From a virus: DNA of 64,000 nt. Position numbers and translations under genes: made by a program. The first letter of the stretch is position 1, and each line of letters begins with the position of its first letter. Location: IMG/VR virus record IMGVR_UViG_3300027833_000021, positions 51,065-115,064 of that record; one strand, given 5' to 3'. Below are positions 1 to 64,000 of the stretch, in pieces. Under the pieces are notes generated by a model. That model was not told the origin of the DNA and made no database searches. It was given only the letters and a program-made list of their open reading frames with translations.

Positions 1-1
1 G

Positions 2-1366
2 GGTACTACGATGTATTCATCATTAAGTAATCACACGAATAATCAAACAGCAAACTTGCCAAAAACATTAGAAGATGCAAATTCTTTATCTAGTATGAAT
101 GCACAGTTTGGTGAACAAGGCGACCCATGTGGATTCTTCAATCAAATAATGGGAATATTAAGTGGTATATTTAATGGTACTTTAGATTTTATTGAAACAG
201 GAATTGGTGATATAATTTCTTTGGTAAATGCAACAGGTATTCCAGCAATATTATCAAGTATCCTTTCAGCATTAACATCTGCTGGCGGCATTGTTGCGAC
301 TGGAATTGCAGGAGTAGTTGGATTGATTGCTGGTGGAATAGCAACGATTTTACAACAATTATCACCTCTAGTTGGAAAAATTATTAATGCAATTGGCGAT
401 ATCACTACACAAATCGCTTCAGAGATTGCTTCTCTTGCCGATATGGCTGCCTCTCTTATAAGAAAAGCATTAGCATTACTTATTGGAAGTGCGGCAACTG
501 ACCCTTGTAAACAAAATGTATTGAAAAACACAGGTTCACCTGCCATGCAAGGTGCAATTGCTCAACTAAATCAACCATTAGGACATGGCAATCCTCATAA
601 TATACCAACAACTTTAGATGATAGAGCAAATCCAGATGAAGTGACAAAGAAACTTACAGCGGCAAAAGCCGAAGCATTGTTAAAGGCTGGTGTACCTCAA
701 TCACCATTTACAGATGCGGCAAAAGAATATACTACAAATGATTCTGTATTACATTCTTCAGCAGAAACAACATCTGTCCGTCCAAAATCAAGACCATCGT
801 CTAATACTACATACACAACTACAGGAGAAGCAACATCATCTAGTAGTTTTGATGAAGAATTAATGCCAACAAGAAAAGCCGGCGAAACTATGGACGAATT
901 TATGAAGCGTATTGGTGCAACAAGACAGGCAACAGTTGAAGAAAGAGAATCAGAAGCAATGAAGAGCCGAGAAGTAGTTTCACTACAAGTTCGAGCAATG
1001 GTAAGAGAATGGCAACCAAAACAATTAGACTATACAAGAGATTCAAGGGCATTAATGAGTAAGATGCGTTTTGCTTTGGATACTAAGAATTTTACAAACA
1101 AAACTTCACTAAAGAGTAGGTTGAAACAATTACTTGATATTCAATACGATAACCAAGTAAGAGTAGAAAATTTAACAAATCAATATGCGGAAGCATTCAA
1201 ATACTGGACTGATGGTGGTATACCAAATAAAGTAACAGAAGCAAAACTTAGACTTCAATATAATGCTCGTATCAGACCAGCACAAACTCGTACATATAAT
1301 AATGCAGTTTCTTCTAAAAATGCAGTAGAAACCGAATGGAATAGTATTGACAGTCAGTTGTATTAA
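2..1366 (+). CDS. Hypothetical protein, probably 5'-truncated by the window edge (possible virion protein)
   Basis: Frame is open from base 2. Gly/Ala/Ile-rich amphipathic region, Ser/Thr-rich linker and helical C-terminus; no recognisable motif. Confidence 0.5.
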   Translation, partial: GTTMYSSLSNHTNNQTANLPKTLEDANSLSSMNAQFGEQGDPCGFFNQIMGILSGIFNGTLDFIETGIGDIISLVNATGIPAILSSILSALTSAGGIVATGIAGVVGLIAGGIATILQQLSPLVGKIINAIGDITTQIASEIASLADMAASLIRKALALLIGSAATDPCKQNVLKNTGSPAMQGAIAQLNQPLGHGNPHNIPTTLDDRANPDEVTKKLTAAKAEALLKAGVPQSPFTDAAKEYTTNDSVLHSSAETTSVRPKSRPSSNTTYTTTGEATSSSSFDEELMPTRKAGETMDEFMKRIGATRQATVEERESEAMKSREVVSLQVRAMVREWQPKQLDYTRDSRALMSKMRFALDTKNFTNKTSLKSRLKQLLDIQYDNQVRVENLTNQYAEAFKYWTDGGIPNKVTEAKLRLQYNARIRPAQTRTYNNAVSSKNAVETEWNSIDSQLY

Positions 1367-1402
1367 TGTTATAATATTCAGTAAGATAATCACAAACTTT
1401 AA

Positions 1403-1410
1403 GATAAATA
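1403..1410 (+). promoter_or_regulatory. T4-late-like promoter (GATAAATA)
   Basis: Matches the nATAAATA motif that recurs in intergenic gaps across the window. Confidence 0.55.
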
Positions 1411-1439
1411 CTACAAAGTTGTAATTTTAGGAATATATT

Positions 1440-2153
1440 ATGAGAGTAAATGAAATAATTGGTAGTATTGAAGAAGGTGTCGATGACCCTCATATCTTTA
1501 AAGCAGTGTTTATGGCTGGTGGACCAGGAAGTGGCAAAAGTCGTATCGCAGGTTCGCCTATTCTAAAAGGTGGTGGTCTAAGACCTATCAACTCAGATGA
1601 TGTCTACGAATACAAGATGAAAAAAGCAGGATTAGATTATGGTGACCCAGATGTTATCTATTCTGACCAAGGCCAAGAAATTCGTGGTAAAGCAAAAGAA
1701 GTTACTGCTAAAAGAGAGCAGATGTACTTAGATGGCAGATTAGGTGTTATTATTGACGGAACAGGAAGAGATGTTAATAAGATATCAACATCCGTAGAAA
1801 AACTAACACAAATGGGCTATTCATGTATGATGGTTTTTGTGAATACAAGTTTAGACATTGCACAAGAAAGAAACTTGAATAGAAAAAGAACTCTAAAGCC
1901 AGAAGAAGTCGAAAGAATGTGGAACGAGGTTCAAAACAATATGATGAAGTTTCAACAGTTGTTTGGTAAAGGAAAGTTTCAAATCGTTGACAACAACGGT
2001 GGATTAGAAGACCCAGAAAGAAAGAAAAACTTTGACAAAGTTCAGAAGAATGTTACTGCATTTCTAAATCGACCACCTTCAAATCCTCATGCGAAAAAAT
2101 GGATGCAAAATCAAAGACGATTGAAGAATGCACAAAATCAACAAGAAAAATAG
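1440..2153 (+). CDS. Zeta-toxin/AAA_33-like P-loop kinase
   Basis: AVFMAGGPGSGKS Walker A, INSDD and VIIDGTG motifs. Confidence 0.8.
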   Translation: MRVNEIIGSIEEGVDDPHIFKAVFMAGGPGSGKSRIAGSPILKGGGLRPINSDDVYEYKMKKAGLDYGDPDVIYSDQGQEIRGKAKEVTAKREQMYLDGRLGVIIDGTGRDVNKISTSVEKLTQMGYSCMMVFVNTSLDIAQERNLNRKRTLKPEEVERMWNEVQNNMMKFQQLFGKGKFQIVDNNGGLEDPERKKNFDKVQKNVTAFLNRPPSNPHAKKWMQNQRRLKNAQNQQEK

Positions 2154-2160
2154 GTAAGCG

Positions 2161-3006
2161 ATGGTAATAGTAGATAAGTTGGCTGAATATAGAAAAGATA
2201 TTGACTTAAATTTTATCAAAAAGACACACGTTCATTATTGTACACCCTGTTACGCTGGACAAATTTCAGAACCATATTTTAGGTCATGGACTAAAGGTCA
2301 CATGATGTTCACAAAATATGATATTCCATATACATTAACTACCTCAGCAAATGAGAGTTTAATATCACGTGCAAGATGTCATATGGTTGCATACTTCATG
2401 GCTAATCCAGAAGCAACACATATGATGTTTATCGATGCAGATATTAATTTCGATGCTATGGATATATTGCATATGTTACAACATGATAAAGACATTATTG
2501 TTGGTGCATATCCGAAAAAACAATTAGACTGGGAATCTATTAAAGACGCATCAGAAAGAGGATTAGATATAGGAACACTCAAAGATTGTGCGGCAAATTA
2601 TGCCATAAATCCTGACTGGGATTATAACGAAGAAACTGATACACGCAAATTGCATATCGAAGATGGAGTAGTACGGCTTAAAGATGCCGCAACAGGCTTC
2701 ATGCTTATTAAACGAAGTGTTATAGAAAAAATGGTAGAAGCATATCCTGAAATGCACTTCAATAATGATTTACACTTTGAAGAAGAATTTGCTAAATGGA
2801 CATACCTATTCTTTGATTGTATGCATGAAGAAGGTACAAAGAGATACTTAAGTGAAGACTATGCATTTTGTAGAAGATGGCAAGCATTGGGTGGTGAAGT
2901 TTGGTTAGACCCACTTGTAAAACTAGACCATGTTGGTCATTATACATTTAATGGAAACATTGGCAAAATGTTCTATACTTCTTCTCCAAAGATAGAAGAT
3001 TTATAA
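2161..3006 (+). CDS. GT-A fold glycosyltransferase (phage type)
   Basis: TPCYAG, ESLISRAR, MFIDADI (DxD) and LSEDYAFCRRW motifs. Confidence 0.8.
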   Translation: MVIVDKLAEYRKDIDLNFIKKTHVHYCTPCYAGQISEPYFRSWTKGHMMFTKYDIPYTLTTSANESLISRARCHMVAYFMANPEATHMMFIDADINFDAMDILHMLQHDKDIIVGAYPKKQLDWESIKDASERGLDIGTLKDCAANYAINPDWDYNEETDTRKLHIEDGVVRLKDAATGFMLIKRSVIEKMVEAYPEMHFNNDLHFEEEFAKWTYLFFDCMHEEGTKRYLSEDYAFCRRWQALGGEVWLDPLVKLDHVGHYTFNGNIGKMFYTSSPKIEDL

Positions 3007-3014
3007 TATAAATA
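3007..3014 (+). promoter_or_regulatory. T4-late promoter consensus TATAAATA
   Basis: Exact T4 late consensus, 5 nt upstream of the ATG at 3020. Confidence 0.65.
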
Positions 3015-3019
3015 GTAGC

Positions 3020-3481
3020 ATGAAAGATGCTATACAAAAATGGTTGGATGATTTTGTCACCAAACCTAATCCATTATTAAATGGATTCCCGCCTTGTCCT
3101 TATGCAAGAGCGGCAATTGTTGATTATATTGAGACTAACCATATTCGTTCAGAACTACATGATTTATTAAATAATTGGACAGATGATGTCCAAGTTGTAA
3201 TCGTACACACATCTACAGATAATTACACACCAGAACATCTTTCCCATATAGTTGATGAGTTTAATGAAATAGCAATGAAACAAGATATTGTTGCTTTAGA
3301 AGACCATCCTAATGATGAAGAATTTGTGAATGGTGTACATATGAACTTTGGTGAATGTATCATAGTCTTAGTACAAAGATTGAGTAAAGTAAACGAAGCA
3401 AGTACAATACTTAAGAAAAAAGGATACTATGATACATGGAGTAAAGAAAACTTAGATGATGTCGTCAACTGGAGAGAGTGA
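3020..3481 (+). CDS. DUF1415-like protein
   Basis: W..FV...N...PCPYAR N-terminus, then EDHP and LVQRL motifs. Confidence 0.55.
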   Translation: MKDAIQKWLDDFVTKPNPLLNGFPPCPYARAAIVDYIETNHIRSELHDLLNNWTDDVQVVIVHTSTDNYTPEHLSHIVDEFNEIAMKQDIVALEDHPNDEEFVNGVHMNFGECIIVLVQRLSKVNEASTILKKKGYYDTWSKENLDDVVNWRE

Positions 3482-3960
3482 TGAGTTATTCATATGCGAG
3501 GATTAATTTAGAAAAAACAAACTATAGTAAAATAGATAATTATCAAATACTTCTTAATCCAGTTCCTAAAGAACTAGATGAGATTTACTTTACATATTGT
3601 AGGCATCATAATTTTAGTAGTGTTATGCCTATATTTGATTCTGAATACTATGATAATGATGTTATAGGATATTATGACGGAGATGTACTAGTTGCATTTT
3701 CTCTTATAACAAGATATAATGATGAGAATGCAGAGTGTTTGCAATTCGCATGGGATTATAATAAACCAAAGATGTTTTTAGGTCTTGCAAGTTTAAGAAA
3801 TGAATGTGCTATGTACAAAGAATTAGGTTTTAAATATCTTTATGTTGGTGGTGCAGATGCATATAAAAACAACATGGATGGGTTAGAAATTATGACACCC
3901 GTTTCATGGATAGATAATAGGTGGAGAATAGATGGATTCGAAAAAGTACAAGGTAAATGA
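3481..3960 (+). CDS. Aminoacyl-tRNA-protein transferase (ATE/Bpt) C-terminal-domain-like GNAT protein
   Basis: YYDGDVLVAFS...QFAWDYNKPKMFLGLASLRNECAMYKELGFKYLYVG...YK resembles the ATE_C signature (SLG..S.L.EI...K..G..YLYLG). Confidence 0.65.
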   Translation: MSYSYARINLEKTNYSKIDNYQILLNPVPKELDEIYFTYCRHHNFSSVMPIFDSEYYDNDVIGYYDGDVLVAFSLITRYNDENAECLQFAWDYNKPKMFLGLASLRNECAMYKELGFKYLYVGGADAYKNNMDGLEIMTPVSWIDNRWRIDGFEKVQGK

Positions 3961-5116
3961 AGTAAACGCATGGAATGGATGGGATCCGTTAAAGCAAGTA
4001 GTTCTTGGTAATTGTTTCCCACCTGAGTTCTTCGAGGATGTGAAAGACACAAAACTCAGAGACTTATTACAACGTCTACTATATGAAACAAGAGAAGATT
4101 TACAAAATATTCAAAATACACTTGAGGGTTTAGGGGTAGAAGTAGTTCGTATGCCAGAATATGGCATGACTAATTTTCCTTTAGTGCGACATGAAAGCCC
4201 AAAGACGATAAACGAAGCCGCTGAACTAGGTATGCAAGGTGCATATAGAGACGGTAAAGTTCACGGTTTTCCTAAACCTTGTCTTACTCCACGTGATGAT
4301 ATTATAACTCTTGGTAATAAATGTTTGTTTACTAGTAATCTATTAGACAATGTTATAGAGGATGGTGAGATATTTAATCCTGACCACTTAGATTTGTTTA
4401 GTCAAAAAGAATGGAATTTATACAGACAAGGTAAAGTATTAAAAGGACCATTAAATCCTACACCTCATTTAATAAAAGATGCTACTGAACAAAGAAGATT
4501 TGATGCATCATTCCAGTTTTGGGCACCACTCATACATAGGGTTGGCGACAGACTTGTTGTAGACCAACAAGATTGGGCAAATCTATCTGATGTAATATTG
4601 AAAAGATATCCACAATTCACAGCGGCAAATATTGCAGTTGGTGGACACACAGATGGTTCAATGAATTTACCAAAACCTGGACTTGTTATATGTGGTGATT
4701 GGATGGGACCAGAAGACTTTAAACATACATTGCCTGGATGGGATGTATTGAGAATAGAACATCCAAATCAGACAAAAAGTGAGTTTGGAAGTTGGGCTGA
4801 TGAGAAACATATCACACAGGGAAGATGGTGGACACCAGAAGCAAAATCTAATCCTGAACTTGTAGATTTTGTAGACAATTGGTTAACTAATTGGGTAGGT
4901 TATGCAGAAGAAAGCATATTTGAAGTAAATATGTTATCTGTAAATCCAGAAACGATATTAAGTTTGAACTATCAACCAGAAGTACATAACGCACTGAAAA
5001 AACACGGAATAGAACCAATCTATTGTAGATTTAGACACAGAAACTTTTGGGATGGTGGATTACACTGTTTAACAGTTGATACAGTAAGAGAGGGCGGAAT
5101 ACAGTCATATTTTTAG
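3932..5116 (+). CDS. Amidinotransferase (glycine/inosamine-phosphate amidinotransferase family, pentein fold)
   Basis: VNAWNGWDPLKQVVLG, PRD, HTDG and the C-terminal catalytic GGLHCLT motif. Confidence 0.85.
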   Translation: MDSKKYKVNEVNAWNGWDPLKQVVLGNCFPPEFFEDVKDTKLRDLLQRLLYETREDLQNIQNTLEGLGVEVVRMPEYGMTNFPLVRHESPKTINEAAELGMQGAYRDGKVHGFPKPCLTPRDDIITLGNKCLFTSNLLDNVIEDGEIFNPDHLDLFSQKEWNLYRQGKVLKGPLNPTPHLIKDATEQRRFDASFQFWAPLIHRVGDRLVVDQQDWANLSDVILKRYPQFTAANIAVGGHTDGSMNLPKPGLVICGDWMGPEDFKHTLPGWDVLRIEHPNQTKSEFGSWADEKHITQGRWWTPEAKSNPELVDFVDNWLTNWVGYAEESIFEVNMLSVNPETILSLNYQPEVHNALKKHGIEPIYCRFRHRNFWDGGLHCLTVDTVREGGIQSYF

Positions 5117-5184
5117 TAATTTGCTATTGCATAATGATTAAAAGTGTGTTATACTTATTAGATGATTATTATGGAGAATACTGA

Positions 5185-5445
5185 ATGAGTATGGTTTATT
5201 GTACAAAATATGGCAAAGAATTGCCTGCCCTAACAACTGCACCTTTTCCTGGCGAAGCAGGTGAAAAAATCTTAAATGAAATCTCAGCACAAGCATGGTT
5301 TGAATGGCTTGAGATGCAGACTATGTTTATCAACGAAAATCAATTAAACATGATGGACCCACAGGCTAGAGAGTTTCTAGCAGAACGAAGAGATGAATTT
5401 CTTTTCGAAGGTGGTGATATTATTGAACCGCCAGAGCCTATCTAA
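5185..5445 (+). CDS. yggX: Fe(II)-trafficking / oxidative damage protection protein
   Basis: VYCTKY...PFPGEAGEKILNEISAQAWFEWLEMQTMFINENQLNMMDPQAREFL. Confidence 0.92.
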   Translation: MSMVYCTKYGKELPALTTAPFPGEAGEKILNEISAQAWFEWLEMQTMFINENQLNMMDPQAREFLAERRDEFLFEGGDIIEPPEPI

Positions 5446-5840
5446 TGAAAGAGTTGACTTATCAACTTCATGCGGCAGATGTTCCATTGAATATGCATGG
5501 AAGCGTAACGGGTGCATGGTTGTTTGATGTACTAGATAGAGCGGCACTTGTTTGGATTAATGAAAACATTACCAACAAAATCAAAGGTGTCTCCGTAGCA
5601 ACACATACTGCCGATGTAAAGTATCATCAGAGAGTTTTACAATATGGTTTTGTTTCGGCATATGCTGAATGTATCAGTGTTACTCCTGGTAAGATTACAA
5701 TTGATGTTGATTTATACAATAGAACACAAGATGAAGCGGAAGGCGAATTAGCCGTTTCTGGCACATTAGCATTTAGTATGATAGATAATGCTACTTATAG
5801 ATTAAAAAAAATACCAAGAGAATTCTTAAGTATTAAATAG
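5445..5840 (+). CDS. Hotdog-fold acyl-CoA thioesterase (YciA-like)
   Basis: LNMHGSVTGAWLFDVLDRAA motif and typical size. Confidence 0.75.
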   Translation: MKELTYQLHAADVPLNMHGSVTGAWLFDVLDRAALVWINENITNKIKGVSVATHTADVKYHQRVLQYGFVSAYAECISVTPGKITIDVDLYNRTQDEAEGELAVSGTLAFSMIDNATYRLKKIPREFLSIK

Positions 5841-5848
5841 GAGAATAC

Positions 5849-6751
5849 ATGCAAACAAATGGCAAAGTGCTTGTCACTGGCGGAGCGGGATTTATAGGAA
5901 CTGAATTAGTACAACAGTTACACAATAAAGGTTATGAAATAACCATCTTGGATAAACAAGAAAAACCAATCGGTCTAGACCATGTGAAATATATTCAAGG
6001 TGATTTGTCAAGTCCTGCAAGATGTGTTATGGCATGTGCTGGTCAAGATTATGTTATTCATTTGGCAGCCAAAGCCAGAATACCAGAGAGTTTTATTAAT
6101 CCAGATGCATACTTTGATGCAAATGTAACGGGTACAAGAAACATCTTAACAGCCGCAAGTGCGGTAGGTATTAGAAAATTTGTGTATGCGGGTTCTAGTT
6201 CAGTATATGGAAACAATGTTGCACCTAACAAACCAACTCATAAACCAGACCCACTAAATTATTACGCAATGTCAAAGTTATTTGGCGAACATCTATGTAA
6301 GCAATACAAAATTATGTTTGATTTGAACTATAACATTATGCGTTTCTTTACAGTATACTCTAAAAATCAACCTACTTCTCTTATGTTTGGAAAGTTTGCC
6401 CAACTTGTTAAAGAAGGTAAACCAGTCACTATCCATGGTGATGGAGAAATGAGAAGAGATTACATACATATTTCTGACGTAGCATCAGCACTTATTGCCA
6501 GCATAGAAAGTAAAGTTAAGAACGATACATTCAATGTAGGAACTGGTAACAATATATCAGTTAATGCAGTTGTTGATATATTAAGAGAATATGCACCAGA
6601 ATTAGAAGCAATTAACGTAGAAAAACCAAAAGGATATGCACCAGAAACATTAGCAGATATTAGCAAGACTAAAAATCTACTACAATGGTCTCCAGATACT
6701 TTAATAGTTCCTGGACTAAATGAGATGTTTAAGACTATATTTAAGAAATGA
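5849..6751 (+). CDS. NAD-dependent nucleotide-sugar epimerase/dehydratase
   Basis: TGGAGFIG, HLAA, SSSVYG, YAMSK (YxxxK) and RDYIHISD motifs. Confidence 0.92.
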   Translation: MQTNGKVLVTGGAGFIGTELVQQLHNKGYEITILDKQEKPIGLDHVKYIQGDLSSPARCVMACAGQDYVIHLAAKARIPESFINPDAYFDANVTGTRNILTAASAVGIRKFVYAGSSSVYGNNVAPNKPTHKPDPLNYYAMSKLFGEHLCKQYKIMFDLNYNIMRFFTVYSKNQPTSLMFGKFAQLVKEGKPVTIHGDGEMRRDYIHISDVASALIASIESKVKNDTFNVGTGNNISVNAVVDILREYAPELEAINVEKPKGYAPETLADISKTKNLLQWSPDTLIVPGLNEMFKTIFKK

Positions 6752-7737
6752 TAAGTATTGTACAATTTTCAAGTAAAGCCGGAGCGGCAAGTAATTACAT
6801 TGCTAAACAATGTATGTGGGCAGGAGTCGTAGATAAGAGAATTGACAGAGAACCAAATAAAAAAGTCAATGAATATACTATTCCAAGAACTAAAATAGGA
6901 AATCATTTTGAAAATAGACATGAACTCTGGAAGATGAAATGTGACGATGAAGAACTATTACAAAAGACAAGTGTAATTAAACCAAAATTAATGGAATTAC
7001 ATTACTGGTGCAAAGATAATAAACCTGAAACATTACTGAATTCTGCTAATGCAAAAGAAATAGCACAGCGAATGGAACACAATAGACGACAAGTAATTGA
7101 AAAACTTGATATTATGTGGAAAGACGAATGGTGTATGGCTTATTCTGCTTTTTGGAACTGGGAAGATTGGGGTAGATTATCAGGAAAGTCAGTTGTACTA
7201 TCTGAATATGTACTAGACCTGATAGAAGATGTTCAGCAGTATTTCGTAGATTGCAAATTGTATTATTGGAAAGTTTGTGAACAAAAAGGTTGGAATATTC
7301 TTAGTATTTCACATCAGCATACATACGTAGAAACACCAGGACTTATATTGCCTGATAATTTTGTACACGGATATCTTAGATGCGATATCGCTTCAAGCAA
7401 ATATATAGATACTTTATTAGAAATAAAGCGTGGCGTAACAGTTACATCTGAGTATTTGAATAAAATACTAAGTTCAGATATAGATAAAGACCATGACCCA
7501 ACATGGGGTGTGTCAAAATGGACAGAAGAATTATCACATGAAATATTTGACTATAGAAAGATATTCATAGATAACGATAGCAATGAGATACAGCGGTTGT
7601 ATGACTTCTTTCTTAATTTAGAATACTTTGAAGAACACAAAGAAAGAATTCTACAAGAGTTCTTTGATTATAATGATAAAAATATGAAACTTATGAAATC
7701 ATTAGCATTGCCAATGTATGAAGAAGTGAATAAATAA
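6748..7737 (+). CDS. Hypothetical protein
   Basis: 329-aa ORF overlapping the upstream stop (ATGA). Confidence 0.6.
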   Translation: MISIVQFSSKAGAASNYIAKQCMWAGVVDKRIDREPNKKVNEYTIPRTKIGNHFENRHELWKMKCDDEELLQKTSVIKPKLMELHYWCKDNKPETLLNSANAKEIAQRMEHNRRQVIEKLDIMWKDEWCMAYSAFWNWEDWGRLSGKSVVLSEYVLDLIEDVQQYFVDCKLYYWKVCEQKGWNILSISHQHTYVETPGLILPDNFVHGYLRCDIASSKYIDTLLEIKRGVTVTSEYLNKILSSDIDKDHDPTWGVSKWTEELSHEIFDYRKIFIDNDSNEIQRLYDFFLNLEYFEEHKERILQEFFDYNDKNMKLMKSLALPMYEEVNK

Positions 7738-7769
7738 AATATATAGTTAAGGAATAACAAGGAATTATA

Positions 7770-8198
7770 ATGAAATTAGTAGATAAAACAAATAAGATAT
7801 TAAAGACTGTCTGCGATGAACATATCATTTCAGAACATTCTGAAAAAATGGCATATGATATGATTTTAGTAATGCAAGAGCATGATGCAATTGGACTTGC
7901 CGCACCACAAGTCGGTGAGAATACAGCATTGATGATAATTGGTCATAAAGACAATGGTTATGTTGTTTGTTCAAATCCAACGTGGGAAGAAGCAGAAGAT
8001 AGTGAAGATGAAGAATTCTTAGAAGGATGTGTTAGTTTTCCTGGATTAGAATTAAAAATCACTAGACCTAATAAGATATTGGGTACATTTACAAATTTAG
8101 CAGGAGAAAGAAAAACATCAATGTTCGTAGGAGTATGGGCTCAAGCATTTCAACATGAGTGTGACCATCTAAATGGCATTACATTTGATACTCTATAA
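7770..8198 (+). CDS. def: Peptide deformylase
   Basis: All three Def motifs: IGLAAPQVG, EGCVSFP and QHECDHLNG. Confidence 0.95.
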   Translation: MKLVDKTNKILKTVCDEHIISEHSEKMAYDMILVMQEHDAIGLAAPQVGENTALMIIGHKDNGYVVCSNPTWEEAEDSEDEEFLEGCVSFPGLELKITRPNKILGTFTNLAGERKTSMFVGVWAQAFQHECDHLNGITFDTL

Positions 8199-9121
8199 TG
8201 AATTTTTCTGAATATACATTAATCAGTCTAGGTGATAGTTTTACATTTGGGCAAGATACTATTCCTGACCCAAAACACCTTCCAGGTGAAGATTCTCCAA
8301 CTTTTGGTAGACGATGGAAGAAAGCATGTAATAAACTTTCTTTTACTAACCGTCTTACTGAAAGAATGGAGTTCAAATATAACGTGAACTTTGGAATAAT
8401 GGGTGGGTGTAATGAAAACTCTCTCACAATATTAGAATCATTTTTACGAAGCAATCCAGGTATGAAGATATTTGTGTTGTTTAATTTTACTAGTTCTGGT
8501 AGAATGATGAATTTCTTTCAACTGCCAGGACAGAAAGTGTATCACAAACGAAATGTAGTACCACATCATGCAGTCGAAGTTGACACATTAATAAATTACG
8601 GTATTAATTCAAAAGATGTTGCTGACTATTATACTTTGTGGAATAATTCCATACAAGAGATATACAATCATATAGGATATAGAAGAAGATTACAGCACAT
8701 TTTATCTTTTTATAAAACCCCATACATATCATTTGATATTGCTAATAATACTGACTATCTAATAAATAGAGATAATCCTTTACGATATATAGGACCAAAA
8801 CATCAACACAGTATTGATGGTCATTTCTTTGATGATATGTATGACGATGATAGGTTTAATTTTCCAGAATTTGATTATGTAAAGTCTTACATTGATAATG
8901 TAATAAATGAAGTTCCGCCACTTACTAATCATATAACAATGCGTGATATGAATGGTAGTCGTAACCTTATAGAATACATGGCTCTTAAAGCAATTTCTGA
9001 GGGTAGAAAAAAGGATTACTATTATGCAAAAAGAATTGCTGATGGTGGACATTGGACAGAAGACGGACATCTCGTAGTAACAGATTTACTACAAAAAAAG
9101 ATATATGAGAGATACAATTAG
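8198..9121 (+). CDS. SGNH/GDSL-like hydrolase-fold protein
   Basis: LGDSFTFG, N.G..GGCN and C-terminal DGGHWTEDGH motifs. Confidence 0.6.
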   Translation: MNFSEYTLISLGDSFTFGQDTIPDPKHLPGEDSPTFGRRWKKACNKLSFTNRLTERMEFKYNVNFGIMGGCNENSLTILESFLRSNPGMKIFVLFNFTSSGRMMNFFQLPGQKVYHKRNVVPHHAVEVDTLINYGINSKDVADYYTLWNNSIQEIYNHIGYRRRLQHILSFYKTPYISFDIANNTDYLINRDNPLRYIGPKHQHSIDGHFFDDMYDDDRFNFPEFDYVKSYIDNVINEVPPLTNHITMRDMNGSRNLIEYMALKAISEGRKKDYYYAKRIADGGHWTEDGHLVVTDLLQKKIYERYN

Positions 9122-9134
9122 AAAGGAGTAAAAT

Positions 9135-9293
9135 ATGAAATTCTTAACAAGTAGATTAAAAGAAAAAGCCTCACACGGCGGACTAGGTTTGGTCGCAGTG
9201 GGTTTAGTGATTCTTTTTCTAGGTAGTTGGGTAAATATAGCCGCTTATGCCGCTATTGCCTTCGGTGCATATCAAGTACTAACTAAAGGCTAA
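9135..9293 (+). CDS. Small two-TM membrane protein (52 aa, not in ORF track)
   Basis: AAGGAG RBS; MKFLTSRLKEKASHGGLGLVAVGLVILFLGSWVNIAAYAAIAFGAYQVLTKG. Confidence 0.7.
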   Translation: MKFLTSRLKEKASHGGLGLVAVGLVILFLGSWVNIAAYAAIAFGAYQVLTKG

Positions 9294-9307
9294 AACTCTA
9301 AAAATAG

Positions 9308-9355
9308 TTGACAATTACGCCAGTTTGGGTTATAATATATCTAACTGGCGTAATT
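9308..9355 (+). promoter_or_regulatory. sigma70 promoter overlapped by a 13-bp inverted repeat
   Basis: TTGACA(9308)-17 nt-TATAAT(9331); AATTACGCCAGTT / AACTGGCGTAATT. Confidence 0.8.
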
Positions 9356-9369
9356 TATGGAATAGAGTC

Positions 9370-9522
9370 GTGGCAAAGAAGAAGAGTAAGAAGAAAAAAT
9401 TAAAAATTAATAAAAGAAATCCTGTTGCAAAAGCACTTCGAACTCCTAAATTTAGAAGCCGAGTAGAGATAGATAGAAAAAGAGAGATGAAAAGTACAGG
9501 AAAGTATTTAGATGAGGAATAG
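9370..9522 (+). CDS. Small basic protein resembling alternative ribosome-rescue factor ArfA
   Basis: [17 protein letters not shown] aligns by eye to E. coli ArfA NAIEALLHDPLFRQRVE; GTG start chosen because it lies downstream of the promoter. Confidence 0.5.
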
Positions 9523-9527
9523 ATGAG

Positions 9528-9872
9528 ATGGCGTATGTAGTAACACAAGATTGTATTAAATGTAAGTACACGGATTGCGTAGAAGTGTGTCCAGTGGATT
9601 GTTTTTACGAGGGCGAAGACTTTCTAGTAATAAACCCAGATGAATGTATTGACTGTGGAGTTTGTGAGCCAGAATGTCCAGCAGATGCTATTATAGCCGA
9701 CAATAATCCATTGTTTACTCAACGTCTTTTGGATATAAACGACAAGATGTCTCAGATATGGCCGGTAATTGTAGAACAGATAGACCCATTGCCAGATGCA
9801 GACAAATATAATCCTAAAAAGGGTTATACAGAAGATAAAACACCATTATTAGATAAGTTTGATAAAGAGTAG
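9528..9872 (+). CDS. fdxA: 7Fe ferredoxin (FdxA/FdI type)
   Basis: [27 protein letters not shown]...[15 protein letters not shown]. Confidence 0.95.
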
Positions 9873-9889
9873 AGGAATACAATACATTG

Positions 9890-10393
9890 ATGAAAACATT
9901 TAAGACACGACTTGATGACTTTTTTCATTGGGTTAAGGGAACTGAACTTGTAGAACTAACAGATATTGATGTCAGTGAAGACCCAGTAAGACCAGGTTTA
10001 GATTTAGAGTTTAGAACAAGTTATGGTCGCAAGATATATGGGTTGAAATACGAGAATAATATAGAAGGTATCATTTGTATAGCATATTGTAATGATGTAC
10101 CCGAATCAGAAAGAGAATTAGACTTGATAAGTCAAAATGCACATTACAAAGAAGAATTCAATACAGCAGTAGCATATACGGTCTGGAGTCGCAAGAGAGG
10201 GGCTGGTAAAGAGATTATGACGAAACTAAAGGATTACTTGATTGCTAATACAAATGTCAAAAGAGTAGTCACATTATCACCATTAACCCCTATGGCAACC
10301 CATTTTCACATCAGAAATGGTGCAAAATTGATTAATATTAACGCTACCACACAAAATTTCGAATATAAACTTAAAAAAACGGCAAAAACTTGA
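9890..10393 (+). CDS. Hypothetical phage protein, GNAT-like
   Basis: AYTVWSRKRGAGKEI (acetyl-CoA loop-like) and VTLSP...HFHIRNGA. Confidence 0.5.
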   Translation: MKTFKTRLDDFFHWVKGTELVELTDIDVSEDPVRPGLDLEFRTSYGRKIYGLKYENNIEGIICIAYCNDVPESERELDLISQNAHYKEEFNTAVAYTVWSRKRGAGKEIMTKLKDYLIANTNVKRVVTLSPLTPMATHFHIRNGAKLININATTQNFEYKLKKTAKT

Positions 10394-10417
10394 CAAAAGC
10401 GGAGTTTGTGCTATAAT
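10390..10417 (+). promoter_or_regulatory. sigma70-type promoter
   Basis: TTGACA...TGCTATAAT (extended -10). Confidence 0.7.
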
Positions 10418-10448
10418 AATTAAGAATCAACAACTAAAGGAAGTAAAA

Positions 10449-10967
10449 ATGAAAAATATAGTAACTATAATTGCATTAGCAGTGAGTATGTTTTCAGTTA
10501 GTGCAATGGCTTCGGCTTCAACAGCAACAATTGATGGTACTGTTATATCAAGTACTCCTATCATGCAAGAAGTAATTAGAAATAATCCAACGCAATCTTG
10601 TAACATCATAGAAGTTCCTGTTTACGGCAATACTAAAGGCACTGCCGGTGATGCAATCGCAGGCGCACTTATTGGTGGTATTCTAGGTAATCAAGTTGGT
10701 AAAGGCTCTGGTAAAGATGCCGCTACTATCTTCGGTGCTATTCTTGGTGCGAAAGCAGGTGAGAACAACGGTGGTAAAAAAGTTATCGTTGGCTACAAAC
10801 AAGTAGAACAATGTGAAGTAAGATATGTACAAGTGAGAGAATCAGTGGTATCTGGTTATGAAACATCTGTCGAGTTGTACGGTGAACTTATTCATACTTT
10901 CACTACTAAAAGACAGTACAGCACAGGTTCTATTGTACCAGTCAGAATGACGTTATCATTGAATTAA
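10449..10967 (+). CDS. Glycine-zipper 2TM secreted/envelope protein (YcfJ-like)
   Basis: Signal peptide, then GALIGGILGNQVGKGSGKDAATIFGAILGA. Confidence 0.85.
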   Translation: MKNIVTIIALAVSMFSVSAMASASTATIDGTVISSTPIMQEVIRNNPTQSCNIIEVPVYGNTKGTAGDAIAGALIGGILGNQVGKGSGKDAATIFGAILGAKAGENNGGKKVIVGYKQVEQCEVRYVQVRESVVSGYETSVELYGELIHTFTTKRQYSTGSIVPVRMTLSLN

Positions 10968-11035
10968 GTACACACTTATTATAACTGATGATGTAATTTC
11001 TCTATAATATCTCATAAATACATATGAGAGAAACA

Positions 11036-11060
11036 AAAGCCTCTTTTTAGAGGCTTTTTT
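11036..11060 (+). terminator. Intrinsic terminator
   Basis: AAAAGCCTCT-TTTT-AGAGGCTTTTTT hairpin with T-tract. Confidence 0.75.
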
Positions 11061-11086
11061 ATTACATTATAGAGGAGGTATTTATT

Positions 11087-12577
11087 ATGTTATTTCCAAT
11101 AATTACATTTATAACCGCTATCACTATCGCGGCAATTGCCGCATACTTTTCAGTTGCTGGTCTTATGGCTATCTTTACTGCATCGGCAATTTCTGTTGCC
11201 ATTATGGCAGTAGCATTAGAAGTCGGTAAACTAGTTTCAGCATCTTGGGTTTATAGAAACTGGAAAAGGGCACCATTTCTTTTGAAATCATATCTTACTA
11301 TTGCAGTAGTGATATTGATGTTCATCACTTCAATGGGCATTTTCGGTTTCCTATCAAAAGCACATTTAGAACAAGCCGCAGACAGCGAAGAGAACACTGC
11401 TCGTATTGAACGTATCGTACAAGATATGGCTAGATACGAAAATACAAATGATAGACTTGAATTAAAGATTGTAAAATTAGATTCCGAGGGCGAAACAGAT
11501 ACCTCAAAGGTACAAGACCAAATTGATACAGAAGAAAATAGAATGGACAATGTTATGGTCCGTATTCAACCTTCTATTGATGAACAGAATTTAATCATCA
11601 CTACTGAACTATCGAAAGATGATGATAAAATTGCTCCGTATCTAAATCAAATGGATAGCCTAGATAAAGAACTTGATAAACTTGAAGAACAGGCTAAGAA
11701 GTATGAAAATGATATTACTAACGTTGGCAAAGATACAACAAGTTATGATTATGCGATAGCACCATTCCAGGACCAGATTGATAAAATTAAATCTGATACT
11801 GCTACACTTAAAGAAATGTCAAAGTCTGGCACACAAGAAGACCTTAGAAAAGCCCAAAACGCAGTTGGTATTCCTTGGGGTTTCTGGAGAAACTCAGAAG
11901 TTCTTAAAGAATGGAATGAAGCAAACACGTTAAAATTGACTGAACTAGGAATGAAGATTGCAGATGTTCGTAAAGAGTATGAAGAGCAATATAAACAAGA
12001 ACGCATTAGACTAAGTAATCTGGTAGTCAAGTTAAGAGGTGTTGATACTCAATCTGTGAATAAACGTAAGATGGACTTACTAGAAAAGATTGAAGATACA
12101 AGAGGCGTAGAGTCTCCTGTAATATCTTCCGCTAGAGAAGAAATCAAAAGATTGCGTGAGAAAGCAGATAGAGAAGTTGCAGGTTCTTTAATTATCCTTG
12201 ATAGATTACGTAACGAATTATTGAACGTATCACAAGTTGACAATTCAGTAGAAGTTGAGCAGTTGCAGTTGAAAATAAATGCAAATGATGATGCTGTCGA
12301 TGAATTGATTGACCAGAAGTTTGAATTAGAACGTGAGATTAGAGCAATAGAAACTGAAGTAGGACCTATCAAGTATATTGCAGAACTGGTTTATGAAAAT
12401 ACAGATGGCGATACGATTGATGAAGCAGTTAGATGGCTTATCATTATATTCATCTTTGTGTTTGACCCGTTAGCAGTATTACTATTGATTGCGGCAAACT
12501 ATAGTTTTCAAAACAGAAACAGTGGTGGCAGACAGGAAGAAATCTTCGACAAGTTTACTTTCAAAAAAAAAAATTAA
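11087..12577 (+). CDS. Membrane-anchored long coiled-coil protein, probably extended to 12858 across an A11 run
   Basis: Three N-terminal TM segments, long coiled coil and a C-terminal TM (IIFIFVFDPLAV). Stop follows A11; the shifted frame stays open to 12858. Confidence 0.7.
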   Translation: MLFPIITFITAITIAAIAAYFSVAGLMAIFTASAISVAIMAVALEVGKLVSASWVYRNWKRAPFLLKSYLTIAVVILMFITSMGIFGFLSKAHLEQAADSEENTARIERIVQDMARYENTNDRLELKIVKLDSEGETDTSKVQDQIDTEENRMDNVMVRIQPSIDEQNLIITTELSKDDDKIAPYLNQMDSLDKELDKLEEQAKKYENDITNVGKDTTSYDYAIAPFQDQIDKIKSDTATLKEMSKSGTQEDLRKAQNAVGIPWGFWRNSEVLKEWNEANTLKLTELGMKIADVRKEYEEQYKQERIRLSNLVVKLRGVDTQSVNKRKMDLLEKIEDTRGVESPVISSAREEIKRLREKADREVAGSLIILDRLRNELLNVSQVDNSVEVEQLQLKINANDDAVDELIDQKFELEREIRAIETEVGPIKYIAELVYENTDGDTIDEAVRWLIIIFIFVFDPLAVLLLIAANYSFQNRNSGGRQEEIFDKFTFKKKN

Positions 12578-12875
12578 AGAAACCACTTGACATTTCACCC
12601 AAAATAAGCGATAATATTACTAATGACGAAGTAATAGAAGATACAATCACGTCAGAAGAACCTGAAGAAGAAAGTTTTGGTGTAATCTTAGATGATGCTA
12701 AGATTGATGAGGGAATAGAAAAAGTTGACGAAATCGAAGAAGACTTAACTCCAGAAGAAGTTGAAGAAGTTAAGAAAGAAGTCCAACGTAAGATAAATAC
12801 AGAAGTGTTCAAGCGAGACGGTTGGTTAGATGATGTTGACACTAATACTAAAAAGTAAAAAGGCGTAGGTACATA

Positions 12876-14138
12876 TTGGCAGAAAATAAAGAATTTAAAT
12901 GTTCGTTTTGTGGTAAACCAAAGAACGAAATTAAAACATTAATTGCAGGACCTAATCAATACATTTGTAATGAATGTATTGACTTGTGCCATAATATTAT
13001 ACACGAAGTAAAATCAGATGATATAAACAATCCTGATTATAACCCAGTAGCGGTTACTCCTGAAGAAATCAAAGAGTACTTAGATGAACATGTTATCGGT
13101 CAAGATGAAGCAAAAGAAGTCGTTTCAGTTGCAGTGTATAACCACTATAAACGTATCAATTCTACTGACACAGATATAGAATTAGATAAGTCTAACATCC
13201 TAGTCTTTGGTCCAAGTGGTACTGGTAAAACTTTGATAGGTAAAACTATTGCTAAATTCCTTGATGTGCCATTTGCTCAAATTGATGCTACCTCACTTAC
13301 TGAAAGTGGTTACGTTGGTGAAGACGTAGAGAATGTAGTACAGCGTTTGTTAATTGCATCAGATTTTGATATTGAAAAAGCCGAACGTGGCATTGTTTAC
13401 ATTGATGAAATTGATAAGAAAGCCAAGAAAGGTGAAAACTTATCAATCACAAAAGACGTTTCTGGTGAAGGTGTACAACAAGCACTACTTAAAATCGTTG
13501 AAGGAACAGTTGTTCGTGTCCCACCTGGCGGGGGTCGTAAACATCCAAACCAAGAAATGATTGAAGTAGATACTAGAAAAATCTTATTCATTGTCGGTGG
13601 TGCATTTGTAGGTATAGATAAGATTGTAGAAAATAGAGTTAACACAAGTCCTGGGATTGGTTTTGGTGCATCACACAAGGTAGACACATGTAAGTGTGTA
13701 ACTAGCAGAGAAATTAGAACACAAGACCTTCTTAAGTATGGACTAATTCCAGAATTTATGGGTAGATTTCCAATCGTTGTGGGACTTGAAGACCTGACAG
13801 AAGCAGAATTAGTCAGAATTCTAGTTGAGCCAAAGAACAGTATAGTTGCACAGTTTAAGAAACTATTCTCATTAGATAACGTAGAGTTAGAAATGGGTGA
13901 TGATACATTATCAGCCATAGCCAAAATTGCACATGAAGATACTACAGGTGCAAGAGGACTACGAAGTGTTATAGAGAAATCATTACTCAAGGTGCAGTTT
14001 ACTCTTCCAAAATTGGCAAAAGAAGGACTAGAGAAAGTTATTATTACTAAAGAATTTATTAATGCAGATGTAGATACACCAATCTTAGTATATGCAGAAG
14101 ATGAGTCCAAGGAGACTGAACAAGGCATAGATGGGTAA
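12876..14138 (+). CDS. clpX: ATP-dependent Clp protease ATP-binding subunit ClpX
   Basis: CSFCGK...CNECIDLC zinc finger, [25 protein letters not shown] loop and GARGLRS; TTG start. Confidence 0.97.
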
Positions 14139-14670
14139 TTATTACAAAAAGACTAGTAAAGTTAATATAATTTCTAATAATCAGATAACATTTGATAAAT
14201 TAAGAGTAATAGATAAAGACAGAGAGCCACTAGGAATAATGGACAAGTCAGAAGCAATAGAACTTGCTTTATCTCAAGGATTAGACTTAGTATTGATTGT
14301 AGAAAAAGCAGACCCTCCAGTTGCTAGAATAATCGAATTAAATAAGTATAAATACGAGATACAAAAGAACGAGAAGGAGATGGCTAAAAAAGCCAGAGCC
14401 TCAAGGATAGATACTAAAGAAGTTAAGTTTAAGCCTAATATAGGCGAACATGATTTACTTATAAAACTAAATCATGCACAAGAGTTTTTAGATAATGGAT
14501 GTAAAGTTAAGATTACTATTCAGATGCGAGGTAGAGAAAACTCAAATAGTTCGGAAGTATTTAAACATTTTAAAAATGCAATTGAAACACATCTAGTCAA
14601 TTTTAGATGGGATTCAAACTTAGCATTAAACGGAAATAGAATAATAGGATTACTATATAAAGATGGCTAA
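14131..14670 (+). CDS. infC: Translation initiation factor IF-3
   Basis: GLDLVLI...PPVARII...[19 protein letters not shown] and [12 protein letters not shown]. Confidence 0.93.
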
Positions 14671-14926
14671 ATTTACACCAAGAAAGGTAAAAACAGGTAG
14701 AGAAAGACCAATAGGAACTCACGTAGAAGTACAACATGATAACTTTGAAAGAGCATTAAGACTTTGGAAAAGAAAATGTTCAGATGCAGGCACAGTACAA
14801 GAAGTTAGAGAACGACAAGCATTCATTAAGCCTACTGAAAAGAAGAAGAAAATGAAAGCGGCAGCCAAGCAACGAACTAGACGTGAACAAGCAAAGAATA
14901 AATTACATAAGAAAAGATTGTATTAA
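14663..14926 (+). CDS. rpsU: Ribosomal protein bS21
   Basis: VEVQHDNFERALRLWKRKCSDAGTVQEVRERQAFIKPTEKKK. Confidence 0.88.
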   Translation: MAKFTPRKVKTGRERPIGTHVEVQHDNFERALRLWKRKCSDAGTVQEVRERQAFIKPTEKKKKMKAAAKQRTRREQAKNKLHKKRLY

Positions 14927-15168
14927 TGTCAATTGAAATACTTGAAACACTAGATGTAAGAACTCTACAGAAAGAGTCCGCTAGAGCATTATTAACCATG
15001 GACGGAACAAGTCATGGTATATCACGTTTCAACAAACAAGCACAACATAACTCTCAGAATTGGTACAAAGCAGTGCTAAAAGAGTATATAGAAGAACATG
15101 GAGGCTTACCTTGTGATGTAGGTCCCGCAAAGGATTTAGTGTTATTTTCCGAGAAAATTGGTTTATAA
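14926..15168 (+). CDS. Hypothetical protein
   Basis: 80-aa ORF coupled to rpsU (TAATG overlap). Confidence 0.6.
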   Translation: MSIEILETLDVRTLQKESARALLTMDGTSHGISRFNKQAQHNSQNWYKAVLKEYIEEHGGLPCDVGPAKDLVLFSEKIGL

Positions 15169-15180
15169 AGACTAAATAAG

Positions 15181-15272
15181 AGTGTACTGAGCAATAGTGT
15201 TTAGTATATTACCGAGATGCCGATAGGGTCTCAAACAATAATAACTTGCTTAATATAAGGAGAAAAATTATG
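15181..15272 (+). promoter_or_regulatory. ROSE-like RNA thermometer in the hsp20 5' UTR
   Basis: Two upstream hairpins, then CTTGCT-TAATATA-AGGAG: the U(U/C)GCU motif paired against the SD. Confidence 0.65.
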
Positions 15273-15698
15273 ACAAGACACGTAACCACACTAACCCTGC
15301 CTGACTTTCACAGAACAATGCTAGGATTTGACCGACTGGTCGAAGACTTTCAAACGTTCAATGCTGGAGCAAACAATGGGTATCCCCCTTTCAACGTAGA
15401 GACTTCTGGTGATGACAAATATCAAATCACACTAGCACTCGCTGGTTTTGTACGAGACGATTTAAAAATCGATGTACAAGAAGGCATTCTTACTATTACA
15501 GGTGAGAAAGTAGAAGTGGAGTCAGAAGAAGTTCAATATCTACATAAAGGTATCGCTAATAGAAGTTTCACAAGAACTTGGAAATTAGCAGAATACGTTG
15601 AGGTAGTAGAAGCCAAGATGGAAAATGGTATGCTTTACATTTCTTTAGAACGCATTGTTCCAGAAGAAAAGAAACCAAAGTCTATCAAAATTAACTAA
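15270..15698 (+). CDS. Small heat-shock protein Hsp20 (IbpA-like)
   Basis: LGFDRL, YPPFNVE, LALAGF, YLHKGIANRSFTR and PEEKKPKSIKI; AGGAG RBS precedes the ATG at 15270. Confidence 0.95.
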   Translation: MTRHVTTLTLPDFHRTMLGFDRLVEDFQTFNAGANNGYPPFNVETSGDDKYQITLALAGFVRDDLKIDVQEGILTITGEKVEVESEEVQYLHKGIANRSFTRTWKLAEYVEVVEAKMENGMLYISLERIVPEEKKPKSIKIN

Positions 15699-15740
15699 AA
15701 AGTTACTTGACTTTAACTACTAATTTAGTTATAATTAAGG

Positions 15741-15770
15741 GAGACAGACAGAAATGTTTGTCTCTTTTTT
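15741..15770 (+). terminator. Intrinsic terminator
   Basis: GAGACAGACA-GAAA-TGTTTGTCTC followed by TTTTTT. Confidence 0.8.
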
Positions 15771-15824
15771 AATAGCCGACACGTGAAATTTGCATAAATA
15801 CATAGTATATGAGGGAGAGTATAA

Positions 15825-16142
15825 ATGATTGAAAGTAACGAAAAAGAAAAAGTACAGTCATCTAATAATTCGTTATTAGCAATAGGCGAACCGAAGCAAT
15901 ATTATGTTGTAATGCACAATGATGATAAGACTCCATTCGACTTTGTTATTGATATACTTATGGCGTTGTTTAGCCATGATAAAGATACATCGGCAGACTT
16001 AGCACACAAGATACACGTAGACGAAAAGGCAATTGTAGGAATGTATAACTTAGAAATCGCAGAACAAAAAGTTGAAGAGACTGTAAAGGCAAGCAGAGTT
16101 GCTAACTATCCTCTATCGGTATCTTTAGAACCAACGACTTAA
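15825..16142 (+). CDS. clpS: N-degron adaptor ClpS
   Basis: YYVVMHNDDKTPFDFVIDIL, IH..EKAIVG.Y..EIAEQK and YPL. Confidence 0.92.
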   Translation: MIESNEKEKVQSSNNSLLAIGEPKQYYVVMHNDDKTPFDFVIDILMALFSHDKDTSADLAHKIHVDEKAIVGMYNLEIAEQKVEETVKASRVANYPLSVSLEPTT

Positions 16143-16148
16143 TTGACT

Positions 16149-16844
16149 ATGCGCCATCGCATACTTCAATATTGTACTAATGACTTTCTACACGGTAGTG
16201 ATTACTTTGATGAAGTAACAACTGATGTGGATTACGCATTATTTCAAAGATTGCCAATTGCGAATGAGTTATCTGGACCAAACATAAAAGAAATTCATTT
16301 AGAACGAAGTATTTCTAATATGAGAGATTCTTTGTATGTGGGTGTAGCAAGATTTCATGGTAAGTCAAAGTTCGACTCATGTGTTTCATTTAATTTGCCA
16401 AGCAAAGACATAGTTAGAGCAACTAATAATAAGTTTCAAGGTTCTAAAGCGTTATGTACTGGCATAGACAAAGTAGTGTTCTGTAGTATATTACCATGTT
16501 ATCCTGACGGTCAAGACGGTGGGACTATTGTAGGTAAAGATACATTAGATGATATTGAGTTTATTCTTAACAAACTTAAATATACTAAATGTATCATAGC
16601 AGGTGATTTTCATCATGCTCCTGGCATGTTCAATAAGTTAGAAACATTAATTGAGTCTTATGGGTTTAAATCATACTTAGATAATTATGATACATTTATC
16701 AAACCAGAAAATGGTGATAAGTTTAACTTAGACAGAATGATATCAAATATACCAAATTTAGAAGTTTCAAATATCAAGGTACATCAACCTTCACATCCAA
16801 AAACACATTTAGCAATATCTTATGATATTGATTTTGACATATAG
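16149..16844 (+). CDS. Endonuclease/exonuclease/phosphatase (EEP)-like protein
   Basis: IIAGDFH, TF...LDRMI and a terminal H motif; divergent. Confidence 0.55.
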   Translation: MRHRILQYCTNDFLHGSDYFDEVTTDVDYALFQRLPIANELSGPNIKEIHLERSISNMRDSLYVGVARFHGKSKFDSCVSFNLPSKDIVRATNNKFQGSKALCTGIDKVVFCSILPCYPDGQDGGTIVGKDTLDDIEFILNKLKYTKCIIAGDFHHAPGMFNKLETLIESYGFKSYLDNYDTFIKPENGDKFNLDRMISNIPNLEVSNIKVHQPSHPKTHLAISYDIDFDI

Positions 16845-16855
16845 TAGATATATAA

Positions 16856-17536
16856 ATGAACTTAAAAATATTAAACGAATTAGATAGAATTCTTAAATAC
16901 AATCCAAGTCTATTACAGGATAAACATGCATTCTGTCAAGTTGTAAATGGCGTATTTGACATTGAATTGACACAAATTGTTTCTACAGAAATTCATACAC
17001 TAGCAGAACAAATCGATAGAGCGGTATTGAAAAATTATTTCGGTAAAGTTTGGCAAGCAGAAACAAAGAAATTCAAATATAGCGGACTTGCAATTATTGA
17101 TGAAGTGAATGATATGTTGCCTACTAACGTTATCGATATCGGTTGTGGTTATAATGAGTTCAAAGGAAAGATTAAAAATCTAGTTGGCATCGACCCATAT
17201 AATGATAGAGCCGATATTAAGTCTCAAGTATTAGACTATCAAACAGATGTTGAATATGATGTTGCTATTTGTCTAGGTAGTATCAACTTTGGTAGTAGTG
17301 ACAAGATAATTTCTGAACTTGAGCATGTAGTTGATATGGTCAAGCCAGGCGGTTTCTTATATTTCAGAGTTAATCCAGGAATTCAACACGATAAAAAAGA
17401 AGCAAAATGGATTAACTTTTATGACTGGGACCCAGTCTTTATATCAAATGTTGCACAACATATTAAGTGTGATGTGTTAGTATTGAGACAAGACGACAAT
17501 AACAGGCTTTATTTTGTTTTACGAAAAAACGGTTGA
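16856..17536 (+). CDS. Class I SAM-dependent methyltransferase
   Basis: VIDIGCG, GIDPY, YDVAICLGS and KPGGFLY motifs. Confidence 0.8.
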   Translation: MNLKILNELDRILKYNPSLLQDKHAFCQVVNGVFDIELTQIVSTEIHTLAEQIDRAVLKNYFGKVWQAETKKFKYSGLAIIDEVNDMLPTNVIDIGCGYNEFKGKIKNLVGIDPYNDRADIKSQVLDYQTDVEYDVAICLGSINFGSSDKIISELEHVVDMVKPGGFLYFRVNPGIQHDKKEAKWINFYDWDPVFISNVAQHIKCDVLVLRQDDNNRLYFVLRKNG

Positions 17537-17590
17537 CAAATCCTAGAACCTGATGTATAGTGATTCTGTATTAATCAAAGGATAAAATAA

Positions 17591-17791
17591 ATGACTGATT
17601 TTGTAGAAACAAAAGAAACATCTTTCACATACACACCAGAAAAAGCAGACACATTTCTATTTGAAATGCTTCCGCGTTTTGCAAAACAACTCGGCGTCAC
17701 TTATGTAATTAATGATGACAACTCAATCACTTTTTCTTGTGATAATCCTAACTATCTCCAAGAGTGTTACGACCAACTATACCAAAATTAA
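17591..17791 (+). CDS. Hypothetical protein
   Basis: Follows a TTGACA promoter and an AAGGA RBS. Confidence 0.6.
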   Translation: MTDFVETKETSFTYTPEKADTFLFEMLPRFAKQLGVTYVINDDNSITFSCDNPNYLQECYDQLYQN

Positions 17792-17844
17792 CTAAAAATA
17801 ACTCATGTTTACGCTAACGATTAGTATATTGAGTAAATATACGT

Positions 17845-18033
17845 ATGTCACATAAAGAAGCGTACAGAATGTTTTGGATGGTCAAAGGACACTTTAACAC
17901 GTCGGAATCGACAGTGCTATCTTGTGCCGAAGGATACTTTAAACGTGTATGGAGAGCAGGCTGTGACGGAGCACCATTATCAGAATGGGAAGAAGGTTTC
18001 GAAGAAGCATATTCAAAAATAATTCAAAAATAA
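17845..18033 (+). CDS. Hypothetical protein
   Basis: 62-aa ORF starting 5 nt after a TAAATA motif. Confidence 0.55.
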   Translation: MSHKEAYRMFWMVKGHFNTSESTVLSCAEGYFKRVWRAGCDGAPLSEWEEGFEEAYSKIIQK

Positions 18034-18044
18034 TTAAAAAAATG

Positions 18045-18095
18045 TTGACATTCCTTGTCAATTCTGTTATTATGTTCGTACTAATAAGATAAATA
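18045..18095 (+). promoter_or_regulatory. sigma70 promoter plus late-like motif driving the tct operon
   Basis: TTGACA(18045)-17 nt-TATTAT(18068); GATAAATA at 18088. Confidence 0.7.
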
Positions 18096-18100
18096 AAAAC

Positions 18101-18290
18101 TAGTGCAGAGTTGCACTTCCGCATGTATTACAGAGTGTAAGCATGTCTTATCTATTTTCAAATTATAGAATAGGACAATGGTGTTTGCTCTCTAATAGTG
18201 TGCAACAAATCTCCAAAACCCTATTCTAAAATCACTTAAGTAATAAGCCACGCCTACTTAAGTTTTTATTAATGTGGTTAACAACGGAGT
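18101..18290 (+). ncRNA. Candidate structured cis-regulatory leader (riboswitch-like)
   Basis: Long nested stem 18110-18206, an alternative helix 18166-74/18220-28, and a terminator-like hairpin 18234-18267 whose loop can pair with 18274-79. Confidence 0.5.
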
Positions 18291-18295
18291 AAATA

Positions 18296-19351
18296 ATGTT
18301 TAAAAAACTATTAATCTCAGCAGTACTATCAGTAGGTATTGCAACATCAGCCATGGCTGATTACACCCTAATCGTACCACAAGCACCTGGTAAAGGTACT
18401 TCAGTATGGGGTGAAATTATTGCTAAGAACTTAGAAAAGTTTCTAGGTGAACCAGTAGTAGTTCGTCATATTCCAGGCGCACGTGATATTCCTGGATTTA
18501 ACAAGTTCCACGACAGCCTACGTTTTGACGACAAAACAATCATGGTTGCACATGGTGGTAACGGTGTATCATACTTACTAGATAAAGTTAGATATGATTA
18601 TTACGATTATGAATTAATTGGTTCAATGAATAATGATATCGTTCTTGGTAAGCAAGAAGGCAAAGACGAAAAATCAGGCACTTGGACAATTGCAGGTGGT
18701 TCAGGTTTTGAACCAGATGCGGCTGCGGCGGCAATGTTAATTTGTGGCCCACAAGAAAACGGTTCAATCGATGCCTACTTGGCATGTTGGAGAGAACGTG
18801 TTGTATGGGTTAACGGTGTATCAGGCGGTGAAAAGCGTCTAGGTTTCCAAAATGGTGAATTTGATATCGCACGTGAATCACCAGCGGCGTGGAAACGTTT
18901 CTATACAGGTATCGAAGGTAACGAACTATGGTTCACACATGGTATCTTAGATTTAGAAAACAATGTACAAATGGATGACCCTAACTTTCCAAATACACAA
19001 TTTGAAGACGTGTATGAAAGATTATGGGGCGAAGCACCAGCAGGAGATTTATATAACGCATATAAACTTACTCGTAACTGGCGTGATGCAATCCAAAAGT
19101 CACTTTGGATGAACAAAGGTAACCCGAATGCGGCAAAAGTAAAAGCGGCTGTAACTGAAATGATTAATGACCCAGTTGCAAGTGCAGAAATTTATGCTAA
19201 GACAGGTGTTTATCCTTGGATCCAAGACGGTGATAGTCTATTAGCGGCTCTTAAATCTTTGATTACAGAGAAAGCACTAAGAGATGCGGTTAAGTGGAAC
19301 CAAGAAGCATATGGCTTCCCATCAATCTACAAACCTGAACTTTTAGACTAA
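18296..19351 (+). CDS. Tripartite tricarboxylate transporter substrate-binding protein (TctC/Bug-like)
   Basis: Signal peptide, TLIVPQAPGKGTSVW and LGEPVVVRHIPGA; adjacent to tctA. Confidence 0.75.
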   Translation: MFKKLLISAVLSVGIATSAMADYTLIVPQAPGKGTSVWGEIIAKNLEKFLGEPVVVRHIPGARDIPGFNKFHDSLRFDDKTIMVAHGGNGVSYLLDKVRYDYYDYELIGSMNNDIVLGKQEGKDEKSGTWTIAGGSGFEPDAAAAAMLICGPQENGSIDAYLACWRERVVWVNGVSGGEKRLGFQNGEFDIARESPAAWKRFYTGIEGNELWFTHGILDLENNVQMDDPNFPNTQFEDVYERLWGEAPAGDLYNAYKLTRNWRDAIQKSLWMNKGNPNAAKVKAAVTEMINDPVASAEIYAKTGVYPWIQDGDSLLAALKSLITEKALRDAVKWNQEAYGFPSIYKPELLD

Positions 19352-19361
19352 GGAAAATACT

Positions 19362-20870
19362 ATGGAATATGTTATCTGGGCATTAATTGGCACTTGTTAT
19401 GGAATGCTAGTTGGTATTATACCTATCGCAGGTGTAACTACCGCTCTGATAACTGTCTTTAGTATGGGAGCATACTTTATGGCCGACCCCTATTTGGGGT
19501 TGGTCTTTTTAACTGCAATCGTGGCAAGTTGTGCGAGTGCAGATAGTTATACAAGTATTCTTACTGGTATTCCAGGCGCAAGTACCACTGCGGCATGTGT
19601 TATTGACGGTTATCCTATGGCAAAGAAAGGTCAAGCGGCGAGGGCAATGGGAATTGCTATTGCAGACTCGACATTTAATGGTGTTGTATTTGCGGCACTG
19701 ACTTTCTTTTTACTTCCTTATTACGGGAAGATTATTGTATTATTTGGACGTCCAGAATTTCTGGGCTTTATGACAATGGCACTAGCCTGCGTAGGCTTTG
19801 TTGCAAGTAAAAATGTTTTCTTAAGTATCTGTGCAATCATATTTGGATTAGCAGTAGGTATGGTAGGAGAAGATGTTGTAAGTAATCCTAGATTGACATT
19901 CGGTTGGGAATATTTACAAAATGGAATTGGCATGGTAGTTCTATTATCAGGCTTATTCGGAGTTCCTGAATTATTAGACGGATTTAGAAAGAAATTAAAA
20001 TCAGCGGCACCACCGTTAGAAGGAAATTATTGGACAGGACTGAAACAAGGTTTTGGTGATGTTCGTAAAAACTGGAAAGATATGATACGTGGTGGACTGA
20101 TTGGCTTCGTTACTGGTTTATTGCCAGGTGTAGGCGGAGCAGTAGGCGACTTCTTGGCATACGGTGCCACGAAAGCCGCACACAAAGATAAAGACCAAGA
20201 AGTTCCATTTGGTGAAGGTAATCCTGTTGGGTTACTGGGTTGTGAAGGTGCCAACAACGCACAGAAAGTATCTAGTATGATACCTGCTTGTTTGTTCGGT
20301 ATTCCAGCGGCACCATTTGCGGCTATGGTTATGGCAATCTGTATGTACTTCGGTATGGAGATTGGCACACCTAGTCTACTAGATGATTTACAGTTCACAA
20401 ATAGTTTAGCATTTGGTTATATATTTGGAACTATCGGTGTAGCACTCTTAAGTATATTCTTATATAAATGGATTCTTAAAATATTAGAAGTTCCTTTTTG
20501 GATATATGCTACATTTATTTTAGCAGTGATTGTTTACGCTAATATGCAATACACAGGTGGTTGGGAAGACTTAGCCTTACTGGCTATCTTAAGTGCTATC
20601 GGTGTTGTATGTAAAACATATAATATTAGTAGACCAGCAATTCTAGTTGCGTATGTTGTAGCATTCAAAATTGATGAATACTTTTGGGGCACACTACAGT
20701 TATATGGTTACAAACAATGGAAACCAGGATTTAGTTCTATGGCAGATTTTAGATGGTTTGATTTATTCAACATTTACAATCACCCTATATTCCTTGTATG
20801 TATTATCATTGCTGTGGGTATATTCATAAATAGTCTGGTAAGAAAAGATAAAGGATTGGACTACACATGA
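19362..20870 (+). CDS. tctA: Tripartite tricarboxylate transporter permease TctA
   Basis: SILTGIPG...DGYPMAKKGQA, GLLPGVGG, EGANNA and GIP motifs; polytopic membrane protein. Confidence 0.9.
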   Translation: MEYVIWALIGTCYGMLVGIIPIAGVTTALITVFSMGAYFMADPYLGLVFLTAIVASCASADSYTSILTGIPGASTTAACVIDGYPMAKKGQAARAMGIAIADSTFNGVVFAALTFFLLPYYGKIIVLFGRPEFLGFMTMALACVGFVASKNVFLSICAIIFGLAVGMVGEDVVSNPRLTFGWEYLQNGIGMVVLLSGLFGVPELLDGFRKKLKSAAPPLEGNYWTGLKQGFGDVRKNWKDMIRGGLIGFVTGLLPGVGGAVGDFLAYGATKAAHKDKDQEVPFGEGNPVGLLGCEGANNAQKVSSMIPACLFGIPAAPFAAMVMAICMYFGMEIGTPSLLDDLQFTNSLAFGYIFGTIGVALLSIFLYKWILKILEVPFWIYATFILAVIVYANMQYTGGWEDLALLAILSAIGVVCKTYNISRPAILVAYVVAFKIDEYFWGTLQLYGYKQWKPGFSSMADFRWFDLFNIYNHPIFLVCIIIAVGIFINSLVRKDKGLDYT

Positions 20871-21604
20871 TACACAACACAGATTGGCATAAGACTTTAG
20901 AAGACCCATCTAAATTCAAATCGAATTGGGATTGGACAGTAGCACACAGTGAATATCATTTTGATGATACTATACAAGACCAAGAAGGTGAATGGTTTAA
21001 AGTATTAGGTCGATTTGAAGGTGATTGGCAAGAAGAAAACGAGAGACTAATTAAAGAATCGAAAAAAGCGATTAATTGGGAAACTCGTAAATTTTCTTAT
21101 AAGAACGAAGTATCACCTATGTTAGAACAAGAAGAGTATGACATCGCTCAAGGCGGTGGAGACCCTAAGAACCTTATGTTGACTAACATGACTGACGATT
21201 TAGCAGACTATCCAGTAATTACTAAAATGAAAGATTCATTTGGTGTACTAGGAGAAGTAGGAGTTAATTTTAAATTTCGCAGTCATGTTCAGTTACCAGG
21301 TCAAATGTTTAATAAACATATTGATAAACTATGGGATATATGTCCAGAAGACCCAGAACAAGTATGTCGTATTACATTCTTTTTAGAAGATTGGAGACCA
21401 GGACAGTTTTATATGTATGGCAATCATATCTATGAAAGATGGAAAGCAGGAGAAGCCCATATATTTGATTGGGCTAACGTACCACACGCAACTGCAAATG
21501 CGAGTAATTATCCAAGACCTGCATTACAAATTACAGGGTTAAAATCTGATTTGACAAGAGAGATTATTGCAAACGGTTCCAGAGATGTTGTCTGGAAGAT
21601 ATAA
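20867..21604 (+). CDS. Cupin/2OG-Fe(II) oxygenase-like protein
   Basis: HID (HxD), a distal PHATAN histidine, and R.ALQITG. Confidence 0.6.
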   Translation: MIHNTDWHKTLEDPSKFKSNWDWTVAHSEYHFDDTIQDQEGEWFKVLGRFEGDWQEENERLIKESKKAINWETRKFSYKNEVSPMLEQEEYDIAQGGGDPKNLMLTNMTDDLADYPVITKMKDSFGVLGEVGVNFKFRSHVQLPGQMFNKHIDKLWDICPEDPEQVCRITFFLEDWRPGQFYMYGNHIYERWKAGEAHIFDWANVPHATANASNYPRPALQITGLKSDLTREIIANGSRDVVWKI

Positions 21605-22246
21605 ATGAACCCCACTTTAACGATTATGACCGGCCCGCAAGGTTCAGGTAATCACTTGTTCAGCAAAGCGTTAGGACAAAATAAGAATATATTTGTCTGG
21701 CCCAGTCTACAAGAAAAGTATTGGGAAGGTCACGATTTAGAACCCTTTGCAGAATACTGGAAAGACCCATCAAAACTAAATGACTTTGATTGGAAACAGA
21801 GTAACTATTTCATTACAAGCATCAGTTGTCCATATTTCGATGATGGTGTAGAAACTATTCCACAATATAATGAGTTCATAGATGAAGCAAAGAAATTTGC
21901 TAACATTCAGTTTCTAATAATTGGTAGAGACAGAAATATTATGAAATTACAACAAGAACGTGTAAGAGGTAAACACACTACACCTGAATTCTTGTCACAA
22001 ATAGATAGTGTAATTTTCAATTATAAAACTATTTTTGCTAGCCAAGAAATGTTATACTTATACGAGTTGACTTACTTACAGTGGTTAGAAAAAGAATTAG
22101 GTTTATACCCAATAGAAATAACACCAGATAATATCAAATTATTAGATATACTATCTAATGATGCAAATGAGAAATATATATCACAAACAAAGTCTGACCT
22201 AGACAAAACAATAAAACTAGCAAGTAGTTATAAAGGCGCTCTATGA
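21605..22246 (+). CDS. P-loop protein, sulfotransferase/kinase-like
   Basis: IMTGPQGSGNHL N-terminal loop and IIGRD strand. Confidence 0.5.
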   Translation: MNPTLTIMTGPQGSGNHLFSKALGQNKNIFVWPSLQEKYWEGHDLEPFAEYWKDPSKLNDFDWKQSNYFITSISCPYFDDGVETIPQYNEFIDEAKKFANIQFLIIGRDRNIMKLQQERVRGKHTTPEFLSQIDSVIFNYKTIFASQEMLYLYELTYLQWLEKELGLYPIEITPDNIKLLDILSNDANEKYISQTKSDLDKTIKLASSYKGAL

Positions 22247-22593
22247 GTTTATTATTCATAAACATTACATATGTAGCATACCGATTACTTGTATCAGCAC
22301 ATATTGTAAAGTTCTTTAACAAGTATATGCCCTATGGGTTTGCAGTATTAATAATGTCGCAGGTTAGTTTTGCATACGACTTTGGATTATTTGCATATTT
22401 ATTTTCAGCACAGTCGTTTCCAAGCATTATGGAAATAGTACAATCAGATATCATGTATACACTACGAGTTGGAATAGCCTGGTGGATAATTAAAATTCTA
22501 TGGGATAGATTAAATAATTATTATCTAGCAGTATTCATTGGAGCAGAAATGACATTCGCAGTAGACTACTTTATATTTGATGGAATGTTTTAA
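22243..22593 (+). CDS. Small polytopic membrane protein
   Basis: 116 aa with about four hydrophobic segments; last gene of the tct operon. Confidence 0.6.
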   Translation: MSLLFINITYVAYRLLVSAHIVKFFNKYMPYGFAVLIMSQVSFAYDFGLFAYLFSAQSFPSIMEIVQSDIMYTLRVGIAWWIIKILWDRLNNYYLAVFIGAEMTFAVDYFIFDGMF

Positions 22594-22677
22594 AATTATA
22601 CTAAATATACCTAGAAACTCTTTACTATTCGTATTCGATGTGTTATAATAAGTGTTTATATTGAAAGAAGGAATCAC

Positions 22678-23391
22678 ATGGCAGTAGGAATAATTTCAGC
22701 AATACCAGAAGAATATTCAAGGTTAGAGTGGGATGCTGAACCAAAGACAGAAATAATTGTAAATAAGATTTTTAAATTTGGTAAGATTAATGGTATAGAT
22801 GTAATTGCCGCAGAGTGTGGAATAGGTAAAGTAAACGCCGCACTAACAACAGGTTTGTTACTAGGTCACTTTGGTTGTGATAGTATAGCATTTAGTGGTG
22901 TTGCTGGTGGTATAAATCCAGAGTTGAAACAAGGTGATATTCTTATTGCTGACGAACTTATTCAACATGACTACGGTGCAATTGTAAATGGTCAGTTAAT
23001 TAGTTCTATTCCTGGTAGTTTTCCAGCATTAGACGATACAGATGATGACATAGCATATCGTATGCCAGAGAGATTAAAAAATGCACTAATTAATGTCATA
23101 GGACTAGAACCAAAGTTTGGTCGTATTCTTACAGGCGATACTTACTTGTCTTGTGAAAGTACAAGAAAAATGTTTCGTGGACAGTTTGGTGCAGATGCAA
23201 TTGAAATGGAAGGCGGTGCAATTGCACAGGTATGTTGTTCATGGCATGTACCATTTGTGGTTGTAAGAGTATTAAGTGATTTGGCTGGTGCTGAATCACA
23301 ATATGAATTTGAGGAGTTTGTAGATGATGCGAGTAAGAAAGCCGCAAGTATCGTAAGTAGAGTTCTCCCAGTATTGGATGTTTGGAAATGA
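22678..23391 (+). CDS. mtnN: 5'-methylthioadenosine/S-adenosylhomocysteine nucleosidase
   Basis: GIISAIPEE, CGIGKVNAA, SGVAGG, QHD, TGD, AIEMEGGAIAQ and RVLSDLA. Confidence 0.93.
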   Translation: MAVGIISAIPEEYSRLEWDAEPKTEIIVNKIFKFGKINGIDVIAAECGIGKVNAALTTGLLLGHFGCDSIAFSGVAGGINPELKQGDILIADELIQHDYGAIVNGQLISSIPGSFPALDDTDDDIAYRMPERLKNALINVIGLEPKFGRILTGDTYLSCESTRKMFRGQFGADAIEMEGGAIAQVCCSWHVPFVVVRVLSDLAGAESQYEFEEFVDDASKKAASIVSRVLPVLDVWK

Positions 23392-23837
23392 TTGAGAACT
23401 TTAGTGATACACCATTTGAAGTAAACGAACAAGAAGTTCTTATCGATGGAGAATTTTACAAGGTATATCCTGACATGTGGCCAGCATGTGAAGGACATCT
23501 ATTATTCGTTCCTAAAATAAATACAATTGAATATATAACGAAGACAATAGGCGAAGTAGTTGCTTACGGAGAAAATTTGGTAAAAACTGGACAAATTGAC
23601 GGATATCATTTTGGTATGAATATGAGAGAACCAGCAGGACAATCAGTTTTGTGGCCTCACGTTCATTTCTTACCAAGACATAAAGATGATGTAGAAGGTT
23701 TTCCTGGTAGTGTCAGATTAGCACACAGAGGACATAGAGGTTCAGAGTATTATGGATTTCATCCAGAATATAAAGATGAGTATCGAAATGTGCATAAACA
23801 TATAAAATGGAATGATGAGGAGACAAGGAATGAATAA
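23388..23837 (+). CDS. HIT-family nucleotide hydrolase
   Basis: GHLLFVPK and AGQSVLWPHVHFLPR (first triad His replaced by W). Confidence 0.8.
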   Translation: MIENFSDTPFEVNEQEVLIDGEFYKVYPDMWPACEGHLLFVPKINTIEYITKTIGEVVAYGENLVKTGQIDGYHFGMNMREPAGQSVLWPHVHFLPRHKDDVEGFPGSVRLAHRGHRGSEYYGFHPEYKDEYRNVHKHIKWNDEETRNE

Positions 23838-25242
23838 ATCATACGAATCAAAATCAGCAATAATTCTTCTTTACGGCTCATCAGAGTATAAGACGTTAGA
23901 TAAGAAACTAAACGGTCAATTAGATACAATGTGCTTGGCAAATAGTGTTGATACTAAAGATAATTTAGAAACTGAAATGACATATCCATCTAAAGTCAAT
24001 ACACGAGCGATATGTGTAGTTAAGACAGACAAACAATCAGATGATGATTGGAGAAACATTGGTGGAAAATATTACAGTAGATATAAAGAACAAGTAGACC
24101 ATGTTTACTTTGATGATGAAATGCCTAAAGAAGTCTATGACGGCGCAATGATGGCAAAATATTCATTTTCAAAATACAAAACTAAAGATAAACCTTCATC
24201 CGCAGAAATTCATGTTGACGATATTGATACGATTGATACATTACATGAAAGTATTTACTTCTCACGTGACTTGGTCTCAGAACCAGGAAATGTTTTATAT
24301 CCAGCAGAGTATGCCAAAAGAATTAATGATACATTATCACCACTAGGTGTCAATGTAAAAATATATCATCAAGCACAACTAGAAGAAATGGGCTTAAGTC
24401 TATTATTGAGTGTTGGTCAAGGTTCAGCAAGAGACAGTTATGTTGTTGTTATGGAACACATGAATGGTAAGGTTGGTAAATCACCAATTGCACTAGTAGG
24501 TAAAGGTGTTACATTTGACACTGGCGGTATCAGTCTTAAACCAGGACGTAACATGGGCGATATGAAATACGACATGGGCGGTAGTGCCGCAGTTGTAGGT
24601 GCTATGCATGCCATCGCAAAAAATAAGTTGAAGCAGAATGTTGTTGGTATTGTAGGGCTTGTTGAGAATATGCCTGATGGTACAGCAATTAAACCTGGTG
24701 ATGTTGTTACATCATTAAGTGGATTAACAGTCGAAAACCTCAACACAGACGCCGAAGGCCGCTTGGTATTAGCAGATATTCTAACTTACATACAAAACGA
24801 ATATAGTCCTTCTTGTATGGTTGACTTAGCAACATTAACTGGTGCTATAGTTGCCACATTAGGAAACGAAATGGCAGGATTATTTACAAACTCTACAGAT
24901 TGGTCTAATCATATCATGGATGCTGGTAAACAATCAGGTGAAGGTTTCTTCCGTATGCCAATGGGCGAAAACTGGAATAAAATGACAGATAGTAAGATTG
25001 CTGATATGCAGAATATAGGTGGACCATATGGTGGTTCAACAACAGCCGCTGAATTTTTATACAGATTTGTTGACCCAACAATACCTTGGGCGCACTTAGA
25101 CATTGCTGGTATGGCTTGGAATCGTTCAGACAAAGATACTTGTCCCGTTGGTGCAGTTGGCTTTGGTGTAAAGACACTTTTTAATCTAGTTAAAGAAAAT
25201 AAACCATGTGAAATGGCTATAGATGAAGACATGAAGTACTAA
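23830..25242 (+). CDS. pepA: Leucyl aminopeptidase (M17)
   Basis: VGKGVTFDTGG, MKYDMGG, NTDAEGRL and WAHLDIAG. Confidence 0.95.
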   Translation: MNKSYESKSAIILLYGSSEYKTLDKKLNGQLDTMCLANSVDTKDNLETEMTYPSKVNTRAICVVKTDKQSDDDWRNIGGKYYSRYKEQVDHVYFDDEMPKEVYDGAMMAKYSFSKYKTKDKPSSAEIHVDDIDTIDTLHESIYFSRDLVSEPGNVLYPAEYAKRINDTLSPLGVNVKIYHQAQLEEMGLSLLLSVGQGSARDSYVVVMEHMNGKVGKSPIALVGKGVTFDTGGISLKPGRNMGDMKYDMGGSAAVVGAMHAIAKNKLKQNVVGIVGLVENMPDGTAIKPGDVVTSLSGLTVENLNTDAEGRLVLADILTYIQNEYSPSCMVDLATLTGAIVATLGNEMAGLFTNSTDWSNHIMDAGKQSGEGFFRMPMGENWNKMTDSKIADMQNIGGPYGGSTTAAEFLYRFVDPTIPWAHLDIAGMAWNRSDKDTCPVGAVGFGVKTLFNLVKENKPCEMAIDEDMKY

Positions 25243-25246
25243 ATTG

Positions 25247-25254
25247 TATAAATA
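25247..25254 (+). promoter_or_regulatory. T4-late promoter consensus TATAAATA
   Basis: Exact consensus in the gap before the lipase gene. Confidence 0.65.
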
Positions 25255-25286
25255 CGAATATAATATTATTCGTAAGGAAATACAAT

Positions 25287-26276
25287 ATGTCATTCATTAT
25301 AGCGTTCACACTTAGGTGGTTAATCAAAGGGTGGCTATTAGCCAAACTCGCAGTAGTTGTCAGACGGTCAATAGTAAGAAAGTACAACTTAGAAAAGAAC
25401 TTCAAACAAACTCAATCAAACGAGAAAATCAGATGGGCAGACTTGAGATGGTATGCCGATTTGGCGGCAAATGTATATAGTTCTAAAGATAAAATACATG
25501 CTATCTATGATAAAGACTTTTCAGTTTATATTAATGAAATAAACGAAATACAGTATATTGTACTAACTGATAAAACCACAAAGAACAACTATGTGTCAAT
25601 AAGAGGTACATCTAATTCACACAACGCAATGCAAGATATCAATTTCTTTAAAGATAAAAGTAAGCGATTAGGCATTCAAATTCACACAGGATTTCATAGA
25701 ACAGCAGAAATGATTGCTGATGATTTATTATCCAGACTTAACGAGAAATATGCAGTTACAGTTACTGGACATAGTCTTGGTGGTGCCGCGGCTCTTGTTA
25801 CTTCTTGGTATCTCGACCATGCAAATTTCAATGTGAAAGAATGTATCACTTTCGGTCAGCCTAAAGTTACAGACTCACACGGCAATAGAGTAATGCGTGA
25901 CAGAGTTAAACTAACCCGTGTTGTGAATGAAACAGATGTTGTGCCTTTAGTGCCACCTACAGGTACACACAGACACAGATATGCTCATATTGGGACACTA
26001 GTGAAGTTACTAGACAATGGCAAATATTGCCACTTACAAGAACCAGATAGTTTGAACTTCGGTGTAAATAGTTTTTGGTTATTTGCAGCCAGAGAAAGTT
26101 TCTCTTTCTATGAAATTGGTAAAGAATTACCAGACCACTTTATGACTAGTTACATTGATAACATGAAAATGTGTTCAAGTACTGAAGAAGGTCAAGAAGT
26201 ATTGTGGAAAGATAGACTACAATACATCGCTGATGAAGGTATGCTTGGTGAATTTGGCAAGAAAAAAGACAAATGA
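25287..26276 (+). CDS. Class 3 lipase
   Basis: SIRGT, IHTGF, TGHSLGG nucleophile elbow, TFGQPKV and DVVPLVP. Confidence 0.9.
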   Translation: MSFIIAFTLRWLIKGWLLAKLAVVVRRSIVRKYNLEKNFKQTQSNEKIRWADLRWYADLAANVYSSKDKIHAIYDKDFSVYINEINEIQYIVLTDKTTKNNYVSIRGTSNSHNAMQDINFFKDKSKRLGIQIHTGFHRTAEMIADDLLSRLNEKYAVTVTGHSLGGAAALVTSWYLDHANFNVKECITFGQPKVTDSHGNRVMRDRVKLTRVVNETDVVPLVPPTGTHRHRYAHIGTLVKLLDNGKYCHLQEPDSLNFGVNSFWLFAARESFSFYEIGKELPDHFMTSYIDNMKMCSSTEEGQEVLWKDRLQYIADEGMLGEFGKKKDK

Positions 26277-26470
26277 AAATAAAAGACATATTACAACTAC
26301 CTAACATAGAAATCGGTGACGAGATACTAGTAGGTAAGTTTAAGAATCGTAAAGCAACAGTAACGGGCTTTGACATAGACGACAACAATCAGCCAGTCCT
26401 AAAAACAACCAAGGGTGACCAGAAGTTATTCAAACCTAGACTAGTTAAATTAATGAATAAGGAGAAGTAA
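26273..26470 (+). CDS. Small hypothetical phage protein
   Basis: 65-aa ORF with MKIKDIL N-terminus. Confidence 0.6.
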   Translation: MKIKDILQLPNIEIGDEILVGKFKNRKATVTGFDIDDNNQPVLKTTKGDQKLFKPRLVKLMNKEK

Positions 26471-26471
26471 A

Positions 26472-26927
26472 ATGGCAGAGCAACAACATATTCAAGACCC
26501 ATTTTTATACAGATGCGTAATACAGAGAATAGTAGATGGAGATACAGTAGATATCGATATCGATTTAGGATTTGGTATTTGGTTACGCAAAGAAAGAGTT
26601 CGTGTAGCAGGCATTGATACACCTGAAAAGAGAACTAGAGACAAAATTGAAAAAATGTTTGGATTGGCAGCCACTGCTAAAGCACATACATTGATTCCAG
26701 AAGGTTCAGAATGTATAGTTAGAACTCGCAGAGATAAAGCCGGTAAGTATGGTAGAACTATGGGTGACTTTGTAATGACTGATGGCAGATTGTATACAGA
26801 AGTTATGGTTGAAACTCATCACGCAGTTCCTTATGAAGGACAAGCAAAAGCAGATGTTGAAGCCGCTCACTTAGTAAATAGAGAAATCTTGTGGGAGAGT
26901 GGAGAAGTTGAACGCCTTGGGCTCTAA
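26472..26927 (+). CDS. Thermonuclease (SNase)-family nuclease
   Basis: IVDGDTV, RVAGIDTPE and KYGR motifs. Confidence 0.9.
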   Translation: MAEQQHIQDPFLYRCVIQRIVDGDTVDIDIDLGFGIWLRKERVRVAGIDTPEKRTRDKIEKMFGLAATAKAHTLIPEGSECIVRTRRDKAGKYGRTMGDFVMTDGRLYTEVMVETHHAVPYEGQAKADVEAAHLVNREILWESGEVERLGL

Positions 26928-27627
26928 GATTGCCTTTGTAGGCGATAGTTTTTGTTCAGAATTTCCAGAGTTAGAATTCTGGACTTCTAGGACATCAGAT
27001 ATGATTTCTGACTATCCCGCATGGACTACAATGCTCTTAGAAGAATACAATGCCACTGCTATTCAAAAAGGTATTAGAGGAGATTGTTTATTTCATGCAT
27101 TTCAGAAATTACTTGAAGTCATAGATGATGCAGACTATATAATAATCTGTGTAACTGAACCGCGAAGATTAGCAAACTCTAGTAAAATTCCCATGACTAT
27201 TACTATCGCTGAAGACCCAGAATCTCGTTATTTCATCAGCAAAGAAGTCACATCCTCATCTCTAATGTATTATAAGAATCTTATGAACTACGATTTTCAT
27301 AGAGTAGCACAACGAGGAATTATAACACAGATGGACCAATTGTTATTAAAAAAGAAGAAAAAATGTATATGGTTTCCTTGTTTCTACAATTCAACATCAA
27401 GTGACGTACTAGAAAAGCCAGGTGACATATTACAAGAAGACTATCAAATTACAAGCGGACCATATGGTACAAAACCTCTGTATGAGTTTGCAGAACTTCA
27501 CACTCCTATGATACCACATAGTAATCATTTTTCGAAAGAACAGAACGAAAATATGTTTAAACTTATAAAAGATATAATAGATACGGATGCATTCTTGCCA
27601 AGAGAACTAAATATGAGTGTAATATAA
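26899..27627 (+). CDS. SGNH-like hypothetical protein
   Basis: FVGDSF and C-terminal NHFS; similar in type to 8198..9121. Start uncertain. Confidence 0.55.
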   Translation: MEKLNALGSKIAFVGDSFCSEFPELEFWTSRTSDMISDYPAWTTMLLEEYNATAIQKGIRGDCLFHAFQKLLEVIDDADYIIICVTEPRRLANSSKIPMTITIAEDPESRYFISKEVTSSSLMYYKNLMNYDFHRVAQRGIITQMDQLLLKKKKKCIWFPCFYNSTSSDVLEKPGDILQEDYQITSGPYGTKPLYEFAELHTPMIPHSNHFSKEQNENMFKLIKDIIDTDAFLPRELNMSVI

Positions 27628-28916
27628 TGAGTGAAACTGAACCAATGAAACAAAAAGAAATCATATCTAAGACATATTGTCCACTTCCGTTTAATCACTT
27701 ATACGTACATCCCACTAATATGGCAAGTGTATGTTGTATATATCGTAAAACTACAGAGAAAATGAGTCTACCTAATATCAAAGATTATAAAAATCTAGGT
27801 GACCACTTACATCATCCATTCATAAAAGACATACAACAAAAGATGTTGAAAGGCGAGAAAGTCGATGGGTGTGCTACTTGTTATCATGCAGAAGAACATG
27901 GCTTTCAAAGTTTCCGAGAGAGAGAAATACAAACTTGGCATGTTGAAACTGGCCGTGACTTCACTCCGCCAGACTTAAACAATCCAAAACTAGAATACAT
28001 GGAAATGACATTTGGCAACTATTGCAATCTAGCGTGTAGAACGTGTGACAGTAACCTAAGTCACAGTTGGATAGATGACGAAGAAGAACTTGTAAAACGT
28101 GGACTACTTAATGCACTACACAACGCATCCCCTACATCAATGCCATTATTGCAGTCAAAAAGAATTAACATTGAAAAAGAATGGCATTCAGATGATTTCA
28201 AAGATTTACAATACATAAAGATAACTGGTGGTGAACCAATGTTACATCCTGACTTTCCTAAATTTATGGCACAGTTAGAACAAGAAAACGTTCATTGTTT
28301 CATATTTACTAATGCAAGTTGGGTACCTAAACAAAGAATATTTGACATGATAAAGAACTTTAAATTTCTTCAGGTGTTTATGAGCGTAGACGGCACGGGC
28401 GATGTACAAGAATACATGAGGCATAATGCTAAGTGGAAAACTACAGACAAATCAGTAAGAGCATGGATGCAATTTGCATCCTCTTCAAGTAATGTTCAGA
28501 TAGCGTGGGCACCAACATGGTCACTAATGAATGCACCTTATTTTGTAGAAACATGTAATTGGTGGTTAGGACTAACAGAAGAAATTAAACAGCCAACTAG
28601 TTGGGGATGTCTTAAGACAAATTTCGTATATGGTCCATCAATTTATCAAATGAGTTTATTGCCAAATGAGGCAAAAGAAAAACTAAAAATACAAGCATTA
28701 GAGTATATTGAAGAATTAAAAAATAAAGATATCGATGGTAAAGAACATATAATTGAGATGTCAGAAGCATATATAAGCAACTTTGATAATGATAATAAAA
28801 AAAGTGACTTAGAAGACTATCACAAAATGACAGATGCATTAGATGAAATGCGTGGACAATCCACAGAGAAGATGTTACCACTAACTTATGAAGCAATGCA
28901 CAATCGCAACAAATAG
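27627..28916 (+). CDS. Radical SAM protein with N-terminal twitch/SPASM domain
   Basis: CPLPF...VCC...CATC, CNLACRTC and TGGEPMLH. Confidence 0.9.
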   Translation: MSETEPMKQKEIISKTYCPLPFNHLYVHPTNMASVCCIYRKTTEKMSLPNIKDYKNLGDHLHHPFIKDIQQKMLKGEKVDGCATCYHAEEHGFQSFREREIQTWHVETGRDFTPPDLNNPKLEYMEMTFGNYCNLACRTCDSNLSHSWIDDEEELVKRGLLNALHNASPTSMPLLQSKRINIEKEWHSDDFKDLQYIKITGGEPMLHPDFPKFMAQLEQENVHCFIFTNASWVPKQRIFDMIKNFKFLQVFMSVDGTGDVQEYMRHNAKWKTTDKSVRAWMQFASSSSNVQIAWAPTWSLMNAPYFVETCNWWLGLTEEIKQPTSWGCLKTNFVYGPSIYQMSLLPNEAKEKLKIQALEYIEELKNKDIDGKEHIIEMSEAYISNFDNDNKKSDLEDYHKMTDALDEMRGQSTEKMLPLTYEAMHNRNK

Positions 28917-28929
28917 ATGGGAGTAATAT

Positions 28930-30222
28930 ATGGATAATAAATGGCAATTACATACAGGTCTAGGTGACCCGACATGTGCATTAAAATTTGGTTGGTCTAC
29001 TGTTAAATTATCAGAAGGAACATCTGCATCTTGTCATAGAACTGCATACGATAAAGTACCTGAGGGAGACTTTGGTAAATTTCATCACACTCCTACTCAG
29101 ATGGAAACTCGTAAACTTATGTTGGAAGGTAAATGGCCGGGTCAAGGCTGTGAGTACTGCAAGAAAATAGAAGATGCTGGTGGTATATCAGATAGAATGG
29201 AGGCTAACTCCATGGACCCTAAACACTTTAGTACAACTGAATGTAAAATATTAGAAGTATATTTTAGTAATGTATGTAATCAAGCATGTATATATTGCTC
29301 TCCTGAATATAGTTCTATGTGGGAAGTTGAGAATAAGAAGTTCGAACTAGAAATGGTTGTTAATCCTCATGGAAAAGAATTCCTTAAAGACAAAGATAAT
29401 TTCAAAAGAATAAAGAGTGAGTTTTGGGAATGGATGGAAAACAACCATAAGCCATTAGTTAAATATAATATACTAGGAGGTGAACCATTCTTTCAACCAG
29501 AACTCGCAGAGAATTTAGACTTCTTTGAAACTCATCCTTGTCCTAATTTGGAATTAACAATAATTAGCAACCTCAAGTGCCCAGAGAAAAGATTTCGTGC
29601 AACAATGGATAAGATAGATAATCTTCGTGCCATTGGTCATCTAGGACAGGTAAGAATTACTGGTTCTATTGATTGTTGGGGGGATGCATTTGAATACACA
29701 CGTTGGGGTGCAAAGTTAGAAGAGTTCGACAGAAATCTTGGTATACTTATGTTAGATTATAAAGAGATAGAAGTTGAAATACATATGACTATGGGTGCTA
29801 CAACAATAAAAGATATGCCAGAACTAATAACAAGATTAAACTATTGGAATAATCTAAGAAATCCATTAAGAGAAAAGTCATCTCAAGTAGAGTCGGGTGT
29901 GAAAGAGAATAGTCATATTAAACCTATACATCTCAATGCTAACTTTGTTGTATGGCCGCATCATATGGCACCTGACATATTCCCTACAGGATTCTTTAAA
30001 GAAGATTTTAAAAGGGTAAATGCAGAGTTAGACAAAGGCATCTGGCGCCGTACTTTGTATGAATTGATGAAAGGATATGAAAAGTCAATAGATAATTCAC
30101 CGGGTGATTATGAACTAATAAATAAACTAAAAGAAGATTTAACAAATATAGACAGAAGAAGAGGATGTGATTCGAAGAAAACATTCCCTTGGTTATATAA
30201 ATTTAATGAAAAAAATACATGA
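28930..30222 (+). CDS. Radical SAM protein (twitch type)
   Basis: CALKF...SCH...CEYC, CNQACIYC and GGEPF. Confidence 0.9.
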   Translation: MDNKWQLHTGLGDPTCALKFGWSTVKLSEGTSASCHRTAYDKVPEGDFGKFHHTPTQMETRKLMLEGKWPGQGCEYCKKIEDAGGISDRMEANSMDPKHFSTTECKILEVYFSNVCNQACIYCSPEYSSMWEVENKKFELEMVVNPHGKEFLKDKDNFKRIKSEFWEWMENNHKPLVKYNILGGEPFFQPELAENLDFFETHPCPNLELTIISNLKCPEKRFRATMDKIDNLRAIGHLGQVRITGSIDCWGDAFEYTRWGAKLEEFDRNLGILMLDYKEIEVEIHMTMGATTIKDMPELITRLNYWNNLRNPLREKSSQVESGVKENSHIKPIHLNANFVVWPHHMAPDIFPTGFFKEDFKRVNAELDKGIWRRTLYELMKGYEKSIDNSPGDYELINKLKEDLTNIDRRRGCDSKKTFPWLYKFNEKNT

Positions 30223-31478
30223 AACAAAAAGAAATCATATCTAAGACATATTGTCCACTTCCCTTTAATCACTTATATGTACATCCCACAAATATGGCAA
30301 GTGTATGCTGTGCATTTCGTAAAGAGGGCGAGAGAGAAAGTTTACCTAATATCAAAGAGTATAAGAATTTAGGTGACCACTTAAAGCATCCATTCATAAA
30401 AGACATACAACAAAAGATGTTGAAAGGCGAGAAAGTAGATGGATGTGCTACGTGCTATTATGCTGAAGAGCATGGATATGAGAGTATGCGTGAGAAAGAA
30501 ATAGCAACTTGGCATATTGAAACATTTCGAAACTTTACCCCACCTGATTTAGAAAATCCAAAACTAGAATTTTTAGAAATGACATTTGGCAACTATTGTA
30601 ATCTAGCATGTAGAACATGTCATAGTGACCTAAGTCATAGTTGGATTGAAGACGAAGAAGAACTCGTAAAGCGTGGTCTTATGGGTAAAGTAGGTAATAA
30701 GAGAATTAATATTGAAAAAGAATGGCACCCAGACGATTTTAAAGATTTACAGTATATAAAGATAACTGGCGGTGAGCCTATGTTACATCCTGATTTTCCT
30801 AAGTTTATGGCACAGTTAGAACAAAAAAATGTTTACTGTTTCATATTTACTAATGCAAGTTGGGTGCCAAAGAAAAGAATCTTTGATATGTTAAAAGACT
30901 TTAAATTCCTTCAAGTATTTCTTAGTGTAGATGGCACTGGTGATGTACAAGAGTATATGAGACATAACGCTAAGTGGGACACAACACACAAATCAGTAAG
31001 AACATGGATGGAATGGTCAGTCACTATGCCTAATGTTCAGGTAGCATGGGCGCCAACGTGGTCATTAATGAATGCAAGTTACTTCGTAGAAACATGTAAT
31101 TGGTGGTTAGGACTAACAGAAGAAATACTGAGAGATAAAAAACCTGGTGCAGACTGGAACTTAGTAAAAACAAATTTCGTATACGGTCCATCAATCTATC
31201 AAATGAGTTTATTACCAAAGAAGACAAAAGAAAAACTAAAAATAGATGTACAAGAGTATATCGAAGAATTAAAGAATGGTGATATTGGCACATCTGAACT
31301 TATAATTGAGATGGCAGAAGCATATGTTCAATTCTTTGATAAAAACGAAAGCAATATGAATAAAAATTTTACAGACTATCACAAAATGACAGATGCATTA
31401 GATGAAATGCGTGGGCAATCTCTTAAGAAAATGATACCATTGACCTATAAAGCAATGTACGAAATAGAGAAAAAGTAA
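30219..31478 (+). CDS. Radical SAM protein, close paralogue of 27627..28916
   Basis: Near-identical MKQKEIISKTYCPLPFNHLYVHPTNMASVCC, CNLACRTC and TGGEPMLHPDFPKF. Confidence 0.9.
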   Translation: MKQKEIISKTYCPLPFNHLYVHPTNMASVCCAFRKEGERESLPNIKEYKNLGDHLKHPFIKDIQQKMLKGEKVDGCATCYYAEEHGYESMREKEIATWHIETFRNFTPPDLENPKLEFLEMTFGNYCNLACRTCHSDLSHSWIEDEEELVKRGLMGKVGNKRINIEKEWHPDDFKDLQYIKITGGEPMLHPDFPKFMAQLEQKNVYCFIFTNASWVPKKRIFDMLKDFKFLQVFLSVDGTGDVQEYMRHNAKWDTTHKSVRTWMEWSVTMPNVQVAWAPTWSLMNASYFVETCNWWLGLTEEILRDKKPGADWNLVKTNFVYGPSIYQMSLLPKKTKEKLKIDVQEYIEELKNGDIGTSELIIEMAEAYVQFFDKNESNMNKNFTDYHKMTDALDEMRGQSLKKMIPLTYKAMYEIEKK

Positions 31479-31547
31479 AATATAGGTTGACATTTAGTAA
31501 TAGTTTGTGGTATAATAGACTTAATTAACAATACAAATAGGTAGAAT

Positions 31548-31976
31548 ATGAATGATACTCCCGAAACACCAAAACCATTAGTAAGCGAATCTGGTGAATA
31601 TGAAAACCTTATGGACCTCGCTGACCAGAATAAGGCAGAAGCAGAAGAAAATCCTGATGCTTTTCAAAGTCTATTCGAAGTAGAAGAAACTGTAATCGAC
31701 CCAGACCATTGGACGCAACACTGGAAGGGAATGCCAGAGTATAAACAAGAAGACAACGGTCCATGGAAGACAGTGAGAATTCACTTCAGAAATGAAGAAG
31801 ACTATAATGAGTTTGCAAAGTTAACTGGTAATACACACCTCACAAAGAAAACAAAAAGTGCTTGGTATCCGAAATTAGAGATTACTAAAAATGCGTTACT
31901 ACGTTGGATAGAAGATGACGACGGAGACGAAGACGACATACCATCAACGTATGACGAAGACAATGAAGAGGTGTAA
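31548..31976 (+). CDS. Acidic protein directly upstream of the GREB1-type glycosyltransferase
   Basis: WKGMPEY...HFRNEEDY.EF...KTKSAWYP; follows a sigma70 promoter and abuts the next gene. Confidence 0.6.
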   Translation: MNDTPETPKPLVSESGEYENLMDLADQNKAEAEENPDAFQSLFEVEETVIDPDHWTQHWKGMPEYKQEDNGPWKTVRIHFRNEEDYNEFAKLTGNTHLTKKTKSAWYPKLEITKNALLRWIEDDDGDEDDIPSTYDEDNEEV

Positions 31977-32918
31977 ATGAGAACAGCACCAAAATATCCA
32001 GTCTATATTATCTCTAAAACAAGACACGAATCTATGTTTACTTCTAGGTCATTGTCTCGTATGAAGATACATCATTATATTGCCATTGAGCCACAAGACT
32101 ATGACAATTACGATAAATGTTTAGATACTTTTAATATTAGAGACTATGTTACACTATTAGTATTGCCATTCAGTAATCACGGTGATGGTCCTGGTAGAGC
32201 AAGAAATTGGTGTTGGGACCACTCTATGGAAGTCCTAGGCGCTAAAAGACATTGGGTAATGGATGATAACATACAGGACTTCTACAGATTACATAACAAT
32301 CAACGTATTCGTGTTGAGTCAGGTGTAATGTTTAAGATTATGGAAGACTTCTGTGATAGATATGATAATGTAAAGATTGCAGGTCCACAGTATCGTTTCT
32401 TCTGTGCGGCAGACCAATCATATCCACCTTATGTAAAGAACACAAGAATTTATTCTACACTTCTAATCGAAAACGATTGTAAGTATAGATGGCGAGGCAG
32501 ATATAATGAAGACACTGATATCTGTTTGAGAGTTCTTAAAGATGGTGATTGCACTGTACAGTTTAATGCGTTCTTACAAGGTAAGTGTGCAACTCAAACA
32601 GTCAAAGGTGGTAATACCGAAGAATTCTATCATGCTGAATTTACGGAAAATGAAGACTTTAAAAAGACAGGTTATAATACTGACGGTACAATCAACAAGT
32701 CACAGATGTTAGCAGACATGCATCCAGACGTTGCAAAAGTAGTTTGGAAATATGGAAGATGGCATCATTATGTAGATTACCTGCCATTTAAAAAGAATAT
32801 GTTATCTATCAAAGAAGGCACTCATTTGCCAGAAGGTATAAATAACTACGGACTAGAACTAAGAAAATATTCTAGTGTCCAAGATTTTGAAATAGAACAG
32901 AGAGTAACAAGCAAATAA
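31977..32918 (+). CDS. GREB1/TAGT-like glycosyltransferase (putative DNA base glycosylation)
   Basis: YPVYIISK.R, GPGRARNWCWDH, HWVMDDNI, WRGRYNEDTD and QTVKGGNT. Confidence 0.75.
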   Translation: MRTAPKYPVYIISKTRHESMFTSRSLSRMKIHHYIAIEPQDYDNYDKCLDTFNIRDYVTLLVLPFSNHGDGPGRARNWCWDHSMEVLGAKRHWVMDDNIQDFYRLHNNQRIRVESGVMFKIMEDFCDRYDNVKIAGPQYRFFCAADQSYPPYVKNTRIYSTLLIENDCKYRWRGRYNEDTDICLRVLKDGDCTVQFNAFLQGKCATQTVKGGNTEEFYHAEFTENEDFKKTGYNTDGTINKSQMLADMHPDVAKVVWKYGRWHHYVDYLPFKKNMLSIKEGTHLPEGINNYGLELRKYSSVQDFEIEQRVTSK

Positions 32919-32932
32919 AATAATAATAATTA

Positions 32933-33008
32933 GCCGATGTAGCACAGTTGGTAGTGCAACTGATTTGTAATCAGTAGGTCGGGAGTTCGAGTCTCTCCAT
33001 CGGCACCA
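32933..33008 (+). tRNA. tRNA-Thr(UGU)
   Basis: Cloverleaf; anticodon loop TTTGTAA, GTTCGA T-loop, encoded CCA. Confidence 0.95.
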
Positions 33009-33018
33009 TATTTAAAAT

Positions 33019-33092
33019 GCGGCTATGATGTAAGGGTAGCCTCCCTCGTTGCCAACGAGAGTGTCCGAGTTCGAATCTCGGTAGCCGCTCCA
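33019..33092 (+). tRNA. tRNA-Gly(GCC)
   Basis: Loop TTGCCAA, GTTCGAAT, CCA end; minor mismatches in the D and anticodon stems. Confidence 0.85.
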
Positions 33093-33098
33093 GTTCGT

Positions 33099-33174
33099 TC
33101 CTCAGTAGTTCAGTTGGTAGAACACCGGACTGTTAATCCGTATGTCGCTAGTTCGAGCCTAGCCTGAGGAGCCA
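33099..33174 (+). tRNA. tRNA-Asn(GUU)
   Basis: TCCTCAG/CTGAGGA acceptor stem, loop CTGTTAA, CCA end. Confidence 0.95.
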
Positions 33175-33180
33175 AAATTC

Positions 33181-33270
33181 GGAGAAGTGGGAGAGTGGTT
33201 TAATCCACCGGTCTTGAAAACCGGCGTACCTTTATCGGTACCGTGAGTTCGAATCTCACCTTCTCCGCCA
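33181..33270 (+). tRNA. tRNA-Ser(UGA)
   Basis: Long variable arm, loop CTTGAAA, CCA end. Confidence 0.95.
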
Positions 33271-33289
33271 CTCTAAAGAAAGAAACAAC

Positions 33290-33514
33290 ATGTTTACAGT
33301 CGAAGAAGAATTCGATGAAAGTATCGTAACTATATTGGACATAAATGGACAATATGAAGATATTATGATGTATTATTCCGAGAATGGTGTATACATTACA
33401 CAGTATAATGAACAAACTGATGAAGATACAATCATAGAATTGACTACAGAAATGTGGGAAACAATGATTGAAGCCTATAATAGAACTAACGGAACATATA
33501 TAGTCACAAAATAG
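33290..33514 (+). CDS. Hypothetical acidic protein
   Basis: 74-aa ORF after the tRNA cluster. Confidence 0.6.
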   Translation: MFTVEEEFDESIVTILDINGQYEDIMMYYSENGVYITQYNEQTDEDTIIELTTEMWETMIEAYNRTNGTYIVTK

Positions 33515-33517
33515 TTA

Positions 33518-33577
33518 TTGACATCTCCTGGAATTATGTTATATTAATTACATAATCAATAGAGAGAACGAATCACA
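33518..33577 (+). promoter_or_regulatory. Early promoter cassette
   Basis: TTGACA...TGTTATATTAATTACATAATCA...AGAGAGAACGAATCAC. Confidence 0.75.
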
Positions 33578-33769
33578 ATGAACATTTTTACTTTTACTGC
33601 ATATGGTGAAGAATTTACAGCACCAGCGGAAGCAGGACGTGACCTATTCCGAGAAGCAACAAATGAACTTTTATGGCAAAATCCTGAGTACAAACCAGGC
33701 ATGTGGGTAGAATCATATAATAACACTTATATCTGGACAGAAGGTGCAATGCCTAAGATTTTTGAGTAA
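33578..33769 (+). CDS. Small early hypothetical protein
   Basis: 63-aa ORF with its own promoter. Confidence 0.65.
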   Translation: MNIFTFTAYGEEFTAPAEAGRDLFREATNELLWQNPEYKPGMWVESYNNTYIWTEGAMPKIFE

Positions 33770-33773
33770 AAAC

Positions 33774-33832
33774 TTGACAAACCAGCGAATCGTGTTATAT
33801 TAATTACATAATCAGAGAAAAGAGAGAATCAC
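33774..33832 (+). promoter_or_regulatory. Early promoter cassette (repeat of 33518)
   Basis: TTGACA...TGTTATATTAATTACATAATCA...AGAGAGAATCAC. Confidence 0.75.
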
Positions 33833-34078
33833 ATGTCAATCATATATTCAACATTAACAGACTCAATTACTAAAGCAACTTTCGACCCAGACAACTGGAA
33901 TGCTGATGGTAGCATTAACTGGAGTTTTGTTGACTCAGATGCGTACCACGAATGTTTTAAATTGTATGCAAGTGTTGAGGGTTTCTACCGTGATTTTAAC
34001 GAGATTGTTAACTGTATAATCGCAGAAATGCGTGAAGAAGCAGATGCAGAAGCACGTTTTGAGATTGTAAATTCTTAG
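33833..34078 (+). CDS. Small early hypothetical protein
   Basis: Contains N.DGSINWSFVDSD; has its own promoter. Confidence 0.65.
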   Translation: MSIIYSTLTDSITKATFDPDNWNADGSINWSFVDSDAYHECFKLYASVEGFYRDFNEIVNCIIAEMREEADAEARFEIVNS

Positions 34079-34086
34079 TCAAAAAC

Positions 34087-34115
34087 TTGACAGATTCGTG
34101 AATCTGTGGTATAAT
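34087..34115 (+). promoter_or_regulatory. sigma70 promoter with a palindromic spacer
   Basis: TTGACA-17 nt-TATAAT containing ACAGATTC-GT-GAATCTGT. Confidence 0.8.
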
Positions 34116-34147
34116 ATAAGTATATTCAACAATAGAGAGGTAATAAT

Positions 34148-34498
34148 ATGACAAACGCAACAGTAGATTTAGAGTTGATTCCAGCAATTATAGAAGAGGC
34201 AAAAGAAGCCGCTTATATTGCCGCTGATAAGTTTTTTAACGAAAAACTTGGTGGTGAAGACCAGATGGCATGTGGTTTCGCATGGGTTAACATTTACGGT
34301 GTTAAGATGAATACTAAGTTAGGTAAAGCGTTTAAAGCCGCTGGCCTTGACAAGGATTACTCAGGTGCTATTAGTATTTGGAATCCATCAGGTATTAACG
34401 TACAAAACGTTGATGTTAAAGAAGCGGGTGCCGAAGCGGCCGCTGATGTGTTCACAAATTATGGTTTCAAAGCATACGCAGGTTCTAGGTTAGATTAA
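34148..34498 (+). CDS. Conserved phage early protein
   Basis: ACGFAWV...Q...KEAGAEAAA...SRLD pattern. Confidence 0.65.
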   Translation: MTNATVDLELIPAIIEEAKEAAYIAADKFFNEKLGGEDQMACGFAWVNIYGVKMNTKLGKAFKAAGLDKDYSGAISIWNPSGINVQNVDVKEAGAEAAADVFTNYGFKAYAGSRLD

Positions 34499-34634
34499 TA
34501 AAATTATGAAATTAATTACAGAAAACTTTTACTCTTGGTGTTTTATGCATGTATTAGGCAGTCTGCCGTATGAATACATGCGTAACGAGGGTCAGATGTA
34601 ATTATAATAATAAGAAACTATTAATAATAACTTC

Positions 34635-34660
34635 AGGCCCTCTTTATGAGGGCTTTTTTT
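34635..34660 (+). terminator. Intrinsic terminator
   Basis: GGCCCTC-TTTAT-GAGGGCT followed by TTTTTT. Confidence 0.8.
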
Positions 34661-34662
34661 AT

Positions 34663-34738
34663 GACTACACTTCGCCTTACTGCAATAAGGTGTCTTTGCA
34701 GAGACAGAGGCCTCGAAAGGGTCAAAGATAGTGTAGTT
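34663..34738 (+). ncRNA. Candidate tRNA-sized four-way-junction RNA
   Basis: Closing stem GACTACACT/AGTGTAGTT around three hairpins; immediately upstream of tRNA-Cys. Confidence 0.45.
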
Positions 34739-34751
34739 TTAAAAGAATAAC

Positions 34752-34825
34752 GTTGGCGTGGCAGAATGATTATGCGACGGATTGCAAATCCGTTTATATA
34801 GGTTTGATTCCTATCGCCAACTCCA
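34752..34825 (+). tRNA. tRNA-Cys(GCA)
   Basis: GTTGGCG/CGCCAAC acceptor stem, loop TTGCAAA, CCA end; T-loop reads TTTGATT. Confidence 0.88.
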
Positions 34826-34827
34826 AT

Positions 34828-34901
34828 ATCGGTGAAGTGTTTCGGTAGCACGACAGTCTCCAAAACTGTAAGGCGGGGTTCGACTCCCTGCACCGATGCC
34901 A
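34828..34901 (+). tRNA. tRNA-Trp(CCA)
   Basis: ATCGGTG/CACCGAT acceptor stem, loop CTCCAAA, GTTCGA, CCA end. Confidence 0.9.
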
Positions 34902-34985
34902 CTTGACATTAGGTATTCAATGTGTTATTATAATAGAGTAGTAATAATGCTACAACACACAGAAACATACACACAGGAGAAGTAA

Positions 34986-35216
34986 ATGGTTTCAAATAAT
35001 AAAAATGCGTATGAGATACGCACAGAGATACTAAGCATGGCTCAAGGTTTTGTTATGGATAAATTTCATAACAAACATCAAAAATGGTTAGATTCGACAG
35101 ATAGACATCCAGAAACGGGTGTTATATTGTATGTTGGCGAAGCGCCAAAGTATCCTACCTCTGACGAGATACTAGCAGAAGCAGAGAAGTTATATTCTTT
35201 CGTTGATACTAAGTAG
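34986..35216 (+). CDS. Conserved phage hypothetical protein
   Basis: KNAYEIRTEIL...YPTSDEILAEAEKLYSFV; promoter at 34903 and an AC-rich leader with AGGAGA RBS. Confidence 0.7.
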   Translation: MVSNNKNAYEIRTEILSMAQGFVMDKFHNKHQKWLDSTDRHPETGVILYVGEAPKYPTSDEILAEAEKLYSFVDTK

Positions 35217-35223
35217 TTAGATT

Positions 35224-35250
35224 AAGCCACCTTCGGGTGGCTTTTTTATT
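35224..35250. terminator. Terminator between convergent transcription units
   Basis: AAGCCACC-TTCG-GGTGGCTT followed by TTTT; UUCG tetraloop. Confidence 0.85.
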
Positions 35251-35389
35251 TGGCGTAGTTAATACTTCTTTTCGACCCTTTTTGAGGTCGCATTCCTGCT
35301 GAAAAATGTCTATCAGGATATCCTGTAGCATATAGTATGGACTTTGTTGGTATAACTCTACGAAATGGTTTCTTTACTAAATGTGTCAT
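35246..35389 (-). CDS. Small basic protein (47 aa, not in ORF track)
   Basis: MTHLVKKPFRRVIPTKSILYATGYPDRHFSAGMRPQKGSKRSINYAK; fills the gap to the terminator. Confidence 0.45.
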   Translation of the reverse strand: MTHLVKKPFRRVIPTKSILYATGYPDRHFSAGMRPQKGSKRSINYAK

Positions 35390-35540
35390 TTGTTTCTCTT
35401 GTAAATTTAATCCCACAATATCCACATACTACATATCCTTCTTCAGGTACAGAGTAATAAACTTTAGGATGACTATTATCCTCACCCATACAAGATACAC
35501 CTTCATCTTTAACATAGATTATTGTTTCTGGATTTGTCAT
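35358..35540 (-). CDS. zf-CHCC zinc-finger protein (NDUFS6-like)
   Basis: VSCMG...HPKVY...VCGYCG. Confidence 0.8.
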   Translation of the reverse strand: MTNPETIIYVKDEGVSCMGEDNSHPKVYYSVPEEGYVVCGYCGIKFTRETNDTFSKETIS

Positions 35541-36214
35541 TATTGCTTTTGGATATATAGATAGATTTTTTTGAGTAATCGTTTGATTACAGGATTATTT
35601 GTGTCCCAGTTGAATAGGGCAAAATAACCAAGCAAGTCAGGACTTAAGAATTGTCCTACTTTAGTTTTGAATTGTGCTGTTTTCTTAGCCATTCTTAGTA
35701 AGTCTACTGCACCTTCTTTACCAACCTTACGAATGAATTCATCACCAATGTTCATAGCATAGGCTTCGATTTCATCAGGACGGCTCATGTATTCTTTATG
35801 ACTGTCACTTTTGTCATAACCTTCAGAACCAGGATGATAATCTCTGTTTCTGTATTGTGTCATATGAAGAAGTTCATGTTTCAGAGTATCTTTTAGATGA
35901 TTTAAGAAATACTTTTTACTGTTCTTTGACCAAGTGAAACTCTCAGGTCCTTTAGAACTTAACACTATTCTAATGAATATTGATGTTTCTTGACCTTCGG
36001 ATTCTTCGTCTTTGTCTGGGTCATAGTGGGCACCTAGAGTTAGTTCGCCTTCTTCTAAATCGGGAACTCTTTCTATTTTTACTGATGCAATAGGAAAATG
36101 TTTTTCTACGATATCTATTATTTCGCTATGGGATTGGGTTCCCTTAATATCTTTTGCAATTCCAGACAAGTCTAATTCTTGTCCATCAGGTGCAATTATT
36201 TCCGATATTAACAT
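35540..36214 (-). CDS. HExxH metallopeptidase-like late protein
   Basis: LKHELLHMTQY and Y..RPDEIEAYA; likely start MLISEII. Confidence 0.6.
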   Translation of the reverse strand: MLISEIIAPDGQELDLSGIAKDIKGTQSHSEIIDIVEKHFPIASVKIERVPDLEEGELTLGAHYDPDKDEESEGQETSIFIRIVLSSKGPESFTWSKNSKKYFLNHLKDTLKHELLHMTQYRNRDYHPGSEGYDKSDSHKEYMSRPDEIEAYAMNIGDEFIRKVGKEGAVDLLRMAKKTAQFKTKVGQFLSPDLLGYFALFNWDTNNPVIKRLLKKIYLYIQKQ

Positions 36215-36215
36215 T

Positions 36216-36608
36216 TTACCAAGCCTTACAAGACCAGTAACGTGCTTTAGTTTTAGGGCCAGGATTTTTGCAGTTATGTCTTGCACGGAAACTAGCACGT
36301 GCTTTAGGATTAGACTTACGAATTTTCATAGTCTTTTCACCTTTTGATTTAGCACTTGTTCCGCCATGTCCAAAGTTTACTTTGATAACGTTACCTTTAT
36401 CATTGTTGACATATACTTTAAACTTCTTAACATCACCACGCATTGGTTTGTTTAGTTTAACTTTGCGACCTTGATATTCTGCTTCAAATAAATCGTTTTC
36501 GTCTTCACTATACGCAAGATATCCAAACTCTTCATGGAAGTCTTGGTTATCCTCTAAAGTAATTTCTTCAACGATTATTGATTCTTGTAATAATTCTGTT
36601 AGTTTCAT
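36216..36608 (-). CDS. Conserved T4-like phage late protein
   Basis: AEYQGRKVKLNKP...KVNFG...SFRARHNC...ARYWSC; late motif at 36639-46 on the minus strand. Confidence 0.7.
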   Translation of the reverse strand: MKLTELLQESIIVEEITLEDNQDFHEEFGYLAYSEDENDLFEAEYQGRKVKLNKPMRGDVKKFKVYVNNDKGNVIKVNFGHGGTSAKSKGEKTMKIRKSNPKARASFRARHNCKNPGPKTKARYWSCKAW

Positions 36609-36612
36609 ATCT

Positions 36613-36867
36613 TTACTTCTCTGTTATTGAACTAACTGTATTTATGCTTTTGGCTTCTCTTCGTTTTCTTTTAATTCGTCTAAAAACTTTGCCCCATGCT
36701 CTTTCATGTAAGAAGTATACAACAAACTTTATCATAGCATCAATAGATGCGATAGTACCGGCAACAGTAGCACTTCCAATTAGACCAAACGATATCATAA
36801 AGGTAATACATATAGATAGAAGTCGGTATGATAACGACTTATATAAGTGAATGTGTAGTGCTTTCAT
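36613..36867 (-). CDS. DUF2061 membrane protein
   Basis: KSLSYR...YFLHERAW signature. Confidence 0.8.
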   Translation of the reverse strand: MKALHIHLYKSLSYRLLSICITFMISFGLIGSATVAGTIASIDAMIKFVVYFLHERAWGKVFRRIKRKRREAKSINTVSSITEK

Positions 36868-37002
36868 TATTTTCTCCCCTCTCATATGTATTTATGGGTT
36901 ACTTTTGATGAAATATATGCTTATTTTTCTCAAAAACTTGACAAAAGTGGCTAATATGCTATAATTAGTGTATAAGTTAATTTTTATAGGGATGGTGGGT
37001 AA

Positions 37003-37581
37003 ATGAATACAGAATCATATGCAAAAGAATTGCGTGATATCTTTGACAGAAATGCATACTCAACACTAATTGCACAAGTAGGTGACCAGTTAAATGACCG
37101 AAAGGACCGCTTTGATAAGAGTGATATTATCGAACAAGCAGTTGCAGTCTATTCTGGTGACAGGCTTATATGGGTAGACTTAATTGGTCGTGACCACGTA
37201 GACCCAACAAGAAAGTTTGATTTAGAGTTCAAGTATGTATCGAACGGATTGTTTACAAAAGTTCAAAAGTTACCAAAAAAAATTGTGAATGTAAAGTTAA
37301 AGAATAACTTAGGTTCACATAAAGGTATTACAGTTGACCATCCAGCAGATTTCTATATGATTGGGCAACAAGACGCAATTGCAATAATCAGTTGGGAAGA
37401 TATTCAGAAATATCTAGTTGCAGTACCTGATGGTATCGAGGCACGTATTCCATTTGATGCTCTTAGTTTTATATTTGATTTCAATGATATTGAATACAGT
37501 CAAAAACAGATTAATGCAGATTATAAGAAGATTAAAATGGATGCTCAACGCCAATTGATTGAGACATTTAAAGATAGTTAA
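37003..37581 (+). CDS. Hypothetical protein, possible PD-(D/E)xK nuclease
   Basis: IIEQA...GRD...DLEFK pattern; own sigma70 promoter. Confidence 0.4.
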   Translation: MNTESYAKELRDIFDRNAYSTLIAQVGDQLNDRKDRFDKSDIIEQAVAVYSGDRLIWVDLIGRDHVDPTRKFDLEFKYVSNGLFTKVQKLPKKIVNVKLKNNLGSHKGITVDHPADFYMIGQQDAIAIISWEDIQKYLVAVPDGIEARIPFDALSFIFDFNDIEYSQKQINADYKKIKMDAQRQLIETFKDS

Positions 37582-37730
37582 CACGTTGTTAATTAGTAGG
37601 CAATAGGAATAAATAGATAAGTTCGTAAAATAACATTGAAAAACTTGACTTTCAATGTTCGATATGTTAATATAGATATATAATTAGTTGAATTCACTAG
37701 ATTAGATTATATTTGAAAAAATAATTTAAC

Positions 37731-37840
37731 TAGGAATTAGTCGAGGGTTTCCTATCGTTTCAAAGCGATAGCGTTGCCGTCGATATCGTGTGTTCTCTAA
37801 AAAGAACATATGCATCCGCACTGATGTAAAACTACTTTTT
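37731..37840 (+). ncRNA. Candidate multi-hairpin 5' leader RNA
   Basis: Hairpins CTATCG/CGATAG, TGTTCT/AGAACA and TGCATC/GATGTA in a locally GC-richer stretch before an AGGAG RBS. Confidence 0.4.
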
Positions 37841-37859
37841 AATATAACAGGAGTAACAT

Positions 37860-38081
37860 ATGTTAGATAAAATCTTACGCTGGGTTTCTGGCGCAACAGA
37901 GGCTGGTATTTCACTAATCGGACTTGCTATCGTACTACAAATAGTATTTGGCGGTTCTGTTCCTTTCTTAGGTGGTGACGTTATCGGTACTGTAATTGGA
38001 ATAGTTGGGCAACTTGGCTCTGCTGGTCTAGTTGGATTAATTTCTGCGGCTATTTTGTGGAAACTATTTTCAAAAGATTAA
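37860..38081 (+). CDS. Small Gly-rich membrane protein (host-like)
   Basis: AGGAG RBS; hydrophobic 73 aa, LAIVLQIVFG...GLVGLI. Confidence 0.8.
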   Translation: MLDKILRWVSGATEAGISLIGLAIVLQIVFGGSVPFLGGDVIGTVIGIVGQLGSAGLVGLISAAILWKLFSKD

Positions 38082-38222
38082 TCCTAATATACGCAACAAT
38101 TGGTATATTGAATTGAGATGCTCGAAATGAGCATTCTCAATTCTCAACGGTTTCGGTACTTCCGCAAAAAGTACCACCTTATTTTCAAATATAAATACAT
38201 CAGTTATAAAGGATTTATATAA

Positions 38223-38969
38223 ATGAAAGTACATTGCATAAGTGACACACATACTCTACATAATGAATTAGAATTGCCTGGTGGTGATATACTGATTCAT
38301 TCTGGAGACATAATGTCTAAACCTGACCCAAGTCAGTTATCCGATTTTTTAGTATGGTTCAGTCAACAGAAATATACTACAAAAATCTTTATCGCAGGAA
38401 ACCACGACCATTTATTTGAACAAAACCCAAATCTTATTAATAAAATTCTTAAACTATTTCCAGAAGTAATATACTTACAAGACACTGAGGTAACCGTAGA
38501 CGGAATAAAGATTTATGGGGCTCCTTGGATACCATCAAACCGTGAAGGAAAAGCATTCTCGTATAAAAGAACAAACGAGGCAGTTGCAAATTATCACTGG
38601 TCAAAGATACCAAACGATACAGATGTTCTGATTACTCATGGTCCAGCATATAACAAACTAGACAGAGTTATGAAACCTGTCAGAAAGGACCAAACAAAAC
38701 TTAATTTGGGTTGCCCGTATCTCGCTAATGCAATAAAAGAAGTAAATCCACAATTACATATTTGTGGGCATATACATTCAAGTCAAGGAATACTTGATAT
38801 AAGTGAACCGACGACTACGCATATCAACGCCGCTAGTCTGGGCGAGGATTACCAATATTCTAACAAAAGGAGATTTATAGAATGGGAAATTTTAAAAACC
38901 ACATCAGAGATTGGACTTCAAGGAAATGGCATAAAACTCACAATTGGAAAACAGGAACAGGCAAACTAA
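38223..38969 (+). CDS. Calcineurin-like metallophosphoesterase
   Basis: ISDTH, HSGDI, AGNHD, ITHGP and GHIH motifs; TATAAATA at 38190. Confidence 0.9.
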   Translation: MKVHCISDTHTLHNELELPGGDILIHSGDIMSKPDPSQLSDFLVWFSQQKYTTKIFIAGNHDHLFEQNPNLINKILKLFPEVIYLQDTEVTVDGIKIYGAPWIPSNREGKAFSYKRTNEAVANYHWSKIPNDTDVLITHGPAYNKLDRVMKPVRKDQTKLNLGCPYLANAIKEVNPQLHICGHIHSSQGILDISEPTTTHINAASLGEDYQYSNKRRFIEWEILKTTSEIGLQGNGIKLTIGKQEQAN

Positions 38970-39043
38970 TTAAGCGTACTCTCGCTAAAGCAGAACGTAA
39001 AAAAGTTAAGAAAGAATTACATGAACAAATGGATAAAGTATAA
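38882..39043 (+). CDS. Small basic protein overlapping both neighbours (53 aa, not in ORF track)
   Basis: AAAGGAG RBS; MGNFKNHIRDWTSRKWHKTHNWKTGTGKLIKRTLAKAERKKVKKELHEQMDKV. Confidence 0.55.
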   Translation: MGNFKNHIRDWTSRKWHKTHNWKTGTGKLIKRTLAKAERKKVKKELHEQMDKV

Positions 39044-39569
39044 AACATCACATGAAGGTGTAGGAACTTTTGTATCAGTTTGGCTAGATGAAAAAGAAGG
39101 TCTAGTCAAGCGGATATTTGATGGTGACCACTGTGGTGATGGTGTGTCAAGGCGAAAGAGTAAAGCAGATATATTGTTCAGAAATGAAATATATTGGTTA
39201 ACTCATCCAGAATTGTCTACGAGTAAATTCTTACCAGAACTTATTAGTATAGATGAAGAAACAAAAACTATAATTCAACGATATTATGGACCAAATCTGC
39301 TTGACTATTATCCTGATAACTTTCCTATAACAAACATCTCTGAACAGATACTAGAGATGTATGAATTCTTTCATAAAGTAGGTGTCAATAAAATTAATGG
39401 TGCGTTATCTAACATGTCACTCAATGGTGACCAAGTTATTGCATTTGATTTTAAATGGGCTAGACCTGCCCCTAAGGCGAATGCTAATGAACTAAAAGCA
39501 TTTAAGCAATGGCTTACAAAGATTGACCCAGAGTTAGTAGAGAAGTTAATTAAGATGAAGACTTCTTAG
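39021..39569 (+). CDS. Protein-kinase-like fold protein
   Basis: LVKR, NE helix, PELI and a degenerate catalytic loop ending SNM...AFDF. Confidence 0.45.
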   Translation: MNKWIKYKTSHEGVGTFVSVWLDEKEGLVKRIFDGDHCGDGVSRRKSKADILFRNEIYWLTHPELSTSKFLPELISIDEETKTIIQRYYGPNLLDYYPDNFPITNISEQILEMYEFFHKVGVNKINGALSNMSLNGDQVIAFDFKWARPAPKANANELKAFKQWLTKIDPELVEKLIKMKTS

Positions 39570-40921
39570 TTAATAGTATTACTTCCGTTTCTGTATTTCG
39601 TTACTAAACCACGTGGTTTTCTATCACTCCACTTTGGATGTTTCTTAAAGATTTCTTTGTACTCAGGCAACACATCAAACAGTTTAGTTCCGCCACGATG
39701 ATTATCTAGTACTTCATTATACTTAAGAAAGTTATCTCTTTCTTCATCTGTATATTCAATATCACTACTCATTGCAGTAATGTATTCTTCAAAAATTTTA
39801 GCAAAACTCATTTCACCCATGTCGGTTTTTGTATCTAATTCTATAAAAGATTGCATCGTACTATTGATACGTGCTTTATTTTTTTCTAAGTATTCTTTTC
39901 TAACTTTAGATGGTAACACATATAATGACATGTGTTTTGGTTCATAACATATATGAAATATCATAATGAGTAAACCAATATTCTTATTATAGTTTATAAG
40001 CCAGTCACATACATCTAAGTATCTTAGTGCATTGAGTGACATAAGAGTTAGGTCAATTGCAAGAGTGACCGATGTCATTTCGTTATTCAATCTCTCTATA
40101 TTGTTTTCAATAGTTTTCCATTCACTAGGATAACGAATGTAATCATTTAGTTTTCCATATCCATCTATTGATACTGCTATTTCAACTTCTCTAAACTGAT
40201 TAGTTAGAGTAATAAACCTATCTTGTATATTTGTAAGATTTGTGTTGTACTGTAACTTAACTTCATTTGCTCGTCCATCATCGATTATCTTTTGAAGTAT
40301 TTCGTAGTGTCTTTCATGTAATGTTGGTTCACCACCAACAAAATATATTAAGTTTACACTAGGTAAAATATCTTGTAACTCTTCCCAGAATCTATCATCA
40401 TTAATCCAATCGAATATTGTATCATTTGAATTAGTACCAAACATATGCAACACTGGTTTATTTGTATACTTCTTTTCTAATTTTAGATTTTCTTTTTGAA
40501 TTTGACTGCTTTGGTCAGAAGAACAAGAACGACATTTCAAGTTACATAGATTGCCTAGTCTAAGGTCTAAAAAGCCAGGATTAATTTCTAACTGACCACC
40601 ATCTTCTAAGCATTTGTCTAAGTCTATATCAGCATCAACTAGTTCAAATTCTCTGTTTGAAGTTATACGAACAGAATCTAAACCTTCGTCTTCTTCTTTC
40701 CAACATTTAGTACATACGTCTGGCTTTTCACCATTTAGTAATTGAAGTCGTAATGTCTTATAGAAATCAGAATTCCATATATCTTTTATACTGGTATCAT
40801 TTACATTACCCAGTATCTTTTCATTTTTTGATGTTAGATTACAACAGACGCCGCTTGTTCCGTTTGTTTTGACCATGAATTGGTAAAATGGATTAATACA
40901 AAATGTATTACTTTTTGACAT
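39566..40921 (-). CDS. Radical SAM protein with twitch/SPASM domain
   Basis: FCINPF...VCC...CTKC, CNLKCRSC, GGEPTLH and SIDG...YIRYP. Confidence 0.9.
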   Translation of the reverse strand: MSKSNTFCINPFYQFMVKTNGTSGVCCNLTSKNEKILGNVNDTSIKDIWNSDFYKTLRLQLLNGEKPDVCTKCWKEEDEGLDSVRITSNREFELVDADIDLDKCLEDGGQLEINPGFLDLRLGNLCNLKCRSCSSDQSSQIQKENLKLEKKYTNKPVLHMFGTNSNDTIFDWINDDRFWEELQDILPSVNLIYFVGGEPTLHERHYEILQKIIDDGRANEVKLQYNTNLTNIQDRFITLTNQFREVEIAVSIDGYGKLNDYIRYPSEWKTIENNIERLNNEMTSVTLAIDLTLMSLNALRYLDVCDWLINYNKNIGLLIMIFHICYEPKHMSLYVLPSKVRKEYLEKNKARINSTMQSFIELDTKTDMGEMSFAKIFEEYITAMSSDIEYTDEERDNFLKYNEVLDNHRGGTKLFDVLPEYKEIFKKHPKWSDRKPRGLVTKYRNGSNTIN

Positions 40922-40932
40922 GTACACAACGC

Positions 40933-41241
40933 CTATTTCTTAGGATTATTATTTACGTGTTTCGCTTTACCTTTACGATTAGCATTAGGGTCATTTGCTT
41001 TTTTTCTTTTAACTGCATTTGCAATTGCTTTTTTACCACCCTTGGCTCTTAATGATGCCGCACGTGACTTAGATAGACACTTTGGTTTACCCTCACTGTC
41101 TTTAGCATCTCCGCATTTACCTATTCTTTCACCTTTAGTATTGTAACGGTCCCAACCGCCACCACCAGCACCACCTTTTTTACCTTTGCCAAACCATGCT
41201 TTTAAATCTTCGTCTAATGTTAAGACTTCATATATTTTCAT
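40933..41241 (-). CDS. Conserved basic phage late protein
   Basis: EDLKAWFGKG...WDRY...GKCG...KPKC; start MKIYEVL. Confidence 0.7.
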   Translation of the reverse strand: MKIYEVLTLDEDLKAWFGKGKKGGAGGGGWDRYNTKGERIGKCGDAKDSEGKPKCLSKSRAASLRAKGGKKAIANAVKRKKANDPNANRKGKAKHVNNNPKK

Positions 41242-41242
41242 C

Positions 41243-41692
41243 TTACATTTCCAATGCTGTTTTAACTGTAGGCGATGCAATATCGATTGCGTATAATCCT
41301 GCCAATATCACTGATAGAATCTTTTCTAAACTTAAACCGATTATTGCAATTTGTGGCAAGATAGGTGATAATAGCATTAGAATCATAACTCCTAATCCTA
41401 TCATTCTTGGATGGGCACGAAAGAAACCAAAGAATTTTTGTAGTGTAGATTTTTCTACTGTTGGCTCTTCTCTATTCAGCATCACTTCTAGTTGAGCCAT
41501 GTAATCTTCCATCTCCTGATTCTTTTCTTCTGATGGTTCTGGCTGTTTTTTGAATTTTGCCATTGCTTTTTGAAGAATTGTTTTACTCAACTTTTCAGCA
41601 GACATAGTACCTTCAAGTAATGGCACCTGTGTCTTAGCCCATTTCTCTAATTCGTATATTACTTCTGGTTTTGCAACTTCGTTAAATCTCAT
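41243..41692 (-). CDS. Late protein with C-terminal TM segments
   Basis: Start MRFNEVA; hydrophobic C-terminal part. Confidence 0.6.
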   Translation of the reverse strand: MRFNEVAKPEVIYELEKWAKTQVPLLEGTMSAEKLSKTILQKAMAKFKKQPEPSEEKNQEMEDYMAQLEVMLNREEPTVEKSTLQKFFGFFRAHPRMIGLGVMILMLLSPILPQIAIIGLSLEKILSVILAGLYAIDIASPTVKTALEM

Positions 41693-41696
41693 AGTA

Positions 41697-42644
41697 TTAC
41701 TTCTTTGAATTGCCCCAATTCTTAGCACCCTTTTTTCTACATTGAGTTAAGGCACCACTTGCATATGCACTTGGCCAGATTTTATATCTTGCTTTGACTT
41801 TATGATAACAAGCATCTTTTTCACCAGCCGCTTCATCGAACTTTGATTCTGAAATCATAAGTGATTCATTAACTGTCACCTCTTCATCATTCATAGCAAA
41901 TACATTTCTAGCCGCCGCTTGTAGACCCTTTGGATTGCCTAAAAATCTTACTAGATATTGATGTACTTCGTCCCAAGACTTTGCTCTTTGGTGCATTTCT
42001 GGAGTGAGTACTGCTTTTGCCGCACTATCCCAATCATAAATTTTTATGTCCGAGCCATTGTACATAATACCATCTTTTTCAATGTCAATCTTTGTTATTG
42101 TATCATACTCGTCAACATAATTGATTGTGTCTTCTTCGATACTTTCATTCTTCTTTTTGATAAGACCTAGGTCGTCTAGTCTACGAACAATCATACCTCT
42201 AACATCTGCTTTAGGGTCTTTTTCTTCCATTTCAGCAATATCATCAAATAGTTCATCATCACCAAGAATACCATAAATCTTATCTTGTGCCTCATCAGCA
42301 GGTAATTCTTGTTTCATTAAGTCTTTTAGTTCTCTAACTTTTTCTGGAGTATCAGGAATTGACCATGTGCCTTCTGTTACTTTTTCTTTGTTTTCTGAAA
42401 CAGCATCCATATATTCACCAACTGCACCAGACTTTTTAAGTAAATGTTCTATTTCACTTATTGGTGAATCACTTTCGTGATAAATCCACATAGCAACTTT
42501 GTTGACTAATTCTTCATCATCGGATTCTTCTGTTACTTTTTCTTGTGCTTCGTTATATGCGTTAACACCTACATCAGTTTTATTCTGTAGATTGTCAATA
42601 AGTCTTTTCCAAGTTAAAATGTCTGTGTTATTTTTATATGCCAT
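41697..42644 (-). CDS. Acidic multi-module late protein
   Basis: C-terminal DACYHKVKARYKIWPSAYASGALTQCRKKG module; late motif at 42676-83 on the minus strand. Confidence 0.7.
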   Translation of the reverse strand: MAYKNNTDILTWKRLIDNLQNKTDVGVNAYNEAQEKVTEESDDEELVNKVAMWIYHESDSPISEIEHLLKKSGAVGEYMDAVSENKEKVTEGTWSIPDTPEKVRELKDLMKQELPADEAQDKIYGILGDDELFDDIAEMEEKDPKADVRGMIVRRLDDLGLIKKKNESIEEDTINYVDEYDTITKIDIEKDGIMYNGSDIKIYDWDSAAKAVLTPEMHQRAKSWDEVHQYLVRFLGNPKGLQAAARNVFAMNDEEVTVNESLMISESKFDEAAGEKDACYHKVKARYKIWPSAYASGALTQCRKKGAKNWGNSKK

Positions 42645-42730
42645 GATGATATCCTGTTGTATAATTCATTAAATGTATTTATCATTTTCACTTGACTTTA
42701 TATACAATAATGTGGTATAATGGTTTTACT

Positions 42731-43165
42731 ATGAATATAAAACACAAACCACAGTTCGATGTAGAAAAAATAACTGCACATTACACTAAGAAAGATGAAT
42801 ATCCAGTTCATTATGTGTGTACAACTACGTTGGATGAGAGTGATAAAGTACTAGATATTTATTACCGTGATACTCCGCATCCAGACTGGAATACTTATTA
42901 TTTCGGATTATATGAAAATGAAGACAACAGAATGATGATAGTCAAAGCGGATTCTATTGAGAAGTATAATTTTGGAATGATATCTAATGATACTACAGAA
43001 GAATGGGTATATAGTCAAAGCATACAAGATGAATCTAAGACTGACACTGGATTCATCTCTGGTGGAAGACAATATATTAGTCGTGGTGGTAATTTAGAAG
43101 CACAAGACCATATAATATGTAAAGTATTAGATGGCGAATTTATAACGGGAGATGAAATTGAGTAA
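42731..43165 (+). CDS. Conserved phage hypothetical protein
   Basis: YVCTT...DIYYRDTPHP...ISGGRQY; sigma70 promoter at 42692. Confidence 0.65.
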   Translation: MNIKHKPQFDVEKITAHYTKKDEYPVHYVCTTTLDESDKVLDIYYRDTPHPDWNTYYFGLYENEDNRMMIVKADSIEKYNFGMISNDTTEEWVYSQSIQDESKTDTGFISGGRQYISRGGNLEAQDHIICKVLDGEFITGDEIE

Positions 43166-44024
43166 TGTGATTGATAATTATTATGATAGACGCATTCACT
43201 TTGAAGAAATCATAGAGGCAGATGGAAGTACTCTGGATCCAAATCCTACAAGAAATATTGAAGTGGATATATTAGCACTTGTATTATTTTGGAATGCAAC
43301 AGGCATTGTTCCTACGTCAGAAGAAGGTGGCTCAAAGTACAACTATTGGTGTAATATTATTAGGGAACACACAAGACGTTCATTTGAATACCAATCTCCA
43401 GTTTCATCATCTCCTCAAGTTAGAGCATTTGCAAATTATAATTCTAATTCTGATATGGATTGGAATAAAGAAATAATGACTCCTAGAAAACAGGACATTG
43501 ATTACGCATCTGAGATTTTAGACTATTATAAACTTAAGTTATCTCATAGAGCATTAACAAGTGATATACCTTTTTCTGAATATGAGAACAAGTTAAGTAG
43601 TTTTGTTAATTCAGGCAGAAAGCAATTCAAGTTTGATGAATTAGGAGTGATTGCAAAATTAGAAGAAACTTATAATGTTGATTTGGTATTTGATGGCTTT
43701 ATTGAAAATTATGATTCGTTGCCACCTTCACCAGATAGTTTTGATTTTGGTATTACGAAGAAAAGCCTCGCTCTTAATTTTATAAAAAAATTAGATGTTC
43801 TTGGTAATAAAGAACAAAACATTCGATATTATTTCGAGTGTAATAAAGAATTATATTGCATGAAGTTTTCTGAAAGGAACTCTTTGTTGAATGTGTTAGA
43901 CAAAACAATTGAAGATAATAATAATGTATTGAATATATTGGGAGCAGTAAAACCAGGTTCTCTTTATGCAAATAGTAATTTCTGGTACAATACAATATAT
44001 GACGGGTGGACTCTAAAAGACTAA
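43152..44024 (+). CDS. Hypothetical protein
   Basis: 290-aa ORF within an operon. Confidence 0.6.
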   Translation: MKLSNVIDNYYDRRIHFEEIIEADGSTLDPNPTRNIEVDILALVLFWNATGIVPTSEEGGSKYNYWCNIIREHTRRSFEYQSPVSSSPQVRAFANYNSNSDMDWNKEIMTPRKQDIDYASEILDYYKLKLSHRALTSDIPFSEYENKLSSFVNSGRKQFKFDELGVIAKLEETYNVDLVFDGFIENYDSLPPSPDSFDFGITKKSLALNFIKKLDVLGNKEQNIRYYFECNKELYCMKFSERNSLLNVLDKTIEDNNNVLNILGAVKPGSLYANSNFWYNTIYDGWTLKD

Positions 44025-44025
44025 T

Positions 44026-44349
44026 ATGATTAAAGACACTGATGATGAATTAATGGTTATAACCATGGAAGAATGTGGCGAACTAATCCAAGTTTGCTCT
44101 AAAGCCATGAGAACAAAAGATTACGCTAGTGATAAACTAACTGAAGAGGTTGGTGATGTTATGTGTATGGTAGGACTACTTTTGGAACATGGACTAATTG
44201 ATGAAGACGAAGTTGAAAAACGGGTAAAAGTTAAACTTGCTAAGTTGGCAAAGTGGAGTTACTTAGTAGATGATAATGAAGAATATATGGAGATAAGAAA
44301 TGACGATAGAAGACGTAATACCAAGCGAGGTAATCGCAGTAGAAGATAA
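44026..44349 (+). CDS. MazG-like all-alpha NTP pyrophosphohydrolase
   Basis: MEECGELIQ...LTEEVGDV. Confidence 0.75.
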   Translation: MIKDTDDELMVITMEECGELIQVCSKAMRTKDYASDKLTEEVGDVMCMVGLLLEHGLIDEDEVEKRVKVKLAKLAKWSYLVDDNEEYMEIRNDDRRRNTKRGNRSRR

Positions 44350-44620
44350 GTTTGTTCGTTCAGAGTTACAAACTCAATTACAATCAGAAGTGCTTGAAGT
44401 TACCTTTACGAAAGTAAATGGTGATAAGAGAGTGATGAATTGTACTTTGATGGAAGCCATTCTGCCGACAAATATATCTGAAAATAAATCTGATAAGAAA
44501 GTCAACGAAACTATATTAAGCGTATGGGATGTTGATGCAAAAGGTTGGCGTAGTTTTCGTATGGACACAGTAACACAGGTAAGACAAATAGTTTTACAGG
44601 GTGGTGGGAATGCTACTTAA
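44300..44620 (+). CDS. Phage SH3-like/WYL_2 protein
   Basis: VTFTKVNGDKRVMNCTL...VWDVDAKGWRSFR. Confidence 0.75.
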   Translation: MTIEDVIPSEVIAVEDKFVRSELQTQLQSEVLEVTFTKVNGDKRVMNCTLMEAILPTNISENKSDKKVNETILSVWDVDAKGWRSFRMDTVTQVRQIVLQGGGNAT

Positions 44621-44936
44621 TATTTTTGATATAGGCGGAGATGTTATAAAGGACAACGAAGTCTATAAACTCAAGGATAACACTACACTAAATAACCTAG
44701 TTGTAAGTTCAACTGATATGAAACCGCACCAGAGTACAAATGGACATACACATGCTGGTCAAGAAGAAGTTTACATATTTGTACAAGGTTCAGGAACAAT
44801 GTATCTGGATAATGTGCCAGGAGATGTAAAGCGAGGCGATGTAGTTTTAATAGAAGATGGTGTACATCATAGAGTTGAATCTAATGAAGAAGGACTATAT
44901 TTTGTTTGTGTGTTTGATGGAAATAGAAATCATTAA
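44610..44936 (+). CDS. Cupin-domain protein
   Basis: HTHAGQEEVYIFVQGSG...GVHHRV. Confidence 0.85.
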   Translation: MLLNIFDIGGDVIKDNEVYKLKDNTTLNNLVVSSTDMKPHQSTNGHTHAGQEEVYIFVQGSGTMYLDNVPGDVKRGDVVLIEDGVHHRVESNEEGLYFVCVFDGNRNH

Positions 44937-45422
44937 ATGAGTAAGTTTTTAGCAATAGTAGACCCGTGGGAGAAACCACTGGAACATGATAATAGAAATT
45001 TTCCTATGTTGGCATCCGATATAGATGTACAATGTAAACTTATTCATAATCAACTATCTAGGCTGAAACCTTTATTTGACGATATCATTGTTATTACGAG
45101 TGGCATAAAGGCCCATCCTATATTTGATGAACTTCCTAATTATCCAAGCGTAATGCATGAATATATTTCATTAGATAAAAGACATGATTGGGATATGTGG
45201 TTATGCGGATTTCATTATGGCAGATGCATACATGCCAAAATAGATGAAGTAAAGAATGAATTCAATTGGAGTCCTAATCGATTTAATGTTATACAGAATC
45301 TTTCATTTTTGTTTCCAAGAGATACTAGAGAAGTGATAGTAGAGCATTATGGATGTAGCCAGACCGTACTAGATACTAAAGAATACTACTGGGATTTTGA
45401 AGAAAGGCTACATGAAGTATGA
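44937..45422 (+). CDS. Hypothetical protein (weak cysteine-hydrolase-like)
   Basis: LAIVDPW and LCGFHYGRCI. Confidence 0.4.
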   Translation: MSKFLAIVDPWEKPLEHDNRNFPMLASDIDVQCKLIHNQLSRLKPLFDDIIVITSGIKAHPIFDELPNYPSVMHEYISLDKRHDWDMWLCGFHYGRCIHAKIDEVKNEFNWSPNRFNVIQNLSFLFPRDTREVIVEHYGCSQTVLDTKEYYWDFEERLHEV

Positions 45423-46309
45423 GAAATCTCAGAATCGTTTTTAAAAATGAGCAATATGCTGATTTTGAATTTTTGGATAATTGCATTGGAGAACTGATGC
45501 ATTTTAGATTTAACAAAACACCAAAAGAAATATCACAAAAGCCAATAATACATTCTCATAGTTTTGGTAACGTACAAGAAGTTGATACAGAATTAAGAGC
45601 ATTGGTAGAAAAATGCACAAATGTATATAACATAGATATGCCTGAGATTCCTGAACAATTAGACGAGGAAACATTCAACAGAATACATGAGCAATTTCAT
45701 ACTATAGACGAACAATTTGATGACGATGATGAAGACCCAGAATTTGTAAAAACTTTAGGAGATTTGAATAATATAATACATGTATATGAGCATGTTTTCG
45801 CAAAGAATTCAAAAAGTAGTGATTATATGGTGGTAGATTTTAAATCACAACCTTCAGATAATCTTCATGTGCCTTCGTTTACGCCAGTAGATAGTAGACA
45901 TAGAGAATTATTTTTATACTCAAATCGCCACGAACATGAAACTGTAAGTCTAAGAGTTGGATATAATACTGTTGGAAAGAATATGTACCATGCGGTAGCA
46001 AATAATGATGTTGAATTAATTAAGAAAGGGTTAATACGACCACAAGTAGGTATATCTAACCAAACAGTAATAGATATAAATTTAAGAAAACCTGTCTCTG
46101 CGAAAAGTCAAAACGAGTTTTGGTTTAATTTCTTAAAAGACTTTGTAGTGAATAACAATCTACAAGAGTATATTGGATATAAAGATATTATGCACACCCA
46201 CACTATACAACCAACTTACGCAACTCTTATAGATAATGAAAATAACAGTTCACTAAACTGGACTAAATTACTTGGGATTATTGGCATCGATAGGTTTGAA
46301 TTATTATGA
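45419..46309 (+). CDS. Hypothetical protein
   Basis: 296-aa ORF. Confidence 0.6.
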   Translation: MRNLRIVFKNEQYADFEFLDNCIGELMHFRFNKTPKEISQKPIIHSHSFGNVQEVDTELRALVEKCTNVYNIDMPEIPEQLDEETFNRIHEQFHTIDEQFDDDDEDPEFVKTLGDLNNIIHVYEHVFAKNSKSSDYMVVDFKSQPSDNLHVPSFTPVDSRHRELFLYSNRHEHETVSLRVGYNTVGKNMYHAVANNDVELIKKGLIRPQVGISNQTVIDINLRKPVSAKSQNEFWFNFLKDFVVNNNLQEYIGYKDIMHTHTIQPTYATLIDNENNSSLNWTKLLGIIGIDRFELL

Positions 46310-46545
46310 TAGTTGATTGGTCAGTATCATCAATCAAAGAAGAGATTGATAGAATAAAATTTGCTGAAAACGACCCGAGAATGGACGGGTTTGTAACATG
46401 GACATGTAAGAAAGATTTATATGAAATTCTTTGGCATGTAGAAAAGACACTAAAAGAATGCAGTACATATGCAGATGAGGATAAGTTCATAGAAGAACAT
46501 GAAACCAACGAAATGTGGTCGATACTAAAAGGAGAAAAAGAATGA
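46306..46545 (+). CDS. Hypothetical phage protein
   Basis: 79-aa ORF overlapping both neighbours (ATGA). Confidence 0.6.
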   Translation: MIVDWSVSSIKEEIDRIKFAENDPRMDGFVTWTCKKDLYEILWHVEKTLKECSTYADEDKFIEEHETNEMWSILKGEKE

Positions 46546-47270
46546 TACTAGTTGTAGGATGTGGTTTCGTAGGAGAAACAGTAGCAAAGTCATTAGAACA
46601 AAACGGACAACCAGTTATTCGTATTGACCCTAAGTATAATGATAATACAATTGATATGTATACTGGCACTCCTGGACTAGGAGCAATAGTTTGTGTTCCA
46701 ACTCCTACTGTAGATGGCATTTGTGATGATAGTATGATACGAGAAGTACTTGAAGAATTAGGCGATGTTCCCGTTCTTCTCAAGTGTACTGTACCACCAA
46801 ATATGTTAGAAACGTATCCTAGTAATGTCACATACAATCCAGAATTCTTACGAGCAAAAACAGCCGAAGAAGATTTCAAAAATCAAAAGCATTTTATACT
46901 TGGTGGTTCAAGTAGAGATTGTTTTTTCTGGGAACAAAAGTTTGGATACCTTGAGAATGTAGAGTTTATCAATACTGATAGAACAACTGCAAGTATGGTC
47001 AAGTATCTACACAATACTTGGTTAGCAACTAAAGTTGCTTTCTTCCACGAGATAATGAGAAATGTAGGAGACAAATACAATCATAAAGAAATGATTGATA
47101 TCCTAGGAAAGTTCGAAAACATTGGACCTTCTCATATGATGGCACCGAATGACGATGGCGGTCTAGGTTTTGGCGGACATTGTTTTCCTAAAGACACCGA
47201 AGCATTCTTAGATTTTACTGCTAGTGAAATATTAAGAAAAGTTATTGAAGTGAATAATAACTTAAAATGA
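46542..47270 (+). CDS. UDP-glucose/GDP-mannose dehydrogenase family (N-terminal and central domains)
   Basis: GCGFVG, CVPTP, NPEFLR, KY..N..LATK and GFGGHCFPKD. Confidence 0.88.
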   Translation: MILVVGCGFVGETVAKSLEQNGQPVIRIDPKYNDNTIDMYTGTPGLGAIVCVPTPTVDGICDDSMIREVLEELGDVPVLLKCTVPPNMLETYPSNVTYNPEFLRAKTAEEDFKNQKHFILGGSSRDCFFWEQKFGYLENVEFINTDRTTASMVKYLHNTWLATKVAFFHEIMRNVGDKYNHKEMIDILGKFENIGPSHMMAPNDDGGLGFGGHCFPKDTEAFLDFTASEILRKVIEVNNNLK

Positions 47271-47638
47271 AACTAGGTTTGAGATTTGCCCCCTGTTTAG
47301 CAGATATAGTAAACGGGAAGATAAAAGTAGAAGAAGTTTCTTTTATCATGGCTAATTACTATTTCTCATGGAATAGTCAACCAAGTGATTTTAATGTCCT
47401 ACTCAAAAACCCAACACTTTCTAATTTAGATAAAGATATATTGTATGAAGTGATAGACAACCTTGAGTTCGATGGCAAAATAGTCAAAAAAACAAATACA
47501 GAAATAAACTATACTTGGCTTGAATTTGTCGAAAGAAACGGCGATTGGGCTGAACTCATTGTATCTCCAAATCTCTCAACACCAGCAGTAAAACACGCAT
47601 GGGACCAGTATCAAATGGTCGCAGGTCTTTGTAAGTAA
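47267..47638 (+). CDS. Hypothetical phage protein
   Basis: 123-aa ORF. Confidence 0.6.
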   Translation: MKLGLRFAPCLADIVNGKIKVEEVSFIMANYYFSWNSQPSDFNVLLKNPTLSNLDKDILYEVIDNLEFDGKIVKKTNTEINYTWLEFVERNGDWAELIVSPNLSTPAVKHAWDQYQMVAGLCK

Positions 47639-47713
47639 AGAATAACTTGACATTACATGCTAATCCATGTATAATACTACCTGACTTAACATTAACTGGA
47701 GAGGTAGATATAA

Positions 47714-48091
47714 ATGATACATGGAATAGGTGTTGATATTGTAGATGTAAACCGATTTCGTGGTATCATTGAAAGACACGGTAACAAATTTGCAAAACGG
47801 GTACTAGCAGAGAGCGAATACAGTACCTACTCAGAATCAAAAGACAAAGCGGCATATCTGTCTAAATGTTGGGCAGTCAAAGAAGCATTTGTCAAAGCAA
47901 TGGGAACTGGTTTTACTAGTGTATATAACAAAAATGATATCGCTTATCAATCATTTTCATATATGCGTCCTAATATAAACCTATCAAACGATGCTAAGAT
48001 TGAGGCAAATAAACTTAACATAATGGTGAACCTGAGTGTAAGTGATGAACTTAATAACGCAGTTGCCTTTGTTATACTTGAGAGAGATTAA
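47714..48091 (+). CDS. acpS: Holo-ACP synthase (phosphopantetheinyl transferase)
   Basis: GIGVDIV, WAVKEAFVKAMGTG and LSVSDE. Confidence 0.92.
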   Translation: MIHGIGVDIVDVNRFRGIIERHGNKFAKRVLAESEYSTYSESKDKAAYLSKCWAVKEAFVKAMGTGFTSVYNKNDIAYQSFSYMRPNINLSNDAKIEANKLNIMVNLSVSDELNNAVAFVILERD

Positions 48092-48190
48092 TAATTTATT
48101 AACTAGAGGAAATAATAGATGAAAATGATGATAACACACTTTAATATAGATAATTCCGATAAATACGATGCGAACAAGAGAGGAATTAAT

Positions 48191-48664
48191 ATGTCAGACG
48201 GTAATTTTATGACGAGTTCGACTCGTGATAGAATCATAGCACAAATCCGAGAACTCGAAGAAAGAAAGCCCGAAATTTCAGATAGAATTGGCGAAGCCAG
48301 ACTACAGGGTGGACTAGAAGAGAACGAAGAACTATTGATGGCGTTGGAGGATATGCAACGACACGAGCAAGAGGTTAACCGTCACCAAGAAAGACTAATC
48401 GACATTCAACTCATCCCACAATTGCCACTTGGCAAAAAGAAAAATGTATTAGTTGGTACAACAGTTACAATTCTTAATACAGAAACTGACCAAGAATTTA
48501 CATATACTATTCTAGGTGTACATGACTCCGACCCAGCAAATGGGATAATTAGTATGAAATCTCCTATGGGTTTAGAACTATTATCAAGGGAAGTCAGTGA
48601 CGAAGTAGAAGTTAATGGGACTTACTACGAAATACTAAAAATAGTTGCAAAAAAGATAAAATAA
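48191..48664 (+). CDS. greA: Transcription elongation factor GreA/GreB family
   Basis: I.EARLQGGLEENEE coiled-coil tip, YTILG..DSDP..GIIS..SPMG; GAGG RBS. Confidence 0.8.
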   Translation: MSDGNFMTSSTRDRIIAQIRELEERKPEISDRIGEARLQGGLEENEELLMALEDMQRHEQEVNRHQERLIDIQLIPQLPLGKKKNVLVGTTVTILNTETDQEFTYTILGVHDSDPANGIISMKSPMGLELLSREVSDEVEVNGTYYEILKIVAKKIK

Positions 48665-48741
48665 TTACTTAATTTTACTTGACAAGGTCTCATATTGTGT
48701 TATAATATGTGTATATCTTAGCGTAAAAAGAGAGAAGAATT

Positions 48742-49305
48742 ATGAAATTATCTATCATTACTATATTGGCTATTGTTGGTTTTTCTGTATTTGCAGAATC
48801 ACAAGACCGATTAAAAGCAATGCCCGAAGAAGATATGACGTTAGCATCTAACGAATTATCAGATGAACAGATATACTGTTTAGCACAAAATGTTTACTTT
48901 GAAGCGGGAAATCAAAGCCTCGAAGGCATGGCCGCAGTTGCAGATGTTACTTTAAATCGTGTACAAGAAGAACGATATCCTGATACCATTTGTGGTGTTG
49001 TAAAAGCAGGTGTAAAGCATTCGAATGGCGAAATGAAGAAACATATGTGTCAGTTTAGTTGGTATTGTGACGGCAAAAGTGATAAAATTCCTAATATGCC
49101 TAACAATCAAACTTGGCAGAATGCAGAATTTGTAGCAAAGGCTATGTTACTACAATACAATATGACAGACGATGGTGATTATTTTGGTATTACTTGTGGT
49201 GCTACACACTATCATGCAAACTATGTTGTTCCAAACTGGATTGAAGACCGCGGTATGGACCGAGTAAAACAGATTGGTTCTCATATATTTTATAAATTTG
49301 ATTAA
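48742..49305 (+). CDS. SleB-type cell wall hydrolase
   Basis: CLAQNVYFEA, V.LNRV, CQFSWYCDG, GATHYHA and IGSHIFY. Confidence 0.92.
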   Translation: MKLSIITILAIVGFSVFAESQDRLKAMPEEDMTLASNELSDEQIYCLAQNVYFEAGNQSLEGMAAVADVTLNRVQEERYPDTICGVVKAGVKHSNGEMKKHMCQFSWYCDGKSDKIPNMPNNQTWQNAEFVAKAMLLQYNMTDDGDYFGITCGATHYHANYVVPNWIEDRGMDRVKQIGSHIFYKFD

Positions 49306-49306
49306 T

Positions 49307-49564
49307 ATGGCAAAACAAACACAAAAATATCTTAAACCTACATTATTTAAACCTAAAGACTCAGTGTTCGAAGGCTTGGTATGGAAACAACCCAACTCAA
49401 AAGGCACAGATACATATGATGTAACGTGTACCGAGAAAGGATTTACATGCGACTGTTTAGGATTTACTTTTAGAGGTAAATGCAAACATACAACAGACGT
49501 ATTAACAAGAGTTGAAGCGGCACTAGACGACCGCTCACCTCAATATCGTTGGGAATATACTTAA
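49307..49564 (+). CDS. SWIM zinc-finger protein
   Basis: FTCDCLGFTFRGKCKH. Confidence 0.8.
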   Translation: MAKQTQKYLKPTLFKPKDSVFEGLVWKQPNSKGTDTYDVTCTEKGFTCDCLGFTFRGKCKHTTDVLTRVEAALDDRSPQYRWEYT

Positions 49565-50100
49565 TGACAACACACGCAACAATTGATATAGAAACACTAG
49601 GGACTAGTCCAGACACAGTAGTATTAACTATTGGTGGAATTAAATTCGACCCGTTAGCAGATGATGGCTTACATAGTGAATTCTACTATCGATTAGATGC
49701 AGATGAACAAATTGGCATGGGTAGAACTGTTGACGAAAAAACACTTGAATGGTGGGAAACTCAACCAGAAGAAATCAAAGCAGAAGCATTAGATACAGAA
49801 GGTAGAGTACCAGTTAACGAAACTCTGAAATCACTAAATAAATGGCTAGTTGGCGTAGATAAAATCTGGTGTCAAGGTCCAGTATTTGATATTGGAATAT
49901 TAGAAAATTTATACAGACAGATGGACTCACATCATAATTGGTCATTTTGGAATATCAGAGATAGTAGAACGTTGTTTGGATTAATGCCAAAAGACCCACG
50001 TAAAGAAATAGACTTTGCGGCACATAATGCCTTAGCAGATGCAGTTGTGCAGAGTTTATGTATTCAAAAAGTTTATAAATCACTAGGGGTATGCAAATGA
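49564..50100 (+). CDS. DEDDh 3'-5' exonuclease (DexA/RNase AS-like)
   Basis: IDIETLG, FD, RDSRT and HNALAD. Confidence 0.88.
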
Positions 50101-51188
50101 GAATTGAAGAAGATATCAAGTTAGATTATAATAATGTTTTAATCAGACCAAAGCGTAGTACGTTAGGTAGTCGCAAGGAAGTTGACCTAGAACGTGGATT
50201 TACTTTTCGCAACTACAGACCATATGTAGCAACTGACGTATTACCAGATGGATATCCAGTAGTACAAGAACAATACAGACACTATCGCGGCACACCTATT
50301 ATGGCGGCTAACATGGACGGTGTTGGAACATTTGAAATGGCAGATGAATTAGCAAGTCAAAAGATTATGACTTGTTTAGTTAAAACTTACAGTGTAGAAC
50401 ATTTATCAGCATACTTTGGAACAGATAGTGTTGACCGTAAAGAATATGTAGCAATGAGTATTGGTATTATGCCAAAAGATTCTGAAAAGTTTGCCCAAGT
50501 ATATGAACAAGCAGGCAAAGGCATGAAGTATGTTTGTATTGATGTAGCAAATGGTTATAGTGAACGATTTAGTAATTTTGTTAGATTGTTTAGAAAAGAA
50601 TATCCTAATGTAATAATTATAGCAGGTAATGTAGTAACAGGCGAAATGACAGAGGAGTTAATTCTAAATGGAGCAGACATTGTTAAAGTGGGGATTGGTC
50701 CTGGTAGTGTCTGTACTACTCGTATTCAAACCGGAGTGGGTTATCCCCAATTATCAGCAGTCATTGAATGTGCCGATGCGGCTCACGGACTAGGTGGACA
50801 TATTATTGCCGATGGTGGTTGTTCTACACCAGGTGATGTAGCAAAAGCATTTGCTGGTGGTGCCGATTATGTGATGCTAGGCGGAATGTTAGCAGGACAT
50901 GATGAAGGTGGTGGTGAAGTAGTAGATGGAAACATTCAGTTTTATGGTATGAGTTCAGATGCGGCAAACACTAAACACTTTGGTGGATTAAAAGATTATC
51001 GTAGTAGTGAAGGACGTGAAATAGTTGTGCCTTATCGTGGTGCAGTTGCTGATACAATACAAAACATATTAGGTGGTATCAGAAGCACATGCACTTACGC
51101 AGGTGCAAGTAGATTAAAGCACTTAATGAGATGTGCAACATTCATTCGATGTTACGACACACATAACAGAGTATATGAGAACAACTAA
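50097..51188 (+). CDS. guaC: GMP reductase
   Basis: [42 protein letters not shown] and YRSSEG. Confidence 0.95.
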
Positions 51189-51436
51189 TGAATAGATTAA
51201 CAGAACCATCAATTCATATTATAGGTTCAACGACCACAGAGGGAGTTGCATTACCATATAATGTTTCAATGCTTCTTAATGATGTAGATAATCATAAAGC
51301 ATTCAGAAAAATGATGGCAGAAAAGTTCAATTCTAAAGACATTAGTATTCGTATAAGTAAGTATATCAATGAAGCATCTATTCATTTTCGAAATGAAAGT
51401 GACGTTGCAGAATTTTTATTATTAGTAGGAGAGTAA
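51188..51436 (+). CDS. Hypothetical protein
   Basis: 82-aa ORF coupled to guaC. Confidence 0.55.
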   Translation: MNRLTEPSIHIIGSTTTEGVALPYNVSMLLNDVDNHKAFRKMMAEKFNSKDISIRISKYINEASIHFRNESDVAEFLLLVGE

Positions 51437-51859
51437 ATGAAGATTGGATTTACAGCCTCAGCATTTGACTTGTTACATGCAGGTCACACACTAATGCTTG
51501 AAGAAGCAAAAGAACAATGTGACTGGTTAATTGTAGGATTACAAACAGACCCATCAAAGGATAGAGCATCAAAAAACAAACCAGCACAAACTATTGTAGA
51601 ACGATATCTACAACTACGTGCATGTAAGTATGTAGACGAAATTATTCCTTATAGCACTGAACAAGATTTAGAAGACTTGTTAGCAGGAATGCATATTGAT
51701 GTTCGCATTCTAGGAATTGAGTACCGTGATAAGGACTTTACAGGACATGATATCTGTAAAAAACGTGATATAGAAATCTTTTTCAATGAACGAGACCATC
51801 GTTTCAGTTCATCAGGACTAAGAAAGCATATCGCTGAATCATTTAAAAAGAAAAAATAA
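51437..51859 (+). CDS. Cytidylyltransferase (TagD-like)
   Basis: FDLLHAGH, VGLQTD and RFSSSGLR. Confidence 0.9.
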   Translation: MKIGFTASAFDLLHAGHTLMLEEAKEQCDWLIVGLQTDPSKDRASKNKPAQTIVERYLQLRACKYVDEIIPYSTEQDLEDLLAGMHIDVRILGIEYRDKDFTGHDICKKRDIEIFFNERDHRFSSSGLRKHIAESFKKKK

Positions 51860-52641
51860 TGGCAATAAACAAAGAAACAGTTTTAGAAGTAGAACACTAC
51901 ACAGACAGATTATTTAAAATCACAACAACAAGAGACAAAGCATTACGATTCCGTGATGGTGAATTCTTAATGATTGGATTGGACCATTTCTCAGAGAAAC
52001 TACAGAGAAACAAACCAATAATGAGGGCATACTCTGTTGCATCGCCTAGTCACCAAGATACATTAGAATTCTATTCAATCAAAGTACAAGACGGACCACT
52101 GACAAGTAAACTTCAACACATTAAAGTGGGTGAAGAGATACTAGTCAACACAAAGCCAGTCGGAACTCTTATTACAACTAATGTAAAGAGTGGCAGAACT
52201 TTGTATATGTTAGCCACCGGCACTGGTATAGCCCCATTTTTAGCACTTATTAGAGGCTTTGAAGTCTATGAGAACTATGATAATGTAATTCTAGTTCATG
52301 GAGTGCGAGAAGTAAAAGAACTTGCCTTCCTCGATTACCTTACTAACTTAAATGAAGATGAAATTTATAAGGAAATCACAGAAGGTAAATTTCAGTATTA
52401 TGCAACTGTAACACGAGAAGATTTTACAAATACTGGTCGTGTAACTGATGCGATGTATTCTGGTAAAGTACAAGAAGTACTAGGACTAGAAGAATTTGAT
52501 AAAGACAAAGACAGAGTTATGATATGTGGCTCTATGGAAATGAACTTAGAACTAAAAGAATATTTTGAAGGAGCAGGTCTCGTAGAAGGTACGATGAAAG
52601 AACCAGGTGAATATGTTTTAGAGAAAGCATTTGTTGACTAA
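51859..52641 (+). CDS. fpr: Ferredoxin-NADP(+) reductase
   Basis: RAYSVAS, GPLTSKLQ, ATGTGIAPF, MICGS and C-terminal EKAFVD. Confidence 0.95.
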   Translation: MAINKETVLEVEHYTDRLFKITTTRDKALRFRDGEFLMIGLDHFSEKLQRNKPIMRAYSVASPSHQDTLEFYSIKVQDGPLTSKLQHIKVGEEILVNTKPVGTLITTNVKSGRTLYMLATGTGIAPFLALIRGFEVYENYDNVILVHGVREVKELAFLDYLTNLNEDEIYKEITEGKFQYYATVTREDFTNTGRVTDAMYSGKVQEVLGLEEFDKDKDRVMICGSMEMNLELKEYFEGAGLVEGTMKEPGEYVLEKAFVD

Positions 52642-52697
52642 AAAGATAAATATCTCATACAGCAAAAATCACATAATCACTTATAAGGGAGACTTCA

Positions 52698-52940
52698 ATG
52701 AAAGCAAAAATCTATACTAAAGATAGTTGTACATTTTGTGTACAGGCTAAAACGTTAATGAACATCCGAGGAATTGACTTCGAAGAATTACACATGCAGA
52801 AGAATCCAAAAAATAGAGACGAACTAATGGAAAAATGTGAAGCAATTAACGTTATACCAAGAACTGTCCCACAGATTTGGATTGATGATGAATATATTGG
52901 TGGCTTTCAGGAGTTGAAAAACAAACTTGATGCTATCTAG
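52698..52940 (+). CDS. Glutaredoxin
   Basis: CTFC, TVPQI and IGG motifs. Confidence 0.92.
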   Translation: MKAKIYTKDSCTFCVQAKTLMNIRGIDFEELHMQKNPKNRDELMEKCEAINVIPRTVPQIWIDDEYIGGFQELKNKLDAI

Positions 52941-53559
52941 GTATACTTTCTTAACTGGTGCTCCTGGTTCTCGTTGGAGCGGTGTAGCACAGTTAATAAC
53001 AGACAACTATAATTACGATAAATCTGACGAAAGTTCAGCAAGACAATATGTTCATGGAAAGTTTACAGGACATAAAGGGTCATACTTTGGTCCTGGAATG
53101 GAACTTGGTGAAGACTTTCATAGACTAGAACAATCATATGTAGACCGCCTCAGATTTGAAGCGATGTGCAATTCTGCATTTCATAATTCCTCTTCAATTC
53201 AAACTAAGATGATAAAATGTCACCAGTTTGCCTATGGACTAGACTGGCTCAAAAAGAATGTTCCTATTAGTAACATCTTACTAGTAAAAAGAGACACAGA
53301 TGCTTCATTTGATTGGTGGAAAGAAGCAGGTGGATGGAATATTACATATCCAAACTACGAATGGTATATTGATGATGGACATATGCGACACTACATTGAT
53401 ACCGAAATCAAATTAGCAGATATGTTTGTAGAGAAGACAAAAAATAGTTGGTCCTACATTACAGAAAAATGGCTTACTGAAAACTTTGGCACTCATTCTA
53501 TTAAACTGCCACCTAACCTAGATGATGTACAAGTTTGTTTAATAACTACTGACTTTTAA
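52930..53559 (+). CDS. P-loop protein, sulfotransferase-like
   Basis: FLTGAPGSRWSG, IKCH and LVKRD. Confidence 0.5.
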   Translation: MLSRYTFLTGAPGSRWSGVAQLITDNYNYDKSDESSARQYVHGKFTGHKGSYFGPGMELGEDFHRLEQSYVDRLRFEAMCNSAFHNSSSIQTKMIKCHQFAYGLDWLKKNVPISNILLVKRDTDASFDWWKEAGGWNITYPNYEWYIDDGHMRHYIDTEIKLADMFVEKTKNSWSYITEKWLTENFGTHSIKLPPNLDDVQVCLITTDF

Positions 53560-53601
53560 TAATATTCTGATAAATAGTAGTACTACGAAAGGAAACTATT
53601 T

Positions 53602-54018
53602 ATGGAACAATTAGGTATAGAAGTAACAGATTTATTAATGCCGTGGATTAGTGTACTAATTTCACTTCTTGTTGCTATCTGGATGAAAGACTATGCTACA
53701 AGTCTAGCAAAAGGTCTCAAATTTAAGATGAATCCAGCATTCAACGAAGGCGATGAAGTGCTACTAGACGGTGAATTGTCAATGATTGTTAAAATTGGTA
53801 CAAGAGAAACAGTATTTGGTGTATATTCTGAAAGAGGATATACTTGGAGATACGTTCCAAATGAAAGAATTCCTTATCTAAAACTTGAGAAAGTCATCAA
53901 AAAAGACTTACATATCGATACTGACGAAGAAAAAGCAGAAAAAATGAAAACTGCTATCGATAAGTTACAGGATGACCAAATCGCTAAGAACAAAGAAGCA
54001 ATATCTAAACTCAAGTGA
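53602..54018 (+). CDS. MscS beta-domain-like small membrane protein
   Basis: TM helix, then F.EGD.V.LDG...VKIG.RET...VPN; late motif at 53569. Confidence 0.6.
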   Translation: MEQLGIEVTDLLMPWISVLISLLVAIWMKDYATSLAKGLKFKMNPAFNEGDEVLLDGELSMIVKIGTRETVFGVYSERGYTWRYVPNERIPYLKLEKVIKKDLHIDTDEEKAEKMKTAIDKLQDDQIAKNKEAISKLK

Positions 54019-54189
54019 AACATACTCCTGTCAAAGACCTCTTCAAGGCTTTACTTGTTCTAAGTCCTATATGGATATGGATTCTAGTAGAAATCTTTTT
54101 TCTAAATTAATCAATCTTTTCTATTGACTTTTACCTCATAATTTGTTATCATTAGTGTTATTGATGAAAGAATTGGGAGTAAAAACTTA

Positions 54190-55116
54190 ATGAGAGAACT
54201 TTGGGTAGAAAAGTATCGACCAACAAACATCACAGATTATGTATTCCGTGATGATAAACAACGACATCAAGTATCGAATTGGGTAAAGAGTGGTGCAATT
54301 CCACATCTACTATTCAGTGGTGGTGCTGGTACTGGCAAAACAACATTAGCAAAAGTTCTATTGAACGAACTAGATGTAGATGCTGGTGATATTATGATTA
54401 TCAACGCATCGAATGAGAATAATGTTGATACGATGCGAACAAAGATACAAGGCTTTGCAAGTAGTTTTCCATTCTCTGGTGAATTTAAGTATGTATTACT
54501 AGATGAAGCAGACTACCTGTCACCAAACGCACAAGCAATCTTGCGTAATATGATGGAAACTTATTCACAGACATGTCGTTTCATTTTAACATGTAACTAT
54601 CCAAACAAAGTTCTTCCAGCAATTCACTCTCGTTGTCAAGGTTATCACATTGAGAAACTAGACCAAACTGAATTTACAGTTCGAGTTGCTACAATTCTTC
54701 TAACAGAAGAAACTGAATTTGTTCCAGAAGATTTAGATGTATATGTTAAATCAACTTATCCAGATTTACGTAAATGTATCAATATGGTTCAGCAGAACAT
54801 TGTTGATAATAAACTTCAACAACCCGGTGCTGGTGAAAGTGGTGAAAGTGATTGGATATTAGAATACGTTGCATTATTTCAATTAGGCAAAGTATCAGAA
54901 GCAAGAAAACTTATTGTATCGAAAGCAAGGGCAGAAGAATACGAAGGCGTATACCGTAAACTATATGAGAACCTAGATTGGTTTGGTGAAGATGATATTT
55001 CGCAAGGCAAAGCATTGCTTTGTATCAGAGACGGTCTTGTAAATCATGGTGTTGTTGTAGACCCAGAGATTAACTTGAGTGCGACTTTACTCGAACTTCA
55101 ATACATTGTAAAATAA
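54190..55116 (+). CDS. Sliding-clamp loader subunit (T4 gp44 / RFC small)
   Basis: WVEKYRP, GGAGTGKTT, INAS, LDEAD, SRC and DLRK.IN. Confidence 0.93.
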   Translation: MRELWVEKYRPTNITDYVFRDDKQRHQVSNWVKSGAIPHLLFSGGAGTGKTTLAKVLLNELDVDAGDIMIINASNENNVDTMRTKIQGFASSFPFSGEFKYVLLDEADYLSPNAQAILRNMMETYSQTCRFILTCNYPNKVLPAIHSRCQGYHIEKLDQTEFTVRVATILLTEETEFVPEDLDVYVKSTYPDLRKCINMVQQNIVDNKLQQPGAGESGESDWILEYVALFQLGKVSEARKLIVSKARAEEYEGVYRKLYENLDWFGEDDISQGKALLCIRDGLVNHGVVVDPEINLSATLLELQYIVK

Positions 55117-55117
55117 T

Positions 55118-55537
55118 ATGGAACACGGAGAAGAACCATATTCACCTAGAAGAATAATAAACGATGAACAGGAAGCGATTATTGGTGGTGAATTTCTTGC
55201 TTATCTAATTAGTAAAGCAGATAACCAAGACCCAATTACGCCATTTTCATCTATAAAGACTATTGATGATAATCTGAGAATTCATATAAATCGCACAAAT
55301 GATTTGAAATGGGCTATAGATGATGCTATTGGCTGGATTAACAATGATGATTGTGATTACGTTATCATCGGCGATGATGCCGATGCATATTCTACTGAAT
55401 TATGTGAGAGTTTACAATCATTATTTCAAACTTATGCACCAGTAGAAATAACAAAGCAAGATGAATGGATTATTGTAAAGATAAATATTAAAAACAAGAA
55501 TATAATTATAAACAATCAAACTATAAAAATCGAGTAA
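55118..55537 (+). CDS. Hypothetical protein
   Basis: 139-aa ORF. Confidence 0.55.
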   Translation: MEHGEEPYSPRRIINDEQEAIIGGEFLAYLISKADNQDPITPFSSIKTIDDNLRIHINRTNDLKWAIDDAIGWINNDDCDYVIIGDDADAYSTELCESLQSLFQTYAPVEITKQDEWIIVKINIKNKNIIINNQTIKIE

Positions 55538-55538
55538 C

Positions 55539-55862
55539 ATGGCAAAAAAAGCATATCTAGTGTTAGCACACTCATTCGCACCTGCACCAGGTGCCAATAC
55601 ATCAATGAAAAACTTCGCAACCGAAGGTGAATGGCAGATGCACGAATCTATATTCTTTGTAACAAGAATTAGGAAACGTTGGTATCAGTCTGCCACTACT
55701 ATTGTGAATATCTCTGATGGCATTATAGAAAAGAATAATGCTGAAACTTCAGATTATAATCAAATTGTTCAACACGTAATGATTAAGTATCCTGCTCAAT
55801 ATAATGCATTCATAAAAGAATGTAAAGAAGAGGGTCTAATCACTAAAGGGTCGAGCGAGTAA
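55539..55862 (+). CDS. Hypothetical protein
   Basis: 107-aa ORF. Confidence 0.6.
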   Translation: MAKKAYLVLAHSFAPAPGANTSMKNFATEGEWQMHESIFFVTRIRKRWYQSATTIVNISDGIIEKNNAETSDYNQIVQHVMIKYPAQYNAFIKECKEEGLITKGSSE

Positions 55863-55871
55863 AAGGACAAA

Positions 55872-56180
55872 ATGGACTTACACGGACTTGATTTAAACAC
55901 TGGATGGCAAGAATACAGAAGAGCCACAGAAGAGTGTTACAAAAAGAAAATAAAAAATCTAAAAGTAATTACGGGCCAAGGTGATATGGCAAAAGAATTT
56001 CTAGGATGGGTTCATGCAGACCCATTTGCTATATCGGCTAGAAATCCCGAGAACAATAAAGGTTCTTGGACAGTATCAATCAAAAAGCATAAGACTGAAA
56101 ACAAGCCACCAAAAAGTACAAAAAAAGATAAATTAGATTTAGAAATACTTTTTACTAAATTTAAAAAGATAGGAGAATAA
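55872..56180 (+). CDS. Stand-alone Smr-domain protein
   Basis: DLHG at the N-terminus, VITGQG and N.GS..V. Confidence 0.75.
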   Translation: MDLHGLDLNTGWQEYRRATEECYKKKIKNLKVITGQGDMAKEFLGWVHADPFAISARNPENNKGSWTVSIKKHKTENKPPKSTKKDKLDLEILFTKFKKIGE

Positions 56181-56181
56181 A

Positions 56182-56817
56182 ATGTTAAATGAAATACTTA
56201 AAAAGAGATTTACTACTAGGTTCTGGGATGATTCAAAAGAAGTTCCTTACGAATTAATACAAAGTGTACTACAAGACGTATATGACGCACCAAGAAAGAA
56301 TGGTGATACCAGAGTTGTTGTTAAAGTGTTGACACCGAGTGAAGAAGGTGAAAAAATGAAAGACGAACTATTAAAATTAAGTTGGTGTAGGGATGGCGAC
56401 AAAGCCGCAATAGACAACGAAGGACCTATTAGAGTACAAGGACAATTTACAGCGCCTTATGTTCTGTTATTTGGTACTACAGAAGAAACTGAATATGACC
56501 AACACAATGTAGCAAACGCAACACTACAAACAACATTAGCAATGGTATCAGCAGAAGAAAAAGGATTGAATACAGCATATTGCCAATGTATAGAACCTGA
56601 AGATGCGTTGGCATCTGATGTAAACTTTTTTGTAATGAGTGGACTAGGTATAGGCTATGCTCAAACACCTACAGAAGAACCAGAACGTTACCCAATAGAC
56701 AGAGTTACTATTTTAGAAAATGAAGTTCATTATGATACGTCAAATGTGATACCTGGTCATAAGTACTTTGGTGAAAGAGAAAAACCTCAGTTATCAGATA
56801 TGAGTATTATTATCTAA
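56182..56817 (+). CDS. Nitroreductase-family protein
   Basis: KRFTTR, AP...G, AEEKGLNTAYC and LGIGY. Confidence 0.7.
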   Translation: MLNEILKKRFTTRFWDDSKEVPYELIQSVLQDVYDAPRKNGDTRVVVKVLTPSEEGEKMKDELLKLSWCRDGDKAAIDNEGPIRVQGQFTAPYVLLFGTTEETEYDQHNVANATLQTTLAMVSAEEKGLNTAYCQCIEPEDALASDVNFFVMSGLGIGYAQTPTEEPERYPIDRVTILENEVHYDTSNVIPGHKYFGEREKPQLSDMSIII

Positions 56818-57141
56818 ATGAATTGCTTAGTATTAGGCATAGCATTATCAATGCATGTAGGTCTACAAAATGACTACAATCAGGCACATCCATATTTGAT
56901 GTGTGAGAAGAATGAAATAATAACTGGTGTGTATTATAATAGTTTGAGTAAACCAAGTTTAGTATTGGCAAAAGAGTATAGTTTGTCTGATGATTTGAAA
57001 GTAGACCTTGGACTTGTCACAGGATATGTATATGATGTTGTACCGATGTTCAGAGTTAGATACAAAAATCTCTTTATGATGCCTGCACTTGAAGACGATA
57101 GAAGTGGATTAGTTTTTGGAATACAGTTTGATTTAAATTAA
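56818..57141 (+). CDS. Hypothetical beta-rich exported protein
   Basis: YN..HP...GVYYNS...LGLVTGY pattern. Confidence 0.5.
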   Translation: MNCLVLGIALSMHVGLQNDYNQAHPYLMCEKNEIITGVYYNSLSKPSLVLAKEYSLSDDLKVDLGLVTGYVYDVVPMFRVRYKNLFMMPALEDDRSGLVFGIQFDLN

Positions 57142-57157
57142 CAATGGAGTGTAATAC

Positions 57158-57388
57158 GTGACATTTGAAGAAGCATATAGAAGATACGAACAATTGACTG
57201 TAGAATTAAGTCAAACAAATGATACAATGGAACTTGCAGGTGCCATGATGGGTCAAGCAATGAAGTTGTACAAAATGGTTTTAACGCCTGATGAATTTGA
57301 TGCACTAATGATAATAATTTCGAAAGCAAATGAATTAGATGATACTTCATGGCCAGATGATGAAACACCGTCGGGGACAATACACTGA
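57158..57388 (+). CDS. Hypothetical protein
   Basis: GGAG RBS and GTG start. Confidence 0.55.
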   Translation: MTFEEAYRRYEQLTVELSQTNDTMELAGAMMGQAMKLYKMVLTPDEFDALMIIISKANELDDTSWPDDETPSGTIH

Positions 57389-57621
57389 TGAAAACAAGTA
57401 CAGTTAAACCACACCTTAAGTGGAACGGATTCAGAGAACAATATATGGGTATTATTCAAAACTTAGTAAACAATATTGATATTTGTAATCGAAGATACGC
57501 TGAAGAAGGTGACGAGGGGTATCTAGCCGCCAGAAAAAAGTATATTGAAGAAGTAGAAGAACTTAAGACATTTATTGTAAAAAAAGAAAAAGAATTAGGT
57601 TATTATGGAGATGAACAATGA
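57388..57621 (+). CDS. Hypothetical protein
   Basis: Coupled ORF. Confidence 0.55.
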   Translation: MKTSTVKPHLKWNGFREQYMGIIQNLVNNIDICNRRYAEEGDEGYLAARKKYIEEVEELKTFIVKKEKELGYYGDEQ

Positions 57622-57809
57622 TTAAAAACGGCGAAACAGTAGAATTTAAAAAAGAAAACAGACGTGCAGTTATTATTGAAGAAACTCACTATGTAGTTAA
57701 ACTATATGTTGGTGATGAACTAGCAGAAGAAAGACCTTTGTATGGTAAAAGCAAACGCTATGCAGAAGATTGTGCTGAAAACTGGGAAAATGGAGTTATT
57801 AAGCAGTGA
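57618..57809 (+). CDS. Hypothetical phage protein
   Basis: KS.RYAEDCAENW motif. Confidence 0.6.
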   Translation: MIKNGETVEFKKENRRAVIIEETHYVVKLYVGDELAEERPLYGKSKRYAEDCAENWENGVIKQ

Positions 57810-58084
57810 AACGTAATTGGTTCAACAAACATCTGTTAGACTATGGAACAGACCAAGACGAAGTTTCTGTTTTAAAGTTTATTAAGATTTATTTGCTACA
57901 TTTCAAATTAGCAGGTAAAGAATTTATATTTTTGGCACATGCCGCCTTTGCGGCACTAGTACACACTTTATTCCCATTTTGGTATGGGTTTGAAATGATT
58001 GACTGGCAAATTGATATGCTAAAAAGATTGCATAAGAAGTTACCAGATTTAGAAGTTTGGAAACGTATAGAATTTAAAGATTAA
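57806..58084 (+). CDS. Small membrane-associated protein (DUF6356-like)
   Basis: KHL...YLLHF..A...ALVHTLFPF pattern. Confidence 0.5.
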   Translation: MKRNWFNKHLLDYGTDQDEVSVLKFIKIYLLHFKLAGKEFIFLAHAAFAALVHTLFPFWYGFEMIDWQIDMLKRLHKKLPDLEVWKRIEFKD

Positions 58085-58092
58085 AGAATAAT

Positions 58093-58167
58093 GTTCGGTT
58101 CGTCTATCGGTTAGGACTCCAGGTTTTCATCCTGGCAAGAGGGGTTCGATTCCCCTACCGAATACCA
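58093..58167 (+). tRNA. tRNA-Glu(UUC)
   Basis: CCAGG-TTTTCAT-CCTGG anticodon arm, GGTTCGATT, CCA end. Confidence 0.93.
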
Positions 58168-58177
58168 CTAATAATAG

Positions 58178-58260
58178 GAGAGACTTCTCTCGGGCGAGGG
58201 AGACATACATATGCCAAGGAGCCCAATCAAATAACCTCCAGTGCTATCATGTCTCCCGCC
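58178..58260 (+). ncRNA. Candidate small structured RNA downstream of tRNA-Glu
   Basis: GAGAG/CTCTC hairpin, then GGGAGACAT/ATGTCTCCC stem enclosing GGAG/CTCC. Confidence 0.4.
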
Positions 58261-58359
58261 AAACTTAAAAAACCCTAGAAAACCGCTAAAAACTTGACAA
58301 GATTTGAGTTTAGTGTTATACTTATTCTATAAGTTAATTAATTTAGGAGTTATTCCAGT

Positions 58360-59691
58360 ATGAAATCGTTAGTATACAAGACAGAAACGCAATCAGTTTG
58401 TGACTTTCTTGGTAGAGATAACATAGATGCGGATCCACCACACCAACGCCCTCAAATACAAGATAATAATAAACGTAAGGGCATTATTGAAGCAATGGTA
58501 TCTGGAATAGATATTGGCGAGGTTAAGTTAAACCAAACTTCAGAGGACCCAGAAGAATTAGAAGTAATTGACGGGTCAAATAGATTACGTTCTATTAGAC
58601 AGTTTAGTGATAATAAGTTTTCTGTCTATGAAAAGACCTTTTCAGAGTTATCAAGTGAAGAACAAGATATATTTCTAAATTATCCTCTTCGATATATAAT
58701 TTATGACAATTTATCACCACGAGACAAAGCATATCAGTTCCAAGCAACAAACAAAACAACTCAAGTAAACCACCAAGAAAAATTGAATTCATATGGTGTT
58801 GATTTACTAGCATCTTTGGTACGAGAATGTGTGCGTACAATTCCAGGAACAGATACAGTTCCAGAAGCATTGTTTCAATCTAGTATTAACAGAAAAGGTG
58901 ACAAGTTAAATTACAGATTTTTGAATTTTGACAATAATCAATTGAAAATTGAAGATGATGTGGCTCGTATTGCCTATCTTTGTAATTCAGATGAAGGACT
59001 AATTGGACATGAAGATAAAAAGATGGAAAAATTCTATGATACTCATGGTCTTAATGAAAAAGAAATTAAATCACTTCAAAAGAAAATGAAAAAGGTATTT
59101 CTGTTTGTTATGAAAAATGCAAATGCACGTATAGAAGGACCATTGGGATTAGGTATAAGTCATGGAGAATTTAGAGCCTTATATCGTTTATATTTTTATC
59201 TGAAAGATACCTATGGTGATTTTCACATTGAAGACTATGCAGAGTTCTTTAGAGCCTTTAAGAAAGGACATGATGCTTTTAACAGCAAAACTGGCACTCG
59301 GAATGAAACAGTGATTGATAAAAATGGTGTAGAAAAACTTGAATATCAAATATATGGCAAAGCCCTACAAAGCCATGAAAAATCTTGTGATATTGCAATC
59401 ACATACTTACTAGAAGAGTTTGATGTTGAGAAGTTTATGACTATCTTAGACAACAAAAGAGTATTCTCACGTGATGAACAAGAAACTCAACTTCAACGTC
59501 AGGACTTCAAATGTTGGATTGATGGATTACCATTAGCAATGAATGAAGCAGAAGGTGGACACATCGTTTCACATATCAAGGGCGGTAAAACTGATGCTGG
59601 GAACTTTCGTATGATGCGAAAAATTCACAATCGAAAGATGGGTAAGCAGAATGCTAGGGAATACAAAGAAAAGTTTCTATCAGAAGCATAA
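58360..59691 (+). CDS. DUF262 (GmrS/ParB-like) plus C-terminal HNH nuclease
   Basis: P.HQR, EVIDGSNRL, F...N, and GGHIVSHIKGGKT...N...HN. Confidence 0.75.
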   Translation: MKSLVYKTETQSVCDFLGRDNIDADPPHQRPQIQDNNKRKGIIEAMVSGIDIGEVKLNQTSEDPEELEVIDGSNRLRSIRQFSDNKFSVYEKTFSELSSEEQDIFLNYPLRYIIYDNLSPRDKAYQFQATNKTTQVNHQEKLNSYGVDLLASLVRECVRTIPGTDTVPEALFQSSINRKGDKLNYRFLNFDNNQLKIEDDVARIAYLCNSDEGLIGHEDKKMEKFYDTHGLNEKEIKSLQKKMKKVFLFVMKNANARIEGPLGLGISHGEFRALYRLYFYLKDTYGDFHIEDYAEFFRAFKKGHDAFNSKTGTRNETVIDKNGVEKLEYQIYGKALQSHEKSCDIAITYLLEEFDVEKFMTILDNKRVFSRDEQETQLQRQDFKCWIDGLPLAMNEAEGGHIVSHIKGGKTDAGNFRMMRKIHNRKMGKQNAREYKEKFLSEA

Positions 59692-59694
59692 AAC

Positions 59695-59735
59695 TTGACA
59701 ATCCTGTCAGGTGTGTTATAATAATTACATAATCA
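59695..59735 (+). promoter_or_regulatory. Early promoter cassette
   Basis: TTGACA...TGTTATAATAATTACATAATCA, matching 33518 and 33774. Confidence 0.75.
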
Positions 59736-59753
59736 ACAAAAAGGAATAGAACC

Positions 59754-59963
59754 ATGGGTATGTCAAGTTACATTTTCGATAACGTAGATAAGTTCTGGGA
59801 CATTGCAGAGGAAGTAGCATCTAGTAATGAGACCGGTGAAATCAAACTAGATTTTGACCAATTCAGAACGAAAATGTTAGAACACGCTGACCTTTTATCA
59901 GGTTCAGATTTAGCCGATGATGTTGAAGAAGCAATTTATCAAGCATGGTCAGACAACCTTTAA
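59754..59963 (+). CDS. Small acidic early protein
   Basis: AAGGA RBS and its own promoter. Confidence 0.65.
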   Translation: MGMSSYIFDNVDKFWDIAEEVASSNETGEIKLDFDQFRTKMLEHADLLSGSDLADDVEEAIYQAWSDNL

Positions 59964-59969
59964 AATACT

Positions 59970-60134
59970 ATGAAAAGAAAAAAGAAGATACATTTCTTGT
60001 ATCATATAAAGGACGTAGGCTTTAAGATGCTAACTGAATCACAAGCAAGAAAGTATAAAGATAAACATGGCGATGTTATATGGAATGTTCATACAACATT
60101 AGATATTTTACCCGAATTACTACCGGAGACTTAA
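59970..60134 (+). CDS. Small hypothetical protein (54 aa, not in ORF track)
   Basis: MKRKKKIHFLYHIKDVGF...; fills the gap, and its stop abuts the ligase ATG. Confidence 0.5.
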   Translation: MKRKKKIHFLYHIKDVGFKMLTESQARKYKDKHGDVIWNVHTTLDILPELLPET

Positions 60135-61253
60135 ATGGATAATATTACAACATTAGATGCATTATACAAGCGTGACTCGAAAGGCAAACTTAGAGTTTGG
60201 GAAGTACAATGGGGCTATACTGGTGATGTTGCTGGTACACGAACTATTAGTGGACTTGTAGATGGTAAGAAAGTAGAATCAGGTTGGAATATCAGTGAAG
60301 CAAAGAATGTAGGTCGTGCTAATGCAACTACTACGATTACTCAAGCAGAGTCCGAGGCTAAATCTCAGTGGGATATTAAAGCAGAAAAAGAATACTTTAA
60401 AGACCCTAAAGATGTAGACACTTATGACAAGTTTAAGCCGATGTTAGCACATGACTACACAAAGACTAAAGTTCCTGTAACACAAGGCTGGGTTCAACCT
60501 AAACTTGACGGTATTCGTTGTATCGTAAACAAGAATGGTATGTGGACTAGAAGTGGTAAAGCAATTACAAGTTGCCCACATATTTGGGAATCGTTGCAAG
60601 GTTTCATGGAGCAAAATCCACATTACATCTTAGATGGTGAATTATACAACCATGAACTAAAAGCAGATTTCAATAAAATTATTTCACTTGTGCGTAAAGT
60701 TAAGAGTACGCCTAGTGATATTGAAGAAGCCGCAAGTCTTGTGCAATATCATGTATATGATATGTGTGATACATCTGCACCAGAAATGACTTTTGTTAAT
60801 CGTATCAAACAAGCCTATTGGGCTAAGAACGATTATGTTCACATAGTAACAACTGATTTTTGTGAAACACAGGATGAACTTGATGAACTATACAGTGATT
60901 ATATGACAAACGGTTATGAAGGACAAATGGTTCGTCAGAATACTTCGTATGAAAATAAACGTAGTAAATCTTTACTAAAGCGTAAAGAGTTTATTACAGA
61001 AGAATATGATGTTGTAAGTGTAGAAGAAGGCCAAGGTAATTGGGCTGGTTATGCCAAACGATTTGTATTGAAACTGCCAAATGGTGCAGAGTTCGGTGCT
61101 GGTGTTCGAGGCAATCAAGCACAGTTAGAAGAACTTTGGAACTCAGATACAAAACCTACTTGGGCAACATTACGTTATTTTGAAATGACACCAGACGGTG
61201 TTCCAAGATTTCCAGTAGTCATTGATTACGGCACTGGTGTAAGAGAAGATTAA
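60135..61253 (+). CDS. ATP-dependent DNA ligase
   Basis: PMLA, QPKLDGIRC (KxDG), LDGELY, EGQMVR, LLKRK and PRFP. Confidence 0.95.
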   Translation: MDNITTLDALYKRDSKGKLRVWEVQWGYTGDVAGTRTISGLVDGKKVESGWNISEAKNVGRANATTTITQAESEAKSQWDIKAEKEYFKDPKDVDTYDKFKPMLAHDYTKTKVPVTQGWVQPKLDGIRCIVNKNGMWTRSGKAITSCPHIWESLQGFMEQNPHYILDGELYNHELKADFNKIISLVRKVKSTPSDIEEAASLVQYHVYDMCDTSAPEMTFVNRIKQAYWAKNDYVHIVTTDFCETQDELDELYSDYMTNGYEGQMVRQNTSYENKRSKSLLKRKEFITEEYDVVSVEEGQGNWAGYAKRFVLKLPNGAEFGAGVRGNQAQLEELWNSDTKPTWATLRYFEMTPDGVPRFPVVIDYGTGVRED

Positions 61254-61273
61254 TTTAACAGAAAGAAGATTTA

Positions 61274-61564
61274 ATGACAAGTTTTATTATTGATTGGTAT
61301 AATGTAATAATGGATAGTGAAAAGAACCCATTATCTAATATCAAAGATTTAAGAGTACGCCATATGGTGATGCAAATATTAGCATGGATGTGGTGCATTG
61401 TATTTACAGCAATGACTGGTACTTGGATGTACTTAGGTGCTAACATACTAATACACACATTACTATTAGGTGCAGTATGTTTAACAGTAGCAACATTTGA
61501 AGCCGCTAAACGCAAACCACAAATATTTTATACATTGCGTGGTGATGGTGGTGAACATGAATAG
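61274..61564 (+). CDS. Small membrane protein
   Basis: NPLSNI...QILAWMWC; two TM segments. Confidence 0.65.
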   Translation: MTSFIIDWYNVIMDSEKNPLSNIKDLRVRHMVMQILAWMWCIVFTAMTGTWMYLGANILIHTLLLGAVCLTVATFEAAKRKPQIFYTLRGDGGEHE

Positions 61565-61688
61565 AGTATTTTTTGCACTTATTCTTGGACTTTTACTAGC
61601 AATAGGCTTTCATCAACCGAATGAAGACATTCCAATCACAGATGAAAGTGTTGAAACAAGTGAGTAAGAAATTATAAGGAGTATTCGA

Positions 61689-62126
61689 GTGAGTATGCAT
61701 TTATTAGGTCCTGGCATGACTACAACTAACTACAAAAAGAGAAAAAAGAAACCTCTTTCTGTAGCAAAAGAAAATCAACTCAAGGCTGATTGGAAAAAGT
61801 ACAATAAAGACTGTCGTAGGAAGAATATGCATTCCGCTCAGTTCGATACTTTTGATGATTATAGTAAATATGTTCGTGGTGAATATAAAGCACCAAAGCA
61901 ACGTCCAAACCCCCTAAATAACTATCAAGCACCTGAAGTGCGTGAAACACAGGATTATCCAAGTTTGAGTAATACTATTTCTGCTCCTGCTGGTAAAAGA
62001 GAACCAATGAAATATACAGGTGAAAGAAAACTACTTGGTATTGCTACGATGCATAAAAGTAATATGGTTCCTGTGTTTGAAGACCAGAAAGAACAAGCAA
62101 TAGAAATAGCACAAATGAGGCGATAG
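61689..62126 (+). CDS. Conserved T4-like phage protein
   Basis: YTG..LLGIATMHKSNMVPV...A.MRR; AGGAG RBS and GTG start. Confidence 0.7.
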   Translation: MSMHLLGPGMTTTNYKKRKKKPLSVAKENQLKADWKKYNKDCRRKNMHSAQFDTFDDYSKYVRGEYKAPKQRPNPLNNYQAPEVRETQDYPSLSNTISAPAGKREPMKYTGERKLLGIATMHKSNMVPVFEDQKEQAIEIAQMRR

Positions 62127-62744
62127 ATGGACTTTAAAGATATACTATGGATGCCAATCGACCTTCCTGTCTTTGACATGAAAGATGAATTAGTGAATGA
62201 CTTTAGCGTAGACTTTGTTGCAGACGCTAAAGATTATGATGTTCGTGGTCAACTATTTTTAGAACACTCTAACAATTATTCAATATCTAAAGTGAAAGAG
62301 GGTTTAACAAACTCTCAAAATCACTTGATAGATTATTGCAAAACACATTTACCATTCACTGACTTAGTTAATATCAAAATTCATCATATCACAACTACAG
62401 GAATGAAGTTACATGTAGATTTTGGTGACCCAGAAAAGAACTTAGAATTATTCAAACACACAAATGAGCATGAGCCTTGTGGGTTTAGAATGATTATAAA
62501 GGGAACTAAATCTGGTGATATGGTAGTTAGCACTAATGATAAAATCATTGTTCCTACAATGCCAGATGAAACAGATTGGTATGCTCTTAATTACACCGAA
62601 GGTTTACACGGTTCAAATCCATTATCAACTGATATAGATGATAGATATGTTCTATTCTGTATGGGATGGATAGATAAAGATAAACACAAAGAACTTATAA
62701 ATCGCAGTATTGACAAGTATAGCGATTTTATTGTAAAAAATTAA
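62127..62744 (+). CDS. Hypothetical protein, possible cupin/oxygenase fold
   Basis: LHVD...LHG...R pattern. Confidence 0.4.
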   Translation: MDFKDILWMPIDLPVFDMKDELVNDFSVDFVADAKDYDVRGQLFLEHSNNYSISKVKEGLTNSQNHLIDYCKTHLPFTDLVNIKIHHITTTGMKLHVDFGDPEKNLELFKHTNEHEPCGFRMIIKGTKSGDMVVSTNDKIIVPTMPDETDWYALNYTEGLHGSNPLSTDIDDRYVLFCMGWIDKDKHKELINRSIDKYSDFIVKN

Positions 62745-62824
62745 AGATTTTACCTAATATCAGCATCATATTTTAACATTCTCATAAATATTTTTTGAGA
62801 ACTTACGAGTTTAAAAAAATTAAT

Positions 62825-62917
62825 GTAGCAACCTTCTCATTACGAGGTGCCAATGTACAGGGCAATAGGAAAGAGAGGACTACTAATCAGTTATACGAGG
62901 GTCGCTACCTCGAACTG
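62825..62917 (+). ncRNA. Candidate structured small RNA
   Basis: GC-richer island after CATAAATA (62783) with several stems and loop complementarity. Confidence 0.4.
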
Positions 62918-63002
62918 TAAAATTAATTAATAAAAGACTTGTATCTGTCCGTTAGATGGTGTATAATAAAAGATATTAATACAACATTAGAAGGATATAT
63001 CC

Positions 63003-63416
63003 ATGTCGAACAAAGTAAATCTCCAGTCATATCAAAATTTCGTACAAGCAGTGACTAGTGACGAAGCAAATGAACTCACCCCTTTTATTAACCGGTTAAA
63101 CGAACTATCTGAAACTACTGGATGTAATATTCCATTGTTCTTAAATAGTGCGATTGGCATGGCAGCCGAAGGTGGGGAATTTGCAGAAATCCCAAAGAAA
63201 GTATGTTTCCAAGGTAAACCACTAGATGAAGACACCATTTTTCATGCGAAAAGGGAACTCGGTGATATCATTTGGTATTGGATGAATGCATGTCGTTCTT
63301 TGAACTTAGACCCTAACGAAGTAATCGCAGAAAACGTAAACAAATTAGAATCACGTTATCCTGGCGGTTCATTTGATGTTCATTATAGTGAAAATCGACA
63401 AGACGGCGATTTATAA
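63003..63416 (+). CDS. mazG: MazG-like nucleotide pyrophosphohydrolase
   Basis: GMAAEGGEFAEIPKK...FQGKP...KRELGDIIWY...NVNKLESRYPGG. Confidence 0.88.
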   Translation: MSNKVNLQSYQNFVQAVTSDEANELTPFINRLNELSETTGCNIPLFLNSAIGMAAEGGEFAEIPKKVCFQGKPLDEDTIFHAKRELGDIIWYWMNACRSLNLDPNEVIAENVNKLESRYPGGSFDVHYSENRQDGDL

Positions 63417-63424
63417 ATACTATT

Positions 63425-63685
63425 ATGTTTGAATTAGACGATTACGATAAATTATCAGAAGAAGAACTGGACGAGAGAATACAAGATGTTCTAAAGAAAG
63501 TGGACATGGCGTATTCAATGGGTAATAACGAAGTTATGAACCAACTACTTTTTCATTTAGATAATTTAAAAATGGCATTAGGTGACAAACTTGAAAAACA
63601 AAGATATGACGCAATTTCAGGAAAGTTACCAGAACAATTCAGTATAACTGATGATGAATTAGACGAGGACCCAGAAAAGAAATAA
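63425..63685 (+). CDS. Hypothetical acidic protein
   Basis: ATG 5 nt after TATAAATA (63412-19). Confidence 0.6.
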   Translation: MFELDDYDKLSEEELDERIQDVLKKVDMAYSMGNNEVMNQLLFHLDNLKMALGDKLEKQRYDAISGKLPEQFSITDDELDEDPEKK

Positions 63686-64000
63686 TGGAAATATCATATA
63701 GTACAGAAAGTTACTCTACCTACAAAGCAGAATTTAGTGCAACCTTAGTTCAAACAACTGCAATGTTAATGAGTGACATATTCGAAGTAGAAATTACATT
63801 TGGATGGTTATCGCCCGATTATGCAAAAAGTAATGCGGCATTCTTAAAGATAAAATTCTTTATTGAACAGTTAATGCACCAATCTATATTAACTCATCCA
63901 ACAGCAAAAGTTGATATGGCAAATATAGAGAACAAAATCATTATGTTGCCTCATCCACCATCAAATGATGTGATTGCTATGGTACTACATTCAAAACTTA
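63685..64000 (+). CDS. Hypothetical protein, 3'-truncated by the window edge
   Basis: ATG at 63685 overlaps the upstream TAA; frame is open to the end (MEISYSTESYSTYKAEF...). Confidence 0.6.
   Translation, partial: MEISYSTESYSTYKAEFSATLVQTTAMLMSDIFEVEITFGWLSPDYAKSNAAFLKIKFFIEQLMHQSILTHPTAKVDMANIENKIIMLPHPPSNDVIAMVLHSKL

Follow-up and report, generated by a model that had tools for sequence, protein, structure and literature searches.

The window, a stretch of 64,000 nucleotides, belongs to the IMG/VR record IMGVR_UViG_3300027833_000021, a large marine T4-like phage, and it contains a conserved gene set that is almost exclusively viral. As the original prediction had it, an exact copy of TATAAATA, the T4-type late-promoter motif, is followed on the plus strand by three overlapping genes, here called ORF1, ORF2 and ORF3 (table 1). 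The motif lies directly 3' of the TAA stop codon of the upstream gene (3004-3006). The stop codon of ORF1 and the start codon of ORF2 overlap in TGATG, ORF3 overlaps ORF2 by 29 nt, and GGAG is present upstream of the ATG of ORF2 and also upstream of ORF3. For ORF2, the ATG at 3481 is a more likely start than the GTG at 3478, which would give a protein of 160 amino acids. A terminator closing the operon was looked for 3' of ORF3 and none was found. The genes flanking the module were also as predicted, with the upstream one matching a glycosyltransferase PHROG weakly.

Table 1. Features of the locus and its surroundings, numbered from the first letter of the window.
Feature	Position	Strand	Remarks
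Probable glycosyltransferase, 281 aa (context only)	2161..3006	+	phrog_1574, E 1e-43; glycosyltransferase PHROG, E 4e-4 (weak)
T4-type late-promoter motif TATAAATA	3007..3014	+	exact match, 5 nt before the ATG of ORF1
ORF1, 153 aa, DUF1415-like, candidate Cys-ligated haem oxygenase of the YqcI/YcgG (AglA) and DUF6875 (P422) kind	3020..3481	+	
ORF2, 159 aa, single-domain GNAT of the ATE_C family without ATE_N	3481..3960	+	ATG 3481
ORF3, 394 aa, divergent amidinotransferase-family (pentein fold) enzyme	3932..5116	+	
YggX Fe(2+)-trafficking protein (context)	5185-5445	+	Pfam, E 1.7e-30
4HBT thioesterase-like protein (context)	5445-5840	+	Pfam, E 2.5e-4
NAD-dependent epimerase/dehydratase (context)	5849-6751	+	PF01370, E 3.8e-57

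Six copies of TATAAATA are present in the window, where 10.3 would be expected; all six are on the plus strand, and four of them are intergenic, 5-33 nt before a gene. The exact motif is also located 5-6 nt before the ATG of ORF1 in seven related loci, where the flanking bases differ. Considering that all copies share one strand, that most are intergenic and precede genes, and that the copy before ORF1 is kept in seven loci with divergent flanks, a chance occurrence is unlikely. What defines a T4-type late promoter, namely TATAAATA upstream of a gene and conserved in relatives, is found at ORF1. There is no Shine-Dalgarno sequence before ORF1 and only 5 nt separate the motif from its ATG; therefore, the transcript predicted to start at TATAAATA would be leaderless or nearly so.

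The sole Pfam match of ORF2 is ATE_C (E 8e-4), and ORF2 alone scores 20.4 bits against PF04377, below the 25-bit cut-off. When the ORF2 family was aligned by hhalign with 12 bacterial ATE_C proteins that pass this cut-off, the match extended over the whole length of the protein (Prob 94%, E 1e-7, 144 columns), with cross-controls at 0.2-0.3%. The motifs LG..S...E, Y.YxG and YK..x.G.E are shared with ATE_C, the best PDB profile match is yeast ATE1, and the Atlas clusters that contain the ORF2 family carry ATE_C. These sequence comparisons identify ORF2 as a true homologue of the ATE_C/Bpt transferases. The likeness to ATE1 and Bpt runs across the whole of ORF2 and includes LG..S..E, YxG and YK...E in common, whereas ORF2 differs in having neither ATE_N nor the Cys-rich zinc or Fe-S region, in possessing one GNAT lobe and in being acidic (pI 4.8; family median 5.6), the last being a mild argument against direct tRNA binding. 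No Pfam match to ATE_N was obtained in ORF2 and the hhalign alignment covers template positions 59-226 only, in agreement with the proposal that only the GNAT domain of these transferases is matched. An ordinary acetyl-CoA GNAT, the outcome named beforehand as speaking against the original prediction, is not what the comparisons describe: besides the ATE_C match at 94%, no acetyltransferase Pfam family matches ORF2 at E up to 1, and the CoA-pyrophosphate motif Q/RxxGxG/A in the loop between strand 4 and helix 3 is not conserved in the family. The consensus of that loop is P-K-L-x-L-G-I-x-S, in which neither an Arg or Gln at -3 nor a Gly or Ala at +2 is conserved.

The AF2 model of ORF2 (pLDDT 87) consists of one GNAT domain of approximately 140 residues. 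Its closest structures are the second GNAT lobe of MprF (Z 14.3) and FemX (Z 13.4), which are grouped with VlmA as aminoacyl-tRNA GNAT transferases, and the CoA-dependent tandem GNATs NMT and VipF lie within about 1 Z of the tRNA-dependent ones. Only the second lobe is aligned (for example, MprF residues 639-843). VlmA, MprF and FemX differ from ORF2 in being double-GNAT proteins of 300 or more residues without detectable sequence similarity to it, and the double GNAT fold with the substrate site between the lobes, typical of Fem, MprF and VlmA, is not present in ORF2. All characterised aminoacyl-tRNA GNAT transferases have two GNAT lobes and a tRNA-binding helix (PMC12945691).

ORF1 contains the sequence PPCPYAR, and the description of it as a DUF1415-like protein with CPYAR holds over its N-terminal part: the ORF1 family aligns with DUF1415 (PF07209) by hhalign (Prob 87%, E 4e-6) in 40 N-terminal columns only, comprising the helix and CPFA, and DUF1415 Pfam matches were obtained for five of 56 ORF1 relatives (best E 0.0016). 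Residues C26, P27 and A29 are invariant throughout, S-PM2 p080 and HMO-2011 gp66 included, and Cys26, the one universally invariant Cys, is aligned by hhalign with the Cys of DUF1415 and of YqcI/YcgG, the latter in a match of Prob 9% and P 0.0035. The AF2 model of ORF1 (pLDDT 95) is closest to AglA, a Cys-ligated haem arginine N-hydroxylase whose haem ligand is Cys44 (PMC12866846). All four AglA entries rank at the top (Z 6.1-6.5) with alignments covering 135-138 of the 153 residues of ORF1, and the next row, an unrelated one, has Z 4.2; AglA alone stands above background. The invariant Cys of ORF1 is located in the loop after helix 1, as is Cys44 of AglA (PMC12866846), and the haem motif RxGxVCP of DUF6875/P422 occupies the same position (bioRxiv 10.64898/2025.12.11.692455).

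ORF1 shares with the DUF1415, DUF6875 and YqcI/YcgG proteins an N-terminal helix followed by an invariant motif of the Cys-Pro-(Phe/Tyr)-Ala type, and a four-stranded sheet between helices. The difference is that its profile matches are sub-threshold or partial: none of its Pfam matches reaches the cut-off of its family, the score against DUF6875 (PF21780) is 14.4 bits (cut-off 24.5), and a search of the whole record for YqcI/YcgG (PF08892) gave nothing at E up to 1. Weak DUF6875 matches are found in 33 of the 56 relatives at E up to 0.1 (best 5e-5), and a search of 301 Bacteroidota genomes for DUF6875 proteins found none. Foldseek of the model against PDB returned nothing at E up to 0.001, and PDB sequence and profile searches gave chance matches only. 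The P422 motif is present only in part, as G-x-x-P-C-P without the Arg, and the tryptophan-binding motifs of cytochrome P422 are not seen in ORF1. In P422 and YqcI/YcgG the Cys is a proven haem ligand, whereas for ORF1 haem binding is predicted; judged from sequence and model, ORF1 is probably a Cys-bound haem oxygenase, with weak links to the haem families. It is 90 residues shorter than AglA (243 amino acids), so the propionate-binding residues of AglA are not mappable onto it.

It was also proposed that the DUF1415 protein replaces the missing ATE_N domain. This role was rejected, because the fold of ORF1 is a different one, closest to AglA, and because ORF1 is found without ORF2 in cultured cyanophages and in HMO-2011 and therefore does not need ORF2. 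Co-folding of the two proteins gave ipSAE 0.00 in two uncontrolled runs, a result that argues neither for nor against the replacement.

ORF3 was described as a full amidinotransferase with GGLHC, and its family profile does match arginine:glycine amidinotransferase (AGAT) over the full length (E 1.4e-26), as well as SxtG, HsvA and StrB1. Its C-terminal end reads GGLHC...YF. C379 corresponds to C407 of AGAT, H239 and D241 of the H239-x-D241 motif to H303 and D305, and D122 of R121-D122 to D170; these four ORF3 positions are invariant among 20 family members, and R121 is invariant as well. Asp254 of the AGAT triad aligns with Trp in ORF3, within a poorly conserved stretch. A Pfam search with ORF3 gave no match, PF02274 included. 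With AGAT, StrB1, SxtG and HsvA, ORF3 has in common the Cys nucleophile in GG.HC, His-x-Asp, Arg-Asp and an N-terminal WDPL..V..G, and it differs from them in the invariant RHRxFWDGG motif of its own family and in long variable insertions. By these profile and residue matches, ORF3 is assigned to the amidinotransferase family.

The linkage of the genes was surveyed in 80 viral IMG/VR loci found through ORF2. An ORF1 homologue accompanies ORF2, usually overlapping or abutting it, in 74 of the 75 loci that have enough upstream DNA, and this linkage is kept although the sequences diverge by 30-50% and the gene order varies, ORF2-DUF6614-ORF1 being one of the arrangements. Of 68 loci, 34 contain ORF3 and 38 an adjacent DUF6614 gene; only one locus has neither. 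Thus the constant core consists of ORF1 and ORF2, to which ORF3, DUF6614 or both are added in different phages, and the three genes occur together in many contigs of related phages, as expected, with ORF3 being an optional member that about half of the loci possess. DUF6614 has no match in the record of the window itself. In the metagenomic protein P0366, an ORF1-like domain is fused directly to an ORF3-like domain.

Members of the ORF2 family number in the thousands, almost all of them viral, and one Atlas cluster alone comprises 3,698. Among 185,579 prokaryotes (one genome per species) the family occurs on only two contigs, both from metagenome-assembled genomes. No match was obtained when ORF2 was searched by tblastn against 50,697 deposited phage records or the region by blastn against deposited phages, and the searchable literature holds no relevant mention of the ORF2 family or of phage ATE_C. 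Exhaustive representative and profile searches gave, among the matches listed, close relatives only.

Our reading of the locus, held tentatively, is that of a late module working on arginine or guanidine groups, in which aminoacyl transfer, N-oxygenation and amidino transfer are combined. Observed directly are the gene structure and the family homologies, together with the conservation of the catalytic residues, the linkage and the promoter motif; haem binding, tRNA use, the order of the steps and the joint action of the three proteins are what we infer. The proteins would act in sequence on one amine- or guanidine-bearing substrate, with arginine chemistry being central. ORF2 would take an aminoacyl group, most likely arginyl by family resemblance, from charged tRNA of the host and pass it on to an amine or hydroxylamine. 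ORF1, a small protein of predicted sandwich fold, would bind haem through Cys26 and oxygenate a nitrogen of the substrate, probably by N-hydroxylation, drawing on O2 and host reductants of the ferredoxin type. ORF3, through its Cys379/His239 site, would amidinate an acceptor amine, the donor being arginine or an oxidised form of it. Expression would be late and driven by TATAAATA, with jumbo-phage relatives relying instead on read-through from a baseplate gene.

By analogy, the best reading is that such a pathway resembles the logic of argolaphos biosynthesis, in which AglC is followed by AglA. AMPn-Arg is made with tRNA, ArgRS and AglC, and AglA then hydroxylates its guanidine (PMC12866846); the gene cluster also encodes the aminoacyl-tRNA enzymes AlpF and AlpO of the GNAT superfamily (PMC8976061). 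Common to Streptomyces monomycini and the phage would be the pairing of an aminoacyl-tRNA-dependent transferase with a small Cys-ligated haem 'sandwich' protein; AglA, to which ORF1 is structurally closest, acts by N-hydroxylating the guanidine of the arginine that was appended. In valanimycin biosynthesis, VlmA aminoacylates a hydroxylamine from Ser-tRNA (PMC12945691), showing that the product of an N-hydroxylase can receive an aminoacyl group from tRNA, as proposed for ORF2. The differences are that argolaphos comes from an actinomycete, the phage module lacks phosphonate genes and has an added amidinotransferase, AglA is much longer than ORF1, which has no YqcI/YcgG Pfam match, and ORF2 is a single ATE_C-type GNAT that is likened to AglC by described activity, not by sequence. 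The combination was originally considered undescribed; this stands for phage ATE_C in the searchable literature, but AglC and AglA provide a precedent for the core pair outside phages.

Several other explanations have to be weighed against action on arginine or guanidine groups. The characterised members of the ATE_C family all modify protein N-termini, and the homology of ORF2 to them extends over the entire protein; on that basis ORF2 could add an amino acid to protein N-termini like Bpt and ATE1 after ORF1 has oxidised the N-terminal residue, just as Cys oxidation comes before arginylation in eukaryotes, and the products would pass to phage ClpS/ClpX, leading to the destruction of host or early phage proteins. 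ClpS is encoded by the same phage (83 bits) and by three of ten other ORF2-bearing phage records searched, including the only complete genome, of 342 kb. However, it never adjoins the module, is missing from the other seven records (fragments) and also occurs in cultured jumbo phages without ORF2. Furthermore, ATE_N, where ATE1 contacts the peptide substrate and the tRNA (PMC10115844), is absent, and neither the amidinotransferase nor DUF6614 would have an obvious role, making such N-degron remodelling improbable. Rather doubtful, too, is a decoration of glycans or nucleotide sugars, in which ORF3 would add an amidino group and ORF2 an N-acyl or aminoacyl group to an amino sugar, which the glycosyltransferase and epimerase encoded nearby would build and attach to a virion or cell-surface glycan. 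Aminocyclitols are substrates of StrB1-type amidinotransferases, and the module directly follows a probable glycosyltransferase gene, with that of an epimerase/dehydratase situated 0.7 kb downstream. A gene resembling ORF3 is located in cyanophage S-SCSM2R among KdsA, KdsB, glycosyltransferase and 2OG oxygenase genes, and its protein was detected in the virion preparation (PMC12801897). On the other hand, only L001-L003, the three closest relatives, have the glycosyltransferase, YggX, 4HBT and epimerase genes next to the module, and capsid, tail and baseplate genes, PutA, or phosphoribosyltransferase or radical SAM genes are the neighbours in other loci. The glycan link suggested at the outset is therefore weak, and it would also leave the haem oxygenase without a role.

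It could also be that there is no joint pathway and that these are independent accessory genes in a variable late-cluster region, in which case ORF2 would be either a non-catalytic GNAT or an N-acyltransferase using acyl-CoA, and ORF1 would be a metal or thiol protein without haem. The occurrence of ORF1 alone in cultured cyanophages, the optional nature of ORF3, fold scores that do not separate tRNA-dependent from CoA-dependent GNATs and the weak haem link are all consistent with this. We nevertheless give it little probability, considering that ORF1 and ORF2 stay linked in nearly every locus despite their divergence and varied gene orders, that start and stop codons overlap, and that ORF2 combines ATE_C homology at 94% with the lack of a conserved CoA motif. 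Finally, an anti-defence module whose proteins act on a signal or component of host immunity, modifying or depleting it, would draw on DUF6614, the commonest third gene, since a DUF6614-annotated phage gene is reported to have anti-Druantia type I activity (bioRxiv 10.1101/2024.04.14.589459); yet that link is a single annotation in one preprint, the record of the window has no DUF6614 match and PADLOC gave no meaningful matches, so that this explanation is scarcely credible.

What does the module mean for the phages that carry it? The thousands of members of the ORF2 family, neither matched in the deposited phage records nor mentioned in the searchable literature, point to a widespread phage function that is completely unstudied. 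Use of aminoacyl-tRNA by ORF2 would make it the first such enzyme with a single lobe and would open to phages a new route into the translation pool of the host. Haem binding by ORF1 would make it the smallest protein among the newly recognised thiolate-haem 'sandwich' enzymes and would assign a cofactor to the DUF1415-like proteins, which S-PM2 and other cyanophages commonly carry. The three proteins are small, and direct testing is feasible in E. coli. A bolder proposal, which we consider unlikely, is that late in infection the phages use charged tRNA of the host, together with a minimal Cys-ligated haem N-oxygenase and an amidinotransferase, to produce an N-hydroxyguanidine or N-N-bonded compound derived from arginine. 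In these large marine and freshwater phages such a compound could be a signal or an antimetabolite, or could modify a virion component, and it would represent a virus-encoded, natural-product-like pathway built from the smallest known versions of these enzymes.

By CheckV, the 115-kb IMG/VR virus record whose final 64 kb make up the window is 31% complete; the window has a GC content of 35%, and its + strand holds 81 of its 89 long ORFs. The source is probably a jumbo T4-like phage, because the records of its relatives reach 342-368 kb. ORF1, ORF2 and ORF3 are consecutive, mutually overlapping genes, and in the sequence TGATG the start codon of ORF2 and the stop codon of ORF1 have one base in common.

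Features of the window, in window coordinates
Feature	Position	Strand	Remarks
Sigma-70 consensus	1347-1375		perfect: TTGACA, 17 nt, TATAAT, upstream TG
Zeta-toxin/AAA_33-like kinase	1440-2153
TATAAATA, exact	3007-3014		T4-type late-promoter motif; directly after stop codon of probable glycosyltransferase gene
ORF1	3020-3481	+	no GGAG upstream
ORF2	3481-3960	+	GGAG upstream; alternative start GTG 3478
ORF3	3932-5116	+	GGAG upstream
YggX-type Fe(2+)-trafficking protein	5185-5445		PF04362, E 2e-30; directly after ORF3
Candidate peptide deformylase	7770-8198		EGC..FPG, HE.DH (by eye)
Candidate SGNH hydrolase	8198-9121		begins with typical GDS(F/L) motif (by eye)
ClpS	15825-16142		PF02617, 83 bits
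Radical SAM proteins	27627-31478		three tandem paralogues, 419-430 aa
ATP-dependent DNA ligase	60135-61253		phrog_114, E 3e-63
Second TATAAATA with following ATG	63412-63427		motif exactly 5 nt ahead of ATG
Gene after second TATAAATA	63425-63685

The sole Pfam match of ORF2 is ATE_C (E 8e-4), at 20.4 bits and below the 25-bit cut-off. A local profile-profile run against 12 Bacteroidota proteins above that cut-off aligns the whole of ORF2 on positions 59-226 of the bacterial proteins (Prob 94%, E 1e-7, 144 columns; cross-controls 0.2-0.3%), and the top PDB profile match is yeast ATE1. The AF2 model (pLDDT 87) forms one complete GNAT domain, most similar in fold to the second lobe of MprF (Z 14.3) and that of FemX (Z 13.4), which are in a tie with the second lobes of the CoA-dependent tandem GNATs NMT and VipF (Z ~13). 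The loop matching the CoA-pyrophosphate loop of acetyltransferases shows no conserved Q/RxxGxG/A motif, and ATE_N is absent from the protein. ORF2 is thus a genuine yet minimal ATE_C-family protein. However, every characterised aminoacyl-tRNA GNAT transferase has two lobes (PMC12945691), whereas ORF2 has a single domain and is acidic, and for these reasons we only infer that it uses tRNA.

The ORF2 family comprises more than 1,273 clusters, many carrying PF04377; viral sequences make up 99-100% of its Atlas clusters (57 and 3,698 members), and no match was found in deposited phage genomes. Among 185,579 species genomes, homologues are confined to two contigs, L086 and L087, one from a MAG of Haliscomenobacter and one from that of an uncultured Bacteroidetes. 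Another homologue, P0033, carries the label Saprospirales, and these labels are a possible pointer to the hosts of some family members.

The original prediction of a DUF1415-like protein for ORF1 is supported by hhalign against eight DUF1415 proteins (Prob 87%), the match being limited to the N-terminal helix and CP(F/Y)A. Five of 56 relatives match DUF1415, and 33 of the 56 match DUF6875 below threshold. The AF2 model (pLDDT 95) is a four-stranded sheet flanked by helices, for which Foldseek gave no match; in VIA-align, AglA, the arginine N-hydroxylase of the argolaphos pathway, is top among 48,161 chains (Z 5.7), and in a second comparison all four AglA entries lead (Z 6.1-6.5, 135-138 of 153 residues; next entry 4.2). 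AglA is a YqcI/YcgG enzyme of 'sandwich' fold that carries haem on Cys44 and N-hydroxylates the guanidine of AMPn-Arg (PMC12866846), and DUF6875 has recently been renamed cytochrome P422, with thiolate-ligated haem, an AglA-kind fold and an RxGxVCP haem motif (bioRxiv 10.64898/2025.12.11.692455; PMC13307353). Cys26 is invariant throughout the ORF1 family, as are Pro27 and Ala29 of its motif and some other positions (W8, A32, Q119, Y137), the stand-alone homologues of S-PM2 and HMO-2011 included. Cys26 aligns on the conserved Cys of YqcI/YcgG (P 0.0035) and on that of DUF1415, and DUF1415 and YqcI/YcgG align with each other Cys on Cys. Since these individually weak links all agree in direction, ORF1 rather likely binds haem through a thiolate. 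The YggX-type neighbour would be notable if ORF1 were an iron or haem protein.

ORF3 has no Pfam match, and as a single sequence it matches the C-termini of SxtG, StrB1, HsvA and AGAT. Its 20-member family profile aligns with AGAT over the full length (E 1.4e-26), the invariant R121-D122, H239-x-D241 and C379 falling on D170, H303/D305 and C407 of AGAT. AGAT D254 falls on a Trp, and the ORF3 family has an invariant RHRxFWDGG stretch of its own. Among phages, Campylobacter phages of the CP220 group and cyanophage S-SCSM2R carry distant relatives, and in S-SCSM2R the gene's neighbours are KdsA, KdsB, a glycosyltransferase and 2OG oxygenases.

Late expression of the module is well supported by the arrangement of its upstream sequence, because an exact TATAAATA lies 5-6 nt ahead of the ORF1 ATG in seven related loci with divergent surrounding bases, and in more distant jumbo-phage relatives a T4-type baseplate gene precedes ORF1 instead, its stop codon overlapping this ATG. 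The window holds six copies of the motif against 10.3 expected, all on the + strand, four of them intergenic at 5-33 nt upstream of genes. A spacing of 5 nt means that the ORF1 message would have no leader or almost none, and the identical geometry of the second copy in the table suggests that leaderless late messages are a habit of this phage. The sigma-70 consensus is likely an early promoter ahead of the kinase and glycosyltransferase genes.

The nearest described logic is argolaphos biosynthesis, in which AMPn, tRNA, ArgRS and the transferase AglC yield AMPn-Arg, which AglA then hydroxylates (PMC12866846); the cluster contains GNAT-type aminoacyl-tRNA enzymes (PMC8976061). In the Ser-tRNA-dependent aminoacylation of a hydroxylamine by VlmA (PMC12945691) the order is reversed, N-hydroxylation coming before aminoacylation. 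Because known members of all three protein families act on arginine or guanidines, we tentatively prefer an arginine-centred modification of a small molecule or side chain. N-degron remodelling together with phage ClpS is doubtful by comparison, even though ClpS is encoded in the window and in three related jumbo-phage records, one of which is a complete genome (342 kb) bounded by terminal repeats. Glycan decoration is an equally improbable role; the glycosyltransferase, YggX, thioesterase and epimerase genes flank the module in the three closest relatives only, and elsewhere its neighbours include gp23/gp19-like genes, uvsW, a methyltransferase, radical SAM (near the module in locus L017), a baseplate gene, PutA and a phosphoribosyltransferase. 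The PutA of locus L045 (complete, 342,607 bp) is full-length (1565-4411, 948 aa, proline dehydrogenase and aldehyde dehydrogenase) and lies ~1 kb upstream of the module with two short ORFs intervening; for a phage, this metabolic gene is unusual. An anti-defence module is very improbable.

It is likewise unlikely that the genes are unrelated neighbours with no joint pathway. Of the 80 viral loci found via ORF2, 75 extend far enough upstream, and 74 of these carry an ORF1 homologue; ORF3 occurs in 34 of 68 and an adjacent DUF6614 gene in 38 of 68, five loci having both and one neither. The gene orders are ORF1-ORF2-ORF3, ORF1-ORF2-DUF6614, ORF1-ORF2-ORF3-DUF6614, ORF1-ORF2-DUF6614-ORF3 and ORF2-DUF6614-ORF1, and a linkage that persists through such rearrangement and through 30-50% divergence speaks for a common function. 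An ORF1-like domain is fused to an ORF3-like domain in one metagenomic protein and to radical SAM in another (P0342), each a single case that may be an assembly or gene-calling artefact.

None of the enzyme kinds is new, and there is one bacterial precedent for pairing an aminoacyl-tRNA transferase with a haem N-hydroxylase. The novelty lies in the viral setting of the module and its very broad spread, the minimal single-domain forms of the enzymes, the addition of an amidinotransferase and DUF6614, and the cofactor proposed for DUF1415-like phage proteins.
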